From: a virus
Reading direction: 5' to 3' (one strand)
Length of the DNA stretch: 64,000 nucleotides
UHGV virus genome: UHGV-0018629
Below the pieces are notes generated by a model that made no database searches, had not been told where the DNA came from, and saw only the letters and a program-made list of their open reading frames with translations. Made by a program: the position numbers and the translations under genes. Below are positions 1 to 64,000 of the stretch, one piece after another; the first letter of the stretch is position 1; the number at the start of each line of letters is the position of its first letter.

Positions 1-365
1 TTACTCTGGTAAAACATTCCAGTAATATCATCTATCGTGCTTTGAATGGCTGGAGGCATTTCTTTGTAAATGCTGTTAGATTGGTCTAGTATGTGATCAA
101 TCATTTTAATTGTATCGGTAGGAAGTTTACTAGCATCTGGAATTGAAGGAGTGTATTTTCTACCAGAATACCCTAAATACTGCTCACCAAATTTGTCAAT
201 CAAATCTGGTAACTCAGAAAAAATAAAATCGTATGCTTTGTGTCTGGCATAACTTTTAGTTTCAAAATGTGCAGAATGAAAATAAGCTTGTGCAGCCATT
301 AATAAACCTAAGTATTCATCTGCCTTTGAAGGTTTTCCACTTTGTGAAAAGTCGCTGAATTTCAT
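1..365 (-). CDS. Hypothetical protein, partial (start at 365, runs off left edge); begins MKFSDFSQSGKPSKADEYLG
   Basis: Open minus-strand frame from ATG at 365-363 to window edge; ATGA overlap with stop of rI-like gene; not in supplied ORF track because truncated. Confidence 0.5.
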   Translation of the reverse strand, partial: MKFSDFSQSGKPSKADEYLGLLMAAQAYFHSAHFETKSYARHKAYDFIFSELPDLIDKFGEQYLGYSGRKYTPSIPDASKLPTDTIKMIDHILDQSNSIYKEMPPAIQSTIDDITGMFYQS

Positions 366-655
366 TCAGTCTCCAATTTAATGTTCATAATTCTAGCGTA
401 TGATTGTGCCATCTCCGCGCCTCGTTCTATACATTCAAAATCAGAAGAGCACGGGTCATTTTTATAGGTCGTTCTCATAAAACTATAGAATTGTTCAGAC
501 GATTCTACGCTTTTGTTTTCAAAAAGTGTATAAACATGCCTAATACCAGATTCCATAAATTTATCAAAATGAGGGTCAACATTCGCTTCAATCGATGGAG
601 ATAAAACAAATGACAATCCTAGCATGGCAAACAGTGCCGTTGCTTTTAAGGCCAT
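362..655 (-). CDS. rI: RI antiholin-like lysis-inhibition protein, 97 aa, N-terminal signal-anchor
   Basis: 97 aa, hydrophobic N-terminus LFAMLGLSFVLSPSIEA, position downstream of tk as in T4. Confidence 0.75.
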   Translation of the reverse strand: MALKATALFAMLGLSFVLSPSIEANVDPHFDKFMESGIRHVYTLFENKSVESSEQFYSFMRTTYKNDPCSSDFECIERGAEMAQSYARIMNIKLETE

Positions 656-667
656 AAAGGCCTCCTA

Positions 668-880
668 TCATTTTTGTCCTGTATTTACTTTATGCCGATG
701 CACGGCCTTAACTTTATCAAGGTATTTTTCAAAATTTCGCAATCTAGTATAGTCTGCCGGAGATTGGTTGAGTGATACTTCTCGACGCAAAGCTGAAATG
801 ATATTTCCAACTTCCCTACGAATTTCATCTAATTGAAGAACAGTAAGATTGCGAAGTTGCTTTTCAGTTAATTGTAGCAT
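668..880 (-). CDS. Hypothetical small protein (rI.1 position)
   Basis: 70 aa ORF between tk and rI; synteny only. Confidence 0.45.
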
Positions 881-922
881 ATATACCCCTTTAGTTAGAT
901 AAACCTATTTATAACTTTTGCA

Positions 923-1504
923 CTAACCGAGCTTTTTAGTTAATTCATTCCAATGTTTTCTGCACAAAGAAACATAAATTTCATCACCAATACAAATTTG
1001 ATCGCCTTCTTTAACTGGGGTTCCATCTTCCATTAATCGAGCGGTCATAATAGCTTTTTTACCACAGTGACAAACCGCTTTAAGCTCAATAAGTTTATCA
1101 GCAATCGCTAAAAGTTCTTTAGAACCTTCAAATAATTTTCCAGCGAAATCAGTTCTTAATCCATAAGCCATAACAGGAACATTATATGTATCAACAATTC
1201 GGCTTAATTGGTGTACTTGTTCAGTTTTTAAAAACTGAGCTTCATCTACAAATACGCAATGAATATCTTTTTGTGCTTCAGCCCATTTATAGAACTCGAA
1301 AATATCCATATCATCTGTAATAATATTCGCTTCCTGTTTAATTCCAATGCGAGAAACAACTTCACAGACAGAATCGCGAGTATCAATAGCAGGTTTAAGA
1401 ACTAATACACCCATTCCACGTTCTTTATAATTATGCGCAGCAGTCAAAAGAGAAGCAGATTTTCCAGCATTCATTGCTGCATAAGTAAAAATTAAACTCG
1501 CCAT
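923..1504 (-). CDS. tk: Thymidine kinase
   Basis: 193 aa, P-loop MNAGKSASLL, C-terminal Cys cluster typical of type II TK; matches T4 Tk length. Confidence 0.9.
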   Translation of the reverse strand: MASLIFTYAAMNAGKSASLLTAAHNYKERGMGVLVLKPAIDTRDSVCEVVSRIGIKQEANIITDDMDIFEFYKWAEAQKDIHCVFVDEAQFLKTEQVHQLSRIVDTYNVPVMAYGLRTDFAGKLFEGSKELLAIADKLIELKAVCHCGKKAIMTARLMEDGTPVKEGDQICIGDEIYVSLCRKHWNELTKKLG

Positions 1505-1513
1505 ATCACCTTC

Positions 1514-1720
1514 TTAAAGCGTATTCACATAAGCTATTAATTCATTTTCTTTCTTATCAAACCGATCAGCAAATTCTTCCTGCTGTTCGGGAGATAGCGG
1601 GCCGTATTCATCATAAAAGGTGTTTGCTTCTGTATGCTCATCTAGAAGTTCATGGATAAGCTCAAACAATTTATCTTTTTGTTCTTTACTCAGACTCATA
1701 ACCATGTAACCTTTAAGCAA
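1514..1720 (-). CDS. Hypothetical small acidic protein
   Basis: 68 aa ORF, tight spacing in tk operon. Confidence 0.45.
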   Translation of the reverse strand: MLKGYMVMSLSKEQKDKLFELIHELLDEHTEANTFYDEYGPLSPEQQEEFADRFDKKENELIAYVNTL

Positions 1721-1908
1721 TATTCTTCTACATGCTGTTTACGACCTTTCTTATCAATAAAGGTATATTCAACGAATGTTCCAATGTAGTCTTTATCTAC
1801 ATCATGCGGGCTATTAATTGGGCATTTAGTACGGCAAATGCGTTCCCATTGACGAATAATTTCTGCTTTATTTTTAGGGTCAAACGGATGCGGGTAATGT
1901 ACTTTCAT
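1696..1908 (-). CDS. Hypothetical protein with Cys/His pairs (possible zinc binding)
   Basis: 70 aa ORF; overlaps neighbours, start uncertain. Confidence 0.4.
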   Translation of the reverse strand: MKVHYPHPFDPKNKAEIIRQWERICRTKCPINSPHDVDKDYIGTFVEYTFIDKKGRKQHVEEYCLKVTWL

Positions 1909-2359
1909 AATCCACCACTATTAAATCAATATCAGGAGTAAACATGTCGATTAATTTAGAAACCTTATCCCAATCACCGCCAGCAATACCACAACCTATA
2001 CGTGGAATATAAATTACTGGTTTAAACAAAAGGGTTTCTGCCTGTAGATTTAATTCTATCATACAGTTTACTAAAGCACCATAATCAAGATTAGGGCCTG
2101 GTTCATATTGCGTATACAGGTTGTAACATATGCCAAAACCATTAGGTTTATGTTTAAAAACTATAGACATATCACCGAGTTTTTCACGCGAACCATATTC
2201 AGTTGTGGTCTTATCTATTTCTAAAATTTTAGGATAGGCCCTTGCTAATTGACCAGCTACACCACTGCCCATCGTATGAAAACAATTGCAGCCATGGGCT
2301 ATAATATTACCTTCAAGAAAGAGGGCGACAATATCGCCCTTGATATATTTTACAATCAT
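1880..2359 (-). CDS. Macro-domain protein (ADP-ribose binding/processing fold)
   Basis: 159 aa; N-terminal GDIV...HGCNC...GSGVAGQL and later GCGIAGG motifs characteristic of macro domains. Confidence 0.6.
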   Translation of the reverse strand: MIVKYIKGDIVALFLEGNIIAHGCNCFHTMGSGVAGQLARAYPKILEIDKTTTEYGSREKLGDMSIVFKHKPNGFGICYNLYTQYEPGPNLDYGALVNCMIELNLQAETLLFKPVIYIPRIGCGIAGGDWDKVSKLIDMFTPDIDLIVVDYESTLPASV

Positions 2360-2703
2360 CTAGTACTCAATCCTCGATTATAAGAATCTACTAAACGGTC
2401 AACCATTGAATGACAAGCGGCTTTGTCTTTTTCCTCCGCAACTGAGCATTCTAAGGTATTCCACTTTTTAGCATATCGTTTTAATAATGTATCGTTTTTG
2501 TATCTACTTGTCTTATCTCTTTCTCCGTCTTTATATGCATATATTAATTTCTGCGCAAACTCAGATTGACATGCTTTATTTTTCCCACAATAATCTGCCG
2601 CAGTGCGGTTCACATACTCCCTAATTTCAGTATATGATGTATCTGCTGACGCATAAGCAGAAAATGAAATTAATCCTATACATAAAACCAAAATTTTAGT
2701 CAT
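2356..2703 (-). CDS. vs: Secreted small protein (Vs position and length: 115 aa)
   Basis: 115 aa with cleavable-looking signal peptide MTKILVLCIGLISFSAYASA; position between macro-domain gene and regB as T4 vs. Confidence 0.45.
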   Translation of the reverse strand: MTKILVLCIGLISFSAYASADTSYTEIREYVNRTAADYCGKNKACQSEFAQKLIYAYKDGERDKTSRYKNDTLLKRYAKKWNTLECSVAEEKDKAACHSMVDRLVDSYNRGLSTR

Positions 2704-3241
2704 TTACTATTTCCAAAAGTTTATTATTTTTAAGGTAATTAGCCTTTTCTAGGACTTCAGAAGCATATTTAGAACCTGCTTTAACATTCCATCCCGAATT
2801 ATAAGAGGATATTGCTTTTCTTATATCACCCTTATGTATATTTAACCAATAAGAAAGTTCAATGTACGCCCATGAAGCTGAATTGGATCGTTTATTCAAC
2901 ATTCTTTTTATTTCAGCATCGGTCATATTATAACCAAGTTCCTTAACTCTTGCTCGCATAGTAGGCAAATAATTTTGGAACATTCCATAAGCGTGATGCT
3001 TTGGTTTAGATTTTAAATTAACTCCGCCAGAGCTTTCTTGCCATAAAATGGCTGCCATTATATGACCTAATCCACTCTTATGAACATTTTGGTGTGTTTT
3101 ATATTTTCCATCCTTAGAAAATTGTTCCCCGAATTGATATGCGTAACGCATGTTATCGAGTTGGACATTACTGAAAGTATGCTCGGAGCTATGTGCCATC
3201 ATAGAAATGGCCAATAGACCAGCGAGTAGTGCTTTTCTCAT
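2696..3241 (-). CDS. Secreted lytic transglycosylase-like protein (vs.1 position)
   Basis: 181 aa, signal peptide, QESSGG...AYGMFQ resembling SLT-domain ES and GLMQ motifs. Confidence 0.55.
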   Translation of the reverse strand: MRKALLAGLLAISMMAHSSEHTFSNVQLDNMRYAYQFGEQFSKDGKYKTHQNVHKSGLGHIMAAILWQESSGGVNLKSKPKHHAYGMFQNYLPTMRARVKELGYNMTDAEIKRMLNKRSNSASWAYIELSYWLNIHKGDIRKAISSYNSGWNVKAGSKYASEVLEKANYLKNNKLLEIVND

Positions 3242-3248
3242 GTTTACC

Positions 3249-3710
3249 TCATTGAGTTTTAATTACTGCTTTAGAAGCCTTTCCTGGTAAACGACGACTG
3301 TTGATAATTGCCATCCTGCATTGAAGTGACGGGTCTTTGAACTTCTCATTAGGTTTACAAACCGTAAATCCAAGCCAAAGATTTCCATCAGTGATTTCTA
3401 AACGTCCAGGGCGATATTCAATTCCATCGATAAAATCTTCATCAATATCAGGACGCGGAGGCATACTCAGGAATTCATTAACTTCTAAAACATGGTCTTT
3501 TATTTTATGGAATAATTCAAAAACGTATGTCTCATCAATCTCCCGTTGAATTGCGCGATCAAGAAGATGTTGAGAATATTTTAGATGAAACGATGAGACC
3601 CCTGCTGCTTTTGATGCCTCACGAATCTCATTGTTAATTTGACGAAACTCCGACTCAAAGTGACGACGAAGCTTATTTCGACGGATAAAAACTTCTGTGT
3701 TGATAGTCAT
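3249..3710 (-). CDS. regB: RegB sequence-specific endoribonuclease
   Basis: 153 aa, N-terminus MTINTEVFIRRNKLRRHFESEF matches T4 RegB as recalled; conserved position. Confidence 0.85.
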   Translation of the reverse strand: MTINTEVFIRRNKLRRHFESEFRQINNEIREASKAAGVSSFHLKYSQHLLDRAIQREIDETYVFELFHKIKDHVLEVNEFLSMPPRPDIDEDFIDGIEYRPGRLEITDGNLWLGFTVCKPNEKFKDPSLQCRMAIINSRRLPGKASKAVIKTQ

Positions 3711-3769
3711 ATTATTCTCCTCTTAACTGATAGAAAAATTATACCACAGTCAAGAGGAAAAGTAAACAG

Positions 3770-4090
3770 TTATTCTTTAAATCTGATCAATTTATTCATA
3801 GACTTTGAAACTTCTGCACGAACCTCATGTAGATTTTTGAGCTGCTCAAGACGCTGCGCATAGTAAGCAATTTCATCTTCTTCAAGACAGTCCTGCGAAT
3901 CTTCTTTAAGATAGCGTGCATAATCCTGGAAAGCATTACGAATTACTTCTTGGAAGTCGTCAAGACTTTGAATTTTCTTAGGAGCGGAAGATACACGACG
4001 AGGTACAGTATAATACTCATAACCAAACCCTGCGCTTAATTGAGCCATTAATATTTTTCCTCTGGTTGGAACACAGCACGGCAAGCCCAC
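3770..4090 (-). CDS. Hypothetical protein (start may be at internal Met near 4048)
   Basis: ORF in regB-downstream block. Confidence 0.4.
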
Positions 4091-4314
4091 ATACTTGCTT
4101 CTTTGAGTTTCGTTTTAGCAATAGTTAACTGATCGAGACTTTCGGCATAATTCTTCGCGAGTTCATCATCTTCACAGCTATCAAATGCTTCCCAAAATTC
4201 ATCATATAAAGCATCAAAGATAAGTCCTAAACGAACTTCAGCATCTTTAATAGCATTTACTTTACCGATTTTCTCTTCAGTATGTGGCTTATAACCTTTA
4301 ATATCTTCAATCAT
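4048..4314 (-). CDS. Hypothetical acidic protein
   Basis: 88 aa ORF. Confidence 0.4.
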
Positions 4315-4528
4315 ATTTGACTTCCTCGCCAGTACCTAAATCATATTCAACTAAACGAATAGGTTCATGAATACCATATCCCTGAACAGAAATTTCTGTC
4401 GTAGGATAAATTCCATCAATATCACCCATGTTCCACGCTTCGTTAAATTGCTGTTCGCCTGAATTACTAAACCACTCGGCGAAAGCATTTAGCACATCTT
4501 TAGAACCTTCAATAATTATCTTTGCCAT
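4307..4528 (-). CDS. Hypothetical protein
   Basis: 73 aa ORF, ATGA-type overlaps with neighbours. Confidence 0.4.
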   Translation of the reverse strand: MAKIIIEGSKDVLNAFAEWFSNSGEQQFNEAWNMGDIDGIYPTTEISVQGYGIHEPIRLVEYDLGTGEEVKYD

Positions 4529-4890
4529 TACAAACTCTCGGTGAAGGTACGAGCGATAACGTCGCGCTGCTGTTCCGGAGTCAGAGAGTTAAAGCGAACT
4601 GCATAACCGGATACACGGATGGTCAGCTGCGGATATTTTTCCGGATGCTTAACTGCATCTTCCAGAGTTTCACGACGCAGAACGTTAACGTTCAGGTGTT
4701 GACCACCTTCAATTTTAACTGTAGGCTGTTGCTCAATTTCAATTTCACGGGCATGCAAACCGTAGAAAATTTCTGGGTCTACAAAAGAGTCCTCTTTAAA
4801 GGTTTTAGAGACAATAATTCGTGCTTGAATACCATCTTCAAAATAAATAGTACCTTTATGTGTGCCTTCAAGAATTTGATATGCTTTCAT
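4528..4890 (-). CDS. Autonomous glycyl radical cofactor (GrcA/YfiD-like)
   Basis: 120 aa; C-terminal [63 protein letters not shown] is the glycyl-radical module of E. coli YfiD; locally GC-rich. Confidence 0.8.
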
Positions 4891-4897
4891 ATAAACC

Positions 4898-5230
4898 TCA
4901 ATTAGAAAATAAATTTATCCAAGATTGTTCTTTAATTAAAAATGGCTCAGAATCATATGCCATTAAACTCTGGGTAATTAATCCTTTAAAAGGTCCATCA
5001 ATAAACTCCATTGTAAAATATGGAATTTTATTCATTAACCGTGCATTAGGAGCAGTACACAAAACTCTACATCCTTTGAATACGCCTTTCTGCAATTTAT
5101 ACTGCTTAGGATAAAATTCGCTCAAAATGTTGTTATTTGCTAAAATTTCAAAATGATTCACCAATTTATTTTTAATAGTTTTTGGCGAAAAATAAAGATA
5201 TTCAAAAAGCTGTGTGTCTGTCATCATTGC
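4898..5230 (-). CDS. Hypothetical protein (start set at internal Met to avoid 55-nt overlap)
   Basis: ORF 4898..5278 in track; [12 protein letters not shown] start more plausible. Confidence 0.4.
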
Positions 5231-5811
5231 ATTCCGATTACGAAAAACTGTGGACGAGTAATACCACCAATGCAGCATTTACTTTTACAGCAATGTTGCG
5301 CAGTTTCAATATGAATGTCGTAAATCTTATCCATATCAGGAGATTTAACGGGCTCATCAATTATATACAAAATTCGCGAAAGCGATAAACCTCTGAACTT
5401 GCTACCTCTATTACCAATAAAACTGCGTATAGAATCAGTAAATAAACGAAAACGTATATCATCATTAGAATAACGCGAAAATTCCTTTTTAATGTTATTT
5501 GCAGAAATTTTAGCGTAAGCTGAAGTATTAGAAAGAACAATAACTGTTCCGCCATCATACAACCAATTAGCAGCAAAGTTAGTTACTGCAGTTGATTTAC
5601 CGGATTGACGTCCACCATCTAGTCGAAGTGTGCAATACTGTTTGAGCAAGTCTTCAAATGGCGGGATATATTCGTTTTTACAAATTTCTTCTACTCTAGC
5701 GTCAGAATGGTGTGTAAAAGCATTCATCAGGGATAGATAAGGACCAGTTAAAAATGTTCTCATTTTATTCTCTCTAAATTTGGGCCATTCCGTGGCGCAT
5801 GAATTGTCCAT
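5224..5811 (-). CDS. P-loop NTPase-like protein
   Basis: 195 aa; Walker A GGRQSGKST and Walker B-like ILYIIDEP; sits where denV lies in T4. Confidence 0.5.
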   Translation of the reverse strand: MDNSCATEWPKFRENKMRTFLTGPYLSLMNAFTHHSDARVEEICKNEYIPPFEDLLKQYCTLRLDGGRQSGKSTAVTNFAANWLYDGGTVIVLSNTSAYAKISANNIKKEFSRYSNDDIRFRLFTDSIRSFIGNRGSKFRGLSLSRILYIIDEPVKSPDMDKIYDIHIETAQHCCKSKCCIGGITRPQFFVIGMQ

Positions 5812-5831
5812 TTCTGTATTTACCCATTACC
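5798..5831. repeat. 34-bp direct repeat copy 1 (catgaattgtccatttctgtatttacccattacc)
   Basis: 32/34 identical to 6446..6479; overlaps start codon of P-loop gene. Confidence 0.8.
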
Positions 5832-5916
5832 GCACTTGGGCTCGACCTTATTACAGGTTGGCGGGAATCCCTCATAGAATCATGAGGTCCAGCTTGTTCC
5901 CATATTTCTTATTTGC

Positions 5917-6390
5917 TTACTTGAATGATTTGACGTACTGAATAGAACCTTTACTATTTACAAAGGCAATTTTACCATTTTTGTTATACATGGTAGCAGT
6001 ACGCTGATAGCCATAAGTTTGTTTACCAGATTGATAACCAACTAATGCGAAATTATCTTCGCCCATTTTATTCTGTTTAGCGCGGATGCGTTCATGACCA
6101 TGCGCCATAAGAACCTTAGCATCACCAGTTGCGATGGATCTACGAGTTTTTTCATCTTCAACTGTATTAACAAAGTCGTCAAATGAATCAAATTTAGCAT
6201 GGGATTTATTATACAGTTTTCCGTCTACTGCATAATTATATCCTTGTACGTCCATCTCAACTTCTGTACCATCATCCAATACAGCAGTGATCTTTTGACC
6301 TTTTTTAAATTTCAAAAGATCAGTAAAAGATTCAGCAATAATTTGAGAATTAATAGCTGCTTCAGTAATAAATTCTTGATATGTTTTCAT
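5917..6390 (-). CDS. Internal protein with capsid-targeting sequence (ipII position)
   Basis: 157 aa; N-terminus MKTYQEFITE|AA matches the CTS/gp21-cleavage pattern of T4 internal proteins. Confidence 0.65.
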   Translation of the reverse strand: MKTYQEFITEAAINSQIIAESFTDLLKFKKGQKITAVLDDGTEVEMDVQGYNYAVDGKLYNKSHAKFDSFDDFVNTVEDEKTRRSIATGDAKVLMAHGHERIRAKQNKMGEDNFALVGYQSGKQTYGYQRTATMYNKNGKIAFVNSKGSIQYVKSFK

Positions 6391-6445
6391 GTATATCCTT
6401 TAAATGTAAATAGTTTTATTCTTTAAGTTTTGGACAATTCGCACA

Positions 6446-6479
6446 CATGAATTGTCCGTTTCTATATTTACCCATTACC
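6446..6479. repeat. 34-bp direct repeat copy 2
   Basis: 32/34 identical to 5798..5831; adjacent perfect 9-bp inverted repeat ggacaattc/gaattgtcc. Confidence 0.8.
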
Positions 6480-6498
6480 AGGTTCGAACTCGGCTTTA

Positions 6499-7080
6499 TT
6501 AAGAATTACCGCGGGCTGCATTAGCAACGGCGTAAGCGTACTGAACATTAGCGTCTTTAAACGTACCTTTAGAGGTATCTATTTCTGCCTTAAAGCCGCC
6601 TTTAGTCATAACATCGGCAAATTCTTTACGGAAAGCCATTGCATCAAGACCTTTCCATGATGATTTATGCTTGGCAAATTCAAGACCAGCATAGTTGACA
6701 GCCTTAGCTAATTTATTATCAATAACCCATTTACCAGCTTTAGGCACAAACTTCGGGCCTTTTTGTTTAGAGAACAGTTTTAAATTCCAGCGACGAAGAT
6801 CACTGTCGGCTTTAACAAAAGCTGCATCTAAGTTACTAGCAACAACATCTTCAATATGGGCAAATTTAAGTCCGTCAACTTCAATATTTAGATCGTTACG
6901 CCAGCGAAGTCCTTCCCATGCGAAGGCTTTAAAGTCAGAAGCCTTTGTAGCTAAGTACCGTTCAATAGGAGCTGTTTTAGGGTCAAAGCCGTTTCCCGAT
7001 CGATAGGTCCACTCATCTTTATTAATGCCTTTGGCCTTTACTACAGAAGCTTCAGCAATAAATTCTTGATATGTTTTCAT
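6499..7080 (-). CDS. ipIII: Internal protein III
   Basis: 193 aa; MKTYQEFIAE|A capsid-targeting N-terminus; position between e and ipII-like gene. Confidence 0.75.
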   Translation of the reverse strand: MKTYQEFIAEASVVKAKGINKDEWTYRSGNGFDPKTAPIERYLATKASDFKAFAWEGLRWRNDLNIEVDGLKFAHIEDVVASNLDAAFVKADSDLRRWNLKLFSKQKGPKFVPKAGKWVIDNKLAKAVNYAGLEFAKHKSSWKGLDAMAFRKEFADVMTKGGFKAEIDTSKGTFKDANVQYAYAVANAARGNS

Positions 7081-7107
7081 GTGTTTCCTTTAAATATTTT
7101 AATTAGT

Positions 7108-7682
<575 letters not shown>

Positions 7683-8138
7683 TTAAAAGAGGCTGTTCAT
7701 TATTCGGTAAAGTGAAGGGCCCATCACATATTGCCACTGAGTACGAGGAATAAGAGCAAAAGCGTCCATCTCTGGAATCATAACGCCATCTTTATTTTCA
7801 AAATAAGACTCGCAATGGCAATTTCTGAACATCTCATGCTCTACTGGAATCGTATAATAAAATAACTGTAAGTCTTTATTACTAGAATATTTAAATACAC
7901 CTAAGTCTTCTAGAAGGTCTGGATTATAATTGCTAAAACCAGTCTCTTCTAAGCATTCTCTTCGTGCTGCATCTAATGCGCTTAAATCGGAATTTTCTAC
8001 ACGGCCTTTTGGAATATCCCAGCGATGTGCCATCATTCCAGGCTTACGAGAACCAGTAACTCGTCCCATAAATAAATCTTTATCTTCCGTCATAAAGATA
8101 ATACCAGCTGATAATGTTTTCATTTTAATTTCCTGCAT
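7683..8138 (-). CDS. nudE: Nudix hydrolase
   Basis: 151 aa; Nudix box GRVENSDLSALDAARRECLEETGF; position after e. Confidence 0.85.
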   Translation of the reverse strand: MQEIKMKTLSAGIIFMTEDKDLFMGRVTGSRKPGMMAHRWDIPKGRVENSDLSALDAARRECLEETGFSNYNPDLLEDLGVFKYSSNKDLQLFYYTIPVEHEMFRNCHCESYFENKDGVMIPEMDAFALIPRTQWQYVMGPSLYRIMNSLF

Positions 8139-8623
8139 TCTGTGATAAAGTTATTTAAATTTTGAGTATATTTCTTTTCATCAAAAATCTTTTGCTGCCT
8201 GCGTAACCGCCATGGCATTTCGATGAACACGCACCATATTCCTGATAGTATTGCTGCTGTAAAAATATTAACAAGTATGATTAAAAGAATCCAATCTCCC
8301 GTTCTGCCTACTGGACTTTCTCCAAAGAAGCAAAATACAAATGATGTCACAGGAAGACTAATAATATACCACAGAATCATAATCTTATCTGTGAACCAAT
8401 CAGCGTTCGTTAACTTAGCGCGACCATTATGAATACACACGAATTTATCATCTGTTATAATAGATGGCTTAACTGCTTGATATCCCATTCTAAACTCCCT
8501 AATTAATCGTTTCTTTGTATCTTCGGAACAGCCACTCCAATCAACTCTATCAACTGAAATGCCATCGTCCCCATCATCTAAATCATACCAGCGAGTTTTT
8601 AAAATCATTTGATTTTCCTGCAA
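8120..8623 (-). CDS. Small membrane protein, paralog 1 (2 predicted TM helices; C-terminal ITECRKLK)
   Basis: Hydrophobic segments ILWYIISLPVTSFVFCFF and ILLIILVNIFTAAILSGIWCVF; start may be the MILKT Met at 8608. Confidence 0.5.
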   Translation of the reverse strand: MQENQMILKTRWYDLDDGDDGISVDRVDWSGCSEDTKKRLIREFRMGYQAVKPSIITDDKFVCIHNGRAKLTNADWFTDKIMILWYIISLPVTSFVFCFFGESPVGRTGDWILLIILVNIFTAAILSGIWCVFIEMPWRLRRQQKIFDEKKYTQNLNNFITECRKLK

Positions 8624-8967
8624 TCACTCACGAATTCTTTCATTGATTCATTTTCAATATAAGACATGTAGCTATTGTATTCTTTTAATTGTATTTTGTA
8701 ATCCTTTTTTCTTTGCCAATTTATTTTAAAATTATCATAATGAAAAAATAGCATGGTACCAAAGAATGAAAATAATGAAATCGCTATAGTAAAACGAAGT
8801 TCACTCCAAACATCTGTTATAATTGCTGAACTATCGATGTTTAAAATAATACAGTCAATCATTAATCCAATAAGACTACCAGCAAGAGCTGCAGCCAACG
8901 CCACAGCAAGAATTAATAGCGCCTCGGGAAACGAATATTTGGCTTTATTTAGTTTTGGCTTTTGCAT
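8605..8967 (-). CDS. Small membrane protein, paralog 2 (C-terminal EFVSDCRKIK)
   Basis: 120 aa; TM segments ALLILAVALAAALAGSLIGLMI and FTIAISLFSFFGTMLFF. Confidence 0.5.
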   Translation of the reverse strand: MQKPKLNKAKYSFPEALLILAVALAAALAGSLIGLMIDCIILNIDSSAIITDVWSELRFTIAISLFSFFGTMLFFHYDNFKINWQRKKDYKIQLKEYNSYMSYIENESMKEFVSDCRKIK

Positions 8968-9362
8968 CGTGATTCCTTAACAAATTTCATAATTTCATTA
9001 AATTCATACATATCTAGCTTAAGCTGGTGTTCCTTTTTAATCTTTTTACACTGAGCTTTCCATTCACGTACGCGTTTACGATAATGTCTTCCTTGATACC
9101 AGTATCCTACCCAATTTATAGGTACTAATAAAAATGGAACTACAAATGGAAGAATTAATACGAACAGAAATATTAAGCCAGATTCAATATCAGTCATAAA
9201 GTCTATAACCATTCCAACAATCAATAGAATTACAAATGATATAGCTGTCACAGGACCTATTAATATATCAGTAGGAATTAGCTGGCGCTTTAATTCATAC
9301 TTCACAGGTTTACTTGGAAGGTATAGTGATGGCTTTGACATATTCTCTACATTCCTTAACAA
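8949..9362 (-). CDS. Small membrane protein, paralog 3 (C-terminal KFVKESRCK)
   Basis: 137 aa; two strongly hydrophobic helices. Confidence 0.5.
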   Translation of the reverse strand: MLRNVENMSKPSLYLPSKPVKYELKRQLIPTDILIGPVTAISFVILLIVGMVIDFMTDIESGLIFLFVLILPFVVPFLLVPINWVGYWYQGRHYRKRVREWKAQCKKIKKEHQLKLDMYEFNEIMKFVKESRCKSQN

Positions 9363-9924
9363 ATTTTTCTAATAATAAATCGCTTTCAAAATTGGGATTT
9401 TCCACGAATTTATCAAAAAGATCATCAACAATAGTTAAGATATTCTTTTTGCTAAGAATACGTTTATTTTCATGCTTTGTTTCAGAATCAACTATAAGAG
9501 TAAAGAAATATTTCTTTCCCTGAAATTTTACCGTAGTATCAATATAGAACAAATTTGACTTTTGTAAATTACGTTTAAACCATGCGTCACTTAAACTATA
9601 AACGCCAAGATAATCATAATCGTCATTTAAATAACAAACTGTCCATTCAGGAGAAATGAAATCAGTAAATTCAACATCAAAATCACATGTCAATGAATGA
9701 ATTGATTCAATACTTTTAATGAGTATTCCAGGACGTATTAAAGACTTTTTACCTCTAGAAAATCTTCCGGAAAGGCTTTCATCAGTTTCATACGAAGACC
9801 CCCAATAGTAATTACGTCCTTCTGCCATGCGTTTAAGAGCATTTAGTAATTGGTCTGGAACATCAACCTGTCTTTGGAACTCTTCAAACATTGAATTGAA
9901 ATCACTTTGCATTTTCATTTTCAT
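9310..9924 (-). CDS. Hypothetical soluble protein sharing the C-terminal KFVKECR motif
   Basis: 204 aa ORF; C-terminus overlaps start of next gene. Confidence 0.5.
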   Translation of the reverse strand: MKMKMQSDFNSMFEEFQRQVDVPDQLLNALKRMAEGRNYYWGSSYETDESLSGRFSRGKKSLIRPGILIKSIESIHSLTCDFDVEFTDFISPEWTVCYLNDDYDYLGVYSLSDAWFKRNLQKSNLFYIDTTVKFQGKKYFFTLIVDSETKHENKRILSKKNILTIVDDLFDKFVENPNFESDLLLEKFVKECREYVKAITIPSK

Positions 9925-9942
9925 TCCTATTTACTCCAAGTA

Positions 9943-9960
9943 ATAGGGGCCGAAGCCCCT
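9943..9960 (-). other. Stable UUCG-tetraloop hairpin (ggggc-ttcg-gcccc on minus strand) downstream of the coiled-coil gene
   Basis: Sequence aggggccgaagcccct; identical hairpin recurs at 51931..51948 after hoc. Confidence 0.5.
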
Positions 9961-9965
9961 TATCA

Positions 9966-10559
9966 TTATTTCAGAGAATTAATGTATTCCTGAACATCGG
10001 CAGAGGTAGTTTCAACCCCGGAAATATTACCGTTAAAGGTTTCAACTCGAGCAAGGGTATCTTCAATATCAACCTTAGTCAGCGCTGCAATTTCAACTAC
10101 ATCATCGGCAGTACTAATTCCAAGGGCATTTGCTGCACGAGTTTCACGGATATATTCCAATTTAACTGCAAGTTCTTGGCGAGCATCATCTAACTCAACT
10201 ACTTTCTTAGCAATTTCAATTCGCATTTCAGCATAACCGTCAGCCTTAGTAGTCAACTGCTCAGCTGTTCGACGATATAGTAAACCGAGTTTAGCATGCA
10301 TTGTTACATCTTGACCTTCGGAAAGAAGTTTACGAATTTCACGCTCTTTTGATTCAGCCTGTCGATTCTTTTCGACAATAAGTTCACGAATACGTTTTTC
10401 TTCATTAATAGATTTAACAGAAGCAGTTTTTAGATCTTTAATTTTATCAAGTAGTTTTGCTGCAGCAGCAGTATACTGTTCTTCAACAGATAGATTTTTA
10501 GCCATAGCAGAACCAAGTTTAGTGCGAATAAACTCAACAATTTTCTTCAGTGTGTTCAT
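9966..10559 (-). CDS. Coiled-coil protein, possibly PspA/IM30-like
   Basis: 197 aa, long heptad-rich helices with charged repeats; family assignment is from architecture only. Confidence 0.4.
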
Positions 10560-10616
10560 AGTATTTCCTTAGGTTGATACAATTAGATAATATCACGTTT
10601 TTAATAGATTGTAAAC

Positions 10617-10952
10617 TTATTCTTCGTCTATCTCATCGATAAAGACGTCAATGGCCTCGATAACGGCATCATTGATAGCCAATAAAGTAAAATCATCGTC
10701 AGTGCCTTTAGAAGATTCTAAAGCATTGATATATGCTTGGTTAGCAAGTTCCCAAGCCTTTTTAAAATAAGGAGCTTCATCATCAGGGCCAACGAAACGT
10801 ACACCTTCAAAGATACGGTTAGCATAATCCAATACCCACTGTACAGGCATGTTTTGAGAACGTTCGTTAAACTCTTTAAATTCCTTAGATTCAAAAAGCT
10901 CTTCGGGATAATAATTTCGATTACAAAAAGCTTTACTAAAGTTACGTTTCAT
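10617..10952 (-). CDS. Hypothetical protein with acidic C-terminus
   Basis: 111 aa ORF. Confidence 0.4.
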   Translation of the reverse strand: MKRNFSKAFCNRNYYPEELFESKEFKEFNERSQNMPVQWVLDYANRIFEGVRFVGPDDEAPYFKKAWELANQAYINALESSKGTDDDFTLLAINDAVIEAIDVFIDEIDEE

Positions 10953-11007
10953 AATGTTCTCCTCAAGTTACAGGCTCATAATATCTCAATCATGAGCCTG
11001 TGTAAAC

Positions 11008-11325
11008 TTATTTCATATTATTGAAATATTCTTCTGCGATTTCGTCGTTATCATGGTAAACTTTAGAAGACAGTTTAACATAACCTTCAGCTGTGAACAT
11101 GTTAATCACAACCTTTACAGTATACCACTGACCATCTTCATTACCCATTACTGCGTAAGTTTCAAACATCGGATGGTCAGGACCGATAACTTTAATATCA
11201 TTCACTGTACGACCGAAATCTTCTGAAACACATTTCATAAAGAAGTTGAACAGTTCGCCGTAATTATCCATTTCATTCTCCAAGTTGTTTTTCTGTATCA
11301 GTAGTTGATAGTTGTATAGTACCAT
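11008..11325 (-). CDS. Hypothetical protein
   Basis: 105 aa ORF; likely real start at internal Met MDNYGELF. Confidence 0.4.
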   Translation of the reverse strand: MVLYNYQLLIQKNNLENEMDNYGELFNFFMKCVSEDFGRTVNDIKVIGPDHPMFETYAVMGNEDGQWYTVKVVINMFTAEGYVKLSSKVYHDNDEIAEEYFNNMK

Positions 11326-11441
11326 GGAAGAACAGTGATGTAAACAGTTTTGTGAAAAAATTTTTAGGGAATTCTGGGGCAGGGAGGGGCAATTAAAAGG
11401 TAGGATAATATATTATAAAGGGTATAAACTAAATGATGCCT

Positions 11442-11471
11442 AGAGAGGCCCAGAAAGGCCCAGAAAGGCCT
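11442..11471. repeat. Three tandem 10-bp GC-rich units (tagagaggcc cagaaaggcc cagaaaggcc)
   Basis: Direct tandem repeat in intergenic DNA, next to G-rich tract gggcagggaggggc at 11378..11391. Confidence 0.7.
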
Positions 11472-11475
11472 AGAT

Positions 11476-11504
11476 ACCAAAAAGCCCTATCATTTAGATA
11501 GGGA
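11476..11504 (-). terminator. Intrinsic terminator (stem ccctatc/gataggg followed by T-run on minus strand)
   Basis: 8 nt downstream of the stop of 11512..12075. Confidence 0.65.
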
Positions 11505-11511
11505 TTTAAAA

Positions 11512-12075
11512 TTATTTATCTAGTTTAGTTATTATAGCTTCTGCAGCAGCTTTTAGCTTAGATGCGGTGTTAATACGATTTTTAATTTCAGTATACGCAT
11601 CGCCAAGAACATCAAGGCTATCAGAATAAACACTTACACTATTGCGTTCGCTATTTGAAATAGAACCTTTAGTTTTGCGGTCAAAATCGGTGTACACGTC
11701 TTGAAGATCGCGGGCTGCCTTCTTTGCATCATCCAATGCATCAAGAGCTTTATTCAAAGCATTAACGTATTTTTTAGTGTCGAACATATTCTTAGAAATT
11801 TTAACAGGTGCGCGTTCAGGAGTAGCTAACACAGATTTAGGAACCTGAGCGCCAGATGCCAATTTCTTAGAAATTTTGAAAAATGCTTTATTGAATTTAT
11901 TTTCTTGACTCATTGTAAAAGAACTATTATCGATGTTGTACATTTCAATAGCTTTAGCTTTCCACTTAAGAAAATCGCCGCGGTCTTTTGGGTCCAATTG
12001 GAAGAATACTTTAGTAAGATCTGCTTCAGATGGTAATTTTGCTGCTTCGGTTAAAAATTCGGCATAAGTTTTCAT
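11512..12075 (-). CDS. Internal-protein-like gene with capsid-targeting sequence
   Basis: 187 aa; N-terminus MKTYAEFLTE|AA matches the CTS/cleavage pattern; Lys/Ala-rich body. Confidence 0.55.
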   Translation of the reverse strand: MKTYAEFLTEAAKLPSEADLTKVFFQLDPKDRGDFLKWKAKAIEMYNIDNSSFTMSQENKFNKAFFKISKKLASGAQVPKSVLATPERAPVKISKNMFDTKKYVNALNKALDALDDAKKAARDLQDVYTDFDRKTKGSISNSERNSVSVYSDSLDVLGDAYTEIKNRINTASKLKAAAEAIITKLDK

Positions 12076-12162
12076 TTAAAATCCTTGAAATAATTTATCG
12101 GTTGGTTATTAATTATTTATTACTTTGTTACTATCCGTAGCAGCATTCTCTATGTGATTCAA

Positions 12163-12196
12163 ACTAAAAAGCCCCAACCTTTTGGTCGGGGCTAAG
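12163..12196 (-). terminator. Intrinsic terminator, repeat copy A (agccccgacc-aaaa-ggttggggc + TTTTT on minus strand)
   Basis: Identical 34-bp copy at 12718..12751. Confidence 0.75.
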
Positions 12197-12200
12197 AATG

Positions 12201-12674
12201 TTATTTGATTTGTTTAGCAGACCAAATGCGGTCTTTAATAATTTTTTGGATGTCTTCAACATACTCAAGAGAGTGAACATGTGGATTATCTTTGAAACTA
12301 TAAGCACGGGCTAACTTTTGGCCTTCGGTCTTAATTATCAAAAGTTCTTTAAGAATTGCTTCATATTTAGAGATAATTCCTTTAACGATATTTTTTTCTT
12401 GTGCGGCTTTAGGATCTGCTTTAGGAGCAGGTTTACCTGAAGCCTTTGCAAAAGCAGCGCCAGTAGCAACTAGACTTTTCCAGGCCATACTAACCGCATT
12501 TCCTGTAAATCCTTCTGCTTTCATGTCGCGAGCAAATTGGAATCGTGATTCATCAGAAGCATCTTTATAAGAATATTTACCCGCTGCAATGGCTGCTTTT
12601 GCAACAGCTTGAATTTCGGTGCTAGATGCTTCATTTAACACCGCTTCATTTAAAAATTGAGTATATGATTTCAT
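12201..12674 (-). CDS. Internal-protein-like gene with capsid-targeting sequence
   Basis: 157 aa; N-terminus MKSYTQFLNE|AV; flanked by identical terminator repeats. Confidence 0.55.
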   Translation of the reverse strand: MKSYTQFLNEAVLNEASSTEIQAVAKAAIAAGKYSYKDASDESRFQFARDMKAEGFTGNAVSMAWKSLVATGAAFAKASGKPAPKADPKAAQEKNIVKGIISKYEAILKELLIIKTEGQKLARAYSFKDNPHVHSLEYVEDIQKIIKDRIWSAKQIK

Positions 12675-12717
12675 CTTATTTCCTGTTTTAATTCGTGGCT
12701 TTAATATACTTATTTAT

Positions 12718-12751
12718 ACTAAAAAGCCCCAACCTTTTGGTCGGGGCTAAG
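12718..12751 (-). terminator. Intrinsic terminator, repeat copy B (34/34 identical to 12163..12196)
   Basis: Perfect direct repeat. Confidence 0.75.
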
Positions 12752-13035
12752 CCTTGCGGCAACCTTGTCGGGGTTCCACCTGCTAAGGCAAGTGTTTGTA
12801 CGAAACGCCGGGATTCGAACCCGGTTATTAAGCAGTTGACGCTACTCAATATTTTTAAAAGGCCATATCTCGACCATATCCGAACGTTCCGTCGAAAACG
12901 CTACTCAGCTTACGGCAAAGATATTTCCTCGAATCGATAATTCGGTGCGCCGTTTCTGCTGTGATATAAGGGGGCATCAATAAACACAAAGATTATTAAC
13001 GCAATTCCTTACTCAGGGAACATCAGTCCGACGAC
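12752..13035 (-). ncRNA. Candidate structured non-coding region with tRNA T-arm-like hairpin (ccggg-ttcgaat-cccgg)
   Basis: No ORF above about 22 codons on the minus strand; GC content visibly above phage background; no full cloverleaf could be folded by eye. Confidence 0.3.
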
Positions 13036-13590
13036 TTACCGGTAGCGACCCGGTTTCTCATTTGGTATTTCAAATTGTGTAGATTTAGTATCTAATTTTT
13101 TAACTACGGAACTTATGTCATGAAAGAAAAACCATTCGCCATTTATATGGTCCTGATTATAAATGCTGTGCATATATTTTTCAAGTTCTACTGCATCCTG
13201 GGAATATCTAAATGATACTATTTTAAAACTTTTAAACGGTGAAAATGTATTTGCTGTTATAACTCTAACATCGGGTTCTATACTTCTTCCTATTTTATAA
13301 TAATTAGGATTTGTAGTATCTACCATTATGTATACGAAAGCCTGTCGATAGCTTTTTTCTATATCAAATTCATCTTTAAATTTCAAAAGATTTAGGGCGG
13401 CAGTCCTACAAAATACTTTCCATTTTGACAAACGTTTGGCTTCAGTCATAGAAAAGAATTTTTTCTTATCTGTTATTTTAAGAAAAGCAACATTTTCAAT
13501 TAGTTCTTGTGTTATTTCAAAATTACCATGGTATATTAATCCAGCTTTTATAGCCAAATTAATTTGGTCCCAGTCTACATCACTTCTCAT
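13036..13590 (-). CDS. T5orf172/MUG113-like (GIY-YIG-related) domain protein
   Basis: 184 aa; C-terminal half VYIMVDTTNPNYYKIGRS...R...LEKYMH...GEWFF fits the T5orf172 pattern. Confidence 0.5.
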   Translation of the reverse strand: MRSDVDWDQINLAIKAGLIYHGNFEITQELIENVAFLKITDKKKFFSMTEAKRLSKWKVFCRTAALNLLKFKDEFDIEKSYRQAFVYIMVDTTNPNYYKIGRSIEPDVRVITANTFSPFKSFKIVSFRYSQDAVELEKYMHSIYNQDHINGEWFFFHDISSVVKKLDTKSTQFEIPNEKPGRYR

Positions 13591-13611
13591 AATATTATTC
13601 TCTCAATAATT

Positions 13612-13688
13612 TGGCCAGGGTGAAAGGATTCTAACCTTTAACCTGCGGTTTAGAGGACCGCTACTCTATACAATTGAGTTACACCCCG
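13612..13688 (-). tRNA. tRNA-Arg (anticodon UCU), CCA encoded
   Basis: Hand-folded cloverleaf: acceptor cggggtg/caccctg, anticodon arm gcggt-cctctaa-accgc; atypical D- and T-loops. Confidence 0.55.
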
Positions 13689-13813
13689 TAATTAGTTCAC
13701 AGCAATACCTACTCCAACAATCAAGATGTCTTCACACGAAATTAAGAGAAGAGTGATCAGTTCAACCCTATAATCGCGTCAAGTAGATATTAATGTGACA
13801 GTTGTCACAAATT
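13689..13813 (-). ncRNA. Candidate small stable RNA between tRNA-Arg and tRNA-Asn
   Basis: 125-nt non-coding spacer in a co-transcribed tRNA cluster; contains hairpin tgtgac/gtcaca; analogous to T4 species 1/2 RNAs by position only. Confidence 0.25.
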
Positions 13814-13888
13814 TGGCGGACGTGATAGGATTCGAACCTATAACCAATCGCTTAACAGGCGATCGCTCTGCCATTGAGCTACACATCC
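13814..13888 (-). tRNA. tRNA-Asn (anticodon GUU), CCA encoded
   Basis: Cloverleaf: acceptor ggatgtg/cacgtcc, anticodon loop ctgttaa, T-loop ttcgaat. Confidence 0.75.
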
Positions 13889-13892
13889 AAAT

Positions 13893-13979
13893 TGGTGGGG
13901 AGTGATGGAGTCGAACCACCCGAGTCGCAATGACAATGGATTTACAGTCCACACCGCTACCTCTACGGGATAACTCCCC
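13893..13979 (-). tRNA. tRNA-Tyr (anticodon GUA), type II with long variable arm, CCA encoded
   Basis: Acceptor ggggagt/actcccc, anticodon loop ctgtaaa. Confidence 0.75.
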
Positions 13980-13992
13980 TTAATTCTTAATT

Positions 13993-14067
13993 TGGTGGCC
14001 CTGGGTGGAATTGAACCACCATCTGGCGATTATGAGTCGCTTGCTTGAACCTTCCAGCTACAGGGCC
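13993..14067 (-). tRNA. tRNA with CAU anticodon (Met, or Ile if lysidine-modified as in T4)
   Basis: Acceptor ggccctg/cagggcc, anticodon loop ctcataa. Confidence 0.75.
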
Positions 14068-14068
14068 T

Positions 14069-14144
14069 TGGTGCTGATTGACGGAATCGAACCGCCGACC
14101 TTCTCATTACAAGTGAGTTGCTCTACCTACTGAGCTAAATCAGC
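14069..14144 (-). tRNA. tRNA-Thr (anticodon UGU)
   Basis: Acceptor gctgatt/aatcagc, anticodon loop cttgtaa, T-loop ttcgatt. Confidence 0.75.
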
Positions 14145-14149
14145 AAAAC

Positions 14150-14239
14150 TGGCGGAGGCGATAGGATTTGAACCTATGAGTCACCGGAGCGACTGCCGGT
14201 TTTCAAGACCGGTGCATTAAACCACTCTGCCACGCCTCC
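14150..14239 (-). tRNA. tRNA-Ser (anticodon UGA), type II
   Basis: Acceptor ggaggcg/cgcctcc, anticodon arm ccggt-cttgaaa-accgg, long variable arm. Confidence 0.75.
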
Positions 14240-14245
14240 AAATAT

Positions 14246-14896
14246 TTATATATTGTTAATTTGATTTAGAATTCTTTTTGCTTGAGTATGACTTACGCCA
14301 ATATGCTTAGCATATTTAGATAATTCGCCACGCTTAGAAAAATCATATAATTTAGAAATTTCTATTCTTCTTTTTCTTTCATCCGCAGAAACTTTTGCTT
14401 CGTTTGCTTTTGCTATTTTACGTTTAGCTTCTTGAGAATGAGTTTTACCAGCAAAGCCATTCTTCATTAATCCATTTGAAGACCATCCTTTTAATTTTCC
14501 GTTAGAATGTGCCTTTTTAACACCCAATGAAATTAATTCACGTTGCTGATCTGTCATAGGATAATTATTTATATGATCCCATCCACCTTCACCTCCAAGT
14601 TTTAAATTATACACATCTGGTCTATTTAAAAACTCTTCTGTGACAATATTTTTCTCGGCTTCAAGCATAGATTCTTTATCATCAAAATACTCTAATATTT
14701 CTTTAGAAAAATTTTCTATACCATATTTATCTTGGGCTCTTTTTAATAATTTACCAGAACCCATATATCCATCATCTAAATTTTCGGTAGAATGCACACC
14801 AATATAAATTTTATTATTAATTTTATTTGTTATTTTATAAAGATAAAAATGCATATCAGTCCCTAATAAAGAACTGAGCGTCTCACGACGAGTCAT
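14246..14896 (-). CDS. segB: GIY-YIG homing endonuclease (SegB-like) inside the tRNA cluster
   Basis: 216 aa; N-terminal GIY-YIG motif YLYKITNKINNKIYIGVHST, basic C-terminal DNA-binding region; lies between tRNA-Gly and tRNA-Ser. Confidence 0.75.
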   Translation of the reverse strand: MTRRETLSSLLGTDMHFYLYKITNKINNKIYIGVHSTENLDDGYMGSGKLLKRAQDKYGIENFSKEILEYFDDKESMLEAEKNIVTEEFLNRPDVYNLKLGGEGGWDHINNYPMTDQQRELISLGVKKAHSNGKLKGWSSNGLMKNGFAGKTHSQEAKRKIAKANEAKVSADERKRRIEISKLYDFSKRGELSKYAKHIGVSHTQAKRILNQINNI

Positions 14897-14900
14897 AAAT

Positions 14901-14974
<74 letters not shown>

Positions 14975-14979
14975 AAATT

Positions 14980-15066
14980 TGGTGCGAGAAGTGGGACTCG
15001 AACCCACAAGGAAATCATTCCGCAGCATTTTAAGTGCTGTGCCTTTACCAATTTGACCATTCTCGC
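14980..15066 (-). tRNA. tRNA-Leu (anticodon UAA), type II
   Basis: Acceptor gcgagaa/ttctcgc, anticodon arm cagca-cttaaaa-tgctg. Confidence 0.75.
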
Positions 15067-15067
15067 G

Positions 15068-15140
15068 CTGGGAATAAAGGACTCGAACCTTTGCATCCTG
15101 GAATCAAAATCCAGTGCCTTACCAACTTGGCTAATTCCCA
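15068..15140 (-). tRNA. tRNA-Gln (anticodon UUG), no encoded CCA, abuts tRNA-Leu
   Basis: Acceptor tgggaat/attccca, anticodon arm ctgga-ttttgat-tccag; one nt separates it from tRNA-Leu. Confidence 0.7.
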
Positions 15141-15208
15141 ATTATTAACAAAGGCTCTCAAACAAGAACCCTTGATGATAGAGGGTATTAATCAGTGCGA
15201 TATGAGTT

Positions 15209-15235
15209 AATAATAACAAATAATTCTTAAAGCAA
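15209..15235 (-). promoter_or_regulatory. MotA-dependent middle-promoter-like element upstream of the tRNA cluster
   Basis: Minus strand atttGCTTTAag (MotA box) followed 12 nt later by tattat (-10), about 60 nt upstream of tRNA-Gln. Confidence 0.4.
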
Positions 15236-15381
15236 ATTAAACATTTTAACGGTCGGCAAAACAATTTCTTCTTCTATATAAGAGTATTTAACACTCTCAA
15301 CTACACGCAAAAAATCATAATCATAATACTCAGAAGCATTACCTAAAATATTAATAAGTCCTTCAAGCACTTTATTACCAT

Positions 15382-15750
15382 TCACAAAAATAAATCAAAT
15401 ACACGTTCTTCGTCTTCTTCGGATTTATTACCAAGGTCAACTTCTATGTCAAAGACCTTTTTAATGAATTCTGGATAAAGTTGTTCTGAGAACAGTCCTT
15501 CAACCAAGTATTCATAAATAAAAAGCGATTGCTCGCTGAACAAGCCATTACCACAATAACGTTCAGCTTTAGTACTAGAATGTCTGCTTTTAAACTTCTT
15601 TAAAAGATATTGGAATTGTAAGATTTCATGCTCTTCTACGCCAAACAGTGTTTTGGTTTTATAGTTGTCACCATCATTTTCCCAGGTAGTGACATCAATT
15701 ACGTAACCCTGCGGAATTGTAGTACCCAAACAAATATTCATTTTCACCAC
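15382..15750 (-). CDS. Hypothetical protein
   Basis: 122 aa ORF between tRNA cluster and ipI-position gene. Confidence 0.4.
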   Translation of the reverse strand: MVKMNICLGTTIPQGYVIDVTTWENDGDNYKTKTLFGVEEHEILQFQYLLKKFKSRHSSTKAERYCGNGLFSEQSLFIYEYLVEGLFSEQLYPEFIKKVFDIEVDLGNKSEEDEERVFDLFL

Positions 15751-16040
15751 GCTGCATTAATGTAAGTATATTTAATACATTCAAGATCCAAAGGATTCTT
15801 GAAAATATCATATTCAAGAGGACCTTTTTCTGTTTCAATAAAGAAATCAAAATTTACTGTATTAAATTTACGGTCTTCCTTTACTAATTTAACTTGAGAA
15901 GATGAACGGTCAATGTAAACCTTTTCAACTTCAAAATATGTTAAAATACCATAATCATCAATCAAGGATTTAGCTGCTTCTTGATCATATTTATATCCAT
16001 TTTCAATGGATGATACTTTCGCATAAAGAATCATTATCAA
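15744..16040 (-). CDS. Hypothetical protein
   Basis: 98 aa ORF, overlapping stop/start with neighbours. Confidence 0.4.
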   Translation of the reverse strand: MIMILYAKVSSIENGYKYDQEAAKSLIDDYGILTYFEVEKVYIDRSSSQVKLVKEDRKFNTVNFDFFIETEKGPLEYDIFKNPLDLECIKYTYINAAW

Positions 16041-16426
16041 CCTTCATCAACAATAGTGTGCGTATTGGCATTTACAATTTGCCACCAATCAAAGCGATTA
16101 GAACCATAATCTGGTTTGTTTTCATTTTCTTTGATAATGTCACGGAGTTCATCTTCGGTAGCGGCTTTCGCTATTAAATCAGCATATCCACCACGAGGAT
16201 AATAATTATCACCTGCAAAAAGTAAAAAGTTTGGTTTAATGTTATTGAACTCTTCGAGAGTAATAACTTTTCCTGACGGTTGAACAATCTCTACATATTT
16301 ATATCCCAATTTTTGAGCAGCATCTACTGCTTCAAGCAAAGTATCATGAGCCCATCCAATTTGACAACCTGGCTTTTCAGATGGATTCGCCTGATAATCC
16401 GCATACACTTTATACATTCTATTCAC
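16037..16426 (-). CDS. Hypothetical protein
   Basis: 129 aa ORF. Confidence 0.45.
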   Translation of the reverse strand: MNRMYKVYADYQANPSEKPGCQIGWAHDTLLEAVDAAQKLGYKYVEIVQPSGKVITLEEFNNIKPNFLLFAGDNYYPRGGYADLIAKAATEDELRDIIKENENKPDYGSNRFDWWQIVNANTHTIVDEG

Positions 16427-16643
16427 CTTTAGAAATTTTATCCATAACGATAGCGATTAAACCAATTAAAAATGCTACTACAAGTGAAAACACATTTTCT
16501 GCTGTAGTTAATAATCCACATATAAATCCAACAAACATTGAAAAACTAAAAGCAGAAGCAGAAATTGCAATAGCAACATTTCGAATTAATTCACAACGTT
16601 TCATTTTTATTCTCCTCAGTAGTTGATAGGGTAATAGTATCAC
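16419..16643 (-). CDS. Small membrane protein
   Basis: 74 aa; hydrophobic segments AIAISASAFSFSMFVGFICGLL and FSLVVAFLIGLIAIV. Confidence 0.45.
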   Translation of the reverse strand: MILLPYQLLRRIKMKRCELIRNVAIAISASAFSFSMFVGFICGLLTTAENVFSLVVAFLIGLIAIVMDKISKGE

Positions 16644-16687
16644 ACTATTACCCTACTGTAAACAACTTTGTGAAATTATTTTAAATC
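16628..16687 (-). promoter_or_regulatory. Early-promoter-like cassette: 11-bp-stem hairpin plus conserved 30-mer with GTTTAC box
   Basis: Perfect hairpin agggtaatagt-atcac-actattaccct; 30-mer gtaaacaactttgtgaaattattttaaatc identical to 16988..17017. Confidence 0.5.
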
Positions 16688-16933
16688 TTCTAATCGTTTC
16701 TTCATCTTAGAACCATTTTTAGCAATTTCTCCTGCATCGGAGCATAATGCTAAAAGCGCTTTAACTTTAGTTTGATCTCCTTTAAAAGACGAAGGATCGA
16801 CTGCAGCAGCAAGTTCTTTAATACGAGAGAAAAGACGCTCAGCTTCAGCTAAAGCCATTCCAAGCTTTACTTCCATACCGTGGGAAGATTCAGTGATAGT
16901 AGTTTTTGTAGCAAACTCTTTGAAAGTTTTCAT
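16676..16933 (-). CDS. Internal-protein-like small protein (ipI position)
   Basis: 85 aa; N-terminus MKTFKEFATK resembles internal-protein CTS; lies between 57B and tRNAs. Confidence 0.55.
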   Translation of the reverse strand: MKTFKEFATKTTITESSHGMEVKLGMALAEAERLFSRIKELAAAVDPSSFKGDQTKVKALLALCSDAGEIAKNGSKMKKRLEDLK

Positions 16934-16953
16934 TTTATTTTCCTAATTAATTT

Positions 16954-17702
<749 letters not shown>

Positions 17703-17703
<1 letters not shown>

Positions 17704-18428
17704 TATAGTACCTTTAGTGTATTTTTAATTTTAGAAAAAAGTTCTTCAAGAGAACCATCGTTTGTAATTACTAAATCGCCATCACGAATTGGCAATCCAG
17801 CTTCTGTAATATGAGTATCATTGGATTTTTGACCAGGACGAACTACATGAATTACTGTAGCACCCATCGCCCTAGCCGCATCCATTTCATGATCTTGACG
17901 AGTATCAGGAACGATATAATAATCATAACCTGAGTTAAATTTATCAAGATAATCTAAAGCAAATAATTTTACCCAATACATGCGGTCGAAGTTATTAACA
18001 ATCAAATCCGTACCTAGGGCTTGCATCAGACGACGGACTGACCATTGATCTTCAATATTATTTATAACGTCAGTAATCTTATTAAATGCTACGAAAGTAA
18101 CCGATTCTTTTCCTTCGTCATCAAAAACAAACACGCCTTTAATTGGGCTTTTACTATTAAGATAGCAAAATGCTTGTTCCATAATCGTAATTACTTCTAA
18201 TTTAGTCAGATTTAAATTAGTCTCACGATCATAATCAATTCCTTCAAACTCTTTACGAGTTAAGCAAGGATAATCATTGTTTGCTGCAAATACACCCCAT
18301 GCATAAGCCAATGCATCTTTAATAGGACCAGCAAGTTGATATTTAGCTGCAGAATAATTATTCATGATAAAATCTGCAGTAGTATCTTTTCCACTACGCT
18401 TTACACCACTTAAAAAGATTAGTTTCAT
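17703..18428 (-). CDS. 1: Deoxynucleoside monophosphate kinase
   Basis: 241 aa; P-loop MKLIFLSGVKRSGKDT; T4 gp1 length. Confidence 0.9.
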
Positions 18429-18477
18429 ATGTTTCTCCTCAAATTTAGTTAAGATTATAACACATGAAACTGAAGCA

Positions 18478-19008
18478 TTAAACTTCTGCTATAATTTTGC
18501 CATCTTTTTCTACTTGAAAATACGTATAAGGAATCGTTGCTGTGCATACTAAGGCTGGGTCTGAATCTTCCGTGTAGCTAAATTCTACTTCAGACAGGTC
18601 AGAAACCCAAGGCTTATAAAAATTTATTGACATCACGATTTCAGTTTTACTATTATCTAAAATGTAAAGCGTAATGTATTCAGGACCTGTTTTTTGGGCA
18701 GTATTTTCGCCTGTAAGATAGTTACTAGTTCCTAGCATCCATTCATACATTCCTATCCACGACTTAAGCTCTTCATCAACTATAAATCTCACGATGAGTG
18801 GATCGTACTCAAATGTAACTCCTGGACGTTGTGCTCGGCCTAGTCCAAACGGCCCAGTCACGGTATCAGTAACAGGTATTCTAATTCCCGGAATAGGAAC
18901 TGACTGAGCATTTAAAGTAAAAGCAGATGTAGTACTACTATGTGGTATTGATACTACAAAGTTAGTTGTATTTGCTTGGTTAAAAATTTGTTGCAGTGCT
19001 TGCGACAT
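18478..19008 (-). CDS. 3: Tail completion/sheath stabiliser gp3
   Basis: 176 aa from internal Met MSQALQQIF (track ORF extends to 19089); synteny 1-3-2-4. Confidence 0.75.
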   Translation of the reverse strand: MSQALQQIFNQANTTNFVVSIPHSSTTSAFTLNAQSVPIPGIRIPVTDTVTGPFGLGRAQRPGVTFEYDPLIVRFIVDEELKSWIGMYEWMLGTSNYLTGENTAQKTGPEYITLYILDNSKTEIVMSINFYKPWVSDLSEVEFSYTEDSDPALVCTATIPYTYFQVEKDGKIIAEV

Positions 19009-19114
19009 ATATTCCTCATAATGCTTTATAAATGTTGGTGGTATAATGGGTCTAAGTCCCTTCCATTCAATTCCAATTAGAACAAACAATAGAAAAGAAT
19101 GGAAGATAATAGAA

Positions 19115-19939
19115 TTAGATATTTGACCAGACTTTGTTTGCAGAGAAACGTTTTCCTTTTGAAACGAACTGCTGAAGTGGCATCAACACAACGTTCGCCC
19201 AGTCTTTCGGGGCGATTTCAACAAGGCTACCCATAATATTACCAGGTATATATGCCTTAATCATTTGGTCTGCACCCCTAAATCCTTTCACTTGACTCCA
19301 ATCAATTTTTAATTTCGTTTTATTAGTAATAGTAGGTGTATTTGAATATTGCTTTAAAAGCTCTTCTAGAAACTGTTGACGAGCTTTGGGTGGAATATAG
19401 TGCAAGTTCAATCCGTACATTAAATTATGCTTACCTAAACCAAGGTAAATTATCAAAGGAAATTTATCCCAGTAAGGAAGAGTTTCCTTGTGTTTAGCAT
19501 CATAAGCAAAAGCATATATTCGTCCCGGCTGCGGGCGAACAACTTTATGTCCTTTTACTTGCTTAATAGTTTCAGCAAACCACTTTCTGGTTTTATTATT
19601 AATTGCTGCGCCTTCATTACGAATTTTATCACGTAATGTTTGTCTGAATGAATTTATCATAAGCAGTTGTCTTTCTTGCTTATTGAGTTTATTCATTGGT
19701 TTTGATTCAAGCTTTTGAATCTTTTCAGCTGTTTTAATTCCTGAAGCATATTTTGACATTGCCGAAGTAAACGTAGAGTATTTGATTCCTCTTTCTTCAG
19801 CAAATTGCTTTCCTGTCATTCCTTTTGCTTTGGCCTTTTTATATTCAAGACCTATCTGAATCCATTTCTTTTCGTTTAATGATTGCTTAACCTTTGGAAC
19901 TTGGGGAGTGCTTTCATTAATTATTTGAAAAATAGCCAT
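19115..19939 (-). CDS. 2: DNA end-protector protein gp2
   Basis: 274 aa, matches T4 gp2 length and position. Confidence 0.85.
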
Positions 19940-20391
19940 TATGCCCCCTTAAAGCCAAGAGCTCGTAATCCATCTTCTGTTAGAATTCTAAATTTTATTC
20001 CACGCTTTTCAGCTAAAGCTTGCGCTGCTTTCCATTTGTCAGTATTAACGGAATATGTATAAATTTCATTCATAAATCTTTTCTTCGCTGCGGTTGTTAG
20101 ATGTGCTGGTTTAACTGGTGGTTGTGTTTCTTTTTTAGGTTTTATTTCAATAAAAAATTCTTGTCCAGAAGAATCTTTCATCCAAATATCCATGAAGTAT
20201 CTACGTTTTTTCCCTTCTGCATTACAAAAATAAGGAATTACTGCTGTTTCACTACCCCATGCAATAATTTCTGGATTTTTATCTAACCATTCAAAAAAGA
20301 ATTTTTCCCAATTTGATCTATACGTAATTTTTTTAGGGTCACCTCTATATTTTGATATATTTTTAGGAACCCATTTTCCAGAATATGCCAT
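19939..20391 (-). CDS. 4: Head completion protein gp4
   Basis: 150 aa, [21 protein letters not shown]; ATG overlaps gp2 stop. Confidence 0.85.
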
Positions 20392-20403
20392 TGGATTCTC
20401 CTT

Positions 20404-20426
20404 ATAAATAGATAATATATTTATAA
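20404..20426. promoter_or_regulatory. Divergent late promoters (TATAAATA on plus for gene 53, on minus for gene 4)
   Basis: tataaata at 20404..20411 plus; tatttata at 20419..20426 is TATAAATA on the minus strand. Confidence 0.65.
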
Positions 20427-20438
20427 ACAGGAGGGCCC

Positions 20439-21029
20439 ATGCTCTTTACATTTTTTGATCCGATTGAATATGCGGCCAAAACGGTGAATAAAAACGCGCC
20501 GACTATTCCTATGACAGATATTTTTAGAAACTATAAAGACTATTTCAAACGTGCTCTTGCGGGATATCGCTTACGTACTTATTATATTAAAGGTTCACCA
20601 CGCCCGGAAGAATTAGCAAATGCTATATATGGAAATCCACAACTGTATTGGGTTTTATTGATGTGTAATGATAATTATGACCCGTATTATGGATGGATTA
20701 CTTCACAAGAAGCTGCTTATCAAGCATCTATACAAAAATACAAAAATGTAGGTGGAGACCAAATAGTATACCATGTGAATGAGAACGGTGAAAAATTTTA
20801 TAATTTAGTATCATATGATGATAATCCATATGTTTGGTATGATAAAGGTGATAAAGCTAGAAAATATCCTCAATATGAAGGAGCGCTTGCTGCGGTCGAT
20901 ACGTATGAAGCTGCTGTTCTTGAAAATGAAAAACTTCGTCAAATAAAAATAATAGCAAAATCGGACATCAATTCATTTATGAACGACCTTATACGTATAA
21001 TGGAGAAATCTTATGGAAATGATAAGTAA
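20439..21029 (+). CDS. 53: Baseplate wedge protein gp53
   Basis: 196 aa; precedes gene 5; late promoter upstream. Confidence 0.85.
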   Translation: MLFTFFDPIEYAAKTVNKNAPTIPMTDIFRNYKDYFKRALAGYRLRTYYIKGSPRPEELANAIYGNPQLYWVLLMCNDNYDPYYGWITSQEAAYQASIQKYKNVGGDQIVYHVNENGEKFYNLVSYDDNPYVWYDKGDKARKYPQYEGALAAVDTYEAAVLENEKLRQIKIIAKSDINSFMNDLIRIMEKSYGNDK

Positions 21030-22740
21030 TAACCTTAATTGGTTTGTTGGTGTTGTTGAAGATAGAATGGACCCATTAAAATTAGGTCGTGTTCGTGTTC
21101 GTGTAGTTGGTCTGCATCCACCTCAAAGAGCCCAAGGCGACGTAATGGGTATTCCAACTGATAAATTACCATGGATGTCAGTTATTCAACCTATAACTTC
21201 TGCAGCAATGTCTGGAATTGGAGGCTCCGTTACTGGTCCGGTAGAAGGAACTAGAGTTTATGGTCATTTTTTAGACAAATGGAAAACTAACGGAATTGTC
21301 CTTGGCACGTATGGTGGAATAGTTCGCGAAAAGCCTAATAGACTTGAAGGATTTTCTGACCCAACTGGACAGTATCCTAGACGTCTAGGAAATGATACTA
21401 ACGTATTAAACCAAGGCGGAGAAGTAGGATATGATTCGTCTTCTAATATTATCCAAGATAGCAATCTAGATACTGCGATAAATCCCGATGATAGACCGTT
21501 ATCAGAAATTCCAACTGATGATAATCCAAATATGTCAATGGCTGAAATGCTTCGCCGTGATGAAGGATTAAGACTAAAGGTTTATTGGGATACTGAAGGA
21601 TATCCAACAATTGGTATTGGTCATCTTATCATGAAGCAACCAGTTCGTGATATGGCTCAAATTAATAAAGTTTTATCAAAACAAGTTGGTCGTGAAATTA
21701 CCGGAAATCCAGGTTCTATTACAATGGAAGAAGCGGTAACTTTATTTGAACGTGATTTGGCTGATATGCAACGCGACATTAAATCACATTCTAAAGTTGG
21801 CCCAGTTTGGCAAGCAGTTAATCGTTCTCGTCAAATGGCATTAGAAAATATGGCATTTCAGATGGGTGTTGGCGGTGTAGCTAAATTTAACACAATGTTA
21901 ACTGCTATGTTAGCCGGAGATTGGGAAAAGGCATATAAAGCTGGTCGTGATTCATTGTGGTATCAACAAACAAAAGGCCGTGCATCCCGTGTTACCATGA
22001 TTATTCTTACAGGTAATTTGGAATCATATGGTATTGAAGTGAAAACACCGGCTAGGTCTTTGTCAGCAATGGCTGCTGCTGTAGCAAAGTCTTCTGATCC
22101 AGCTGACCCTCCTATTCCGAATGATTCGAGAATTTTATTCAAAGAGCCTGTTTCTTCATATAAAGGTGAATATCCGTATGTTCACACAATGGAAACTGAA
22201 AGCGGTCATATTCAGGAATTTGATGATACCCCTGGGCAAGAACGATATAGATTAGTTCATCCGACTGGAACGTATGAGGAAGTATCACCGTCAGGAAGAA
22301 GAACAAGAAAAACTGTTGATAATTTGTATGATATAACAAATGCTGATGGTAATTTTTTGGTAGCTGGTGATAAAAAGACTAACGTTGGTGGATCAGAAAT
22401 TTATTACAACATGGATAATCGTCTCCACCAAATAGATGGAAGCAATACAATATTTGTACGTGGCGATGAAACTAAGACGGTTGAAGGTAATGGAACTATC
22501 CTAATCAAAGGTAATGTTACTATTGTAGTTGAAGGTAATGCTGACATTACAGTTAAAGGAGATGCTACCACTTTAGTTGAAGGAAATCAAACTAACACAG
22601 TAAATGGAAATCTTTCTTGGAAAGTTGCTGGGACAGTTGATTGGGACGTTGGTGGTGATTGGACAGAAAAAATGGCATCTATGAGTTCTATTTCATCTGG
22701 TCAATACACAATTGATGGATCGAGGATTGACATTGGCTAA
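21013..22740 (+). CDS. 5: Baseplate central spike / cell-puncturing protein with lysozyme domain, gp5
   Basis: 575 aa; internal lysozyme domain MAEMLRRDEGLRLKVYWDTEGYPTIGIGHLI homologous to e; C-terminal VEGN/VKGD beta-helix repeats. Confidence 0.95.
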   Translation: MEMISNNLNWFVGVVEDRMDPLKLGRVRVRVVGLHPPQRAQGDVMGIPTDKLPWMSVIQPITSAAMSGIGGSVTGPVEGTRVYGHFLDKWKTNGIVLGTYGGIVREKPNRLEGFSDPTGQYPRRLGNDTNVLNQGGEVGYDSSSNIIQDSNLDTAINPDDRPLSEIPTDDNPNMSMAEMLRRDEGLRLKVYWDTEGYPTIGIGHLIMKQPVRDMAQINKVLSKQVGREITGNPGSITMEEAVTLFERDLADMQRDIKSHSKVGPVWQAVNRSRQMALENMAFQMGVGGVAKFNTMLTAMLAGDWEKAYKAGRDSLWYQQTKGRASRVTMIILTGNLESYGIEVKTPARSLSAMAAAVAKSSDPADPPIPNDSRILFKEPVSSYKGEYPYVHTMETESGHIQEFDDTPGQERYRLVHPTGTYEEVSPSGRRTRKTVDNLYDITNADGNFLVAGDKKTNVGGSEIYYNMDNRLHQIDGSNTIFVRGDETKTVEGNGTILIKGNVTIVVEGNADITVKGDATTLVEGNQTNTVNGNLSWKVAGTVDWDVGGDWTEKMASMSSISSGQYTIDGSRIDIG

Positions 22741-23269
22741 TATACTTCCAATGAGCGCTGATTTAGGAGAATCCATGGAAGGTTCTTCTATCGACGTCAC
22801 CTTTACCGCTCAATTAGAAACAGGTGAAACGTTAGTATCTATAAATATAACTAGTTACGAAGAAACTCCTGGGGTTTTAGTAGAAGAAAATCGCTTATAT
22901 GGAACATATGAATCTGTATTTGGTTTCGGAAATGACGCGTTGAAATATCGTTTAGGCGATGAATTTAAAACTGCTGCTTCATGGGAAGAACTTCCTACTG
23001 ATTCTGATACTCAGCTGTATTTGTGGAAAGCTCCTCAAAATCTCCAGAAGACATTCACTTACGAAGTAACATTAATATATGACTACCAAGAACAAGGTGA
23101 ATCTGGAGGTTCTGGCAGTAATTCTAGGTCATCTTCTGATACTACTGAACCAACTAATCCTCCAGCTCCAATAAGAAAAACTCTTGTTAAAAATTATACA
23201 AAAACTATAGTTGGAAATTGGAGTCGTTGGGCTAATAAATTGAGAAGCTACGTGTATGAGAGGCAATAA
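22712..23269 (+). CDS. 5.1: gp5.1-like baseplate-associated protein (start uncertain)
   Basis: ORF between 5 and 5.4; internal Met MSADLGES may be the true start. Confidence 0.6.
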   Translation: MMDRGLTLANILPMSADLGESMEGSSIDVTFTAQLETGETLVSINITSYEETPGVLVEENRLYGTYESVFGFGNDALKYRLGDEFKTAASWEELPTDSDTQLYLWKAPQNLQKTFTYEVTLIYDYQEQGESGGSGSNSRSSSDTTEPTNPPAPIRKTLVKNYTKTIVGNWSRWANKLRSYVYERQ

Positions 23270-23563
23270 ATGTCAGGATTAAGCTATGATAAGTGTGTTA
23301 CTGCTGGCCATGAAGCATGGCCTCCAACAGTTGTGAATGCTACACAAAGTAAAGTATTCACTGGAGGAATTGCTGTTCTCGTAGCAGGCGATCCAATTAC
23401 AGAACATACAGAAATTAAAAAGCCATATGAAACACATGGCGGAGCGACACAACCTAGAACTTCTAAGGTATATGTCACTGGAAAGAAAGCTGTTCAAATG
23501 GCTGATCCAATATCATGTGGTGATACTGTGGCTCAGGCATCATCTAAAGTATTCATTAAATAG
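23270..23563 (+). CDS. 5.4: PAAR-repeat spike tip protein gp5.4
   Basis: 97 aa, Gly/Pro-rich PAAR-like repeats, position after 5.1. Confidence 0.8.
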
Positions 23564-23571
23564 GATTTAAA

Positions 23572-25554
23572 ATGGCAAATACCCCTGTAAATTATCAATT
23601 AACAAGAACAGCAAATGCTATTCCCGAGATATTCGTCGGGGGTACATTTGCTGAAATAAAACAAAACCTCATTGAATGGCTTAATGGCCAAAATGAATTT
23701 TTGGATTATGATTTTGAAGGCTCAAGATTAAACGTTCTGTGCGACCTTTTGGCTTATAATACATTATACATTCAGCAGTTTGGTAATGCTGCCTTGTACG
23801 AAAGCTTTATGCGTACTGCTAATTTGCGTAGTTCAGTAGTTCAAGCTGCACAAGATAATGGATATTTACCTACTTCAAAATCAGCTGCTCAAACTGAAAT
23901 TATGCTAACTTGTACAGACGCATTGAATAGAAATTACATTACTATTCCTCGTGGTACTCGCTTTTTAGCATATGCAAAAGATACTTCCGTTAACCCATAT
24001 AACTTCGTTTCCACCGAAGACGTTATTGCTATTCGTGATAAAAATAACCAATATTTTCCGCGTTTAAAATTAGCCCAGGGGCGTATAGTAAGAACTGAAA
24101 TCATTTATGATAAATTAACACCTATTATCATTTATGACAAAAATATAGATAGAAACCAAGTTAAACTATACGTTGATGGAGCAGAATGGATTAACTGGAC
24201 AAGAAAGTCAATGGTTCATGCTGGTTCTACATCAACAATTTACTACATGCGTGAAACTATTGATGGGAATACCGAATTTTATTTTGGTGAAGGCGAGATT
24301 TCTGTTAATGCGGCAGAAGGAGCATTGACTGCTAATTATATTGGAGGTCTTAAACCTACCCAGAACTCTACGATTGTTATTGAGTACATCAGTACTAACG
24401 GTGCAGATGCGAATGGCGCAGTCGGATTTTCATATGCAGATACATTAACAAATATAACTGTCATCAACATTAATGAAAATCCAAACGATGACCCAGATTT
24501 TGTTGGGGCAGATGGCGGTGGTGATCCAGAAGATATTGAACGTATTCGTGAATTGGGTACTATTAAGCGTGAAACTCAACAACGATGTGTAACTGCGACA
24601 GATTATGATACATTCGTTTCGGAGAGATTTGGTTCTATTATTCAAGCAGTTCAGACTTTCACTGATTCTACTAAACCTGGTTATGCATTTATTGCTGCTA
24701 AACCTAAATCAGGGCTATATTTAACTACTGTACAGCGCGAAGATATTAAAAATTATCTCAAAGACTATAATTTAGCTCCTATTACACCGTCAATTATTTC
24801 TCCTAATTATCTTTTTATTAAGACTAATTTAAAAGTCACATATGCTTTAAATAAGCTGCAAGAATCCGAACAGTGGCTCGAAGGTCAAATAATTGATAAA
24901 ATTGATCGTTATTATACCGAAGATGTAGAAATTTTTAACTCATCTTTCGCTAAATCTAAGATGTTGACATATGTAGATGATGCAGATCATTCTATCATTG
25001 GTTCATCAGCGACAATTCAAATTGTTCGTGAAGTACAAAACTTCTATAAAACGCCTGAAGCAGGTATTAAATACAATAATCAAATAAAAGATCGTTCTAT
25101 GGAATCTAATACGTTTTCATTTAATTCTGGACGAAAGGTTGTAAATCCTGATACTGGTTTAGAAGAAGATGTATTATATGACGTTCGCATAGTATCAACA
25201 GACCGAGATTCTAAAGGAATTGGTAAAGTTATTATTGGTCCATTTGCTTCTGGCGATGTTACAGAAAATGAAAACATTCAGCCATATACAGGCAACGATT
25301 TTAACAAATTAGCAAATTCTGATGGACGCGACAAATACTATGTTATCGGTGAAATAAACTATCCAGCTGACACAATTTATTGGAATATCGCTAAAATTAA
25401 TTTAACATCTGAAAAATTTGAAGTTCAGACTATTGAATTATATTCTGATCCAACAGATGATGTTATCTTTACTCGCGATGGTTCACTGATTGTATTTGAA
25501 AATGACTTACGTCCACAATACTTAACTATCGATTTGGAGCCTATATCACAATGA
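23572..25554 (+). CDS. 6: Baseplate wedge protein gp6
   Basis: 660 aa, T4 gp6 length and synteny. Confidence 0.9.
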   Translation: MANTPVNYQLTRTANAIPEIFVGGTFAEIKQNLIEWLNGQNEFLDYDFEGSRLNVLCDLLAYNTLYIQQFGNAALYESFMRTANLRSSVVQAAQDNGYLPTSKSAAQTEIMLTCTDALNRNYITIPRGTRFLAYAKDTSVNPYNFVSTEDVIAIRDKNNQYFPRLKLAQGRIVRTEIIYDKLTPIIIYDKNIDRNQVKLYVDGAEWINWTRKSMVHAGSTSTIYYMRETIDGNTEFYFGEGEISVNAAEGALTANYIGGLKPTQNSTIVIEYISTNGADANGAVGFSYADTLTNITVININENPNDDPDFVGADGGGDPEDIERIRELGTIKRETQQRCVTATDYDTFVSERFGSIIQAVQTFTDSTKPGYAFIAAKPKSGLYLTTVQREDIKNYLKDYNLAPITPSIISPNYLFIKTNLKVTYALNKLQESEQWLEGQIIDKIDRYYTEDVEIFNSSFAKSKMLTYVDDADHSIIGSSATIQIVREVQNFYKTPEAGIKYNNQIKDRSMESNTFSFNSGRKVVNPDTGLEEDVLYDVRIVSTDRDSKGIGKVIIGPFASGDVTENENIQPYTGNDFNKLANSDGRDKYYVIGEINYPADTIYWNIAKINLTSEKFEVQTIELYSDPTDDVIFTRDGSLIVFENDLRPQYLTIDLEPISQ

Positions 25555-28500
25555 CAGTAAAAGCACCTTCAGTCACTAGTCTCAGAATTTCCAAGTTATC
25601 CGCAAATCAGGTGCAAGTACGCTGGGATGACGTTGGTGCTAATTTCTACTATTTTGTAGAAATCGCTGAGACAAAAACAAACTCGGGGGAAAATCTCCCG
25701 AGTAATCAATACAGATGGATTAACTTAGGATATACTGCAAATAACAGCTTCTTTTTTGACGATGCTGACCCATTGACATCATACATTATTAGAGTGGCTA
25801 CAGCTGCACAAGATTTTGAGCAGTCTGATTGGATTTATACCGAAGAGTTTGAAACTTTTGCTACAAATGCTTATACATTTCAAAATATGATTGAAATGCA
25901 ATTAGCTAATAAATTCATTCAGGAAAAATTTACTCTTAATAATTCTGATTATGTTAATTTTAATAATGACACTATAATGGCTGCGTTGATGAATGAATCA
26001 TTTCAGTTCAGCCCATCGTATGCTGATGTCTCATCAATCAGTAATTTTATTATTGGTGAAAACGAGTATCATGAAATACAAGGTTCTATTCAGCAAGTAT
26101 GTAAGGATATTAACCGAGTTTATTTGATGGAATCAGAAGGGATTCTATATCTTTTTGAGCGTTATCAACCCGTAGTTAAAGTATCAAATGATAAAGGACA
26201 AACTTGGAAAGCTGTAAAGCTCTTCAATGACCGTGTAGGATATCCTTTATCTAAGACGGTATATTACCAATCTGCGAACACAACATACGTTCTAGGATAC
26301 GACAAGATTTTCTATGGCCGCAAATCTACTGATGTCAGATGGTCAGCTGACGATGTCAGATTTAGTTCGCAGGATATAACATTCGCTAAACTTGGCGATC
26401 AATTACATTTAGGATTTGATGTAGAAATTTTTGCCACTTACGCGACTTTACCAGCGAATGTATATCGCATTGCAGAAGCTATTACTTGCACCGATGATTA
26501 CATTTACGTTGTCGCCAGAGACAAAGTTAGATACATAAAAACGAGTAATGCACCTATAGATTCTGATCCATTATCTCCAACATATTCGGAAAGGCTTTTT
26601 GAACCTGATACTATGACTATAACTGGAAATCCTAAAGCAGTATGCTATAAAATGGATTCTATCGGTGATAAAGTTTTTGCTCTTATTATTGGTGAAGTTG
26701 AAACATTAAATGCTAATCCTAGAACATCAAAAATAATTGATTCTGCTGATAAAGGAATATATGTTTTAAATCATGACACAAAAACGTGGAAAAGAGTTTT
26801 TGGCAATACTGAAGAAGAAAGAAGACGTATTCAACCAGGGTATGCGAATATGTCAACTGACGGTAAATTAGTTTCGCTATCTTCGAGTAATTTTAAATTT
26901 TTAAGTGATAATATTGTTAATGACCCTGAAACTGCAGCAAAGTATCAGTTAATTGGTGCCGTTAAATATGAATTTCCTCGTGAATGGTTAGCTGATAAGC
27001 ATTATCATATGATGGCATTTATAGCAGATGAAAAATCTGATTGGGAAACTTTTACGCCTCAGCCAATGAAATACTATGCAGAACCATTCTTTAACTGGTC
27101 TAAAAAATCTAACACACGATGTTGGATAAACAACTCTGATAGAGCTGTAGTGGTTTATGCTGATTTAAAATACACTAAAGTTATTGAAAATTTTCCAGAA
27201 ACATCTCCAGATAGATTAGTTCATGAATACTGGGATGACGGCGATTGCACTATAGTAATGCCAAATGTTAAATTCACTGGATTTAAAAAATATGCATCTG
27301 GGATGCTTTTCTATAAAGCCTCCGGCGAAATAATTTCTTACTATGATTTTAACTATCGTGTTAGAGACACTGTCGAAATTATTTGGAAGCCAACTGGAGT
27401 ATTTTTAAAGGCATTTTTACAAAACCAAGAACATGAAACTCCTTGGTCGCCTGAAGAAGAGCGTGGATTAGCTGACCCTGATTTAAGACCATTAATTGGC
27501 ACAATGATGCCTGATTCTTATTTGTTGCAGGATTCGAATTTTGAAGCATTTTGCGAAGCATATATTCAATATCTTTCTGATGGATATGGAACTCAGTATA
27601 ACAATTTACGAAATTTAATTCGTAACAAATATCCACGAGAAGAGCATGCATGGGAATATTTGTGGTCAGAGATATATAAAAGAAACATTTATTTAAATGC
27701 TGACAAACGTGATGCTGTCGCAAGATTTTTCGAATCACGCAGCTATGATTTTTATTCTACTAAAGGAATTGAAGCATCATACAAATTTCTTTTTAAAGTT
27801 CTTTATAATGAAGAAGTTGAAATTGAAATCGAATCTGGGGCTGGTACTGAATATGATATAATCGTTCAATCTGATTCTTTGACCGAAGACTTAGTAGGAC
27901 AAACGATTTATACAGCTACAGGAAGATGTAATGTTACTTATATAGAAAGAAGCTATTCTAATGGTAAATTGCAATGGACCGTAACTATTCATAATCTTTT
28001 GGGAAGATTAATTGCCGGTCAAGAAGTTAAAGCAGAAAGACTCCCTAGTTTCGAAGGCGAAATTATTCGCGGGGTTAAAGGAAAAGATTTGCTTCAAAAT
28101 AATATAGACTATATTAATAGAAGTCGATCATATTATGTAATGAAAATTAAATCCAATTTGCCTTCTTCCCGCTGGAAATCTGACGTTATTCGTTTTGTTC
28201 ATCCAGTAGGATTTGGATTTATAGCAATTACCCTTTTAACGATGTTTATTAATGTTGGTTTAACTCTTAAACATACAGAGACTATAATTAATAAATACAA
28301 AAACTACAAATGGGATTCTGGATTGCCTACTGAATATGCTGATAGAGTAGCTAAATTGACTCCGACTGGTGAAATTGAGCATGATTCGGTAACAGGCGAA
28401 GCAATTTATGAACCTGGCCCAATGGCTGGCGTAGAATATCCTCTTCCTGATGACTATAATACTGAAAATAACAATTCAATATTTCAAGGTCAATTGCCGT

Positions 28501-28649
28501 CTGAACGACGCAAATTAATGAGTCCTCTATTTGACGCATCTGGAACAACGTTTGCGCAATTTAGAGATTTAGTTAATAAACGTCTAAAAGATAATATAGG
28601 AAATCCAAGAGACCCTGAAAATCCAACACAGGTTAAAATAGATGAATGA
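25551..28649 (+). CDS. 7: Baseplate wedge protein gp7
   Basis: 1032 aa, T4 gp7 length and synteny. Confidence 0.9.
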   Translation: MTVKAPSVTSLRISKLSANQVQVRWDDVGANFYYFVEIAETKTNSGENLPSNQYRWINLGYTANNSFFFDDADPLTSYIIRVATAAQDFEQSDWIYTEEFETFATNAYTFQNMIEMQLANKFIQEKFTLNNSDYVNFNNDTIMAALMNESFQFSPSYADVSSISNFIIGENEYHEIQGSIQQVCKDINRVYLMESEGILYLFERYQPVVKVSNDKGQTWKAVKLFNDRVGYPLSKTVYYQSANTTYVLGYDKIFYGRKSTDVRWSADDVRFSSQDITFAKLGDQLHLGFDVEIFATYATLPANVYRIAEAITCTDDYIYVVARDKVRYIKTSNAPIDSDPLSPTYSERLFEPDTMTITGNPKAVCYKMDSIGDKVFALIIGEVETLNANPRTSKIIDSADKGIYVLNHDTKTWKRVFGNTEEERRRIQPGYANMSTDGKLVSLSSSNFKFLSDNIVNDPETAAKYQLIGAVKYEFPREWLADKHYHMMAFIADEKSDWETFTPQPMKYYAEPFFNWSKKSNTRCWINNSDRAVVVYADLKYTKVIENFPETSPDRLVHEYWDDGDCTIVMPNVKFTGFKKYASGMLFYKASGEIISYYDFNYRVRDTVEIIWKPTGVFLKAFLQNQEHETPWSPEEERGLADPDLRPLIGTMMPDSYLLQDSNFEAFCEAYIQYLSDGYGTQYNNLRNLIRNKYPREEHAWEYLWSEIYKRNIYLNADKRDAVARFFESRSYDFYSTKGIEASYKFLFKVLYNEEVEIEIESGAGTEYDIIVQSDSLTEDLVGQTIYTATGRCNVTYIERSYSNGKLQWTVTIHNLLGRLIAGQEVKAERLPSFEGEIIRGVKGKDLLQNNIDYINRSRSYYVMKIKSNLPSSRWKSDVIRFVHPVGFGFIAITLLTMFINVGLTLKHTETIINKYKNYKWDSGLPTEYADRVAKLTPTGEIEHDSVTGEAIYEPGPMAGVEYPLPDDYNTENNNSIFQGQLPSERRKLMSPLFDASGTTFAQFRDLVNKRLKDNIGNPRDPENPTQVKIDE

Positions 28650-29646
28650 TTCAAGTGTTATCTATCGTGCGATAGTTACTTCAAAATTTAGAACAGAAAA
28701 AATGTTGAATTTTTATAATTCAATTGGAAGTGGTCCGGATAAAAACACTATCTTTATCACATTTGGAAGATCAGAACCGTGGTCATCAAATGAAAATGAG
28801 GTGGGCTTTGCTCCACCTTATCCAACTGATTCTGTATTGGGTGTAACTGACATGTGGACTCATATGATGGGAACTGTAAAGGTTCTTCCATCTATGCTTG
28901 ATGCAGTTATTCCTCGTAGAGATTGGGGAGATACTAGATATCCGGATCCATACACATTTAGAATTAACGATATTGTAGTGTGTAACTCAGCTCCTTACAA
29001 TGCTACTGAATCAGGCGCAGGCTGGTTAGTATATCGTTGTTTAGATGTTCCTGATACCGGAACGTGTTCAATAGCATCTTTAACTAATAAGGATGAATGT
29101 CTTAAGTTAGGTGGAAAATGGACTCCTTCTGTTAGGTCAATGACTCCTCCTGAAGGTCGAGGAGACGCTGAAGGAACAATCGAACCCGGCGACGGTTATG
29201 TTTGGGAATATCTTTTTGAGATTCCGCCTGATGTATCTATAAATAGATGCACGAATGAATATATCGTAGTTCCTTGGCCTGAGGAATTAAAAGAAGACCC
29301 GGCTAGATGGGGGTATGAAGATAATCTCACTTGGCAACAAGATGATTTTGGATTAATTTACCGTGTTAAGGCAAATACTATCCGTTTTAAAGCATATTTA
29401 GATTCAGTTTACTTTCCTGATGCTGCATTACCAGGAAATAAAGGATTTAGACAAATATCAATAATCACCAATCCTCTTGAAGCTAAAGTTCATCCAAATG
29501 ACCCAAACGTTAAAGCTGAAAAGGATTATTATGATCCGGAAGATTTAATGAGGCATTCGGGCGAAATGATTTATATGGAAAATAGGCCACCTATTATCAT
29601 GGCAATGGATCAAACAGAAGAAATCAATATTCTGTTTACATTTTAA
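28642..29646 (+). CDS. 8: Baseplate wedge protein gp8
   Basis: 334 aa, synteny. Confidence 0.9.
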   Translation: MNDSSVIYRAIVTSKFRTEKMLNFYNSIGSGPDKNTIFITFGRSEPWSSNENEVGFAPPYPTDSVLGVTDMWTHMMGTVKVLPSMLDAVIPRRDWGDTRYPDPYTFRINDIVVCNSAPYNATESGAGWLVYRCLDVPDTGTCSIASLTNKDECLKLGGKWTPSVRSMTPPEGRGDAEGTIEPGDGYVWEYLFEIPPDVSINRCTNEYIVVPWPEELKEDPARWGYEDNLTWQQDDFGLIYRVKANTIRFKAYLDSVYFPDAALPGNKGFRQISIITNPLEAKVHPNDPNVKAEKDYYDPEDLMRHSGEMIYMENRPPIIMAMDQTEEINILFTF

Positions 29647-29650
29647 ATTA

Positions 29651-29676
29651 AGGGAGCCCATGGGCTCCCTTTTTCT
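29651..29676 (+). terminator. Intrinsic terminator after gene 8 (gggagccca/tgggctccc + TTTTT)
   Basis: Perfect 9-bp stem followed by T-run. Confidence 0.7.
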
Positions 29677-29677
29677 T

Positions 29678-29685
29678 TATAAATA
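29678..29685 (+). promoter_or_regulatory. Late promoter TATAAATA for gene 9
   Basis: tataaata 25 nt upstream of gene 9 ATG; shares 15-bp block ataaatactataaact with the gene 15 promoter region. Confidence 0.65.
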
Positions 29686-29709
29686 CTATAAACTCATAAG
29701 GAAACCGCT

Positions 29710-30576
29710 ATGTTCATTCAAGAACCAAAGAAATTGATTGATACCGGCGAAATTGGTAACGCTTCTACTGGTGATATCTTATTCGACGGTGGTAATAAAA
29801 TTAATAGTGATTTTAACGCAATTTATAATGCGTTTGGCGATCAGCGTAAAATGGCAGTAGCAAATGGCACTGGAGCAGATGGCCAAATTATTCATGCTAC
29901 TGGATATTATCAAAAACACTCTATTGCAGAGTATGCAACTCCAGTAAAAGTTGGTACTAGACATGATATTGATACATCTACCGTAGGCGTAAAAGTTATT
30001 ATTGAAAGAGGAGAACTCGGCGATTGTGTTGAATTCATTAACTCTAACGGATCAATATCAGTTACTAATCCTTTAACAATTCAGGCCATTGATTCAATTA
30101 AAGGTGTTTCAGGTAATTTAGTAGTAACTAGTCCATATAGTAAAGTTACTTTACGTTGTATTTCATCTGATAATTCAACTTCAGTTTGGAATTATTCTAT
30201 TGAAAGCATGTTTGGTCAAAAGGAATCACCTGCTGAAGGTACATGGAATATTTCTACATCTGGATCAGTTGACATTCCACTATTTCATCGCACTGAATAT
30301 AACATGGCTAAATTGCTAGTTACGTGCCAATCAGTAGATGGAAGAAAAATTAAAACAGCAGAAATAAATATTCTTGTGGATACTGTTAATTCAGAAGTTA
30401 TTTCTTCTGAGTATGCTGTCATGAGAGTTGGAAATGAAACAGAAGAAGACGAAATCGCCAATATTGCATTTAGTATTAAAACAAACTATGTAACGGCGAC
30501 TATAAGTTCTTCTACCGTTGGCATGAGAGCAGCAGTTAAAGTTATCGCTACGCAGAAAATCGGGGTGGCTCAATAA
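29710..30576 (+). CDS. 9: Baseplate protein gp9 (long tail fibre socket)
   Basis: 288 aa, synteny. Confidence 0.9.
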   Translation: MFIQEPKKLIDTGEIGNASTGDILFDGGNKINSDFNAIYNAFGDQRKMAVANGTGADGQIIHATGYYQKHSIAEYATPVKVGTRHDIDTSTVGVKVIIERGELGDCVEFINSNGSISVTNPLTIQAIDSIKGVSGNLVVTSPYSKVTLRCISSDNSTSVWNYSIESMFGQKESPAEGTWNISTSGSVDIPLFHRTEYNMAKLLVTCQSVDGRKIKTAEINILVDTVNSEVISSEYAVMRVGNETEEDEIANIAFSIKTNYVTATISSSTVGMRAAVKVIATQKIGVAQ

Positions 30577-32381
30577 TGAAACAAAATATTAATATCGGTA
30601 ATGTTGTAGATGATGGTACCGGTGACTACCTGCGTAAAGGTGGTATAAAAATAAATGAAAACTTTGATGAGCTTTATTATGAACTCGGTGATGGTAATGT
30701 TCCATATTCAGCTGGTGCCTGGAAAACTTATAATGCTTCATCAGGACAAACACTAACAGCAGAATGGGGAAAATCATATGCCATTAACACTTCATCTGGA
30801 AGAGTAACTCTACAACTTCCTAAAGGAACCGTTAATGATTATAATAAAGTAATTAAAGCTAGGGATGTATTTGCAACATGGAATGTTAATCCAGTTACTC
30901 TAGTAGCCGCTTCTGGTGATACTATCAAAGGATCATCGTCATCGGTTGAAATTAACGTTCAGTTTAGTGATTTAGAGCTAGTTTATTGCGCTCCGGGTCG
31001 TTGGGAATATGTCAAAAATAAGCAAATTGACAAAATTATTAGTTCAGACATTAGCAATGTAGCTCGTAAAGAATTTTTAGTCGAAGTTCAAGGGCAAACA
31101 GATTTTTTAGATATTTTCCGTGGAACTAGTTATAATGTTAATAACATCAGAGTAAAACATCGCGGTAATGAATTATATTACGGCGACGTTTTTAGTGAAA
31201 ACAGTGACTTTGGCTCTCCAGGAGAAAATGAAGGAGAATTGGTTCCTCTTGATGGATTTAATATTAGATTAAGACAGCCTTGTAATGTTGGTGATACTGT
31301 TCAAATTGAAACATTTATGGACGGTGTATCGCAGTGGAGAAGTTCATACACAAGACGTCAAATAAAAGTATTAGATTCAAAATTAACGTCAAAAACTTCT
31401 TTGGAAGGAAGTATTTACGTTACTGATTTATCAGCAATGAAATCAATTCCATTCTCTGCATTTGGATTAATTCCAGGAGAACCTATTAATCCTAATTCTC
31501 TTGAAGTTCGTTTTAATGGAATTTTACAACAACAAGCTGGAACAGCCGGATATCCTCTGTTTTTATGCGAAGGCGCTAATTCAGATACACAAGAAGGATG
31601 TATATCTCTTGGTGGTGAGTGGAAAGAATCAAACACAGATTATTCCATAGAATATGAAGATGGAAAACCGGTCAGTCTTTTATTTGATAGAAAATTTGAA
31701 TCAGGTGATATAATCGTTATAACATGGTTCAATAACGATTTAGGAACTCTTTTAGAAAAAGATGACATTATTGAATTAACCGATGAACGCTATGTTAGCA
31801 AAGGATCATCTACTGAAGTTACTGGTGATGTAGCCTTAACTGATTTTGATAAAATCGGTTGGCCAAATGTTGAAAAAGTTGATTCTTATACTAGAACATA
31901 TAATTCAATATCATCTATTTTCGACAGCATTTATCCTGTTGGTTCAATTTATGAAAATGCTATAAACCCAAATAATCCAGTAACTTATATGGGATTTGGT
32001 TCATGGAAATTATTTGGTAAAGGACAAGTTTTAGTAGGATGGAATGATGATGTTACGGATCCAAACTTTGCATTAAACAACAATGATTTAGATTCTAGCG
32101 GAAATCCTTCGCATACTGCTGGTGGAACAGTTGGAACAACATCGGTGACACTTGAGAATGCAAATCTTCCTGCAACTAAAACCGACGAAAGAGTTTTAAT
32201 TGAAGACGAAAATGGATCAGTTATTATTGGAGGTTGCCAATATGACCCAGACGAAACTGGTCCTATATATACAAAATATCGTGAAGACTACGCAACAACA
32301 AACTCTTCACATACTCCTCCTGCTAATATTAGTAATATTCAACCGTCTATTACTGTATACCGTTGGATAAGGATTGCATAA
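30576..32381 (+). CDS. 10: Baseplate protein gp10
   Basis: 601 aa, synteny. Confidence 0.9.
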
Positions 32382-33040
32382 TGAGTTTACTTAATAATAA
32401 AGCGGGAGTTATTTCCCGCTTAGCAGATTTTCTTGGTTTTAGAACTAAGAAAAATGATATTTCTGTTATGAATAATCAGCCGGTAGGCGCTGTAACAATT
32501 TCACAAATAGCAAAAGGGTTTTATGACCCAAATGTAGAATCTGCTATCAACGATGTTAGAAATATGGCAGAGCAACAGGTTGGAGCTGTATTAATTAATA
32601 TAAGCGGCGTATCTCCTACTGGAGTACAACAAACAGACTATTGGTCATTTGAAGGAACTGTTACTGACACTTCAGTCAAACCAGGTGACCCAGTTATTGT
32701 TAACATGTTTGGTATTCCAGTTAAAGCTACTAACGGAATGACTTCAATTGAATTTACCAGCGCCGTTAGAATAGCTCTACAGGAAATGGTTGCAAAATTT
32801 ATTGCAATTGATTCATTTGAAGACCATCCTACCATAGGAAATAAAATACAAGTTAAGTATTTAGATAACCAAGAACATATCTTAGAACAATACTCTGATA
32901 AAGGAATTACTTTCAAACAAGAAATAATTTCTCCTTCTAAACCTGGGTATGGAACTTGGCAATTATTAGGTGCGCAAACTGTTACGCTAGATAGTCACAC
33001 ACAACCCACAGTATTTTATTATTTTGAGAGAATAGCATGA
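32381..33040 (+). CDS. 11: Baseplate protein gp11 (short tail fibre attachment)
   Basis: 219 aa from Met MSLLNNKAG; track ORF extends 6 codons upstream. Confidence 0.85.
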
Positions 33041-34587
33041 GTAACAATACATATCAGCACGTATCAAATGAATCAAAATATGTTAAATTCGATCCAATTG
33101 GATCGAATTTTCCTGACACCGTCACTACGGTGCAGTCAGCATTATCAAAAATAAGTAATATCGGAGTAAATGGTATTCCTGACGCAACTATGGAAGTTAA
33201 AGGAATAGCAATGATTGCATCGGAGCAAGAGGTTTTAGATGGAACTAATAATTCTAAAATCGTTACACCCGCTACATTAGCAACAAGATTATTGTATCCA
33301 AATGCTACTGAAACTAAATATGGTTTAACGCGCTATTCAACAAATGAAGAAACTTTAGAAGGCTCAGATAATAATTCGTCAATAACTCCACAAAAATTGA
33401 AATACCATACTGACGATGTATTCCAAAACAGGTATTCATCTGAATCATCAAATGGAGTTATTAAAATATCATCTACGCCTGCGGCTTTGGCTGGAGTTGA
33501 TGATACTACGGCGATGACTCCGTTGAAAACCCAAAAACTCGCAATAAAATTAATTTCGCAAATAGCTCCTTCAGAAGACACAGCATCAGAATCTGTTAGA
33601 GGTGTAGTTCAGTTATCAACTGTCGCTCAAACTCGCCAAGGAACTCTTCGCGAAGGATATGCAATTTCACCGTATACCTTTATGAATTCTGTTGCAACAC
33701 AAGAATATAAGGGCGTTATACGTTTAGGAACGCAATCGGAAATTAACAGTAATTTGGGAGATGTTGCAGTAACAGGCGAAACACTAAATGGTCGAGGAGC
33801 TACTGGTTCTATGCGTGGTGTGGTAAAATTAACGACGCAAGCCGGTATTGCCCCCGAGGGTGATAGCTCTGGAGCATTAGCATGGAATGCAGATGTAATT
33901 AATACACGCGGTGGACAAACTATTAATGGTTCTTTAAATTTAGACCATCTTACAGCAAATGGAATTTGGTCGCGCGGCGGTATGTGGAAAAATGGTGATC
34001 AACCAGTTTCAACAGAACGTTACGCATCAGAAAGGGTTCCAGTTGGAACTATTATGATGTTTGCTGGAGATTCAGCTCCTCCTGGTTGGATTATGTGTCA
34101 TGGTGGAACCGTGTCAGGAGATCAATATCCTGATTATAGAAACACAGTTGGAACGAGATTTGGTGGTGATTGGAATAACCCCGGTATTCCTGATATGCGA
34201 GGTCTTTTCGTCAGAGGAGCTGGCACAGGAGGTCATATTTTAAATCAACGAGGACAAGATGGTTACGGGAAGGATAGACTTGGTGTAGGATGTGACGGAA
34301 TGCATGTTGGCGGTGTTCAAGCACAACAAATGTCATACCATAAACATGCTGGTGGTTGGGGAGAATACCAAAGACATGAAGCTCCATTTGGCGCGTCCGT
34401 TTATCAAGGATATCTTGGAACTAGAAAATATGCCGACTGGGATAATGCTTCATACTTCACTAATGATGGATTTGAATTAGGTGGACCGAGAGATGCCCTT
34501 GGTACGCTTAATCGTGAAGGATTAATTGGTTATGAAACTAGACCATGGAATATATCATTAAACTATATTATTAAAATTCATTACTAA
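33037..34587 (+). CDS. 12: Short tail fibre gp12
   Basis: 516 aa, synteny between 11 and wac. Confidence 0.85.
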
Positions 34588-34596
34588 GGATTACAA

Positions 34597-36054
34597 ATGA
34601 TTGAATTAAAAGAGTTACCTTTTGTTGATAGCGTTCCTGGCGAAGGTCAGGAACGTATTTCATGGATTAAAAATGGTGAAGAAATACTAGGAGCTAGTAC
34701 TAAGTATGGAAACGATGGATCAATGAATAGACCAACTGTTTCCGTGTTTAAAAATGTTGAGGTTCTTGATGAAAATATAGGAATTCTTAAAACTGCCGTT
34801 GAAACATCACAGGAAGATATTAAAACAATTCAAGGCATTTTGGATGTATCTGGAGATATCGAAGCACTATCACAGATTAGCGTTAATAAAAATGACATAT
34901 CAAATTTAAAGACGCTTACGAATGAACACACTGATATATTAAATGGTACAAATACTACGGTTGACAGTATTCTTTCTGATATTGGTCCATTTAATTCGCA
35001 AGCAAATTCAGTTTATAGAACAGTTCGAAATGATTTGTTATGGATTAAAAGGGAATTAGGACAATATGCTGGACAAGATATTAATGGTCTTCCTGTTGTA
35101 GGAAATACTAGTACTGGAATGAAACATCGTATTATTAATAATACTGATGCTATAACTTCTCAAGGAATACGTTTAAGCGATTTAGAAGAAAAATTTATTG
35201 AATCTGATGTAGGTTCGCTTACAATAGAAGTAGGAAATCTTAGACAGGAATTAGGGCAAAGACCGCCTTCATTTAGTGAAAGCATATATTCACGCGTATA
35301 TAATTTAGATCAAGCGCAAATTGATCTAAATTCTGAAATTAAATTTATAAAAACTTCTATTGGATATCCAGGAAATACTTCAATAATCACAGATGTCAAT
35401 GTCAATAGTCAAGAAATTTCAGCTTTAAATGATGAACTAAATAAAAGTGGCGGCGTTAAACAACGATTAACTGTTATTGAAACATCGATTGGTTCAGATG
35501 ATATTCCTTCTAGTATTAAAGGTCAAATTAAAGATAATACCACTTCTATTGAATCTTTAAATGGAATTGTAGGTGAAAACACCTCGTCTGGTTTAAGAGC
35601 CAATGTTTCATGGCTAAATCAGATAGTTGGAACTAATTCTAGCGGAGGCCAACCTTCTCCTCCGGGGTCTCTTTTAAATAGAGTTTCAACTGTTGAAACC
35701 TCTGTTAATAGACTTAACAATGATGTTCAAAACTTGCAAGTTGAAATTGGTAATAACAATTCCGGAATTAAAGGACAGGTTGTAACATTAAATAAATTAG
35801 TAAATGGAACAAATCCAAATGGTTCAACTGTCGAAGAACGTGGATTAACTAATTCAATAAAAGCTAATGAAACTAACATTTCTTCTATTAATCAAGAAAT
35901 GCGTAGTATTAAAAGTAATGTATCTTCATTACAGGCGGATGTTCAGACTTTACAGGAAGCAGGTTATATTCCTGAAGCTCCAAAAGATGGTCAAGCTTAC
36001 GTTCGTAAAGACGGCGAATGGGTATTACTTTCTACCTTTTTATCACCAGCATAA
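34597..36054 (+). CDS. wac: Fibritin (whisker) with C-terminal foldon
   Basis: 485 aa coiled coil; C-terminus [27 protein letters not shown] is the foldon with one R-to-K difference from T4. Confidence 0.95.
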
Positions 36055-36057
36055 CAT

Positions 36058-36085
36058 GGGGCCGCAAGGCCCCAAAGGATTTTTA
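36058..36085 (+). terminator. GNRA-tetraloop hairpin ggggcc-gcaa-ggcccc after wac, T-run a few nt downstream
   Basis: Seen in sequence; T-run not immediately adjacent. Confidence 0.45.
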
Positions 36086-36086
36086 A

Positions 36087-37788
<1,702 letters not shown>

Positions 37789-37829
37789 TAAATACTATAA
37801 ACTAATTAAAGCCCAGATTAGGAGAAATC

Positions 37830-40964
<3,135 letters not shown>

Positions 40965-40967
<3 letters not shown>

Positions 40968-40972
40968 ATATA
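40965..40972 (+). promoter_or_regulatory. Late promoter TATAAATA for gene 18
   Basis: tataaata about 27 nt upstream of gene 18 ATG. Confidence 0.6.
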
Positions 40973-40998
40973 TTAAAGCATATTAAAGAGGATTAAAA

Positions 40999-42978
40999 AT
41001 GACTTTATTATCTCCGGGCATTGAGCTCAAAGAAACTACGGTTCAAAGCACCGTGGTTAATAACTCTACTGGTACAGCAGCTTTGGCCGGTAAATTCCAG
41101 TGGGGTCCTGCTTTTCAAATTAAACAGGTTACAAACGAAGTAGATTTAGTTAATACTTTTGGTCAGCCTACAGCTGAAACAGCTGACTACTTTATGTCTG
41201 CGATGAATTTCTTGCAGTACGGAAATGATTTACGAGTAGTTCGTGCTGTTGATAGAGATACCGCTAAAAACTCATCACCAATTGCTGGTAATATTGAATA
41301 CACAATTTCTACCCCAGGTAGTAACTACGCAGTTGGAGATAAAATCACGGTCAAATATGTTTCAGAAGATGTTGAAACAGAAGGTAAAATTACCGAAGTA
41401 GATGCTGATGGAAAAATTAAGAAAATTAATATTCCTACCGCAAAAATTATTGCTAAAGCTAAAGAAGTTGGCGAATACCCAACATTAGGTTCTAACTGGA
41501 CCGCAGAAATTTCTTCATCTTCTTCCGGTTTAGCTGCAGTAATAACTCTCGGAAAAATTATTACTGATTCCGGTATTTTATTAGCTGAAATCGAGAGCGC
41601 TGAAACTGCTATGACAGCAGTTGATTTTCAGGCAAATCTTGAAAAATATGGAATTCCAGGAGTAGTAGCTCTCTATCCAGGCGAGTTAGGCGATAAAATT
41701 GAAATTGAAATCGTATCTAAAGCTGACTACGCGAAAGGCGCTTCTGCATTACTGCCAATTTATCCAGGTGGTGGTACTCGTGCATCTACTGCCAAAGCGG
41801 TGTTTGGATATGGACCACAAACTGATTCACAATACGCTATTATAGTTCGTCGCAATGATGCTATTGTTCAAAGCGTTGTTCTTTCAACTAAGCGTGGTGA
41901 AAAAGATATTTACGATAGTAACATCTATATTGATGACTTTTTCGCAAAAGGTGGTTCAGAATATATTTTTGCAACTGCACAAAACTGGCCAGAAGGCTTC
42001 TCTGGAATTTTAACTTTGTCTGGTGGATTATCATCAAATGCTGAAGTAACAGCAGGAGATCTGATGGAAGCTTGGGACTTCTTTGCTGACCGTGAATCTG
42101 TTGATGTTCAGTTGTTTATTGCGGGTTCTTGTGCCGGTGAATCTCTTGAAACAGCATCTACTGTCCAAAAACACGTCGTTTCAATTGGTGATGCTCGTCA
42201 GGATTGCTTAGTATTGTGCTCACCACCGCGTGAAACTGTAGTTGGAATTCCTGTAACTCGTGCTGTTGATAACTTAGTCAACTGGAGAACTGCCGCAGGT
42301 TCATATACTGATAATAACTTTAATATTAGTTCAACCTATGCAGCAATTGATGGTAACTACAAATATCAGTATGACAAATATAATGATGTAAATCGTTGGG
42401 TTCCATTAGCAGCTGATATTGCTGGTTTATGCGCGAGAACAGATAACGTTTCTCAGACTTGGATGTCTCCAGCTGGTTATAATCGTGGTCAAATTCTGAA
42501 CGTCATTAAATTGGCTATTGAAACTCGCCAGGCCCAACGTGACCGCTTATATCAAGAAGCTATCAACCCAGTAACTGGTACAGGTGGTGATGGTTACGTA
42601 TTGTATGGCGATAAAACAGCTACTTCTGTTCCTTCTCCATTTGATCGTATTAACGTTCGTCGTCTGTTTAATATGTTGAAAACGAATATCGGGCGTAGTT
42701 CAAAATATCGTTTGTTCGAATTAAACAACGCGTTTACTCGTTCTTCATTCCGTACAGAAACTGCTCAGTACTTGCAGGGAATTAAAGCTCTTGGCGGAAT
42801 TTATGAATATCGTGTAGTTTGCGATACAACAAATAATACTCCGTCAGTAATTGATAGAAATGAGTTTGTTGCAACATTCTACATCCAACCGGCTAGATCG
42901 ATAAATTATATCCAGCTTAACTTCGTTGCGACTGCTACTGGTGCAGATTTCGATGAGTTAACTGGTCTTGCTGGTTAA
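40999..42978 (+). CDS. 18: Tail sheath protein gp18
   Basis: 659 aa, synteny. Confidence 0.95.
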   Translation: MTLLSPGIELKETTVQSTVVNNSTGTAALAGKFQWGPAFQIKQVTNEVDLVNTFGQPTAETADYFMSAMNFLQYGNDLRVVRAVDRDTAKNSSPIAGNIEYTISTPGSNYAVGDKITVKYVSEDVETEGKITEVDADGKIKKINIPTAKIIAKAKEVGEYPTLGSNWTAEISSSSSGLAAVITLGKIITDSGILLAEIESAETAMTAVDFQANLEKYGIPGVVALYPGELGDKIEIEIVSKADYAKGASALLPIYPGGGTRASTAKAVFGYGPQTDSQYAIIVRRNDAIVQSVVLSTKRGEKDIYDSNIYIDDFFAKGGSEYIFATAQNWPEGFSGILTLSGGLSSNAEVTAGDLMEAWDFFADRESVDVQLFIAGSCAGESLETASTVQKHVVSIGDARQDCLVLCSPPRETVVGIPVTRAVDNLVNWRTAAGSYTDNNFNISSTYAAIDGNYKYQYDKYNDVNRWVPLAADIAGLCARTDNVSQTWMSPAGYNRGQILNVIKLAIETRQAQRDRLYQEAINPVTGTGGDGYVLYGDKTATSVPSPFDRINVRRLFNMLKTNIGRSSKYRLFELNNAFTRSSFRTETAQYLQGIKALGGIYEYRVVCDTTNNTPSVIDRNEFVATFYIQPARSINYIQLNFVATATGADFDELTGLAG

Positions 42979-42994
42979 TACGGTGCATTCTAAA

Positions 42995-43012
42995 GGCCTG
43001 TTTCGACAGGCC
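42995..43012 (+). other. UUCG-tetraloop hairpin ggcctgt-ttcg-acaggcc after gene 18
   Basis: Perfect 7-bp stem, no T-run; immediately followed by a late promoter motif. Confidence 0.5.
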
Positions 43013-43013
43013 A

Positions 43014-43080
43014 TATAAATACACTATATCCTTAATTCTTTAATTCTATATGCCCTAGGTTAAACATAGGGATATAAATA
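43014..43080 (+). promoter_or_regulatory. Two late promoter motifs (TATAAATA at 43014..43021 and 43073..43080) upstream of gene 19
   Basis: Exact octamers on plus strand. Confidence 0.6.
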
Positions 43081-43094
43081 CTACAGAGGCTAAT

Positions 43095-43586
43095 ATGTTT
43101 GTAGATGATGTAACACGAGCGTTTGAATCTGGTGATTTTGCGCGACCTAACTTATTCCAAGTAGAGATTTCTTATCTTGGCCAAAATTTTACGTTCCAAT
43201 GTAAAGCTACTGCTTTACCAGCTGGTATTGTAGAAAAAATTCCAGTCGGATTTATGAACCGTAAAATTAATGTGGCAGGAGACCGTACATTCGATGACTG
43301 GACTGTTACAGTAATGAACGATGAGGCGCATGATGCTCGTCAGAAGTTTGTTGATTGGCAAAGCATTGCTGCTGGTCAAGGAAACGAAATTACTGGTGGA
43401 AAACCTGCAGAGTATAAAAAGAGCGCTGTTGTTCGTCAATATGCTCGTGACGCTAAAACAGTAACAAAAGAAATTGAAATTAAAGGTCTATGGCCTACTA
43501 ACGTGGGTGAACTTCAATTAGATTGGGATTCAAACAATGAAATCCAAACCTTTGAAGTAACCCTTGCTCTCGATTATTGGGAATAA
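43095..43586 (+). CDS. 19: Tail tube protein gp19
   Basis: 163 aa, synteny. Confidence 0.95.
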   Translation: MFVDDVTRAFESGDFARPNLFQVEISYLGQNFTFQCKATALPAGIVEKIPVGFMNRKINVAGDRTFDDWTVTVMNDEAHDARQKFVDWQSIAAGQGNEITGGKPAEYKKSAVVRQYARDAKTVTKEIEIKGLWPTNVGELQLDWDSNNEIQTFEVTLALDYWE

Positions 43587-43591
43587 AATGA

Positions 43592-45243
<1,652 letters not shown>

Positions 45244-45244
<1 letters not shown>

Positions 45245-45486
45245 TGGAAGGTTTAATTGAAGCTATTAAATCAAACGACCTCGTAGCCGCTCGTAAATTA
45301 TTTGCTGAAGCCATGGCTGCAAGAACGACTGATTTAATTAAAGAAGAAAAAATCACTATCGCTCGTAATTTCTTAATCGAAGGTGAAGAACCTGATGACG
45401 AGGATGAAGATGACGACGAAGATAGCGATGATGATAAAGACGACAAAAAAGACAAAGACTCTGACGAAGACGAGGATGATGAATAA
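45244..45486 (+). CDS. 67: Prohead core protein gp67 with acidic C-terminal tail
   Basis: 80 aa, [13 protein letters not shown] tail, position after 20. Confidence 0.85.
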
Positions 45487-45911
45487 TGATTCTAATCCCT
45501 GAAACTCATGAATTAGTTCTCGAGAATGTCGAAGCACTTATTCCTGAAGCACAGGGTCGCTTTGACGAGTTGTCTTCTGCTTTAAATAAAGACGATATAA
45601 ATACAATTATCGAGAATATGCTTGATGATGAAACCGATTTAGCGATTGCATTAGCTTCTATTAATGAAAATATGCCGTTAAATGAATTCATCGTTAAACA
45701 TGTTTCTGCCCGTGGTGAAATTACTCGCACTAAAGATCGCAAAACCCGCGAACGTAATGCATTTCAAACTACCGGGTTGTCTAAAGCAAAACGTAGACAA
45801 ATTGCTCGTAAAGCTACCAAAACGAAGATTGCCAATCCAGCAGGTCAATCTCGTGCTCAGCGTAAGCGTAAAAAAGCTCTCAAACGCCGTAAAGCATTAG
45901 GATTAAGCTAA
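45486..45911 (+). CDS. 68: Prohead core protein gp68
   Basis: 141 aa, basic C-terminus, synteny. Confidence 0.85.
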
Positions 45912-46549
45912 TGAATGAACCCCAATTGCTAATTGAAACTTGGGGTCAACCTGGCGAAATTATTGATGGTGTACCAATGCTTGAATCCCACGATGGGAAA
46001 GACTTAGGTTTAAAACCTGGTTTATACATCGAAGGAATATTCATGCAAGCAGAAGTCGTCAATAGAAATAAACGTCTTTATCCAAAACGTATATTAGAAA
46101 AAGCGGTAAAAGACTATATTAATGAGCAAGTTTTAACTAAACAAGCTCTCGGAGAATTAAATCATCCTCCACGCGCTAATGTTGACCCGATGCAAGCCGC
46201 TATCATTATAGAAGATATGTGGTGGAAAGGAAATGACGTATACGGACGAGCTCGTGTTATTGAAGGTGACCATGGTCCTGGAGATAAATTAGCAGCTAAT
46301 ATTCGTGCCGGATGGATTCCAGGAGTTTCTTCTCGTGGATTAGGTTCATTGACTGACACAAATAAAGGTTATCGTATCGTAAACGAAGGATTCAAATTAA
46401 CTGTAGGTGTTGATGCAGTATGGGGTCCAAGTGCTCCAGATGCATGGGTAACTCCTAAGGAAATTACCGAATCACAGACGGCGGAAGCCGATACAAGTGC
46501 CGATGACGCCTATATGGCTCTCGCAGAGGCCATGAAAAAAGCGTTATAA
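45911..46549 (+). CDS. 21: Prohead protease gp21
   Basis: 212 aa, synteny. Confidence 0.9.
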   Translation: MNEPQLLIETWGQPGEIIDGVPMLESHDGKDLGLKPGLYIEGIFMQAEVVNRNKRLYPKRILEKAVKDYINEQVLTKQALGELNHPPRANVDPMQAAIIIEDMWWKGNDVYGRARVIEGDHGPGDKLAANIRAGWIPGVSSRGLGSLTDTNKGYRIVNEGFKLTVGVDAVWGPSAPDAWVTPKEITESQTAEADTSADDAYMALAEAMKKAL

Positions 46550-46552
46550 ATA
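46545..46552 (+). promoter_or_regulatory. Late promoter TATAAATA for gene 22
   Basis: Exact octamer 28 nt upstream of gene 22 ATG. Confidence 0.6.
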
Positions 46553-46579
46553 TTATTATCTAAACAACAGGACTACAAA

Positions 46580-47389
46580 ATGCTTAAAGAACAACTGATT
46601 GCCGAAGCGCAGAAAATTGATGCTTCCGTTGCTCTTGATAGTATTTTCGAATCAGTTAATATTTCTCCGGAAGCAAAAGAAACTTTCGGCACTGTATTCG
46701 AAGCTACCGTCAAGCAGCACGCCGTTAAATTAGCTGAATCTCATATCGCTAAAATTGCTGAAAAAGCAGAAGAAGAAGTAGAAAAAAATAAAGAAGAAGC
46801 CGAAGAAAAAGCTGAGAAGAAAATCGCTGAGCAAGCTTCTAAATTCATCGACCATCTTGCGAAAGAATGGCTCGCTGAAAATAAATTAGCAGTTGATAAA
46901 GGCATCAAAGCCGAACTGTTTGAATCCATGCTTGGTGGATTGAAAGAGCTCTTCGTTGAACACAACGTTGTTGTTCCAGAAGAATCAGTTGATGTTGTAG
47001 CTGAAATGGAAGAAGAACTGCAAGAACACAAAGAAGAATCAGCTCGTCTGTTCGAAGAACTCAATAAGCGTGACGCATATATTAATTATGTGCAGCGTGA
47101 AGTGGCATTGAGCGAAAGTACTAAAGATCTGACTGAGTCTCAAAAAGAAAAAGTCTCTGCTCTGGTCGAAGGTATGGATTATTCAGATGAATTCTCAAGT
47201 AAATTGAGTGCCATCGTAGAAATGGTGAAGAAGTCTAATAAAGATGAAAGCACTATTACTGAGGGTATAAATACTCCTGATACTGAAGCAGCCGGACTGA
47301 ATTTCGTCACTGAAGCTGTAGAAGATAAATCTGCACAAGGTGCAGAAGATATTGTAAGTGTATATGCGAAAGTCGCATCTCGTTTCTAA
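46580..47389 (+). CDS. 22: Prohead scaffold core protein gp22
   Basis: 269 aa, Glu/Lys-rich coiled coil. Confidence 0.9.
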   Translation: MLKEQLIAEAQKIDASVALDSIFESVNISPEAKETFGTVFEATVKQHAVKLAESHIAKIAEKAEEEVEKNKEEAEEKAEKKIAEQASKFIDHLAKEWLAENKLAVDKGIKAELFESMLGGLKELFVEHNVVVPEESVDVVAEMEEELQEHKEESARLFEELNKRDAYINYVQREVALSESTKDLTESQKEKVSALVEGMDYSDEFSSKLSAIVEMVKKSNKDESTITEGINTPDTEAAGLNFVTEAVEDKSAQGAEDIVSVYAKVASRF

Positions 47390-47407
47390 TTTTAAAGGTT
47401 AACACAA

Positions 47408-48973
47408 ATGACTATCAAAACTAAAGCTGAACTTTTGAACAAATGGAAGCCATTACTGGAAGGTGAAGGTTTACCGGAAATTGCTAATAGCAAACAAGCG
47501 ATTATCGCTAAAATCTTTGAAAACCAGGAAAAAGATTTCCAGACAGCTCCAGAATATAAAGACGAAAAAATCGCTCAGGCATTCGGTTCTTTCTTAACAG
47601 AAGCTGAAATCGGTGGTGACCACGGTTACAATGCTACTAACATCGCTGCTGGTCAGACTTCTGGCGCAGTAACTCAGATTGGCCCAGCTGTTATGGGTAT
47701 GGTACGTCGTGCTATTCCTAACCTGATTGCTTTCGATATTTGCGGTGTTCAGCCGATGAACAGCCCGACTGGCCAGGTATTCGCACTTCGCGCAGTATAT
47801 GGTAAAGACCCAATCGCTTCCGGTGCTAAAGAAGCATTCCACCCAATGTATGGTCCAGATGCAATGTTCTCTGGTCAGGGTGCTGCTAAGAAATTCGCTG
47901 CTTTGAAAGCGAGTGATACTCTTGAAGTTGGAACTATTTACACCCACTTCTTCCAGGAAACTGGTACTGTGTATCTGCAAGCTACAGAAGCTAAACAAAT
48001 TGATTCCGGTGCATCTGACGCAGCTAAATTAGATGCTGAAATTAAGAAACAAATGGAAGCTGGTGTACTGGTAGAAATCGCTGAAGGTATGGCTACTTCT
48101 ATCGCTGAACTTCAGGAAGGTTTCAACGGTTCTACCGATAACCCATGGAATGAAATGGGCTTCCGTATCGATAAACAAGTTATCGAAGCTAAATCTCGTC
48201 AGCTGAAAGCTGCTTACTCTATCGAATTAGCACAAGACCTCCGCGCCGTTCATGGTATGGATGCTGATGCTGAACTGTCTGGTATTCTGGCTACCGAAAT
48301 CATGCTGGAAATCAACCGTGAAGTTGTTGATTGGATTAACTACTCAGCTCAGGTTGGTAAATCTGGTATGACCCTGACTCCGGGTTCTAAAGCTGGTGTA
48401 TTTGACTTCCAGGATCCGATTGATATTCGTGGTGCTCGCTGGGCAGGTGAATCCTTTAAAGCTCTGTTGTTCCAGATTGACAAAGAAGCAGTTGAAATTG
48501 CTCGTCAAACCGGTCGTGGTGAAGGTAACTTCATTATCGCTTCCCGTAACGTAGTTAACGTTCTGGCTTCAGTTGATACTGGCATTTCTTATGCTGCGCA
48601 GGGTCTGGCTACTGGATTTAACACTGATACTACCAAGTCAGTATTTGCTGGTGTTCTGGGTGGTAAATACCGTGTATATATCGACCAGTATGCTAAACAA
48701 GATTATTTCACTGTAGGTTATAAAGGTCCGAACGAAATGGATGCTGGTATTTACTATGCTCCATATGTAGCTCTGACTCCGCTGCGTGGTTCTGATCCGA
48801 AGAACTTCCAACCAGTAATGGGATTCAAAACTCGTTACGGTATTGGTATCAACCCATTTGCAGAATCCGCTGCTCAGGCTCCGGCTTCTCGCATTCAGAG
48901 CGGTATGCCTTCTATTCTGAATAGCCTTGGTAAAAACGCTTACTTCCGCCGTGTATATGTTAAAGGTATCTAA
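47408..48973 (+). CDS. 23: Major capsid protein gp23
   Basis: 521 aa, T4 gp23 length; biased codon usage and higher GC typical of a highly expressed late gene. Confidence 0.97.
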   Translation: MTIKTKAELLNKWKPLLEGEGLPEIANSKQAIIAKIFENQEKDFQTAPEYKDEKIAQAFGSFLTEAEIGGDHGYNATNIAAGQTSGAVTQIGPAVMGMVRRAIPNLIAFDICGVQPMNSPTGQVFALRAVYGKDPIASGAKEAFHPMYGPDAMFSGQGAAKKFAALKASDTLEVGTIYTHFFQETGTVYLQATEAKQIDSGASDAAKLDAEIKKQMEAGVLVEIAEGMATSIAELQEGFNGSTDNPWNEMGFRIDKQVIEAKSRQLKAAYSIELAQDLRAVHGMDADAELSGILATEIMLEINREVVDWINYSAQVGKSGMTLTPGSKAGVFDFQDPIDIRGARWAGESFKALLFQIDKEAVEIARQTGRGEGNFIIASRNVVNVLASVDTGISYAAQGLATGFNTDTTKSVFAGVLGGKYRVYIDQYAKQDYFTVGYKGPNEMDAGIYYAPYVALTPLRGSDPKNFQPVMGFKTRYGIGINPFAESAAQAPASRIQSGMPSILNSLGKNAYFRRVYVKGI

Positions 48974-48987
48974 TCTTTGACGATTTA

Positions 48988-49012
48988 AGGGACCTTCGGG
49001 TCCCTTTAGTTG
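48988..49012 (+). terminator. Intrinsic terminator after gene 23 (agggacc-ttcg-ggtccct + T-rich)
   Basis: UUCG-tetraloop hairpin followed by ttagttgttttt. Confidence 0.65.
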
Positions 49013-49021
49013 TTTTTATGG

Positions 49022-49029
49022 TATAAATA
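49022..49029 (+). promoter_or_regulatory. Late promoter TATAAATA for gene 24
   Basis: Exact octamer 28 nt upstream of gene 24 ATG. Confidence 0.6.
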
Positions 49030-49056
49030 AATCATATAAACCAAAAGGAAAGCGCA

Positions 49057-50340
49057 ATGGCTAAAATCAACGAACTTCTGCGCGAATCAACCACAACGAA
49101 TAGCAACTCAATCGGTCGCCCAAATCTCGTTGCTTTGACTCGCGCTACCACTAAATTAATATATTCTGACATTGTAGCAACGCAAAGAACTAATCAACCT
49201 GTTGCTGCTTTTTATGGTATCAAATACCTTAACCCAGACAATGAATTTACATTTAAAACTGGTGCTACTTACGCTGGTGAAGCTGGGTATGTAGACCGAG
49301 AACAAATCACAGAATTAACAGAAGAGTCTAAATTAACTCTCAATAAAGGCGATTTATTCAAATATAATAATATCGTTTATAAAGTATTAGAAGATACACC
49401 ATTTGCTGATATTGAAGAAAGCGATTTAGAATTAGCTCTTCAGATTGCAATTGTTCTTTTAAAGGTTCGTCTATTTTCTGACGCAGCATCAACGAGCAAA
49501 TTTGAAAGCTCTGATAGCGAAATTGCGGATGCTAGGTTCCAGATTAATAAATGGCAAACCGCAGTTAAATCTCGTAAACTTAAAACTGGCATCACAGTTG
49601 AATTAGCACAAGATTTAGAAGCAAATGGATTCGATGCTCCTAATTTCTTGGAAGATTTGCTTGCAACTGAAATGGCGGATGAAATCAATAAAGATATTCT
49701 ACAGTCTTTGATTACGGTATCAAAACGCTATAAAGTTACAGGAATTACTGATACTGGATTCATTGATTTGAGTTATGCATCTGCACCTGAAGCTGGTCGT
49801 TCATTATACCGAATGGTATGTGAAATGGTTTCACATATCCAGAAAGAATCAACTTATACAGCAACGTTCTGTGTTGCTTCAGCTCGTGCCGCTGCGATTC
49901 TTGCTGCATCAGGTTGGTTAAAACATAAACCAGAAGATGACAAATATCTTTCACAAAATGCTTATGGATTTTTAGCTAATGGTTTACCGCTTTATTGTGA
50001 TACTAACAGCCCATTAGATTATGTAATCGTGGGTGTAGTAGAAAATATCGGTGAAAAAGAAATTGTTGGTTCAATTTTCTATGCTCCATACACAGAAGGT
50101 CTTGACTTAGATGACCCTGAACATGTTGGTGCATTTAAAGTTGTAGTTGATCCAGAAAGTTTGCAGCCATCTATCGGTTTATTAGTTAGATATGCTTTAT
50201 CTGCAAATCCTTACACTGTAGCAAAAGATGAAAAAGAAGCAAGAGTAATTGATGGTGGAGATATGGATAAAATGGCGGGTCGTTCAGATTTGTCTGTTTT
50301 ATTAGGTGTTAAGCTACCAAAAATTATCATTGATGAATAA
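49057..50340 (+). CDS. 24: Head vertex protein gp24
   Basis: 427 aa, paralog of gp23. Confidence 0.9.
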   Translation: MAKINELLRESTTTNSNSIGRPNLVALTRATTKLIYSDIVATQRTNQPVAAFYGIKYLNPDNEFTFKTGATYAGEAGYVDREQITELTEESKLTLNKGDLFKYNNIVYKVLEDTPFADIEESDLELALQIAIVLLKVRLFSDAASTSKFESSDSEIADARFQINKWQTAVKSRKLKTGITVELAQDLEANGFDAPNFLEDLLATEMADEINKDILQSLITVSKRYKVTGITDTGFIDLSYASAPEAGRSLYRMVCEMVSHIQKESTYTATFCVASARAAAILAASGWLKHKPEDDKYLSQNAYGFLANGLPLYCDTNSPLDYVIVGVVENIGEKEIVGSIFYAPYTEGLDLDDPEHVGAFKVVVDPESLQPSIGLLVRYALSANPYTVAKDEKEARVIDGGDMDKMAGRSDLSVLLGVKLPKIIIDE

Positions 50341-50346
50341 AACAAA

Positions 50347-50368
50347 GGGACCTTTCGGTCCCTTTTTA
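50347..50368. terminator. Bidirectional terminator between convergent genes 24 and rnlB (gggacc-tttc-ggtccc flanked by T-runs on both strands)
   Basis: Perfect 6-bp stem; A-run upstream and T-run downstream. Confidence 0.65.
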
Positions 50369-50369
50369 T

Positions 50370-51374
50370 TTAACTTACCAATTCAATCCAAGCCGGACGA
50401 AGTACATCTTGTACCGTTTTAACTAATTCCTTCTTAATCAAAGAAGGATTATCCGCTTGGGTTAGAGTAATACCTTCACGAGAAGTTTCTTCCAAAATAT
50501 CTTGAACAGTTAGTCCCATCACCTTTCCAAAATCTTTTGGACCAATTTCGCCAATTTTAGAAATAACGTTATTTACTCGGTTCAGTGTAACATAGCAAGC
50601 TAAAATTCCCATCAGTTTATTATCAGCTTCTGAGAGTTCAACTTTAGCTTTAATAGGCTTATCGGACTTTTTCTTTTCACTAAATTTAGAGTTCTTACAT
50701 TTAATTGCTACACGATTTCCATTATGAAGCCAAGAAGGATAGCAAGGTTTCAATACATATCCTTCAGCAGTAAATACTTCACCTTTGGCTTCGGCATTCC
50801 AAACGCATTTATTTGCATCAACTAATCCAGCATGGTCTACTGTAAAATTATAATCTTGGACGACAGAATCTAAATCATTTGGCAATTTAATAAGTTCTTC
50901 AAATTTACCGCGACCTAAAAGTGGAGCCATTTTAAATTTAAATGTATTGCAGAATGATTCCATCATATAATCATCGACATAAGTCACATCACCACTTTCT
51001 GTAGTAACAATAATGTCAAATACATAAAAATCTTTATCGCCATAATCGACATTCTTCTGAATGCCAGGTCCAGCGAATTCGCCAAAAACTTGATAAGATA
51101 CAACCGCTGAAGTTTCCATAATATCTTGTACTGCTTTAATGGAAGCATCGTAATTCTTTAGAATAATTTCATACCCAAAGAAATCTTCAGCAGGAAGAAT
51201 CGGTCCAGTGCGTTTAGCGCAAGTTACTTTATCACGCTCAATAATCAACGAAAAGTTTGTTCCATGAATCTTTTCACGAGCTACCCATTCGCCGCCAGTC
51301 AATCCCAAGCTATAAAGTTTTTCAATGAATTTAGAATTGTAATGATTTTCAAGACTGCTATACTTTTTAAACAT
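50370..51374 (-). CDS. rnlB: RNA ligase 2
   Basis: 334 aa; [43 protein letters not shown] with adenylylation lysine motif KIHG. Confidence 0.95.
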
Positions 51375-51383
51375 AATTAATCC

Positions 51384-51662
51384 TCAAAATGTAATTTCTA
51401 ACCAATCACCATCACGCTGATCGCTATTGACTTTAAAGCTAAATCCTTCTTTTCTCAGCCAATCACCAATTTCTTCAGTAATCAATTTATCGCGAGCAGT
51501 ACAATAATAACTAAAATATGTTTTACCTTGTTCAGCTGCTTTATTAGCAAGTTCCGAAAAATCTTTAATAAAGCACTCTAGTTTAAATTGTTTACTTTTA
51601 AGTGCTTTTTCGCGTAATTGATTAGCAAAAGATTCATTTTCATAAAGATCATACTGTTTCAT
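51384..51662 (-). CDS. Hypothetical protein (24.3 position)
   Basis: 92 aa ORF between rnlB and hoc. Confidence 0.5.
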   Translation of the reverse strand: MKQYDLYENESFANQLREKALKSKQFKLECFIKDFSELANKAAEQGKTYFSYYCTARDKLITEEIGDWLRKEGFSFKVNSDQRDGDWLEITF

Positions 51663-51864
51663 TTTTCACCTTTTTATTAATATGTCTTTTTCTATAGACA
51701 ACTTTTTCTCGAGTTTCAAATCTATTCTTAGCAGTCATAGCTCGAGCCCATAATATAGCCACTTCCTTTGCCTGTAAGTTTAATTCACGAGCAATTTCAA
51801 TGAATGACTTTCCAGACTCATGAAGAGTAAACACCACAACCTCAGTTCTCATAATCAATCTCAT
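51649..51864 (-). CDS. Small basic protein, possible helix-turn-helix (24.2 position)
   Basis: 71 aa; SFIEIARELNLQAKEVAILWARA. Confidence 0.45.
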   Translation of the reverse strand: MRLIMRTEVVVFTLHESGKSFIEIARELNLQAKEVAILWARAMTAKNRFETREKVVYRKRHINKKVKNETV

Positions 51865-51920
51865 GTTATCGAGTTGGTGCCATTATATACATCATTTTCT
51901 GATTATGTTTTGTGTGCTTT

Positions 51921-51948
51921 CAAAATGAAGAAAGGGGCCGAAGCCCCT
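51921..51948 (-). terminator. Terminator-like UUCG hairpin after hoc (identical to hairpin at 9943..9960)
   Basis: aggggccgaagcccct; U-rich tract follows on minus strand. Confidence 0.5.
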
Positions 51949-51953
51949 TACGA

Positions 51954-53372
51954 TTATGGATAAGTATAGATGATACCAGTTTCTAAAGCAGTTTTATGAA
52001 TGATGTATCCATTACGTGATTCTTGAACATCAACTTCTGGATAGTCTTTCATCATCTTCTGAAGAGTGTAACGATGCAGGTAGTATTTACTATCTGGATC
52101 TTCAGTTTTCCAATCTTTACCTTCTTCGGTCATTTTTTGGATTTCATCCATAACCCACCAACCGCACCAGATGTAAGCTGAAGTACGATGTGGAAGAGGA
52201 TGGACATAAGGCAATTCACCTTCCGGTTCTGGAGCAACTTTATTAGTTACTTGAACTTGACCAGTCGCTTTAACTGTTTTACTATCATAGTCAGTTGCAG
52301 TAACAGTTGCAGTAACTTCAATAGTTTGACTTCCAATAGATGATGTATCAACTGTATACACATTAGTCGATCCTTCTACAGGAGAAGAATCTTTCTTCCA
52401 TGAATAAGTAATTTGCGCTGCTTCAGGTGCGCCAGTGACATTAGCTGTAAATGTAGCCAAAGCATCTTGCTGAACGTTAATAGAAGGAGGAGTCAATGTA
52501 ACCTGTGGATTCATTGTTTTCTTATTAACTGTTAATGATACTTCATTAGAAGTAACTTCCTTTTCATTATAATTTTCAGCAGTTACTTGCGCTACGCATT
52601 TAATTCTTTTTACTCCACTTGTAGTTGGAGTATAGTTAAATGTAGAGTTAGTTTCTCCACCAACTTGAGAATCATCTACATACCATTTATATGTAGCAGA
52701 CGCTCCATCAGGTTGAGAAGCTAAGGCAGCAGTAAATTGAACTGGGGTTCCAATTACTCCAGCTGAAGGACTAGCAGGAGTTACTGCCAATGTAGTTGTC
52801 TGTGTCTTTTTATTAACAGTCAGTGACACTTCATTAGAAGTAACTTCCTTTGCATCATAATTTGTCGCGGTTACTTGAGCTACACACTTAATTGTTTTAA
52901 CTCCGCTTGTAGAAGGAGTGTAATTGAATGTAGCAGAAGTCGCTTCGTCTACAGGAGAACCGTCAACGTACCATTGATACGTAGCAGATGCACCTGATGG
53001 CTGCGAAGCTAAAGCAGCGGTAAATTTAACAGCTGTTCCAATTACTCCTGCTGGAGGACTATTGGGAGTTACGGCTAAGGTAGTCGTCTGAGTTTTATTT
53101 TTGACTGTGATAGTTGTACTAATTTCAGCTGTTTCAGCTTCAGATTCTGGAACTGTGTTTGTTGCAACTACTTTAATAGTCTTTTGACCGGCAGGTCCTT
53201 TTAATACATAACTAAAAGTTGCTTCAGCTCCATCTTGTGGAACATCATCTACACTCCAAGCATATGTAATAGTTCCACCTCCAGTTTCACCACTGGGTGC
53301 AGCAGTAAACTGCTGAGTCTGATCTATAACTCCAGTAGGTGTTTTAGGAGTTATATCAACTGTAAAAGCCAT
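51954..53372 (-). CDS. hoc: Highly immunogenic outer capsid protein Hoc with an extra tandem Ig-like domain
   Basis: 472 aa; repeated Ig-like domains incl. two near-identical about 97-aa units (KKTQTTTLAVTP...SNEVSLTVN); conserved C-terminal capsid-binding region; synteny. Confidence 0.85.
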   Translation of the reverse strand: MAFTVDITPKTPTGVIDQTQQFTAAPSGETGGGTITYAWSVDDVPQDGAEATFSYVLKGPAGQKTIKVVATNTVPESEAETAEISTTITVKNKTQTTTLAVTPNSPPAGVIGTAVKFTAALASQPSGASATYQWYVDGSPVDEATSATFNYTPSTSGVKTIKCVAQVTATNYDAKEVTSNEVSLTVNKKTQTTTLAVTPASPSAGVIGTPVQFTAALASQPDGASATYKWYVDDSQVGGETNSTFNYTPTTSGVKRIKCVAQVTAENYNEKEVTSNEVSLTVNKKTMNPQVTLTPPSINVQQDALATFTANVTGAPEAAQITYSWKKDSSPVEGSTNVYTVDTSSIGSQTIEVTATVTATDYDSKTVKATGQVQVTNKVAPEPEGELPYVHPLPHRTSAYIWCGWWVMDEIQKMTEEGKDWKTEDPDSKYYLHRYTLQKMMKDYPEVDVQESRNGYIIHKTALETGIIYTYP

Positions 53373-53381
53373 AAGTTATCC

Positions 53382-54062
53382 TTATTTTAATGTTACGAAA
53401 GAAGAATTACGTGTTTCACGAATTAGAACTGATCCGTCGCGATTAATGTAATAAATTAAGCTAAATAAAGTTTGGTGTGCCGACGCGTGTTCAAAACTAG
53501 TTGGATGAGATTTCCAATCCGGAGTTTCAGCGATCCATTGATAAATCCACCAAGGAACCGTACAGAATCCTGGATTTTTCCCCAATAATTGAAGATTCGG
53601 GCTAAAGTTTTCCGGAAGAGTAAATACAGACGGCTTTTCAGATTCAATAATCTCAGCTACAGCCTGTTCGAATTTTTCTTCAACAAAAGGAGTATCTTCA
53701 ATCAAAACATCGGTATTTTCAGGAATTTTATCCGTTTCTACTACGTCAATTTTAATGTCAGATTTAACAGGAGAATCAATCAGAAGTGCTGCCTCTGGAT
53801 TGACTTCTTCATCGTCATATTTTAATCCGTCTGCGGCATCAGCAGCATCAATTAAGTCTTTAATAGATAACCCATCAGTCTCTGGCATAGGTTCACTAGC
53901 GAGCTTCTGGAGGGCTTCTTCAATATCATTAACGATATTATCAAAAGATTTATTCTTTTTGACCTTTATACCAAACTGTTCAGCATATTCAGCTAATTTA
54001 GCTTTAGCTTCTTTATTATCATCAAGAGCCTTCAGCTCTGCAATATAATCTTTATCTATCAT
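53382..54062 (-). CDS. inh: Inhibitor of prohead protease
   Basis: 226 aa, position between hoc and uvsW. Confidence 0.75.
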   Translation of the reverse strand: MIDKDYIAELKALDDNKEAKAKLAEYAEQFGIKVKKNKSFDNIVNDIEEALQKLASEPMPETDGLSIKDLIDAADAADGLKYDDEEVNPEAALLIDSPVKSDIKIDVVETDKIPENTDVLIEDTPFVEEKFEQAVAEIIESEKPSVFTLPENFSPNLQLLGKNPGFCTVPWWIYQWIAETPDWKSHPTSFEHASAHQTLFSLIYYINRDGSVLIRETRNSSFVTLK

Positions 54063-54075
54063 AATATTTCCTCAG

Positions 54076-54083
54076 TATAAATA
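54076..54083 (+). promoter_or_regulatory. Late promoter motif TATAAATA upstream of uvsW
   Basis: Exact octamer 30 nt upstream of uvsW ATG. Confidence 0.5.
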
Positions 54084-54112
54084 TAGATATATTTATTACA
54101 TGGTATTTAGAC

Positions 54113-55624
54113 ATGACTGACATTAAAGTACATTTTTATGATTTTAGTCACGTGAGAATTGATTGTGAAGAAAGTACATTTCATGAACTCCGTGATTTCT
54201 TTAGCTTTGAAGCTGATGGGTATCGTTTTAATCCTCGCTTCAGATACGGCAACTGGGATGGACGAATCCGTCTTTTAGATTATAATCGCCTTCTTCCATT
54301 CGGCTTGGTCGGGCAAATTAAAAAGTTCTGTGATAACTTTGGCTATAAAGCCTGGATTGACCCGCAAATTAACGAAAAAGAAGAATTATCAAGAAAAGAT
54401 TTTGATGAATGGCTTTCTAAATTAGAAATCTATTCAGGAAATAAAAGAATTGAACCGCATTGGTATCAAAAAGATGCAGTGTTCGAAGGATTAGTTAATC
54501 GTCGTAGAATTCTTAATCTTCCAACATCCGCAGGTAAATCTTTAATTCAAGCTTTGCTTGCTCGGTATTATTTGGAAAATTATGAAGGCAAAATTCTTAT
54601 CATTGTTCCAACAACTGCTCTGACAACTCAGATGGCTGATGACTTTGTTGACTATCGTTTATTCAGTCATGCAATGATAAAGAAAATCGGCGGTGGAGCA
54701 TCAAAAGACGATAAATATAAAAATGATGCACCAGTCGTTGTTGGTACATGGCAAACTGTAGTAAAACAACCAAAAGAATGGTTCTCACAGTTTGGAATGA
54801 TGATGAATGATGAATGCCATCTTGCTACAGGAAAAAGTATTTCATCTATCATATCAGGTTTAAATAACTGCATGTTCAAATTTGGTTTGTCTGGTTCATT
54901 ACGCGATGGCAAAGCCAATATCATGCAATATGTTGGAATGTTTGGTGAAATATTTAAGCCAGTAACGACTTCTAAATTAATGGAAGATGGACAAGTAACT
55001 GAGCTAAAAATTAATAGTATTTTTCTTCGCTATCCTGATGAGTTCACTACTAAATTAAAGGGAAAAACTTACCAAGAAGAAATAAAAATTATCACTGGGC
55101 TCAGTAAAAGAAATAAATGGATCGCTAAATTAGCTATTAAGCTTGCGCAAAAAGATGAAAACGCTTTTGTCATGTTTAAACACGTATCGCACGGTAAAGC
55201 TATTTTCGATTTAATTAAAGATGAATACGATAAAGTTTATTACGTATCAGGGGAAGTTGATACCGAAACTCGCAATATAATGAAAACCTTAGCTGAAAAC
55301 GGTAAAGGAATAATTATAGTAGCTAGTTATGGTGTATTTTCTACTGGCATTTCAGTTAAAAATCTGCATCACGTTGTTTTAGCGCACGGTGTTAAATCAA
55401 AAATCATTGTATTACAAACAATCGGTCGTGTATTGCGTAAGCATGGTTCTAAGACAGTAGCAACAGTCTGGGACCTCATAGATGACGCAGGCGTCAAGCC
55501 AAAATCTGCTAATACGAAAAAGAAATACGTTCATTTGAACTATCTTTTAAAACACGGTATTGATCGTATTCAGCGCTACGCAGATGAAAAATTTAATTAC
55601 GTAATGAAAACAGTTAATTTATAA
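54113..55624 (+). CDS. uvsW: UvsW RNA-DNA and DNA-DNA helicase
   Basis: 503 aa; SF2 helicase motifs LPTSAGKS (Walker A) and DECH. Confidence 0.9.
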   Translation: MTDIKVHFYDFSHVRIDCEESTFHELRDFFSFEADGYRFNPRFRYGNWDGRIRLLDYNRLLPFGLVGQIKKFCDNFGYKAWIDPQINEKEELSRKDFDEWLSKLEIYSGNKRIEPHWYQKDAVFEGLVNRRRILNLPTSAGKSLIQALLARYYLENYEGKILIIVPTTALTTQMADDFVDYRLFSHAMIKKIGGGASKDDKYKNDAPVVVGTWQTVVKQPKEWFSQFGMMMNDECHLATGKSISSIISGLNNCMFKFGLSGSLRDGKANIMQYVGMFGEIFKPVTTSKLMEDGQVTELKINSIFLRYPDEFTTKLKGKTYQEEIKIITGLSKRNKWIAKLAIKLAQKDENAFVMFKHVSHGKAIFDLIKDEYDKVYYVSGEVDTETRNIMKTLAENGKGIIIVASYGVFSTGISVKNLHHVVLAHGVKSKIIVLQTIGRVLRKHGSKTVATVWDLIDDAGVKPKSANTKKKYVHLNYLLKHGIDRIQRYADEKFNYVMKTVNL

Positions 55625-55640
55625 GGGCTTCGGCCCTTTG
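55624..55640 (+). other. UUCG-tetraloop hairpin after uvsW (gggc-ttcg-gccc); weak terminator
   Basis: Short stem, followed by tttgg. Confidence 0.4.
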
Positions 55641-55883
55641 GAGAAAAAGATGTTACTAGAATTTAAACAATTTCTTTATGAAGCTTCTATTGATGAATTT
55701 ATGGGTAAAATTGCCTCTTGCCAAACGATAGAAGGTCTAGAAGAACTTGAAGCTTATTATAAGAAAAGAGTCAAAGAAACTGAATTAAAAGATACTGATG
55801 ACATCTCTGTGAGAGATGCTTTGGCAGGAAAAAGAGCTGAATTAGAAGATTCAGACGATGATGAAGTAGAAGAAAGCTTTTAA
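55638..55883 (+). CDS. uvsW.1: UvsW.1-like small acidic protein
   Basis: 81 aa ORF immediately after uvsW. Confidence 0.6.
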   Translation: MEKKMLLEFKQFLYEASIDEFMGKIASCQTIEGLEELEAYYKKRVKETELKDTDDISVRDALAGKRAELEDSDDDEVEESF

Positions 55884-55885
55884 AT

Positions 55886-55915
55886 TAAAAAAGGCCCAAC
55901 CAAAAAGGAAGGGCC
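55886..55915 (-). terminator. Minus-strand intrinsic terminator (ggccc...gggcc + T7)
   Basis: Hairpin followed by seven T on the minus strand, downstream of the 55-aa ORF. Confidence 0.5.
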
Positions 55916-55944
55916 AAAACTATAGACTAAAGGTCACACTCACA

Positions 55945-56112
55945 CTATAGCAAAAGTTGTGTTTCATTTAATTGTTCTTCCGAACTTTCTGAAACTGGCA
56001 GTTCTTTAATGTAATTATAACAAGGCCCAGGATGTACAGGACCTCTGTCTGTTTCAACAACCAATGCAGAATCGATTGGAGTTTTACAGACAACACAAAT
56101 CTTATCTGACAT
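55945..56112 (-). CDS. Small Cys-rich protein (55 aa; CxxC...PGPC, possible zinc ribbon)
   Basis: MSDKICVVCKTPIDSALVVETDRGPVHPGPCYNY; late promoter TATAAATA 26 nt upstream; absent from the ORF track (below 60 aa). Confidence 0.5.
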   Translation of the reverse strand: MSDKICVVCKTPIDSALVVETDRGPVHPGPCYNYIKELPVSESSEEQLNETQLLL

Positions 56113-56137
56113 GATTGTCTCCTCTAAATTATATATC

Positions 56138-56145
56138 TATTTATA
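56138..56145 (-). promoter_or_regulatory. Late promoter TATAAATA (minus) for the 55-aa ORF
   Basis: Plus-strand tatttata. Confidence 0.5.
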
Positions 56146-56365
56146 TAACTCTCATATGCATATCAATGCCCATATCTTTAGAATAAAAATATTCATCAAG
56201 ATATCCGGCAAATTTTCCTTTAATATAAAGTACATCTTCACCGCATGGGTGGTCGGCCAGGATACGAATATCCTGACGCTTGAGATTATACTTTTTCATT
56301 AAGAATTGAATTTCCGTTTCGAATTCTTCTTCATAATTAAAAGCATCATCAATGCTATATTTCAT
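56141..56365 (-). CDS. UvsY.-2-like small protein
   Basis: 74 aa ORF directly downstream of uvsY. Confidence 0.55.
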   Translation of the reverse strand: MKYSIDDAFNYEEEFETEIQFLMKKYNLKRQDIRILADHPCGEDVLYIKGKFAGYLDEYFYSKDMGIDMHMRVI

Positions 56366-56778
56366 TATTTTCCAGCCTCAAATGCTCGCATGTCTTGAAT
56401 ATGCTTAATAGCAAATCCGCGTGATTTAATAGCATCAAGAGCTCCGCTACAGAAATCCAATAAAATTCCCCAATATTGTAATGAAGTATCAACTTTTAAA
56501 ACATCCTTATCAGCTGATAGAACTGTCTTCATTTCTGATTTCTCATAACGGTCCATACTAAATTCATCACCATCTCCTCGTCCCGAGTAGTAGTCTAATT
56601 TAGCTTTAAGAGCAACTTTTTTCTGTGCTTCAATTCTAAGCATTTCCTTTTTAATACTTGAATGCTTATTGAGCCATTTACTATATAACATCACATTATT
56701 AGCTGCTTCATACTGTAATTTAGTTGAATCTATAAACACATCTTTCTTCAATTCTTCTTGAAGATCTTCTAATCTCAT
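56365..56778 (-). CDS. uvsY: UvsY recombination mediator
   Basis: 137 aa, T4 UvsY length, position between 25 and uvsW. Confidence 0.85.
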   Translation of the reverse strand: MRLEDLQEELKKDVFIDSTKLQYEAANNVMLYSKWLNKHSSIKKEMLRIEAQKKVALKAKLDYYSGRGDGDEFSMDRYEKSEMKTVLSADKDVLKVDTSLQYWGILLDFCSGALDAIKSRGFAIKHIQDMRAFEAGK

Positions 56779-56844
56779 ATTGTTCTCTATTCAATTGTTA
56801 TTGGATGGACTTAGATTCATTATACCACGTTTATACGTGAAGCA

Positions 56845-57243
56845 TTATACTCTATTACTGGAAGCCAGTTGCAGTTTTATCTGCTCAATATCATCAGGGT
56901 TATCGATGACTGAAAAGCGTATTTCTACTATCAGAGTATAATCATCATAAACAGGTATTACATTAACTGCTAATTTATCAATACGTGGCTCGTAGTTTCT
57001 TACTGCGCTTTCAATGTTACGCTCAACCGTGTCAGCGGTAAGAGGAGTCATATTCTCAAAAAGCTGATCAGATAAATCGCATCCAAATTCTGAGTCAAAT
57101 GGCCTTGACCCTTTTCTGGTTGTAATAATTCCTAAAAGGCTATTTTTAATTGACCTTAATCCAAGAGATCTGGAAACGTCTTTGTTCCAATCCATTTTCA
57201 TTTCTGGGTCGATGTCAGAATAAAGCTTATTAATATTTGCCAT
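56845..57243 (-). CDS. 25: Baseplate wedge protein gp25
   Basis: 132 aa, synteny. Confidence 0.9.
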   Translation of the reverse strand: MANINKLYSDIDPEMKMDWNKDVSRSLGLRSIKNSLLGIITTRKGSRPFDSEFGCDLSDQLFENMTPLTADTVERNIESAVRNYEPRIDKLAVNVIPVYDDYTLIVEIRFSVIDNPDDIEQIKLQLASSNRV

Positions 57244-57869
57244 TACAATAGCTCAAAGAATTCTTTGAGTCCTCTTATTACATGAGCGTGAGTTTTTCCA
57301 CACTCTGGACACTTAATTGGAACAGCCAAATAAACAGTAGGCTTTAAAAGCATATCTTTTATAGCTACAATATCTGACTCTGTGATGATAGAATATAAAT
57401 CTTCCAGTTCTTTTTCATTTAAGTCTTCAACTGGAATGCTTTCACCGTTAGCATGAATCGTTTCTATACATGATACTATCATGTGGGCTATATTTTTATC
57501 ATCAAAAATTTTAGGGTAATGGAACTTAATTTTAATGTCACCCAGTGTATACCAGAGGTCTTCTGGTGCATCTATTTGTGTATGTAATAGATTTATATGG
57601 GTTGGTATTTCAGTTCCACAGGTGCACTTCCAGGAGTTTTCGTGATTAACTTCTCCAAGAGAATGCGCCCATAAATGAATCAGTAATAGTTCTGATTCTT
57701 GGCGGTTTAAATCTTTTGCATTCGTGCAGTCTTTAATTAGCTTTTTAACAATTTCTTCTACGGAACCATTATTTTTGGCAGTAATAAGTTCTAGATATTC
57801 TTTAAGAGTAAATGCGCGACAATTGATTATTTTAGAACCAACTCTCACGTCAAATTTATATTCATACAT
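57243..57869 (-). CDS. 26: Baseplate hub protein gp26
   Basis: 208 aa, synteny, divergent from gene 51. Confidence 0.85.
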
Positions 57870-57884
57870 ATTTAGCTCCTTTAT

Positions 57885-57910
57885 TTATCATATTTATAAA
57901 TAGAATAAAA
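57885..57910. promoter_or_regulatory. Divergent overlapping late promoters for genes 26 (minus) and 51 (plus)
   Basis: tataaata at 57895..57902 plus; tatttata on plus just upstream gives TATAAATA on minus. Confidence 0.6.
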
Positions 57911-57919
57911 GGAGCATCT

Positions 57920-58672
57920 ATGGCAAACATTATTCGTTGTAAATTACCAGATGGTGTTCATCGTTTTAAACCATTTACGGTAGAAGATTATCGAGATTTT
58001 TTGTTAGTTCGAAACGATATAGAACATCGGTCACCACAAGAACAAAAAGAAGTAATTGCTGATTTAATTGCTGATTATTTTGGAGACTATCCAAAGACTT
58101 GGCAACCATTTATATTTTTGCAGGTATTTGTAGGGTCAATAGGTAAAACTAAAGTACCGGTCACATTTGTATGTCCAAAATGTAAAAAAGAAAAGACAGT
58201 TCCATTTGAAATATATCAAAAAGAATTAAAGGAACCCATTTTTGATGTAGCTAATGTTAAAATTAAATTAAAGTTTCCTTCTGGGTTTTATGAAAATAAA
58301 GCAAAGATGATTACTGAAAATATTCATTCTGTTCAAGTAGATGAAACATGGTATGATTGGAAGGAAATTAGTGAATCGAGTCAAATAGAACTTGTTGACG
58401 CCATCGAGATAGAAACATTAGAAAAAATTCTCGATGCAATGAATCCTATTAATTTAACATTACACATGTCATGCTGTGATAAGTACATTAAAAAATACAC
58501 TGATATAGTAGATGTGTTTAAGCTATTAGTTAATCCAGATGAGATATTTACTTTTTATCAAATTAATCACACGCTTGTAAAAAGTAATTATAGCTTAAAT
58601 TCAATAATGAAAATGATTCCTGCCGAGCGCGGATTCGTATTAAAACTGATTGAGAAGGATAAACATCAATGA
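57920..58672 (+). CDS. 51: Baseplate hub assembly protein gp51
   Basis: 250 aa, synteny. Confidence 0.85.
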
Positions 58673-59841
58673 GTATGTTACAACGCCCTGGATATCCAAA
58701 TCTCAGCGTTAAATTATTTGAGAGTTATGACGCTTGGAGTAATAATAGATTTGTTGAATTAGCTGCTACTATTACCACATTAACTATGCGTGACTCTCTT
58801 TATGGTCGAAATGAAGGAATGCTACAATTTTATGATTCTAAAAACATTCATACAAAAATGGATGGAAATGAAATAATTCAGATTTCTGTGGCTAATGCAA
58901 ACGATATTAATAATGTTAAAACACGAATTTATGGATGTAAGCATTTTTCTGTATCAGTAGATTCAAAAGGCGATAACATCATTGCCATTGAATTGGGAAC
59001 TATTCATTCTATAGAAAATCTTAAATTTGGTAGACCATTTTTCCCTGATGCAGGTGAATCTATAAAAGAAATGCTTGGCGTCATTTATCAAGATCGTACA
59101 TTATTAACCCCAGCGATAAATGCTATTAATGCTTATGTTCCTGATATTCCGTGGACTAGCACATTTGAAAACTATTTGTCATATGTAAGAGAAGTTGCTC
59201 TAGCGGTAGGAAGCGATAAGTTCGTATTTGTATGGCAAGACATCATGGGAGTTAACATGATGGACTATGATATGATGATAAATCAAGAACCATATCCAAT
59301 GATTGTAGGTGAGCCAACTTTAATAGGTCAATTCGTCCAAGAATTAAAATATCCATTAGCATATGATTTTGTTTGGTTGACTAAATCAAACCCGCATAAA
59401 CGTGATCCAATGAAAAATGCTACTATCTATGCTCATTCATTTTTAGATTCTTCATTACCAATGATTACTACAGGAAAGGGTGAAAACTCTATTGTAGTGT
59501 CAAGGTCAGGTGCTTATTCTGAAATGACTTATAGAAATGGATATGAAGAAGCTATTCGTCTTCAGACTATGGCGCAGTATGATGGTTACGCTAAATGTTC
59601 TACTGTCGGTAATTTTAACTTGACTCCTGGCGTTAAAATTATTTTTAATGATAGTAAAAACCAATTTAAAACAGAATTTTACGTTGATGAAGTTATTCAC
59701 GAATTATCAAATAATAATTCCGTAACTCATCTTTATATGTTCACTAATGCAACGAAACTGGAAACAATCGACCCAGTTAAGGTTAAAAATGAATTTAAAA
59801 CTGATACTACCACTGAAGAAAGTAGTTCTTCCGATAAGTAA
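58669..59841 (+). CDS. 27: Baseplate hub protein gp27
   Basis: 390 aa, synteny. Confidence 0.9.
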
Positions 59842-60322
59842 TAAAGAAGTTTCTATTCCTAAGATGGGTCTTAAACATTATAACATTTTAAAAGATGTTA
59901 AAGGTCCTGATGAAAATTTAAAACTTCTTATTGATTCTATTTGTCCGAATTTATCACCAGCAGAAGTTGATTTCGTTTCCATTCATTTATTGGAATTTAA
60001 TGGAAAGATTAAATCCCGTAAAGAAATAGATGGTTATACTTATGACATTAATGATGTTTATGTGTGCCAAAGATTAGAATTTCAATACCAAGGAAATACA
60101 TTTTATTTTAGACCTCCTGGAAAATTTGAACAATTTTTAACTGTAAGCGATATGTTATCCAAATGCTTGCTTAAGGTCAATGATGAAGTTAAAGAAATTA
60201 ATTTTCTTGAGATGCCAGCATTCGTTTTAAAATGGGCAAATGATATTTCTACAACTTTAGCAATTCCTGGCCCTAATGGTCCAATAACTGGAATTGGCAA
60301 TATTATTGGATTATTTGAATGA
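59789..60322 (+). CDS. 28: Baseplate hub distal protein gp28
   Basis: 177 aa from internal Met MNLKLILPL; track ORF starts 14 codons earlier. Confidence 0.8.
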
Positions 60323-62091
60323 AAAAGCCACAAGAAATGCAAACGATGCGTAGAAAAGTCATTTCAGATAATAAACCAACACAGGAAGCGGCTAAAACCG
60401 CTTCTAATACTTTATCTGGTCTTAATGACATTTCTACAAAATTAGATGATGCTCAAGCTGCTTCTGAATTAATAGCTCAGACTGTTGAAGAAAAATCAAA
60501 TGAAATAGTTGGAGCAATTGATAACGTTGAAAGCGCAGTAAGTGATACTACTGCCGGTTCTGAGTTAATTGCTGAAACTGTCGAAATTGGCAACAATATT
60601 AATAAAGAAATCGGTGAATCGCTCGGAAGTAAATTAGATAAATTGACAAGTTTACTGGAGCAAAAAATTCAGACAGCTGGAATTCAGCAGACTGGAACGA
60701 GTTTAGCAGTAGTCGAAAGCGCTATTCCTGTTAAGGTGGTTGAGGATGATACAGCTGAATTTGTTGGTCCTTTATTACCGGCTCCTGAAGCAGTTAATAA
60801 CAACCCAGATGCTGATTTTTTCCCTACTCCTCAGCCAGTTGAACCAAAACAAGAGTCTCCAGAAGAGAAGCAAAAAAGAGACGCATTTAACTTAAAAATA
60901 TCTAATGCATTAGATAAATTAACAAAGACAGTTGATTTTGGATTTAAGAAATCTATTTCAATTACTGATAAAATATCTAGCATGCTATTTAAGTATACCG
61001 TCAGTGCTGCTATTGAAGCTGCTAAAATGGTTGCATTGATAATGGCTGTTGTTATTGGAATAGACCTGCTGATGGTTCATTTTAAATACTGGTCAGATAA
61101 ATTTTCAAAAGCCTGGGATTTATTTAGCACTGATTTTAAAACTTTCTCAAGCGAAACAGGAACTTGGGGTCCTTTATTACAAAGCATCTTTGAATCTATT
61201 GATGAAATTAAAAAGTTCTGGGAAGCTGGAGATTGGGGCGGATTAACAGTAGCTATTGTTGAAGGGCTTGGAAGTGTTCTTTATAATTTAGGAGAGCTTA
61301 TTCAATTAGGTATGGCTAAATTATCTGCAGCAATTCTTCGAGTCATTCCTGGCATGAAGGATACTGCTGATGAAGTAGAAGGAAGAGCATTAGAAAATTT
61401 CCAAAATTCTACTGGAGCGTCTCTTAATAAAGAAGACCAAGAAAAAGTAGCAAATTATCAAGATAAACGAATGAATGACGATCTTGGCCCAATAGCAAAA
61501 GGATTAGACAAAATTGCGAACTGGAAAACTCGTGCATCTAACTGGATTCGTGGTGTAGATAATAAAGAAGCATTGACTACTGACGAAGAACGTGCAGCAG
61601 AAGAAGAAAAATTAAAACAACTTTCACCGGAAGAAAGAAAAAATGCTTTAATGAAAGCTAATGAAGCTCGTGCTGCGATGATTCGTTTTGAAAAATACGC
61701 TGATTCAGCTGATATGAGCAAAGACTCGACAGTTAAATCAATTGAAGCTGCTCATGAAGACCTTAAAAAACGGATGGATGACCCGGATTTAAATAATTCA
61801 CCGGCAGTTAAAAAAGAACTTGCTGCTAGATTTTCTAAAATTGATGCTACTTATCAAGAGCTCAAGAAAAATCAGCCTAATGCCAAACCTGAAACTTCTG
61901 CTAAATCACCAGAAGCAAAACAGGTCCAGGTGATTGAAAAGAACAAAGCACAACAAGCTCCTGTTCAACAAGCATCTCCTTCAATCAATAATACTAATAA
62001 TGTTATTAAGAAAAATACTGTCGTTCATAATATGACACCCGTAACGAGCACAACGGCTCCTGGTATATTTGATGCGACTGGAGTTAATTAA
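60319..62091 (+). CDS. 29: Tail tape measure / hub protein gp29
   Basis: 590 aa, synteny. Confidence 0.9.
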   Translation: MKKPQEMQTMRRKVISDNKPTQEAAKTASNTLSGLNDISTKLDDAQAASELIAQTVEEKSNEIVGAIDNVESAVSDTTAGSELIAETVEIGNNINKEIGESLGSKLDKLTSLLEQKIQTAGIQQTGTSLAVVESAIPVKVVEDDTAEFVGPLLPAPEAVNNNPDADFFPTPQPVEPKQESPEEKQKRDAFNLKISNALDKLTKTVDFGFKKSISITDKISSMLFKYTVSAAIEAAKMVALIMAVVIGIDLLMVHFKYWSDKFSKAWDLFSTDFKTFSSETGTWGPLLQSIFESIDEIKKFWEAGDWGGLTVAIVEGLGSVLYNLGELIQLGMAKLSAAILRVIPGMKDTADEVEGRALENFQNSTGASLNKEDQEKVANYQDKRMNDDLGPIAKGLDKIANWKTRASNWIRGVDNKEALTTDEERAAEEEKLKQLSPEERKNALMKANEARAAMIRFEKYADSADMSKDSTVKSIEAAHEDLKKRMDDPDLNNSPAVKKELAARFSKIDATYQELKKNQPNAKPETSAKSPEAKQVQVIEKNKAQQAPVQQASPSINNTNNVIKKNTVVHNMTPVTSTTAPGIFDATGVN

Positions 62092-62099
62092 GGAATAAT

Positions 62100-63194
62100 A
62101 TGGCAATTGTTAAAGAAATAACTGCTGATTTAATTAAAAAGTCCGGTGAAACAATTTCAGCCGGACAGAGTACTAAATCAGAAGTAGGAACTAAAACATA
62201 CACAGCCCAGTTTCCAACTGGGCGTGCTAGTGGTAATGACACTACAGGGGACTTCCAGGTAACAGATCTATATAAGAATGGATTATTATTTACTGCATAC
62301 AATATGTCATCTAGGGATTCTGGAAGTCTTAGAACGATGAGATCTAACTACTCTTCTTCATCTTCGAGTATTTTACGTACAGCTAGAAACACTATCAGTA
62401 ATACAGTATCAAAACTATCAAATGGATTAGTATCAGATAATAATTCAGGAACAATAAGTAAAGTTCCTGTTGCAAATATTCTTTTACCTAGATCTAAATC
62501 TGACGTCGATACGTCATCACATAGATTTAATGATGTTCAAGATAGTCTTATTACAAAAGGCGGAGGTACTGCTACTGGTGTGCTAAGCAATATGGCTTCA
62601 ACCGCAGTATTTGGAGCATTGGAAAGTATAACACAAGGTATAATGGCTGATAATAATGAACAGATTTATACTACAGCCAGAAGTATGTATGGCGGTGCTG
62701 AGAATAGAACTAAAGTGTTCACTTGGGATTTGACTCCGCGTTCAACAGAAGATTTAATGGCTATTATTAATATCTATCAGTATTTTAATTATTTTTCTTA
62801 TGGTGAAACGGGTAAATCTCAATATGCTGCTGAAATAAAAGGATACTTAGATGAGTGGTATCGTTCTACATTTATTGAACCATTAACTCCAGAAGATGCA
62901 GTTAAAAATAAGACGTTATTTGAGAAAATGACATCGAGTTTAACGAACGTTCTAGTAGTTTCAAACCCGACAGTTTGGATGGTGAAAAACTTTGGTGCAA
63001 CATCTAAGTTTGATGGAAAAACGGAAGTATTTGGCCCATGCCAAATACAGAGTATCAGATTTGATAAAACACCAAATGGTAATTTTAATGGATTAGCTAT
63101 TGCTCCAAATCTTCCTAGTACATTTACCCTTGAGATTACTATGAGAGAAATTATTACGTTAAACCGTGCTTCTTTATATGCGGGGGCTTTCTAA
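62100..63194 (+). CDS. 48: Baseplate-tail tube junction protein gp48
   Basis: 364 aa, synteny. Confidence 0.9.
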   Translation: MAIVKEITADLIKKSGETISAGQSTKSEVGTKTYTAQFPTGRASGNDTTGDFQVTDLYKNGLLFTAYNMSSRDSGSLRTMRSNYSSSSSSILRTARNTISNTVSKLSNGLVSDNNSGTISKVPVANILLPRSKSDVDTSSHRFNDVQDSLITKGGGTATGVLSNMASTAVFGALESITQGIMADNNEQIYTTARSMYGGAENRTKVFTWDLTPRSTEDLMAIINIYQYFNYFSYGETGKSQYAAEIKGYLDEWYRSTFIEPLTPEDAVKNKTLFEKMTSSLTNVLVVSNPTVWMVKNFGATSKFDGKTEVFGPCQIQSIRFDKTPNGNFNGLAIAPNLPSTFTLEITMREIITLNRASLYAGAF

Positions 63195-64000
63195 TGTATT
63201 CTTTAGAGGAATTTAATAACCAAGCAATAAACGCAGACTTCCAACGTAATAATATGTTTAGTTGCGTTTTTGCGACAACTCCATCAACTAAAAGCTCTTC
63301 GTTGATAAGTTCAATTAGCAACTTTTCTTATAATAACTTGGGCCTAAATTCAGATTGGTTAGGACTAACTCAAGGCGATATTAATCAGGGAATTACCACG
63401 TTAATTACTGCTGGCACACAAAAACTGATAAGAAAATCAGGGGTTAGTAAATATCTTATTGGTGCTATGAGTCAACGTACAGTTCAAAGTTTATTAGGCT
63501 CATTTACAGTTGGTACATATTTAATTGACTTCTTTAACATGGCATATAACTCATCTGGGTTGATGATATATTCTGTAAAAATGCCAGAGAATAGATTATC
63601 CTATGAAACTGACTGGAACTATAACTCTCCTAATATTCGTATAACTGGAAGAGAATTAGACCCTTTGGTTATTTCATTCAGAATGGATTCAGAAGCTTGT
63701 AACTATCGTGCAATGCAAGACTGGGTTAACGCTGTTCAAGACCCAGTAACTGGATTGCGTGCTTTGCCGCAAGATGTCGAGGCAGATATTCAGGTTAATC
63801 TTCATTCTCGTAATGGATTACCACATACTGCGGTGATGTTCACTGGCTGTATTCCAATATCTGTGAGTGCTCCTGAGTTATCATATGATGGAGATAACCA
63901 AATAACTACATTTGATGTTACTTTTGCGTACAGAGTCATGCAGGCTGGAGCGGTTGATAGACAAGCTGCCCTTGAATGGCTTGAATCTGCTACTATAAAT
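63194..64000 (+). CDS. 54: Baseplate-tail tube initiator gp54, 3'-truncated by window end
   Basis: ATG overlaps gp48 stop (TAATG); frame open to window end. Confidence 0.85.
   Translation, partial: MYSLEEFNNQAINADFQRNNMFSCVFATTPSTKSSSLISSISNFSYNNLGLNSDWLGLTQGDINQGITTLITAGTQKLIRKSGVSKYLIGAMSQRTVQSLLGSFTVGTYLIDFFNMAYNSSGLMIYSVKMPENRLSYETDWNYNSPNIRITGRELDPLVISFRMDSEACNYRAMQDWVNAVQDPVTGLRALPQDVEADIQVNLHSRNGLPHTAVMFTGCIPISVSAPELSYDGDNQITTFDVTFAYRVMQAGAVDRQAALEWLESATIN

Follow-up and report, generated by a model that had tools for sequence, protein, structure and literature searches.

Accessory genes of T-even phages are already known to be shuffled through repeated regulatory sequences, and the locus analyzed here is a further instance of this principle. 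Blocks made of a promoter and a stem-loop flank the genes of the internal proteins (IPs) and may mediate their shuffling (Repoila et al. 1994, EMBO J 13:4181, as related in PMC2839356 and PMC4122927). They were described at "the two highly variable IP loci" (PMC2839356, PMC4122927), and a 2025 study still refers to "the two Ip loci" (PMC12373910). IP genes are small non-essential ORFs that have only an N-terminal capsid-targeting leader of ~11 aa in common; conserved regulatory blocks lie upstream and downstream of them, and their number and identity vary among T-even phages. In the ipI and ipIII loci these blocks combine an early promoter with an AT-rich stem-loop. In PeSL shuffling (Arbiol 2010, PMC2839356; Comeau 2014, PMC4122927), single accessory genes lie between repeats of a promoter/terminator motif, one of which persists where close relatives differ by an indel, and the modules are transcriptionally insulated. 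PeSLs are composites of ~100 bp built on sigma70-like early promoters, and dozens of copies are scattered over the genome. T4 also deletes or amplifies segments located between microhomologies of 6-10 bp, loss of ipIII included (Srikant et al. 2022, PMC9391042). In these laboratory events the direct repeats arose by chance; they flank the segment that is lost or gained, and one of them is left at the junction. Lambdoid morons are single genes with their own promoter and terminator located between resident genes, and are usually expressed from the prophage. Morons are not known to recombine through their regulatory sequences.

The window referred to below is the whole stretch of DNA that was analyzed, 64 kb from a Tequatrovirus (T4-like phage), and 731 phage records match the region of interest. 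All genes around the repeats are located on the minus strand (Table 1). In the order of transcription, nine tRNA genes are followed by an ORF with a MUG113/T5orf172 domain, by the homologues of rnaD and rnaC, which form the 3' end of the tRNA operon, and by repeat copy 1 as the operon terminator; downstream are found TATAAATA, gene A, repeat copy 2, gene B, a third terminator and the homologue of e.8. The rnaD/rnaC homologues (12799..13061) were identified by a local alignment to the annotated T4 record, in which 355 of 383 bases are identical. A search of Rfam in E-value mode over positions 11000-16000 returned tRNAs only, and no family for rnaC, rnaD or the hairpin.

Table 1. Features of the window that are discussed in the text.
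Feature	Position	Strand	Remarks
ipII-slot gene	5917-6390		leader-bearing ORF
ipIII	6499-7080		leader-bearing ORF
Third terminator	11470..11509	-	stem 11503-11485; differs from both repeat copies
Gene B	11512..12075	-	187-aa ORF, second internal-protein-like gene; independent indel unit of 687 bp
Candidate late promoter of gene B	12114..12121	-	AATAAATA, 7/8 match to the consensus, 38 nt before the ATG
Repeat copy 2	12163..12196	-	stem 12193-12170; identical to copy 1; predicted terminator of gene A
Gene A	12201..12674	-	157-aa ORF with ATG start; internal-protein-like
Predicted late promoter of gene A	12711..12718	-	exact T4 late-promoter consensus TATAAATA
Repeat copy 1	12718..12751	-	stem 12748-12725, U-run 12724-12720
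rnaC homologue	about 12799-12937	-	small stable RNA, by homology with T4
rnaD homologue	about 12944-13061	-	small stable RNA, by homology with T4
MUG113/T5orf172-domain ORF	13036-13590	-	184 aa, between rnaD and tRNA-Arg; likely homing-endonuclease relative
GIY-YIG-like ORF	14246-14896	-	216 aa, N-terminal motifs; between tRNA-Ser and tRNA-Gly
ipI-slot gene	16676-16933		85 aa, leader-bearing ORF

The 34-mer ACTAAAAAGCCCCAACCTTTTGGTCGGGGCTAAG was found exactly twice in the window, on either side of gene A. A sequence-only reading of this DNA had reported the two copies as identical (34/34) and as flanking an ORF, and both statements were confirmed; the ORF is a real one. Further copies were sought in the 64-kb window with up to 3 mismatches and none was found, and the looser pattern AGCCCC-N12-GGGGCT picked out the same two sites only. 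A repeat arising by chance was rejected, as 100 dinucleotide-preserving shuffles gave 0 matches to the 34-mer. The similarity between the two sites reaches 40 nt at 95% identity (12157-12196 vs 12712-12751).

In minus-strand RNA, each copy forms the hairpin AGCCCCGACC-AAAA-GGUUGGGGCU, with a stem of 10 pairs and a loop of 4 nt, and UUUUU comes directly after it (fold centroid energy -19.5 kcal/mol, z = -4.3). The length of the stem and the T-run had been correctly described from the letters; the term "GC stem" was slightly generous, three of the ten pairs not being G-C (7 G-C, 2 A-U and 1 G.U). In a scan with a terminator consensus, the two copies were the top two matches. Fold and scan thus agree, and support the prediction that both copies are intrinsic (rho-independent) terminators. 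The third terminator has in common with the repeat only GGGCUUUUU plus the downstream flank GGTATCTAG.

Copy 1 is located 48 nt past the 3' end of rnaC and copy 2 begins 5 nt beyond the stop codon of gene A. The hairpin of copy 1 is also present after rnaC in T4, T2, RB7, PST, Mosigvirus and Gaprivervirus, and the same hairpin was found at this place in 21 relatives. [quoted passage not shown] Copy 1 is the conserved terminator of the tRNA/rnaD/rnaC operon rather than a private part of a cassette. This terminator is single in T4, whereas it is duplicated here with the duplicate apparently serving a late protein-coding gene. Across relatives, 93.9% of the cells of the stem alignment are paired, and pair 7-26 is seen as C-G, G-C and U-A, which corresponds to two independent double-sided changes. 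The stem variants comprise C-G to U-A, C-G to G-C, GA to AG opposite UU, and C to U giving U.G; the variants of Mosigvirus and Gaprivervirus have an internal mismatch of 2 nt. Since stem changes keep pairing, the hairpin is under selection as a structure too. These changes and the conserved site past rnaC point in the same direction as the fold and the consensus scan, and the sequence-only reading of the hairpins as terminators is supported; we infer that they also terminate transcription in vivo.

A scan of IMG/VR for the terminator returned only 5 loci. In one of them (L014, positions 1-80 of contig 3300032282_001984, 5.2 kb), two adjacent hairpins are present, one of which has the same stem and loop (GCCCCGACC GAAA GGTTGGGGC). 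L014 had no match in the phage database; it is an unrelated viral contig with another context, and its hairpin probably reflects convergence on a good terminator.

The repeat itself carries no promoter. A promoter of the late type adjoins one of the two copies and is missing at the other: TATAAATA abuts repeat copy 1 with an overlap of 1 nt and lies 36 nt before the ATG of gene A. It is kept in every A-containing Tequatrovirus examined, and the record of phage fPS-90 independently annotates the same element as "predicted late promoter". For gene B, the candidate AATAAATA is conserved in B-containing relatives; its assignment is weak, 217 sites in the window matching the consensus equally well.

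We compared the locus among relatives using the conserved flanks, from the intergenic sequence next to e.8 to the rnaC trailer, as anchors. Four states were found, with identical outer flanks (...GGCCTAGATACC|AAAAAGCCC... and ...GGGGCTAAG|CCTTGCGG...). In the empty state (T4, T2, RB7 and PST), one terminator is present and 76 nt separate the anchors. The A-only state (teqdroes, phage 107, EPIMRB01, fD1 and two IMG/VR contigs) is longer by 555 nt and has two terminator copies, the B-only state (FL23, Shfl2 and G4498) is longer by 687 nt, and the A+B state (the window, fPS-90 and two IMG/VR contigs) carries both units. In every case the difference between states starts and stops inside terminator sequence. 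The A unit is bounded by a repeat of 28-34 nt and the B unit by the shorter common AAAAAGCCC. BLAST summary counts gave 512 records with A, 165 with B, about 128 with A+B and 389 with the joined short states. Roughly 17% of phages are empty, 51% have A only, 7% B only and 25% A+B, these frequencies being estimates from the BLAST summary counts and from an even sample of 60 rows, which agree, and not exact genome-wide counts. The rnaC terminator is conserved from genus to genus, and synteny is lost directly past its T-run, where the flank of e.8, the late promoter with A, the leader region of B or unrelated genes (VR7, WFL6982) are found. In Salmonella phage GRNsp7, the B slot is occupied by an unrelated membrane-protein gene with other terminators.

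The sequence-only reading had proposed a portable cassette and had pointed to comparative genomics of the region between e and the tRNA genes. The comparison bears out presence or absence of a 555-bp unit with breakpoints in the repeat. It does not bear out mobility among sites or exchange of cargo: the A unit was never seen at another locus among the relatives compared, and no different gene was found between two identical terminators in these relatives, only alleles of A, including an N-terminal mosaic in L011 and GRNsp7. The cargo is always A or nothing, and "portable" therefore refers to gain or loss at a single site when genomes are compared and does not imply a transposable element.

Combined, these results are best read as a terminator-bounded single-gene cassette that is gained and lost by recombination between the repeats, a reading that we consider likely. 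The 34-bp repeat would be the duplicated terminator of the T4-type tRNA/rnaD/rnaC operon, and the two copies bound a 555-bp module in which TATAAATA is the predicted late promoter and a ribosome-binding site precedes the 157-aa ORF with its capsid-targeting leader; a terminator completes the module. Copy 1 would halt the early/middle transcription of the tRNA operon before the late gene A, and copy 2 would halt the late transcript of gene A itself. With two terminators, gene A would be transcriptionally insulated, so that its insertion or loss would leave the neighbouring genes undisturbed. In evolution the repeats would be the boundaries of the module: recombination between the copies, in one genome or between co-infecting genomes, would delete the unit and leave one terminator, as in T4, and the reverse event would add it. 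Gene B with its own terminator would behave likewise as a second module through the shorter GGGCUUUUU homology.

The layout resembles PeSL modules in the bracketing of a single accessory gene by a repeated regulatory motif, in the single motif left by indels between close relatives and in the insulation of the module. It differs from them as the repeated element is a 34-bp terminator only, present in two copies with a late promoter at one. As in the microhomology events of T4, direct repeats flank the segment that varies and one is left at the junction; here, in contrast with the short chance repeats of laboratory lines, they are 34 bp long, functional as far as predicted, conserved, and associated with a natural polymorphism. 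Like a lambdoid moron, gene A is a single gene with its own predicted promoter and terminator among resident genes, but this phage is strictly lytic and gene A is apparently late.

A breakpoint in the repeat cannot by itself tell recombination at this place from replacement of the whole segment through longer flanking homology and subsequent selection for intact terminators. In a rival account, the repeats have no role in recombination: they would be old terminators kept nearly identical only by selection for efficient termination, with whole segments swapped between co-infecting phages through the flanks, e.8 on one side and rnaC and the tRNA genes on the other. The strong conservation of the rnaC terminator in three genera accords with this account, as do the Tequatrovirus flanks, which at 93-97% identity are ample for ordinary homologous exchange, and purifying selection on a good terminator could partly explain the identity of the copies. 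Moreover, A is already found with two related terminators in Mosigvirus, so that the architecture is old. From this distribution, the presence of A is probably ancestral and the T4 state probably a deletion; B, which is at least 95% identical everywhere and restricted to Tequatrovirus, looks recent. Against the rival account, the positions outside the stem (the loop, CTAAG and ACT) are also identical in the two copies of the window. Within a lineage, moreover, the copies share their variants of loop and stem, while lineages differ from one another, a sign of conversion between the copies. The two copies agree in having GACC in Tequatrovirus and TTCC in Mosigvirus APCEc01; the loops are both AAAA in the window and both GAAA in fPS-90, with one of each in phage 107. 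Among 22 loci, an AAAA loop in the rnaC-proximal copy is found in the window only, as if this copy had been converted by the distal one. The empty state, furthermore, has exactly one copy, as a deletion from repeat to repeat would leave, and deletions between far shorter repeats are documented in T4. The lineage-shared variants, the single-copy empty state and the microhomology deletions of T4 favour ongoing exchange between the copies, and we regard the account in which the terminators are kept alike by selection only as unlikely.

The tRNA region also contains candidate homing endonucleases, and the cassette could mainly hitch-hike on their gene conversion (SegB-type GIY-YIG or T5orf172/MUG113), the repeats being incidental. 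The GIY-YIG-like ORF and the MUG113/T5orf172 ORF (Table 1) are 0.3-2 kb away, and in the tRNA region of T2 about 1.25 kb is co-converted when SegB homes (PMC2330249). The states of A and B, however, are not tied to nearby endonuclease genes. A is found with segB in fPS-90, with the MUG113 ORF in the window, and in teqdroes and phage 107 with no endonuclease ORF annotated beside tRNA-Arg (in teqdroes, a homing-endonuclease CDS is located further upstream); of the phages in the empty state, T4 and PST have segB and RB7 and T2 lack it. Co-conversion alone would not set breakpoints in the terminator. We judge this explanation very unlikely.

Nothing is found in T4 at the position of the MUG113/T5orf172 ORF, and many Tequatroviruses have a 116-aa ORF there instead. 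The last ~26 nt of this ORF overlap the 5' end of the rnaD homologue, and ORF148c of VR7 (Gaprivervirus) is nearly identical to it, which suggests transfer between genera. The position of the GIY-YIG-like ORF differs from the segB site of T4. The tRNA set also differs from that of T4, with Asn, Tyr and Met present and Ile and Pro absent. In phage BW-1, a convergent SNP in rnaD was reported in all lines adapted to E. coli ECOR34 (PMC12685909, 2025). BW-1 is about 96% identical to the window and carries B, and the match coverage indicates that it carries A too; downstream, the genes that come next are the two IP-like ones.

Lastly, the hairpins might be sites of active, structure- or sequence-specific recombination, integron- or attC-like or through cruciform cleavage by endonuclease VII, with excision of mini-circles. 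The repeat is a perfect palindromic hairpin, and PeSL-flanked genes of RB49 form encapsidated mini-circles (PMC2839356). Against such a process, no recombinase accompanies the unit (gene A, the sole ORF between the repeats, has no Pfam, NCBIfam or PDB match), the same hairpin in L014 has an unrelated context, and generic T4 recombination suffices for the data, so that we give it hardly any credence. Gain and loss of the cassette by recombination between the two terminators remains the reading that we prefer.

Genes A and B resemble IP genes in their N-termini. MKSYTQFLNEA in A and MKTYAEFLTEA in B match the capsid-targeting leader of T4 Ip2/Ip3 (MKTYQEFIAEA), and a regular expression for the leader retrieved 5 ORFs only from the six-frame translation of the 64-kb window, the other three being the ipIII, ipII-slot and ipI-slot genes, which PHROGs annotates as "internal virion/head protein". 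A and B belong to phrog_2280, of "unknown function", and every database name found for them is "hypothetical protein". In T4, gp21 prohead protease cleaves at the end of the leader following the rule (L/I)xE, a motif that occurs in A (FLNE|A) and B (FLTE|A) as a sequence match only. The description of gene A as internal-protein-like is thus borne out by its N-terminal motif and LxE site as well as by the company of three recognised IP genes. In codons 1-15 of gene A (12630-12674), a short duplication (FLNEA VLNEA) creates two candidate prohead-protease sites, the second (LNE|A) four residues later; a single leader site only is found in Mosigvirus and in some Tequatrovirus alleles of A.

As with Ip1-3, the proteins encoded by A and B probably enter the capsid, undergo trimming by the prohead protease and reach the host together with the injected DNA. 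In phage fD1, g140, which is 98% identical to A, was listed as particle-associated by LC-MS/MS; as the same list includes lysozyme, DenV and NudE, expression of g140 is shown and its packaging only suggested. [quoted passage not shown]

Searches of A and B against Pfam, NCBIfam and PDB sequences gave nothing above noise. An AlphaFold2 model of A from an alignment of 10 sequences is all-helical (pLDDT 72) and shows, with moderate confidence, an N-domain of four helices that a linker joins to a helical hairpin; when this model was compared with the PDB by Foldseek, no structure matched at E below 0.9. An origin of A and B by tandem gene duplication was unsupported (hhalign probability 9.9%, likeness in the leader only). 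At 90% identity the A family, a narrow one, falls into 13 clusters; it comprises mosaic alleles with a diverged N-terminal half and a nearly identical C-terminal half. In some Klebsiella and Yersinia phages, the N-domain of A is joined to a different C-terminal part. In Klebsiella phage KpV477 (L010, 2495-3100), the homologue of the N-domain is followed by an in-frame stop and then by a different C-terminal coding stretch; since KP01 and fHe-Yen9-01 encode the N-domain and the C-terminal part as one protein of 177-178 aa, the KpV477 homologue may be a pseudogene or reflect a sequencing error.

The unit thus shares with IP cassettes small leader-bearing genes and repeated regulatory sequences. 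It differs from them in location, as A and B lie between e.8 and rnaC, outside the denV-e and 57B-trna.4 loci, and in its elements, a GC-rich intrinsic terminator and a late promoter in place of an early promoter and an AT-rich stem-loop. Both classical IP loci are also present in the window (5917-7080 and 16676-16933). What is modestly new is therefore a third IP-like locus where the literature has two, and a bounding element that consists of a terminator plus a late promoter. A and B are unnamed in the annotations and papers that were accessible; Repoila 1994 or Comeau 2007 may mention them.

A more far-reaching proposal is that the e.8-rnaC interval is a third, unrecognised IP locus in which A (~500 phages) and B (~165) encode new injected anti-defence proteins, the terminator acting as a recombination handle by which phage populations turn the genes on and off; we put it forward tentatively, as rather less probable than its negation. 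T4 Ip1, Ip2 and Ip3 each disarm a different GmrSD-type restriction enzyme (PMC12373910), and if the proposal is true A and B could, for example, inhibit further variants of this type. The IP repertoire is thought to shape host range; as leader-bearing "hypothetical" proteins of hundreds of Tequatroviruses of the therapeutic type, A and B are candidate injected counter-defence factors. The four-state polymorphism also offers a simple natural system for measuring the rate at which accessory genes are gained and lost through regulatory repeats. As the principle is already established, the value of these results is incremental and not conceptual.

Other repeats of the window were recorded in the same analysis. 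When direct repeats were ranked, four of the top five families (D2, D3, D5 and D6) were found to flank IP genes or to mark their 5' ends; D2, D5 and D6 reveal the architecture of IP cassettes at the two classical loci. The ipI-slot gene is bracketed by a direct repeat of 35 nt (16657-16691 and 16987-17021, 97% identical) that holds an early-promoter-like element, a layout in which a gene again lies between regulatory repeats with a different element. In the denV-e locus, the 3' flanks of the IP genes are repeated (5798-5853 and 6446-6501, 80% identical), as are the 5' leader and RBS regions (6359-6405 and 7049-7095, 94% identical); with 70% identity, the leader of gene B (12044-12090) is a further member of the latter family. 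In the spacer between e.8 and the third terminator (about 11440-11470), a 10-nt unit is present in tandem (GGCCCAGAAA GGCCCAGAAA GGCC), whereas relatives have a single copy of it. Another GC-rich hairpin, AGGGGCCGAAGCCCCT plus 9 nt, is found at 9945-9969 and 51933-51957 (92% identical) and looks like another reused terminator. Finally, at 52515-53090 a unit of 288 nt is duplicated in tandem (78% identical), presumably as a repeated domain inside a structural gene.

Follow-up and report, generated by a model that had tools for sequence, protein, structure and literature searches.

The rnaD and rnaC genes of a T4-like phage and an adjoining tRNA-Arg cassette with a homing endonuclease-like T5orf172 gene

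The window, i.e. the whole stretch of 64,000 nucleotides of the viral genome UHGV-0018629 that was analysed, contains the tRNA region of a T4-like phage (Tequatrovirus), in which all local genes have minus-strand orientation. A segment of 1.1 kb spanning the feature described here matches 732 phage records, nearly all of them from Tequatrovirus, with Escherichia, Shigella and Yersinia as hosts. The closest relatives, at 98.5-98.7% identity, are LF82-9, REP2/3, UFV-AREG1 and teqskov. ARAGORN predicted nine tRNAs between positions 13612 and 15140 (Gln, Leu, Gly, Ser, Thr, Met, Tyr, Asn and Arg). The tRNA-Arg gene (anticodon UCU; 13612..13688, minus strand) is also recognised by the Rfam tRNA model with 59.3 bits, and its T-loop reads GGTTAGAATCC. 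The same tRNA cluster harbours a gene for a SegB-like GIY-YIG/NUMOD3 homing endonuclease (14246..14896, minus strand; identified with Pfam), ~275 nt of which are 99% identical to segB of T4/RB33. An intrinsic terminator found by a terminator scan, a hairpin followed by a T-run (12725..12748, minus strand), closes the tRNA/rnaD/rnaC transcription unit, and a match to the T4 late-promoter motif, TATAAATA (12711..12718, minus strand), serves the next gene, 12201..12674. Both the terminator and the TATAAATA motif are annotated as such in SA20RB.

Between the tRNA-Arg gene and the terminator lie an open reading frame (ORF; 13036..13590, minus strand) and a tract downstream of it (12752-13035). A sequence-only reading of this DNA had singled out the ORF for a T5orf172/MUG113 pattern and the tract for its GC content and a canonical T-arm, and had proposed that the tract might be a tRNA remnant, a small stable RNA, or the target or product of a past mobile-element event. 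The tract is indeed GC-rich, with values of 0.41-0.45 over 12700-13099 vs 0.28-0.30 in the ORF, and the second of the three options proved right: the tract almost certainly consists of the orthologs of the phage T4 genes rnaD and rnaC, downstream of which a trailer extends to the terminator. A homology search retrieved the tract from 804 phage records, 680 of which contain at least 80% of it.

The rnaC gene (12799..12937, minus strand) codes for a tRNA-like RNA of 139 nt, orthologous to the species 1 small stable RNA of T4. All 139 nucleotides align end to end with T4 rnaC (NC_000866 70908..71046) at 97.1% identity, and the identity to rnaC of RB33 is 98.6%. The rnaD gene (12943..13061, minus strand), of 119 nt, is the ortholog of the T4 species 2 small stable RNA gene: 118 of its 119 nucleotides align with T4 rnaD (NC_000866 71053..71171) at 96.6% identity, and its start relative to the ...ACCAA junction is as in T4. 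As in T4 and RB33, rnaC is the last gene of the tRNA transcription unit, between rnaD and the terminator. The T4 reference annotation describes the products of rnaD and rnaC as 'small, stable RNA; species 2' and 'species 1', and both genes are also annotated in RB33 ('rnaD, species II RNA' and 'rnaC') and in T2L; the alignment of the tract with RB33 has 453 identical positions out of 469. The tract had been taken to begin where the ORF ends. This is not the case, as rnaD starts at 13061 and its first 26 nt (13036-13061) overlap the 3' end of the ORF.

The small stable RNAs of T4 encoded by rnaC and rnaD have been known for ~50 years, since the 1970s, and the RNA tract therefore adds nothing new in kind. 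In T4, RNAC and RNAD were detected as late transcripts by Northern blot (PMC9697503). Their function is given as unknown in the literature (PMC3014915, PMC12685909), and a convergent SNP in rnaD has been described in a laboratory-evolved T4-like phage (PMC12685909). ARAGORN called neither a tRNA nor a tmRNA in 12752-13035. Rfam scans of the tract at two thresholds (E up to 10) returned only noise, the matches being to isrK (16.5 bits) and anti-hemB (15.1 bits), because Rfam apparently holds no rnaC or rnaD family. The sequence-only reading had counted the lack of a covariance-model match as evidence against a stable RNA in the tract; that test would have misled, since Rfam is apparently empty here and yet the RNA is real.

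Folding of the minus strand, one of the checks that had been suggested, yielded for rnaC a minimum free energy of -48 kcal/mol with a z-score of -3.6, and the predicted structure agrees with the RNAalifold consensus. An acceptor-like stem of seven positions pairs CG(A/G)UUCG with CGUU(U/C)CG and includes two U-U mismatches. The position of a D-arm is occupied by a hairpin of ~65 nt instead, and that of the anticodon arm by a 10-bp hairpin (12826..12851, minus strand) with the loop GCGUCAAC, which comprises 6 nt vs 7 nt in the anticodon loop of a tRNA. Directly 3' of this hairpin is the canonical T-arm that had been noticed in the tract, CCGGGTTCGAATCCCGG (12808..12824, minus strand; CCGGG-UUCGAAU-CCCGG). 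The T-arm core GGTTCRANTCC occurs nine times in the window vs 0.18 expected; seven occurrences are in the called tRNAs and one is the rnaC site. The annotated mature ends of rnaC do not include a canonical NCCA 3' end.

The covariation statistics are based on a covariance model of rnaC that collected 24 copies, 18 of them distinct. Across the 18 distinct sequences, 98.9% of the cells are paired. Both sides have changed in 15 of the 45 pairs, compared with 4.0 +/- 1.3 in shuffled alignments, none of which reached the observed count (0/500), and with at most 4 in slid controls. Six rnaC sequences alone already display compensatory changes in 14 of the 45 pairs. Four pairs of the 10-bp hairpin have changed in a compensatory manner, and its loop is constant in all 18 distinct sequences. 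In the T-arm, a G-C pair is replaced by U-A in the Karam/Kanagawa phages. The comparison of these sequences indicates that the fold is under strong constraint, as expected of a functional RNA under purifying selection. Since pairing has been kept through compensatory changes across several genera, rnaC is under selection rather than decaying.

rnaC is found in at least five genera of Tevenvirinae, namely Tequatro-, Gapriver-, Mosig-, Karam- and Kanagawavirus. In phages of the latter two genera it is present at 80-86% identity and rnaD is absent. In a Karamvirus-like contig, rnaC is located between tRNA-Met and tRNA-Gly with spacers of 3 nt, and is thus placed like a tRNA gene. A limited scan of bacterial genomes for the loop-plus-stem pattern of rnaC, combined with the covariance model, revealed no homolog; the best score was 13.6 bits (E 0.9), and the pattern matched 59 times vs ~277 matches expected by chance (our own estimate for 16 specified bases in 596 Gb). 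A second weak match of the rnaC model in L086 corresponds to tRNA-Gln and was rejected as an rnaC paralog.

The architecture of rnaC is reminiscent of the acceptor/T-arm module of tmRNA, in that an acceptor-like stem is stacked on a canonical T-arm and extra domains are present. This is a resemblance only: unlike tmRNA, rnaC has no tag reading frame, it is not called as a tmRNA by ARAGORN or Rfam, and its annotated 3' end is not NCCA. A tmRNA-like identity was rejected for the lack of a call and of a tag frame. rnaC and rnaD would be co-transcribed with the tRNA genes in a transcript ending at the terminator (12725-12748). The acceptor/T-arm module could serve on this polycistronic precursor as a handle for host tRNA-processing enzymes, i.e. 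RNase P and those that trim 3' ends. Judging from its shape and gene placement, the tRNA-like module most likely releases rnaC as a stable molecule through RNase P-type processing.

The consensus structure of rnaD combines a 5' hairpin that does not vary (CCGG-GUCGCUA-CCGG) with a closing stem and a long variable hairpin in the centre, the sequence of which is replaced in T2L and AnYang. Its fold has a z-score of -1.96, 10 of its 36 pairs show compensatory changes and the covariation term is +0.39, so that the comparative support is weaker for rnaD than for rnaC. In the Dhakavirus phage ESCO10, rnaD is kept and rnaC is precisely absent. As ESCO10 has rnaD without rnaC, while Karamvirus and Kanagawavirus phages have rnaC without rnaD, the two genes are separable modules.

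Other explanations of the tract fare poorly. It might be the remnant of a decaying tRNA gene (a pseudo-tRNA) of which the T-arm is the last recognisable piece, as the perfect T-arm, the 7-bp acceptor-like stem and the location in a tRNA cluster that differs in gene content from phage to phage would suggest; rnaC may plausibly have arisen from an ancestral tRNA gene. However, neither ARAGORN nor the Rfam tRNA model (RF00005) at E up to 10 detects a tRNA cloverleaf in rnaC, all 139 nt of which, including the hairpins that do not belong to a tRNA, are kept across five genera with compensatory changes and an invariant loop, and a stable transcript is documented in T4 (PMC9697503). This option of the sequence-only reading is thus largely refuted by the covariation of rnaC, and we regard it as very improbable. 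We find it slightly harder still to believe that the tract codes for small proteins, although SA20RB has two hypothetical CDSs annotated over the homologous DNA. The tract had been described as devoid of ORFs above ~22 codons, which holds for ATG starts but not for TTG/GTG starts, with which ORFs of 44, 53 and 81 codons cross it. Yet in nine relatives these ORFs vary in start, length and strand and never begin with ATG, they are absent in ESCO10, homologs have 1-nt indels inside them, and the substitutions in the tract preserve base pairs.

The proximity of a nuclease ORF to a structured RNA, in a lineage known for group I introns (PMC2988022), could also call to mind an intron or another ribozyme-containing mobile element composed of the ORF and its structured flanks. 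The evidence leaves this with next to no credence. Rfam gives no match to an intron or ribozyme family at E up to 10, and the upstream tRNA-Arg gene is intact. Most phages have rnaD/rnaC without the ORF, whereas Jiaodavirus, Muldoonvirus and VR26 have the ORF without rnaD/rnaC; the ORF and the RNAs are distributed independently of each other, which refutes the intron reading. The idea that the tract itself was the target or product of a mobile element does not hold, as it is resident in ~800 records without the ORF, but the idea does apply to the ORF and the tRNA-Arg gene beside it.

The ORF starts with ATG and codes for a 184-residue MUG113/T5orf172 protein of the GIY-YIG superfamily, a putative free-standing homing endonuclease. 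The pattern recognised from the sequence is borne out by Pfam matches above the curated cut-offs over residues 85-157, with 38.4 bits for MUG113 (cut-off 22.3) and 28.1 bits for T5orf172 (cut-off 20). The earlier description of the ORF as a second gene of nuclease type near the tRNAs was thus right, the other being the SegB-like gene. The product comprises an N-terminal helical domain (approximately residues 7-74) and a C-terminal nuclease-fold domain (~84-170). In the AlphaFold model (pLDDT 91.4), the helical domain is followed by an alpha/beta domain, which is predicted to have the GIY-YIG alpha/beta fold. Residues F85, Y87, K99, G101, S103, R109, E137, H141 and E152 are invariant in an alignment of 12 sequences of the family that includes the T5-like proteins, and by analogy the motif residues, including E152, may have catalytic-type roles. 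No recognisable DNA-binding match to the N-terminal helical domain was found, and a profile of the family retrieved nothing from the PDB sequences. PADLOC gave weak matches of the ORF to PDC-S57 and PD-Lambda-1, which reflect the shared T5orf172 domain only.

The family corresponds to phrog_5032 (E 2.5e-59). At 90% identity, its members in a large protein collection group into 12 clusters, and the contigs that encode them are all of the kind usual for T4-like phages. It is rare in IMG/VR, where our search for related loci found three. The homologs are labelled hypothetical in every record, to which that of VR7 adds 'similar to BF23 ORF172c'. The ORF itself is rare, being found at 90% identity or more in 16 records vs ~800 phage records that have the rnaD/rnaC flanks. 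In 12 of 14 T4-like loci, which represent at least six genera (Tequatro-, Gapriver-, Dhaka-, Mosig-, Jiaoda- and Muldoonvirus), the ATG of the ORF follows the end of a tRNA-Arg(UCU) gene at a distance of 15-25 nt. The nearest relatives outside the T4-like phages belong to Epseptimavirus, with 40% identity, and overlap a tRNA-Arg gene. ORF065 of T5 (29% identity) is located between tRNA-Cys and tRNA-Asn.

Comparisons with KIT03-type phages delimit a replaced cassette of ~640 bp that contains tRNA-Arg and the T5orf172 ORF (13059..13697, minus strand). On one side, as far as 13698, the identity to KIT03 is 98.7%, and on the other, beginning at 13058, it is 97%; nothing in KIT03 matches the intervening DNA. 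At this site, KIT03 has tRNA-His, another tRNA-Arg allele and an unrelated ORF of 351 bp, trna.2. The matches of VR7 and ESCO10 to the window begin at 13689, where the 5' end of tRNA-Arg lies. With the Gaprivervirus VR7 the cassette shares 93.6% identity and with the Dhakavirus ESCO10 90.7%, compared with 70-86% for the flanks. These sharp boundaries and the excess identity with VR7 and ESCO10 show that the cassette has been transferred between genera. In the Mosigvirus AV110, however, the cassette has 80% identity vs 74-81% for the flanks, with no excess identity. As the AV110 copy is no closer than its flanks, part of the distribution of the ORF looks vertical. The ORF-linked tRNA-Arg allele is common to UFV-AREG1, VR7, ESCO10 and AV110 and differs from the alleles of T4, RB33 and T2L, which may be a hint that the cassette's own allele resists the putative cleavage.

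The gene order around the ORF (tRNA-Arg, then rnaD, rnaC, the terminator and the late promoter) and the strand context are the same in T4. In T4 and RB33, tRNA-Arg abuts rnaD (...ACCA-A-AUGAGAAACCGGG), with rnaD starting 2 nt after tRNA-Arg in T4. In contrast, the 555-bp ORF lies between the two genes in the window, its last 26 nt being inside rnaD, and its end reads ...GAAATACCAAATGAGAAACCGGGTCGCTACCGGTAA. Most relatives match the window only from 13066 on, a point that in them is directly 3' of tRNA-Arg. The ORF thus extends across the old tRNA-Arg/rnaD junction, and its last eight codons and stop codon derive from rnaD. The trna.2 ORF of T2L (phrog_3355) is inserted at the same point and likewise has a stop codon that overlaps the start of rnaD, but its product is an unrelated protein of 116 residues. 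In AV110, trna.2 and the T5orf172 ORF are both present, in tandem.

Several features of the ORF are shared with the T5orf172 genes of ICP1 and of T5-like phages (e.g. ORF065 of T5 and ORF172 of BF23), which include nucleases and homing endonuclease genes in the ICP1 phages (PMC10448857). They have the same Pfam domain, the GIY-YIG fold and the conserved catalytic-type glutamate, and they are likewise free-standing and patchy in distribution. The relatives of the ORF in T5-like phages, at 29-40% identity, are also found among tRNA genes. In contrast, the product of the ORF is a small, two-domain protein, the N-terminal domain of which is not of the CapR/DUF723/DUF4397 Zn-finger type found in the T5orf172 homing endonucleases of ICP1 (PMC10448857). 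T4 itself is stated to have no T5orf172 genes (PMC10448857). It does have SegB, which resembles the ORF in being a nuclease encoded amid the RNA genes of this tRNA cluster and in its presence/absence polymorphism among T-even phages. A homing endonuclease in the cluster has its precedent in SegB; the SegB target is T-arm DNA, and its homing co-converts the flanking tRNA genes (PMC2330249). The linkage of tRNA-Arg with the ORF in one cassette suggests a similar co-conversion. The two proteins differ in that SegB is a classic GIY-YIG enzyme with NUMOD3, whereas the ORF product has the T5orf172/MUG113 domain, is encoded at another position and is similar to SegB in the core motifs only.

Taken together, these data make it highly likely that the locus combines a resident rnaD/rnaC pair with an adjoining homing endonuclease-like tRNA-Arg/ORF cassette. 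The ORF is probably a selfish gene of the free-standing homing endonuclease type, as suggested by its domain, fold and residues, its presence/absence polymorphism, its boundaries and its transfer between genera. In this scenario, the product of the ORF would cut the ORF-less tRNA-Arg/rnaD allele in a co-infecting phage, and recombinational repair of the double-strand break would then copy the cassette into the cut genome. Because the stop codon of the ORF lies within rnaD, 5' maturation of rnaD would sever the ORF mRNA ahead of that codon. A more specific proposal, which we put forward tentatively and at rather low odds, is that tRNA-Arg(UCU) and the T5orf172 gene together represent a self-mobilising 'tRNA cassette', the nuclease of which would find its target in rival phages either in the tRNA-Arg gene or where tRNA-Arg meets rnaD. 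A further speculation is that, through the cut in the mRNA, expression of the nuclease would run inversely to RNA processing.

Alternatively, the ORF might code for a T5orf172 protein that has been domesticated to the benefit of the phage, such as a DNA-binding regulator, a nuclease for anti-defence or inter-phage exclusion, or a factor acting on the tRNA/rnaD transcript. Domesticated proteins with this domain do exist, namely CapR (of PLE) and Odn (PMC10448857). The architecture of the ORF product is atypical in lacking a Zn-finger DNA-binding domain, at least six genera have preserved the protein well and with its motifs intact, the gene is constantly linked to tRNA-Arg(UCU), and its 3' end extends into the next RNA gene; the weak PADLOC matches, which arise through the shared domain, point in the same direction. 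However, the patchy occurrence of the ORF (16 of ~800 records), its sharp boundaries and the raised identity between genera are hallmarks of a mobile selfish gene and not of a core function. Moreover, the ORF retains catalytic-type residues, and the same site is occupied by the unrelated insert trna.2 in other phages. We thus consider domestication unlikely and favour a homing endonuclease-type gene.

These results on rnaC/rnaD and the ORF do not overturn current understanding. They have several practical consequences. Automated pipelines miss rnaC and rnaD because Rfam apparently has no model for either RNA, and GenBank records carry spurious small CDSs over them. Phages with only rnaC or only rnaD represent natural 'knock-outs' for functional work. 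The ORF appears to be a T5orf172 homing endonuclease-like gene in a lineage and at a site for which the literature that we searched has no description, and it extends this kind of homing endonuclease into the T4-like phages. Its consistent linkage to tRNA-Arg(UCU) suggests where its target should be sought. The amplification of tRNA-Tyr driven by SegB has been reported (PMC13096335), and the spread of a cassette-borne tRNA may be a parallel. If the cassette is self-mobilising, homing would carry its tRNA-Arg allele from one T4-like genus to another, and perhaps also between the T5-like and the T4-like phages. Incidental spread of tRNA alleles in this way could matter for escape from host defences that cleave tRNAs.

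The site between tRNA-Arg and rnaD gathers insertions. The Mosigvirus AV110 holds two of them in tandem there (positions 2592-3477 of its locus, L010), the T5orf172 ORF followed by a trna.2-like ORF. A metagenomic T4-like contig (L107) has a tRNA-Arg-linked T5orf172 copy and also carries a second, weaker T5orf172/MUG113 ORF between tRNA-Lys and tRNA-Asn (2860-3387). Downstream of tRNA-Asn, the window has a spacer of ~117 nt (13698-13813, minus strand) that is 97% conserved in ~200 T4-like phages, and no tRNA or Rfam family was called inside it. In KIT03-type phages, a tRNA-His gene that the window lacks comes next after this spacer.

The small stable RNAs themselves are unevenly distributed among relatives. 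Dhakaviruses have rnaD without rnaC, and the reverse holds for Kanagawa- and Karamviruses, where only rnaC is present. The loci behind this comparison include those of ESCO10 (L011, ~3127-3300) and AnYang (L007). In the Dhakavirus ESCO10, the loss of rnaC is precise, the end of rnaD being joined to the trailer. In a Karamvirus-like contig (L086, 355-500, minus strand), rnaC is flanked by tRNA-Met and tRNA-Gly, each separated from it by 3 nt, a placement like that of a tRNA gene. Public records, such as that of SA20RB (L002, 1578-1879), have hypothetical CDSs annotated on top of rnaD and rnaC, and that of ESCO10 names the T5orf172 ORF (L011, 2598-3152) 'head vertex protein'. Annotation errors, arising because there is no rnaC/rnaD model, are the likely explanation in both cases.

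The core recognition motif of SegB is GGTTCRANTCC (PMC2330249), and the T-arm of rnaC (12811-12821, minus strand) matches it perfectly. The ORF-linked tRNA-Arg has GGTTAGAATCC (13628-13638, minus strand), a mismatch at a conserved position. An exact T-arm core motif, GGTTCAAATCC, also occurs far from the tRNA cluster (40053-40063, minus strand); it may be there by chance, as 0.18 occurrences are expected per window.

The match of the SegB-like gene (14246-14896, minus strand) to segB of T4/RB33 is limited to ~275 nt (14566-14840, 99%), and the remainder of the gene has no nucleotide match, which suggests that it is chimeric or domain-swapped. The T4 late-promoter motif TATAAATA is found on the minus strand both at the end of this gene (14243-14250) and within it (14566-14573). 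The distal tRNAs, the ORF at 13036-13590 and rnaD/rnaC all lie downstream of these motifs, in agreement with reports that RNAC and RNAD are expressed late.

Follow-up and report, generated by a model that had tools for sequence, protein, structure and literature searches.

The window analysed here (64 kb in length, "64-kb window" below) belongs to a Tequatrovirus, and over the region considered it shares 94-98% identity with more than 100 T-even genomes. Between the internal-protein locus and the tRNA cluster, it carries orthologues of T4 trna.4, trna.3 and trna.2, followed by a fourth conserved gene of the phrog_2290 family that is split by a frameshift. The features are as follows, with the basis of each assignment in brackets:

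16626..16687, minus strand: early-promoter/stem-loop cassette, PeSL-like (promoter scan and folding)
16419..16604, minus strand: trna.4 orthologue, 61 aa, with two hydrophobic segments at about residues 10-33 and 38-55 (identity to T4 Trna.4; phrog_1692)
16037..16417, minus strand: trna.3 orthologue, 126 aa, acidic (identity to T4 Trna.3; phrog_1411)
16296..16303, minus strand: late-promoter-like TATAAATA inside trna.3 (pattern search)
15744..16034, minus strand: trna.2 orthologue, 96 aa, acidic (identity to T4 Trna.2; phrog_2023)
15988..15995, minus strand: late-promoter-like TATAAATA inside trna.2 (pattern search)
15382..15741, minus strand: N-terminal fragment of an AR1_142-like/phrog_2290 gene, 119 aa (phrog_2290 profile)
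15386..15390, minus strand: frameshift site, a five-T run with one base missing (alignment with AR1 and Sfk20)
15227..15385, minus strand: C-terminal fragment of the same phrog_2290 gene, 52 codons in the -1 frame (phrog_2290 profile)
15210..15234, minus strand: T4-type middle promoter for the tRNA cluster (motifs in the sequence)
15067..15140, minus strand: tRNA-Gln, first gene of the co-oriented tRNA cluster (ARAGORN and Rfam)

An earlier, sequence-only reading had described the block as four minus-strand open reading frames, which are given here as in the ORF list:

15382..15750, minus strand: 122-aa ORF (longest-ORF model)
15744..16040, minus strand: 98-aa ORF (longest-ORF model)
16037..16426, minus strand: 129-aa ORF (longest-ORF model)
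16419..16643, minus strand: 74-aa ORF (longest-ORF model)

All four are present at these coordinates, but their sizes are longest-ORF values counted from GTG or TTG codons; annotated relatives and the positions of Shine-Dalgarno sequences place the ATG starts at 15741, 16034 (96 aa), 16417 (126 aa) and 16604 (61 aa). The cassette promoter has its -10 hexamer (16639-16634) downstream of the GTG at 16643, so its transcripts cannot contain this codon. Nor do the four ORFs fill the interval, as had been supposed, since the first is only part of a gene whose remainder, a fifth ORF at 15227..15385, lies outside the limits originally drawn; the block really comprises 15227..16604 together with the cassette. 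Its genes are 1-2 nt apart. The tRNA-Gln proposed as one border was confirmed by ARAGORN at 15067..15140, and Rfam returned tRNAs and nothing else.

The sequence-only reading was unsure whether T4 carries equivalents at this position. T4 trna.2, trna.3 and trna.4 (T4p133-135; NP_049746-8) lie exactly there, flanked by tRNA-Gln and the ipI locus, with gene order, strand and PHROG families (phrog_2023, phrog_1411 and phrog_1692) all as in the block. The trna.4 orthologue, preceded by a GAGGAG Shine-Dalgarno sequence, encodes a product identical to T4 Trna.4 at 61/61 residues (phrog_1692 match, 1.2e-34), and its comparison with T4 and AR1 yields 3-6 synonymous and 0 nonsynonymous differences; hydropathy bears out the suggestion that the last ORF encodes a small membrane protein, as the 61-aa product has two hydrophobic segments. 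The trna.2 product is identical to T4 Trna.2 at 86 of 95 residues (phrog_2023 match, 1.5e-47), its C-terminus differing because T4 carries a deletion, and its homologues have a precomputed PF27001 assignment. The trna.3 product shares 77/126 residues with T4 Trna.3 and falls in the same PHROG, phrog_1411; its N-terminal half is divergent, while its C-terminal domain is highly conserved (NFLLFAGDNYYPxGGY...WWQI). T4 has another allele of this N-terminal half, whereas the gene here is of the AR1/Mosigvirus type (90-92% to the Mosigvirus allele versus 58% to the T4 allele). Profile searches of the 64-kb window detected no paralogue of Trna.3 and none of the phrog_2290 protein. In all gene comparisons except one, pN/pS was 0-0.28, which shows purifying selection on all four genes; the exception (trna.2 versus Sfk20, 0.75) derives from 8 differences only.

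The fourth gene is recognisable in both of its parts. The N-terminal fragment, closed by a premature TGA, makes up 70% of the 171-aa gene; its 119/122-aa ORF covers phrog_2290 positions 1-115 of 165 (6e-48), matches the family profile built here at E = 1.2e-29 and carries the TWENDGDNY hairpin motif. The C-terminal fragment covers positions 117-164 of 165 (2e-16; E = 5.4e-11 against the profile built here) and shows zero differences from Sfk20 over 156 nt, its GTG overlapping the upstream TGA as GTGA. The family length is thus covered, though as two fragments in different frames, and an intact single frame of about 130-185 aa is absent, being broken by a 1-nt deletion at 15386-15390. In the alignment with AR1 and Sfk20 this deletion reads TTATTCTTTGTG -> TTATT-TTTGTG, the relatives having TTCTTT where the site here has five T. 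At the same place, AR1, Sfk20 and teqhad (VOG0448 there) each have a single 516-nt gene with 96-99% DNA identity to both fragments together; 24 of the 25 full-length matches listed span 516 nt versus 515 nt in the window. Intact ORFs of 171-174 aa occur in four metagenome loci of about 98% identity, and full-length homologues have 171 aa. An exact-pattern scan of IMG/VR for the site returned 0 matches to the deleted version and 1 to the intact version, numbers that carry no information on the deletion. The AR1_142/RB32-type ORF is uninterrupted, whereas the copy here carries the deletion, which leaves the 119-aa product without its C-terminal helix, its third beta-strand and a number of the invariant residues.

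The split gene is most likely a recent pseudogene, unless the deletion is a sequencing error in the assembled sequence. An error of assembly or sequencing, such as a T run called too short following a C-to-T change, would mean that an intact 171-aa phrog_2290 protein is encoded, and this is possible, if somewhat unlikely. The missing base lies within a T-rich run (TTATTCTTTG -> TTATTTTTG), the downstream fragment is still in perfect frame and identical to Sfk20, and the gene is intact in nearly all relatives; yet a C interrupts the run in those relatives, so that a simple homopolymer miscount does not account for the change. Furthermore, all large core genes of the 64-kb window have full T4-like length (575, 660, 1032, 334 and 288 aa, with further ones of 610, 659, 521 and 427 aa, and others), indicating an assembly that is not prone to frameshifts, and natural loss of the gene is tolerated, both T4 and Bas37 being without it. 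That the split gene is functional, through a -1 slip on the UUU UUG run or through termination-reinitiation at GUGA with assembly of the fragments, is very unlikely. If one U of the T5 run were read twice, the ancestral ...DLFFVNG... sequence would be restored; stop and start also overlap as GTGA, and both fragments retain family-like sequence. Against this, a canonical X XXY YYZ slippery heptamer is absent, as is a Shine-Dalgarno sequence before the GTG, and no stimulatory structure was identified downstream. The C-terminal fragment supplies a core beta-strand (147-156) in the structural model, and an assembly of split parts is speculative; the ancestral frame is uninterrupted in hundreds of relatives, so that this is no conserved recoding site. 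Programmed frameshifting as a conserved feature was rejected.

Upstream of the genes, the proposed boundary cassette was corroborated as a promoter-like site with an embedded hairpin at about 16626-16687, and as a repeated element. It has a -35 GTTTAC at 16662-16657 and a -10 TACTAT at 16639-16634 with TG before it, and in the promoter scan it matches the early-promoter consensus (TTTACA, 17-nt spacing, TACTAT with TG). A 14-bp hairpin (16656-16626; -21.9 kcal/mol, z = -4.0) spans the -10; as it is without a U-tract, a terminator function is not evident. Near-identical copies lie at 7142-7153 and, ahead of the ipI-position gene, at 16988-16999, and AAAGTTGTTTAC occurs in 3 copies versus 0.83 expected. 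The annotation of phage SA21RB gives this element as a T4 early promoter combined with a terminator. The concept of PeSL (promoter-early/stem-loop) elements was introduced for such units (Comeau 2014, PMC4122927), and the intergenic repeats of the T-even IP locus (Arbiol 2010, PMC2839356; Comeau 2014, PMC4122927; Repoila 1994 cited there) are likewise repeated units of about 60 nt; PeSL cassettes likewise join a GTTTAC early promoter to a stem-loop and flank small genes of the hyperplastic region. Judged by its motifs and predicted folding, the cassette is a repeated early-promoter/stem-loop element of the PeSL or internal-protein (IP) locus type.

At the other end, the MotA box TGCTTTA (15234-15228) overlaps the stop codon of the split gene and is followed, after a 12-nt spacer, by a -10 TATTAT (15215-15210). 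This stretch is identical in T4, in which a middle promoter just upstream of the tRNA cluster has been described (PMC2330249), and the equivalent position in SA21RB is annotated as a T4 middle promoter; SA21RB also has annotated motifs equivalent to both late-promoter-like sites. From 15227 to 15140, no site resembling a terminator was detected. The early promoter in the cassette would therefore drive the four genes with no terminator before the MotA-type middle promoter and the tRNA genes, and from this anatomy and the T4 literature we infer that the block is probably the promoter-proximal, protein-coding part of a prereplicative transcription unit entering the tRNA cluster.

The block is, very probably, T4 trna.4-trna.3-trna.2 plus a fourth conserved gene, syntenic and ancestral rather than inserted. 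AR1 annotates its genes as AR1_142, trna.2, trna.3 and trna.4, and Sfk20 has the same genes annotated in the same order and place. Mosigvirus (loci L006-L011) and a Gelderlandvirus, STML-198 (L010), retain the order 57B ... trna.4, trna.3, trna.2, phrog_2290, tRNA. DNA of trna.2-4 was detected in 768 phage records and that of the phrog_2290 gene in 305. T4 is without the latter through a deletion of about 0.5 kb that, in the alignment, leaves the last ~20 nt of the gene and has remodelled the 3' end of trna.2; T2 is without trna.3, and Bas37 is without the phrog_2290 gene. On the alignment, then, T4, the reference phage, represents the deleted state at this locus. Very probably, the interval holds an ancestral Tevenvirinae gene string that separates the internal-protein (ipI) locus from the tRNA cluster; it has undergone gene-by-gene loss in different lineages (the phrog_2290 gene by deletion in T4, trna.3 in T2).

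The sequence-only reading had favoured a likely accessory insertion, that is, a recently acquired module between a boundary cassette and a tRNA cluster bearing a mobile endonuclease. Such a view draws on the location in the hyperplastic region, next to a repeated promoter/stem-loop cassette of a type that has been proposed to mediate modular shuffling (PMC4122927), on a GIY-YIG endonuclease gene inside the tRNA cluster (14246..14896), on the variable gene content among T-evens and on the trna.3 allele, which is nearer to Mosigvirus than to T4 and shows allele exchange. Nevertheless, recent acquisition is highly improbable: the genes keep their order and place in T4, AR1, Sfk20, Mosigvirus, STML-198 and, with one gene missing, T2, no empty site was found in these close relatives, trna.2-4 are as widespread as stated above, and the gene missing in T4 has left a deletion remnant. 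Divergence of the block genes roughly follows that of the flanking core genes, and a search for atypical base composition across the block found none, GC being 0.30-0.36, as in the flanks and the phage background. Insertion was accordingly rejected on synteny, the deletion remnant and the unremarkable composition. The word accessory holds only in the sense of dispensable and individually losable, as T4 trna.2/3/4 are non-essential and single genes are missing from T4 and T2. Conservation of the block at this position with known functions had been named as the observation that would speak against insertion; the position is indeed conserved, but no functions are known. The block is standard T-even content that was already known (T4 trna.2-4 plus the AR1/RB32-type gene, all hyperplastic-region genes), and for the window the outcome is a correction: one gene is broken, three start codons had been mis-set and there is no novel insertion candidate.

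The description of the four genes as uncharacterised, with no placeable motif, stands. Scans of all block proteins against Pfam, NCBIfam and PADLOC gave nothing significant, PDB sequence searches (single proteins and two profiles) nothing below E = 0.3, and fold searches no characterised match; PHROGs places the proteins only in families of unknown function, and a literature search on PF26894 and the PHROG identifiers of the block found no match. Of two genome-wide screens, HIDEN-SEQ classed T4 trna.2/3/4 as non-essential and CRISPRi-ART classed them as "Not Fit", and the Bas37 homologues are non-essential; among the comparisons examined from the T4 and Bas37 screens, no conditional phenotype appeared for trna.2-4. 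T4 Trna.2 was enriched in a DRT1 pull-down, with no follow-up in that report (PMC13275509). The T4 neighbours ipI (anti-GmrSD) and 57B/Acb1 (anti-CBASS) are, like the block genes, early-expressed, small and dispensable in laboratory hosts; unlike the block genes they have a known phenotype, and they share no sequence or fold similarity with the block proteins. It is tentatively proposed that the block proteins are small early host-takeover or counter-defence factors similar to IPI and 57B/Acb1, the counter-defence part being an argument from guilt by association. Trna.4 would be a two-helix inner-membrane protein, Trna.2 and Trna.3 would be soluble, acidic proteins with a probable binding partner among host or defence proteins, and the conserved acidic hairpin pocket of the phrog_2290 protein would probably serve to bind or process a ligand related to nucleotides or tRNA. 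In many unrelated phages, genes of this family sit in tRNA clusters, at times next to genes for tRNA repair or NAD+ salvage.

The phrog_2290 family, represented by 847 cluster representatives (50% identity clusters) in a profile search at E <= 1e-3, provides one concrete, testable lead from the locus. Its invariant hairpin motif is W-E-N-D-G/A-D (WENDGD), with adjoining conserved Arg, Ser, Asn and Tyr positions, and E21, D23 and D25 do not vary among 81 diverse members. With a pI of 4.5 the protein is strongly acidic, and its AF2 model (pLDDT 95, pTM 0.87) gave no fold match in the PDB, while a BFVD fold search matched uncharacterised phage proteins only. Members are found wedged between co-oriented tRNA genes, often at 2-100 nt, in many unrelated phages. 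In 31 of 52 full-length IMG/VR loci a co-oriented tRNA lies no more than 4 kb away, and in 19 no more than 500 nt; the corresponding figure in the metagenome set is 33/75, several being only 2-30 nt away. Many of the tRNA-adjacent loci belong to T4-like phages with shared, inherited synteny. Pfam-confirmed neighbours include Thg1, the CCA-adding enzyme and a T4-type RNA ligase and, on the NAD+ side, Nampt, NMNAT-Nudix and Prs-like genes. Only about four lineages show the NAD+-salvage neighbourhood, which hardly recurred in the metagenome set: a single locus there has Nampt, at a distance of 3 kb. In one locus (L079) the member adjoins NMNAT-Nudix and Nampt genes, and in comparison with NAD+ reconstitution operons, the member in L081 and L084 lies between Adps-like and Namat-like genes, in the slot held by Adpp in Vibrio phage Gary. 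Identity with Adpp (a Macro phosphatase), RyDEP (a RyR-domain glycosidase) or aRad1 was rejected, as the protein has no Macro or RyR domain and no ~70-aa aRad1 fold.

Recurrence between tRNA genes of unrelated phages is also a habit of T4 SegB and the T5 F-Tfl enzymes (PMC2330249), and together with the patchy distribution among T-evens (305 versus 768 records for trna.2-4) and the invariant E-x-D-x-D motif it could suggest a selfish element targeting tRNA clusters, such as a novel homing endonuclease, instead of a host-interaction factor. There is little chance that this is so, since the strongly acidic protein has no visible DNA-binding module, its position is stable with vertical-looking divergence across Tequatro-, Mosig- and Gelderlandvirus (44% identity in situ), and T4, which lacks the gene, shows an imprecise deletion instead of an empty homing site. 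A known type of homing endonuclease was likewise rejected, no GIY-YIG, HNH, LAGLIDADG or PD-(D/E)xK domain being recognisable. The family may constitute an unrecognised class of phage proteins functionally tied to phage tRNA clusters, a suggestion made with some reserve. Such a protein could act as an enzyme, as a sponge or as an acidic decoy; it might shield or complement the tRNA supply of the phage when host defences target tRNA or deplete NAD+. The genomic habit of the family places it in the phage-bacteria arms race over tRNA and NAD+, which is under active study. The tRNA regions of large phages gather small ORFs, so an association with tRNA genes could reflect expression context and not function. 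T4, for its part, does well without a phrog_2290 gene.

The sequence-only reading had described four minus-strand ORFs at 15382-16643, bounded by a GTTTAC/hairpin cassette, and both the ORFs and the cassette are present; the gene models, however, were wrong, as the ORFs listed were "longest ORF" calls with GTG or TTG starts and one gene is split. The window belongs to a T4-like phage, for which >100 Tequatrovirus genomes are 94-98% identical over 15141-16700 (692 matching records in all), while no database record is identical to it over 20 kb (best ~96-98%). ATG starts were assigned from the AR1 and Sfk20 annotation together with the window sequence, giving a block with 1-2 nt between genes, followed by tRNA-Gln, which ends at 15140:

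16604..16419, minus strand: trna.4, 61 aa, with a GAGGAG Shine-Dalgarno
16417..16037, minus strand: trna.3, 126 aa
16034..15744, minus strand: trna.2, 96 aa
start 15741, minus strand: fourth gene (AR1_142-like, phrog_2290 family), 171 aa in relatives

In pairwise synonymous/nonsynonymous counts, pN/pS was 0-0.28 in all gene comparisons except trna.2 versus Sfk20 (0.75, with only 8 differences). The block genes are real and are under purifying selection in the lineage.

The fourth gene is a single 516-nt gene in AR1, Sfk20, T2 and teqhad, while in the window it is broken in two. The 122-aa ORF covers phrog_2290 profile positions 1-115 of 165 and a 52-codon ORF in a different frame (15227..15385), outside the interval originally described, covers positions 117-164 (PHROG profiles). 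A custom family profile recovered both pieces (E = 1.2e-29 for the N piece, 5.4e-11 for the C piece) and found no phrog_2290 paralogue elsewhere in the window. The alignment places one missing base at 15386-15390 (relatives TTATTCTTTGTG versus window TTATT-TTTGTG); of the 25 full-length matches listed from a spread of phage records, 24 measure 516 nt against 515 in the window, and intact 171-174-aa ORFs, ~98% identical, occur in four metagenome loci. Since the C fragment shows 0 differences from Sfk20 over 156 nt, the lesion must be of very recent origin if it is not a sequencing error. The large core genes of the window are all of full T4-like length, and frameshifts are not a general fault of the assembly.

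Searching 1.84 billion representatives with the profile yielded 847 family members at E <= 1e-3, of which 290 reached E <= 1e-10. Most are 130-185 aa long, and all 81 sampled members belonged to phrog_2290. Within a W-E-N-D-G-D motif, E21, D23 and D25 are invariant, and G12, W20, N22, G64, N65, Y140, R146 and V147 are nearly so. AlphaFold2 with the family alignment (pLDDT 95, pTM 0.87) predicts a beta-hairpin tipped by the acidic motif, along with five helices and a strand at the C-terminus. According to this model and the alignment, the C-terminal helix and strand, like the conserved Y140, R146 and V147, are encoded after the frameshift; the 119-aa product in the window should therefore be defective.

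The block had further been considered a likely accessory insertion, which comparison across T-even phages contradicts. T4 (NC_000866) carries trna.2, trna.3 and trna.4 at the same place, between tRNA-Gln and ipI, with identities to the window proteins of 86/95 (Trna.2), 77/126 (Trna.3) and 61/61 (Trna.4). Unlike the window, T4 lacks the fourth gene, and the alignment shows a deletion of ~0.5 kb that removed it along with the last trna.2 codons, leaving its final ~20 nt and the downstream sequence almost identical to the window; T4 thus represents the deleted state at this locus. Mosigvirus loci and Salmonella phage STML-198 retain the order trna.4-trna.3-trna.2-phrog_2290-tRNAs, preceded by 57B, DNA of trna.2-4 and of the fourth gene is detectable in 768 and 305 phage records, respectively, and the block's base composition is unremarkable. 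T2 has the fourth gene and lacks trna.3. In Bas37 and teqhad, a putative endonuclease ORF takes the place of tRNA-Gln. The block is therefore not an insertion: it is ancestral in Tevenvirinae, and particular lineages have lost parts of it. This T-even gene content was already known, and the only additions made here are the frameshift, the finding that T4 is in the deleted state and the tendency of phrog_2290 genes to sit in tRNA clusters.

Allele exchange does occur within the block. The trna.3 of the window is 90-92% identical to Mosigvirus alleles and 58% to the T4 allele, while trna.4 has the opposite affinities (100% to T4, 65-70% to Mosigvirus), and this contrast indicates recombination breakpoints inside the block. 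When the window copy of trna.3 is compared with loci L003, L008, L009 and L011, the gene has two N-terminal alleles, deeply divergent and each crossing genus boundaries.

The bounding cassette is a T4-type early promoter (-35 TTTACA, 17-nt spacer, -10 TACTAT after TG), with a 14-bp hairpin at 16656-16626 covering the -10 (-21.9 kcal/mol, z = -4.0). Near-identical copies lie upstream of the ipI-position gene and at 7142-7153, and in phage SA21RB the equivalent element is annotated as a T4 early promoter that overlaps with a terminator. The cassette is of the promoter-early/stem-loop (PeSL) type, which its authors explicitly linked to earlier observations on the T-even IP locus (PMC4122927). At the other end, a MotA box (TGCTTTA) overlaps the fourth-gene stop codon and is followed by a 12-nt spacer and TATTAT; T4 has this stretch unchanged, SA21RB annotates it as a middle promoter, and it fits the published middle promoter just upstream of the T4 tRNA cluster, which drives it (PMC2330249). 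Two late-promoter motifs TATAAATA lie within trna.2 and trna.3. No terminator-like site was found between the block and tRNA-Gln, and early transcripts would run through the block into the tRNAs.

Across the family, phrog_2290 genes recur near tRNAs. In full-length IMG/VR loci, a tRNA lies within 4 kb in 31 of 52, within 500 nt in 19 and within 100 nt in 8, and tRNAs occur in the available flanks of 33 of 75 metagenome loci; all those listed are co-oriented with the phrog_2290 gene. Among the loci are T4-like phages from several genera as well as GAP32-like jumbo phages (355-378 kb). The gene is only 2-30 nt from a tRNA in L105, L118, L132, L146, L155 and L164, and is sandwiched between two tRNAs in the unrelated contigs L073/L074; together with L033, these loci have it 2-50 nt from co-oriented tRNA genes. 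With such spacing, phrog_2290 mRNAs would have to be excised from tRNA precursor transcripts.

Neighbouring genes at non-T4-like loci (Pfam-confirmed for the examples tested) include Thg1 (L033), CCA-adding enzymes (L032, L073/74, L084), T4-type RNA ligases (L053, L079) and an Rnl2-like ligase (L083). Three unrelated viral contigs with NAD+-reconstitution gene sets carry the family: in L081 (2899-6118) and L084 (1516-4533) it lies between Prs/Adps-like and Nampt/Namat-like genes, and in L079 (1010-5981) beside NMNAT-Nudix, Nampt and the RNA ligase. Published NARP1 operons contain extra genes (the Macro phosphatase Adpp and the RyR-domain RyDEP), and phrog_2290 was not found as such a family in the NARP literature searched. 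The family is distinct from Adpp, from RyDEP and from the ~70-aa aRad1. None of the 81 sampled members has a Pfam domain. Many tRNA-adjacent loci share inherited T4-like synteny, small ORFs in general are attracted to tRNA regions, and the NAD+ link is uncommon, with hardly any replication (a single metagenome locus, where Nampt lies 3 kb off); therefore, a tRNA- or nucleotide-linked counter-defence function is plausible only as a tentative, rather doubtful proposal. In L064, a 139-kb tRNA-rich viral contig, a partial phrog_2290 match is followed, ~250 nt downstream, by a permuted tmRNA-like gene called by ARAGORN (4396-4713).

The block proteins deserve the earlier label "uncharacterised": they drew no significant match in Pfam (a set without PF26894 and PF27001), NCBIfam, PADLOC or PDB sequence searches. 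PF26894 and PF27001 are recent Pfam accessions assigned to homologues of Trna.3 and Trna.2, respectively, and a literature search found no mention of PF26894. Two hydrophobic segments are present in Trna.4, which is 100% conserved with T4; the three soluble proteins have acidic pI values (4.5-4.7). "Accessory" in the sense of dispensable also holds for T4 trna.2/3/4, which were called non-essential with transposon insertions tolerated at 92-98% of TA sites (HIDEN-SEQ supplement) and showed no fitness effect on knock-down (CRISPRi-ART supplement); the Bas37 homologues behaved likewise. The only protein-level functional hint is that pulling down the DRT1 defence protein enriched T4 Trna.2, along with Inh (PMC13275509). 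By analogy with the proven counter-defence neighbours (IPI, Acb1/57B and the Bas37 internal protein inhibiting McrBC), the block would most likely serve host takeover or counter-defence.

The ipI-position gene (16676-16933, minus strand) encodes an 85-aa basic protein with an internal-protein N-terminal targeting sequence (MKTFKEF...), which matches phrog_3499 ("internal head protein"). Its sequence is the same as that of AR1_146 (100% identity), and it is not T4 IPI (29/76 identical). Like bas37_0261 of Bas37, it is 258 nt long and lies next to 57B. The product of the adjoining bas37_0260 was recently reported to inhibit McrBC, so the ipI locus holds an interchangeable set of injected anti-restriction proteins.

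Within the tRNA cluster, a gene for a 216-aa GIY-YIG endonuclease (14246-14896, minus strand; segD-like in the AR1 annotation) lies between tRNA-Ser and tRNA-Gly, where Sfk20, T2 and T4 have tRNA-Pro; therefore the window phage, like AR1, is without tRNA-Pro. AR1 has a tRNA-His at the place of the gap at 13689-13813 (125 nt), but none was detected there in the window. A 184-aa ORF (13036-13590, minus strand) closes the cluster at its far end, ~20 nt from tRNA-Arg; by eye, its C-terminal half resembles T5orf172/MUG113-type GIY-YIG-like domains (...YYKIGRS...GEWF).

Follow-up and report, generated by a model that had tools for sequence, protein, structure and literature searches.

A tandem Ig-like domain repeat in the Hoc capsid protein of a T4-like phage

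Introduction

The C-terminal domain of T4 Hoc binds the centre of each major-capsid-protein hexamer, with one molecule per hexamer. There are 155 Hoc fibres on a T4 capsid, each 180 Angstrom long, and the number of Ig domains in Hoc homologs ranges from 1 to 10 (PMC10385173). We analysed a 64,000-nucleotide stretch of the virus genome UHGV-0018629 (hereafter the window), for which an earlier note, made from the sequence alone, had proposed that the hoc gene contains an internal tandem duplication of an Ig-like domain and that the protein, at 472 aa, is one domain longer than that of T4. Here, we establish the layout of the protein, ask how common its architecture is among related phages and what types of unit it is built from, and weigh several explanations for the extra unit.

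Results

Identity of the gene and its locus

The protein encoded by the open reading frame in question (Table 1) matched T4 Hoc in the PDB (5vf3_Z, 376 aa) at an E-value of 5e-218 and 'Hoc-like head decoration' in the PHROGs at 1.6e-139 (both PHROG 21694 and PHROG 1149 match), and the gene is 94% identical at the nucleotide level to annotated Tequatrovirus hoc genes. Pfam PKD scored 43.1 bits on the protein (cut-off 23.5) and Ig_2 was also above its cut-off, with Ig_3 and I-set slightly under theirs. Window residues 377–472, which include the C-terminal anchor, align with T4 Hoc 281–376 with few changes, and the columns of the anchor are mostly invariant across 53 homologs. The genes in this part of the window are, in order, rnlB, a 24.2-like gene, a 24.3-like gene (DUF2774), hoc, inh and uvsW, and the order rnlB-24.2-24.3-hoc-inh-uvsW is common to T4, phage G28 and the window. 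The near-identity of the anchor, the PHROG match and the gene order identify the gene as a hoc of the T4 type, and because the anchor domain is nearly identical to that of T4 Hoc, the protein would be expected to sit on gp23 hexamers as in T4.

Several other features of the locus can be compared with T4 and G28. A terminator-like hairpin follows the hoc stop codon (Table 1), and the G28 record has a terminator annotated at the same place, after hoc. The homing endonuclease gene segE, which lies between inh and uvsW in T4 and G28, is missing in the window, where the gap between these two genes is only 50 nt (54063..54112). The window contains 26 copies of the T4 late-promoter motif TATAAATA, where 9.8 would be expected. 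A scan of the window found no exact copy of TATAAATA immediately ahead of inh-hoc on the strand of hoc; the closest one (54076-54083, plus strand) lies just upstream of uvsW on the opposite strand and faces that gene.

Layout of the repeat and of the domains

Tandem Repeats Finder (TRF) reported 2.0 copies of a 288-nt period at 52515-53090 (79% matches, score 719), and an ungapped repeat finder paired 52515-52802 with 52803-53090 at 78% identity. When the protein was compared with itself, an offset of 96 residues gave 106 identities, against about 20–45 at most other offsets and 59 at an offset of 95. The proposed internal duplication is borne out by all three comparisons, although its description needs adjusting: the two units are indeed adjacent, but each is 96 rather than about 97 residues long; they cover residues 93–188 and 189–284, the second thus ending at 284 and not at about 286. 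Compared in frame, they share 77.4% of their nucleotides and 81.2% of their amino acids (78/96), with a longest exact run of 24 nt. Calling them nearly identical overstates a protein identity of 81%; the DNA identity measured was 77–79%. Every Ig domain of the protein ends in the linker motif TV(x)NK(K)T, and it is within this motif that the similarity starts and stops, which leaves the position of the junction uncertain by a few codons.

Aligned end to end, T4 Hoc and window Hoc differ in architecture by exactly one 96-aa unit, with T4 residues 1–103 corresponding to window residues 1–103 and T4 93–376 to window 189–472, both without gaps. An equal domain count in this alignment would have contradicted the reading of 472 versus 376 aa as one extra domain; instead, one unit was left over. 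An AlphaFold2 (AF2) model built with 53 homologs (mean pLDDT 84, with low confidence in the C-terminal domain) placed four beta-sandwich domains (residues 1–91, 93–188, 189–284 and 285–376, pLDDT about 90) before the C-terminal domain, in agreement with the domain count, while its pTM of 0.53 leaves the geometry between domains uncertain. A Foldseek search of the PDB returned four-Ig proteins, such as Dscam and ICAM-5. The order of domains in window Hoc is confirmed as Ig domain 1, two domain-2 units (of the types termed alpha and beta below), Ig domain 3 and the C-terminal domain. Domain 3 also contains a short tandem repeat (Table 1), of which one homolog (P0030, 468 aa) has exactly one VTAT fewer, in what looks like a slipped-strand deletion of a single repeat.

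Table 1. Coordinates of hoc, its domains and neighbouring features in the window.
Feature	Coordinates	Strand	Residues	Basis
hoc open reading frame, 472 aa, five domains, stop codon included	51954..53372	-	1-472	
Ig-like domain 1	53097..53372	-	1-92	sequence; AF2 strands 3-91, pLDDT 83-92
Domain-2 unit 1, alpha type, the unit that T4 is without	52809..53096	-	93-188	nucleotide identities
Domain-2 unit 2, beta type, counterpart of T4 domain 2	52521..52808	-	189-284	nucleotide identity, dS, DNA clustering
Ig-like domain 3 (T4 numbering)	52239..52520	-	285-378	aligns with T4 189-282; AF2 strands 290-376; sub-cut-off Pfam Ig_3/I-set
C-terminal capsid-binding domain	51957..52238	-	379-472	PHROG 21694; pLDDT low off the capsid
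12-nt tandem repeat CAGTTGCAGTAA, 2.1 copies, encoding VTATVTAT, inside domain 3	52292..52316	-		TRF
Terminator-like hairpin AAGGGGCTTCGGCCCCTT with T run, 5 nt past the hoc stop codon	51932..51949	-		pattern scan

Prevalence of multi-unit Hoc

Among the best 120 cluster representatives of the protein database (90%-identity clusters), Hoc proteins fell into length classes of 376 aa (n=78), 472 aa (n=29) and 568 aa (n=7), the rest being one-off lengths. For phage records, we took 60 rows spread over the 659 matching records, which yielded 52 full-length hoc genes. A two-unit gene (span of 1419–1425 nt) was present in 18/52, including ime09, O157 typing phage 7 and slur04, and a one-unit gene (span of ~1131 nt) in 34/52, including T4, T2, RB51 and RB10; no three-unit gene occurred in the 60-record sample. 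Two-unit genes were counted by their span in the record (1419 versus 1131 nt) and not by query coverage: even a gene with one domain 2 can show a coverage of 100%, as that domain aligns to each of the two query units. The database entries closest to window hoc, G28 (94% nt) and BF15 (96% aa), have the same architecture. The two-unit Hoc is a common, old allele, carried by about a third of the full-length Tequatrovirus hoc genes sampled. The type counts given below rest on cluster representatives at 90% identity together with the 60-row sample, which fall short of a full census.

Some records needed individual inspection. Shigella phage KNP5, whose hoc spans 2072 nt, was considered as a gene of four or more units and rejected, since the span includes a run of N over the repeat. 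In its RefSeq record (L002, NC_055713.1; 1730..2730), the Ns coincide exactly with the domain-2 region of hoc, and the Hoc annotation is limited to the 588 nt at the 3' end; the assembly appears to have been broken by the hoc repeat. In Escherichia phage F2 (H96, MN864145.1), the hoc match at 118305..119147 is only 843 nt long, 288 nt short of 1131, and so points to a Hoc of the Tequatrovirus type with one Ig domain missing. Many Hoc entries, assigned to Escherichia coli or Shigella sonnei, carry the name 'PKD domain-containing protein', and one, assigned to Shigella sonnei, the name 'endonuclease'; these misnamed or uninformatively named entries come from T4-like phage genomes in bacterial assemblies, on contigs of ~165–170 kb.

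Types of domain-2 unit and their exchange

To compare units across phages, we cut 159 of them from 115 database proteins and window Hoc by fixed coordinates for each length class. At the protein level they formed three clusters distinguished by the C-C' loop, namely alpha (SPVxEATxA), beta (SQVGGETNS) and gamma (SLVDGETTT). The 21 units with DNA formed the same three clusters, with 87–97% nucleotide identity within a type, 77–83% between types and a dS of about 1.0 between alpha and beta. A division into three types is a simplification because the units are mosaics, as seen in beta/alpha hybrids that group with alpha in the protein clustering and with beta in the DNA clustering. By loop signature, 31 single-unit genes have an alpha unit, 29 a beta unit, 11 a gamma unit and 6 a beta/alpha hybrid, and the three-unit genes are alpha+beta+gamma (4) or variants of it (3). 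The two-unit genes are alpha+beta (22), alpha+gamma (3) and alpha+hybrid (2), with one alpha+alpha, one beta+gamma and one further gene, P0040.

The order of the units is nearly constant. Of the 37 multi-unit architectures, as classed by loop signature, 34 begin with alpha and keep the order, the three exceptions being P0031 (alpha+alpha), P0038 (beta+gamma without alpha) and P0040 (a foreign second unit). Nowhere among the 37 does alpha lie downstream of beta or gamma, or gamma upstream of beta. This constant alpha-beta-gamma order may reflect shared ancestry and not independent events.

Closely related genes differ by whole units. The domain 1 sequences of P0101 (gamma only; Yersinia phage fPS-65 type), P0033 (alpha+gamma) and P0038 (beta+gamma) are at most 2 nt apart, and P0033 is separated from P0101 by one clean 288-nt indel and is 99% identical to it elsewhere. 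The alpha unit of P0033 is in turn the same as that of UGKSEcP1 (100%), although their domain 1 sequences are only 88% identical. Units in the first position have an alpha-type 5' end even where the body is beta (L007, P0038 and, in part, T4), which is what unequal crossing-over between units would leave. The T4 unit is itself a mosaic, alpha-like at its 5' end and in the F-G loop and beta-like in its body, so that the T4 form may have arisen by either gain or loss. As read from these gene comparisons, unit-precise recombination is shown to add, remove and swap 288-nt units. In two hybrid Hoc proteins, P0041 (567 aa) and P0040 (472 aa), the Ig domains that come after a Tequatrovirus alpha unit share only ~56% identity with the usual units, which looks as though recombination had brought domains of a more distant Hoc into the array.

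We propose that domain 2 in Tequatrovirus is a copy-number-variable cassette array, in which one to three units of types alpha, beta and gamma stand in a fixed order. In this view, homologous recombination over the nearly invariant unit borders (KTQTTTLAVTP ... VTSNEVSLTVNKK) leads to the in-frame loss, gain or swap of 288-nt units.

Variable sites and possible consequences for adhesion

The 18 positions at which the two window units differ in amino acid are hypervariable in the set of 159 units, with a mean entropy of 1.40 bits against 0.18 bits elsewhere. About 19 sites have an entropy of at least 1 bit, and 14/19 of these are in predicted loops, with the scaffold almost invariant. Both window units carry the S-L-T triplet (S183, L184 and T185), which is essentially invariant across the 159 units; in domain 2 of the Hoc of phage PNJ-9, S183/L184/T185 are reported to bind MUC2 and to form the fucose/MUC2 site (PMC11853027). 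Domain 1 of window Hoc carries E29 and G33, reported as MUC2-binding residues in the Hoc of phage PNJ-6, where MUC2 is bound by domain 1 and not by domain 2 (PMC11150434). Because domain 2 of PNJ-6 did not bind MUC2, an adhesive role of domain 2 is not general.

An extra unit would lengthen the fibre by about one Ig domain, from ~180 to ~225 Angstrom, a length that is an extrapolation because the inter-domain geometry of the AF2 model is uncertain (pTM 0.53). It would also add another variable surface made of loops, with the S-L-T motif retained, and this surface would tune adhesion to mucus or glycans, aggregation behaviour and the antigenic face of the capsid. The most likely role of the extra unit, we infer, is to provide a longer capsid fibre together with one more variable, putative glycan-binding surface. 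Published work (PMC11853027, PMC11150434, PMC13435897) makes it plausible that, as the earlier note suggested, the number of Hoc domains could alter binding to surfaces.

The extra domain might instead have no function of its own, its copy number being a nearly neutral by-product of Ig-module recombination and the domain itself a spacer at most. Such neutrality would fit the facts that hoc is non-essential (PMC10580926), that one-, two- and three-unit genes co-circulate in otherwise similar phages, and that Klebsiella T4-like phages vary analogously in domain 3. We nevertheless consider it unlikely, if still a serious contender: both units are under purifying selection (dN/dS 0.10) with intact folds (predicted pLDDT about 90), and change is concentrated in ~20 sites, mostly in loops, as expected of a binding or antigenic surface and not of a spacer. 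That both units are constrained speaks for a domain that is folded and exposed, but not for a ligand of its own.

Age and ancestry of the two units

Window units 1 and 2 differ at 65/288 nt, and 42/65 of these mismatches are at third codon positions. Their dS of 1.12 is near saturation (dN 0.115), whereas dS between the hoc genes of different Tequatrovirus phages, measured in domain 1 and the C-terminal domain, is 0.1–0.37. Unit 2 is 90.3% identical in nucleotides to T4 domain 2, with a dS of 0.25 that equals that of the flanking domains; unit 1 is only 77.8% identical to T4 domain 2 (dS 0.93), which makes it as distant from the T4 domain as from unit 2. The relatives of unit 1 are the first units of other multi-unit genes (G28 96%, L006 86% and UGKSEcP1 84% nt) and the single unit of P0107 (91% nt), and unit 2 is 96–97% identical to the second units of G28 and L006. 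By these distances, the unit that is extra relative to T4 is the first one, and it is not a fresh copy of T4 domain 2.

These measurements bear on the simplest account of the repeat, a recent tandem duplication in this phage lineage, with a single copying of a T4-type domain 2 and the start of divergence between the copies. That account would explain why two units of exactly 288 nt stand side by side in the same frame, and why T4, the reference phage, has one unit. We reject it as very improbable, since the inter-unit dS lies far above that between the hoc genes of different phages, each unit is closer to units of other phages than to its neighbour, and single-copy alpha-type genes exist. Because the inter-unit divergence is near-saturated and each unit has closer relatives elsewhere, the duplication is neither recent nor lineage-specific; the substitution patterns show the window units to be old paralogues, both under purifying selection.

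Hoc repeats do upset assemblies, as in KNP5, but a single domain 2 falsely expanded by the assembler is rejected here as scarcely credible, because units that differ at 65 positions are not one sequence read twice and the two-unit form is found in many independent isolates and metagenomes. Equally far-fetched is a diversity-generating retroelement with one unit as its template repeat and the other as its variable repeat, which two ~80%-identical repeats, a surface Ig-like protein and clustered variable sites might bring to mind: the mismatches are not adenine-linked in either unit (15/65 and 28/65) and mostly hit third codon positions, both units are translated within one open reading frame, and the neighbours of hoc that were identified are rnlB, 24.2, 24.3, inh and uvsW.

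Discussion

Window Hoc belongs to a series of related architectures. It shares with T4 Hoc (376 aa; PDB 5vf3, 8t1x) the gene, the locus, domain 1, domain 3 and the capsid-binding domain, but T4 has a single domain-2 unit, of beta type with mosaic ends, to which the window protein adds an alpha unit upstream. The 472-aa Hoc proteins of vB_EcoM-G28, BF15, ECO4, ime09 and O157 typing phage 7 have the same five domains with alpha+beta, and differ from window Hoc only as alleles do, mostly at hypervariable loop sites. UGKSEcP1, UGKSEcP2 and metagenomic relatives encode a 568-aa Hoc in which the first unit is alpha and the second beta-like, as in the window, but a third domain-2 unit (gamma or a beta variant) brings the total to six domains.

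Beyond these close relatives, Klebsiella phages PMBT63 and Marfa also have four Ig-like domains and a capsid-binding domain, but are only ~46–50% identical to window Hoc, and in PMBT63 the four-Ig Hoc-like protein goes with mucin retention (PMC13435897). In Marfa Hoc (471 aa) it is domain 3 that is duplicated (D3-D4 77% aa), as opposed to domain 2 in the window. We compared the domain copies of Hoc proteins from IMG/VR by pairwise domain alignment, a blastp self-comparison having given no off-diagonal matches, and found domain-3 copies that are 77% and 57% identical in amino acids in the Klebsiella T4-like phages L011 (Marfa, 2501..3916) and L010, respectively, whose relatives have shorter genes. 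The Klebsiella duplication is an independent event, because domain 3 and not domain 2 is doubled. Other loci encode two-Ig Hoc forms of 279–282 aa. In more distant lineages, the Hoc of PNJ-9 (283 aa) is without domain 3 (PMC11853027) and that of Serratia phage Muldoon (1174 aa) has 10 Ig domains (PMC10385173), and both keep the C-terminal anchor; the number of Ig domains in Hoc can thus go down as well as up. Variation in the number of Hoc domains among T4-like phages is already published, and the finding in the window is real, well explained and ordinary.

Taken as a whole, the probable explanation, in which we have good confidence, combines a five-domain fibre, two old and constrained paralogous units, a recombining cassette array of domain-2 units and a putative tuning of adhesion. 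Our searches of the literature that is openly searchable, which covers few subscription journals, found no description of the Tequatrovirus domain-2 duplication, its unit types or a cassette array, and the cassette-array view of domain 2 may be the only part not yet in print.

A further reading, which we put forward tentatively, is that the ordered alpha-beta-gamma array, polymorphic for the presence and absence of its units, might be reshuffled by co-infecting phages through unit-precise recombination, producing a combinatorial repertoire of capsid Ig domains that mucosal glycans or host antibodies would maintain through diversifying or balancing selection. If this were true, the domain-2 array would be the capsid counterpart of adhesin or antigenic cassette variation.

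For the window phage itself, the finding shows only that it carries the common two-unit allele, and opens no new question. Hoc is, however, the display and vaccine scaffold of T4 and a model protein for phage adherence to mucus, and the presence of one to three exchangeable units matters for the choice of therapeutic phages with regard to mucosal retention, for longer display fibres and for serological cross-reactivity.
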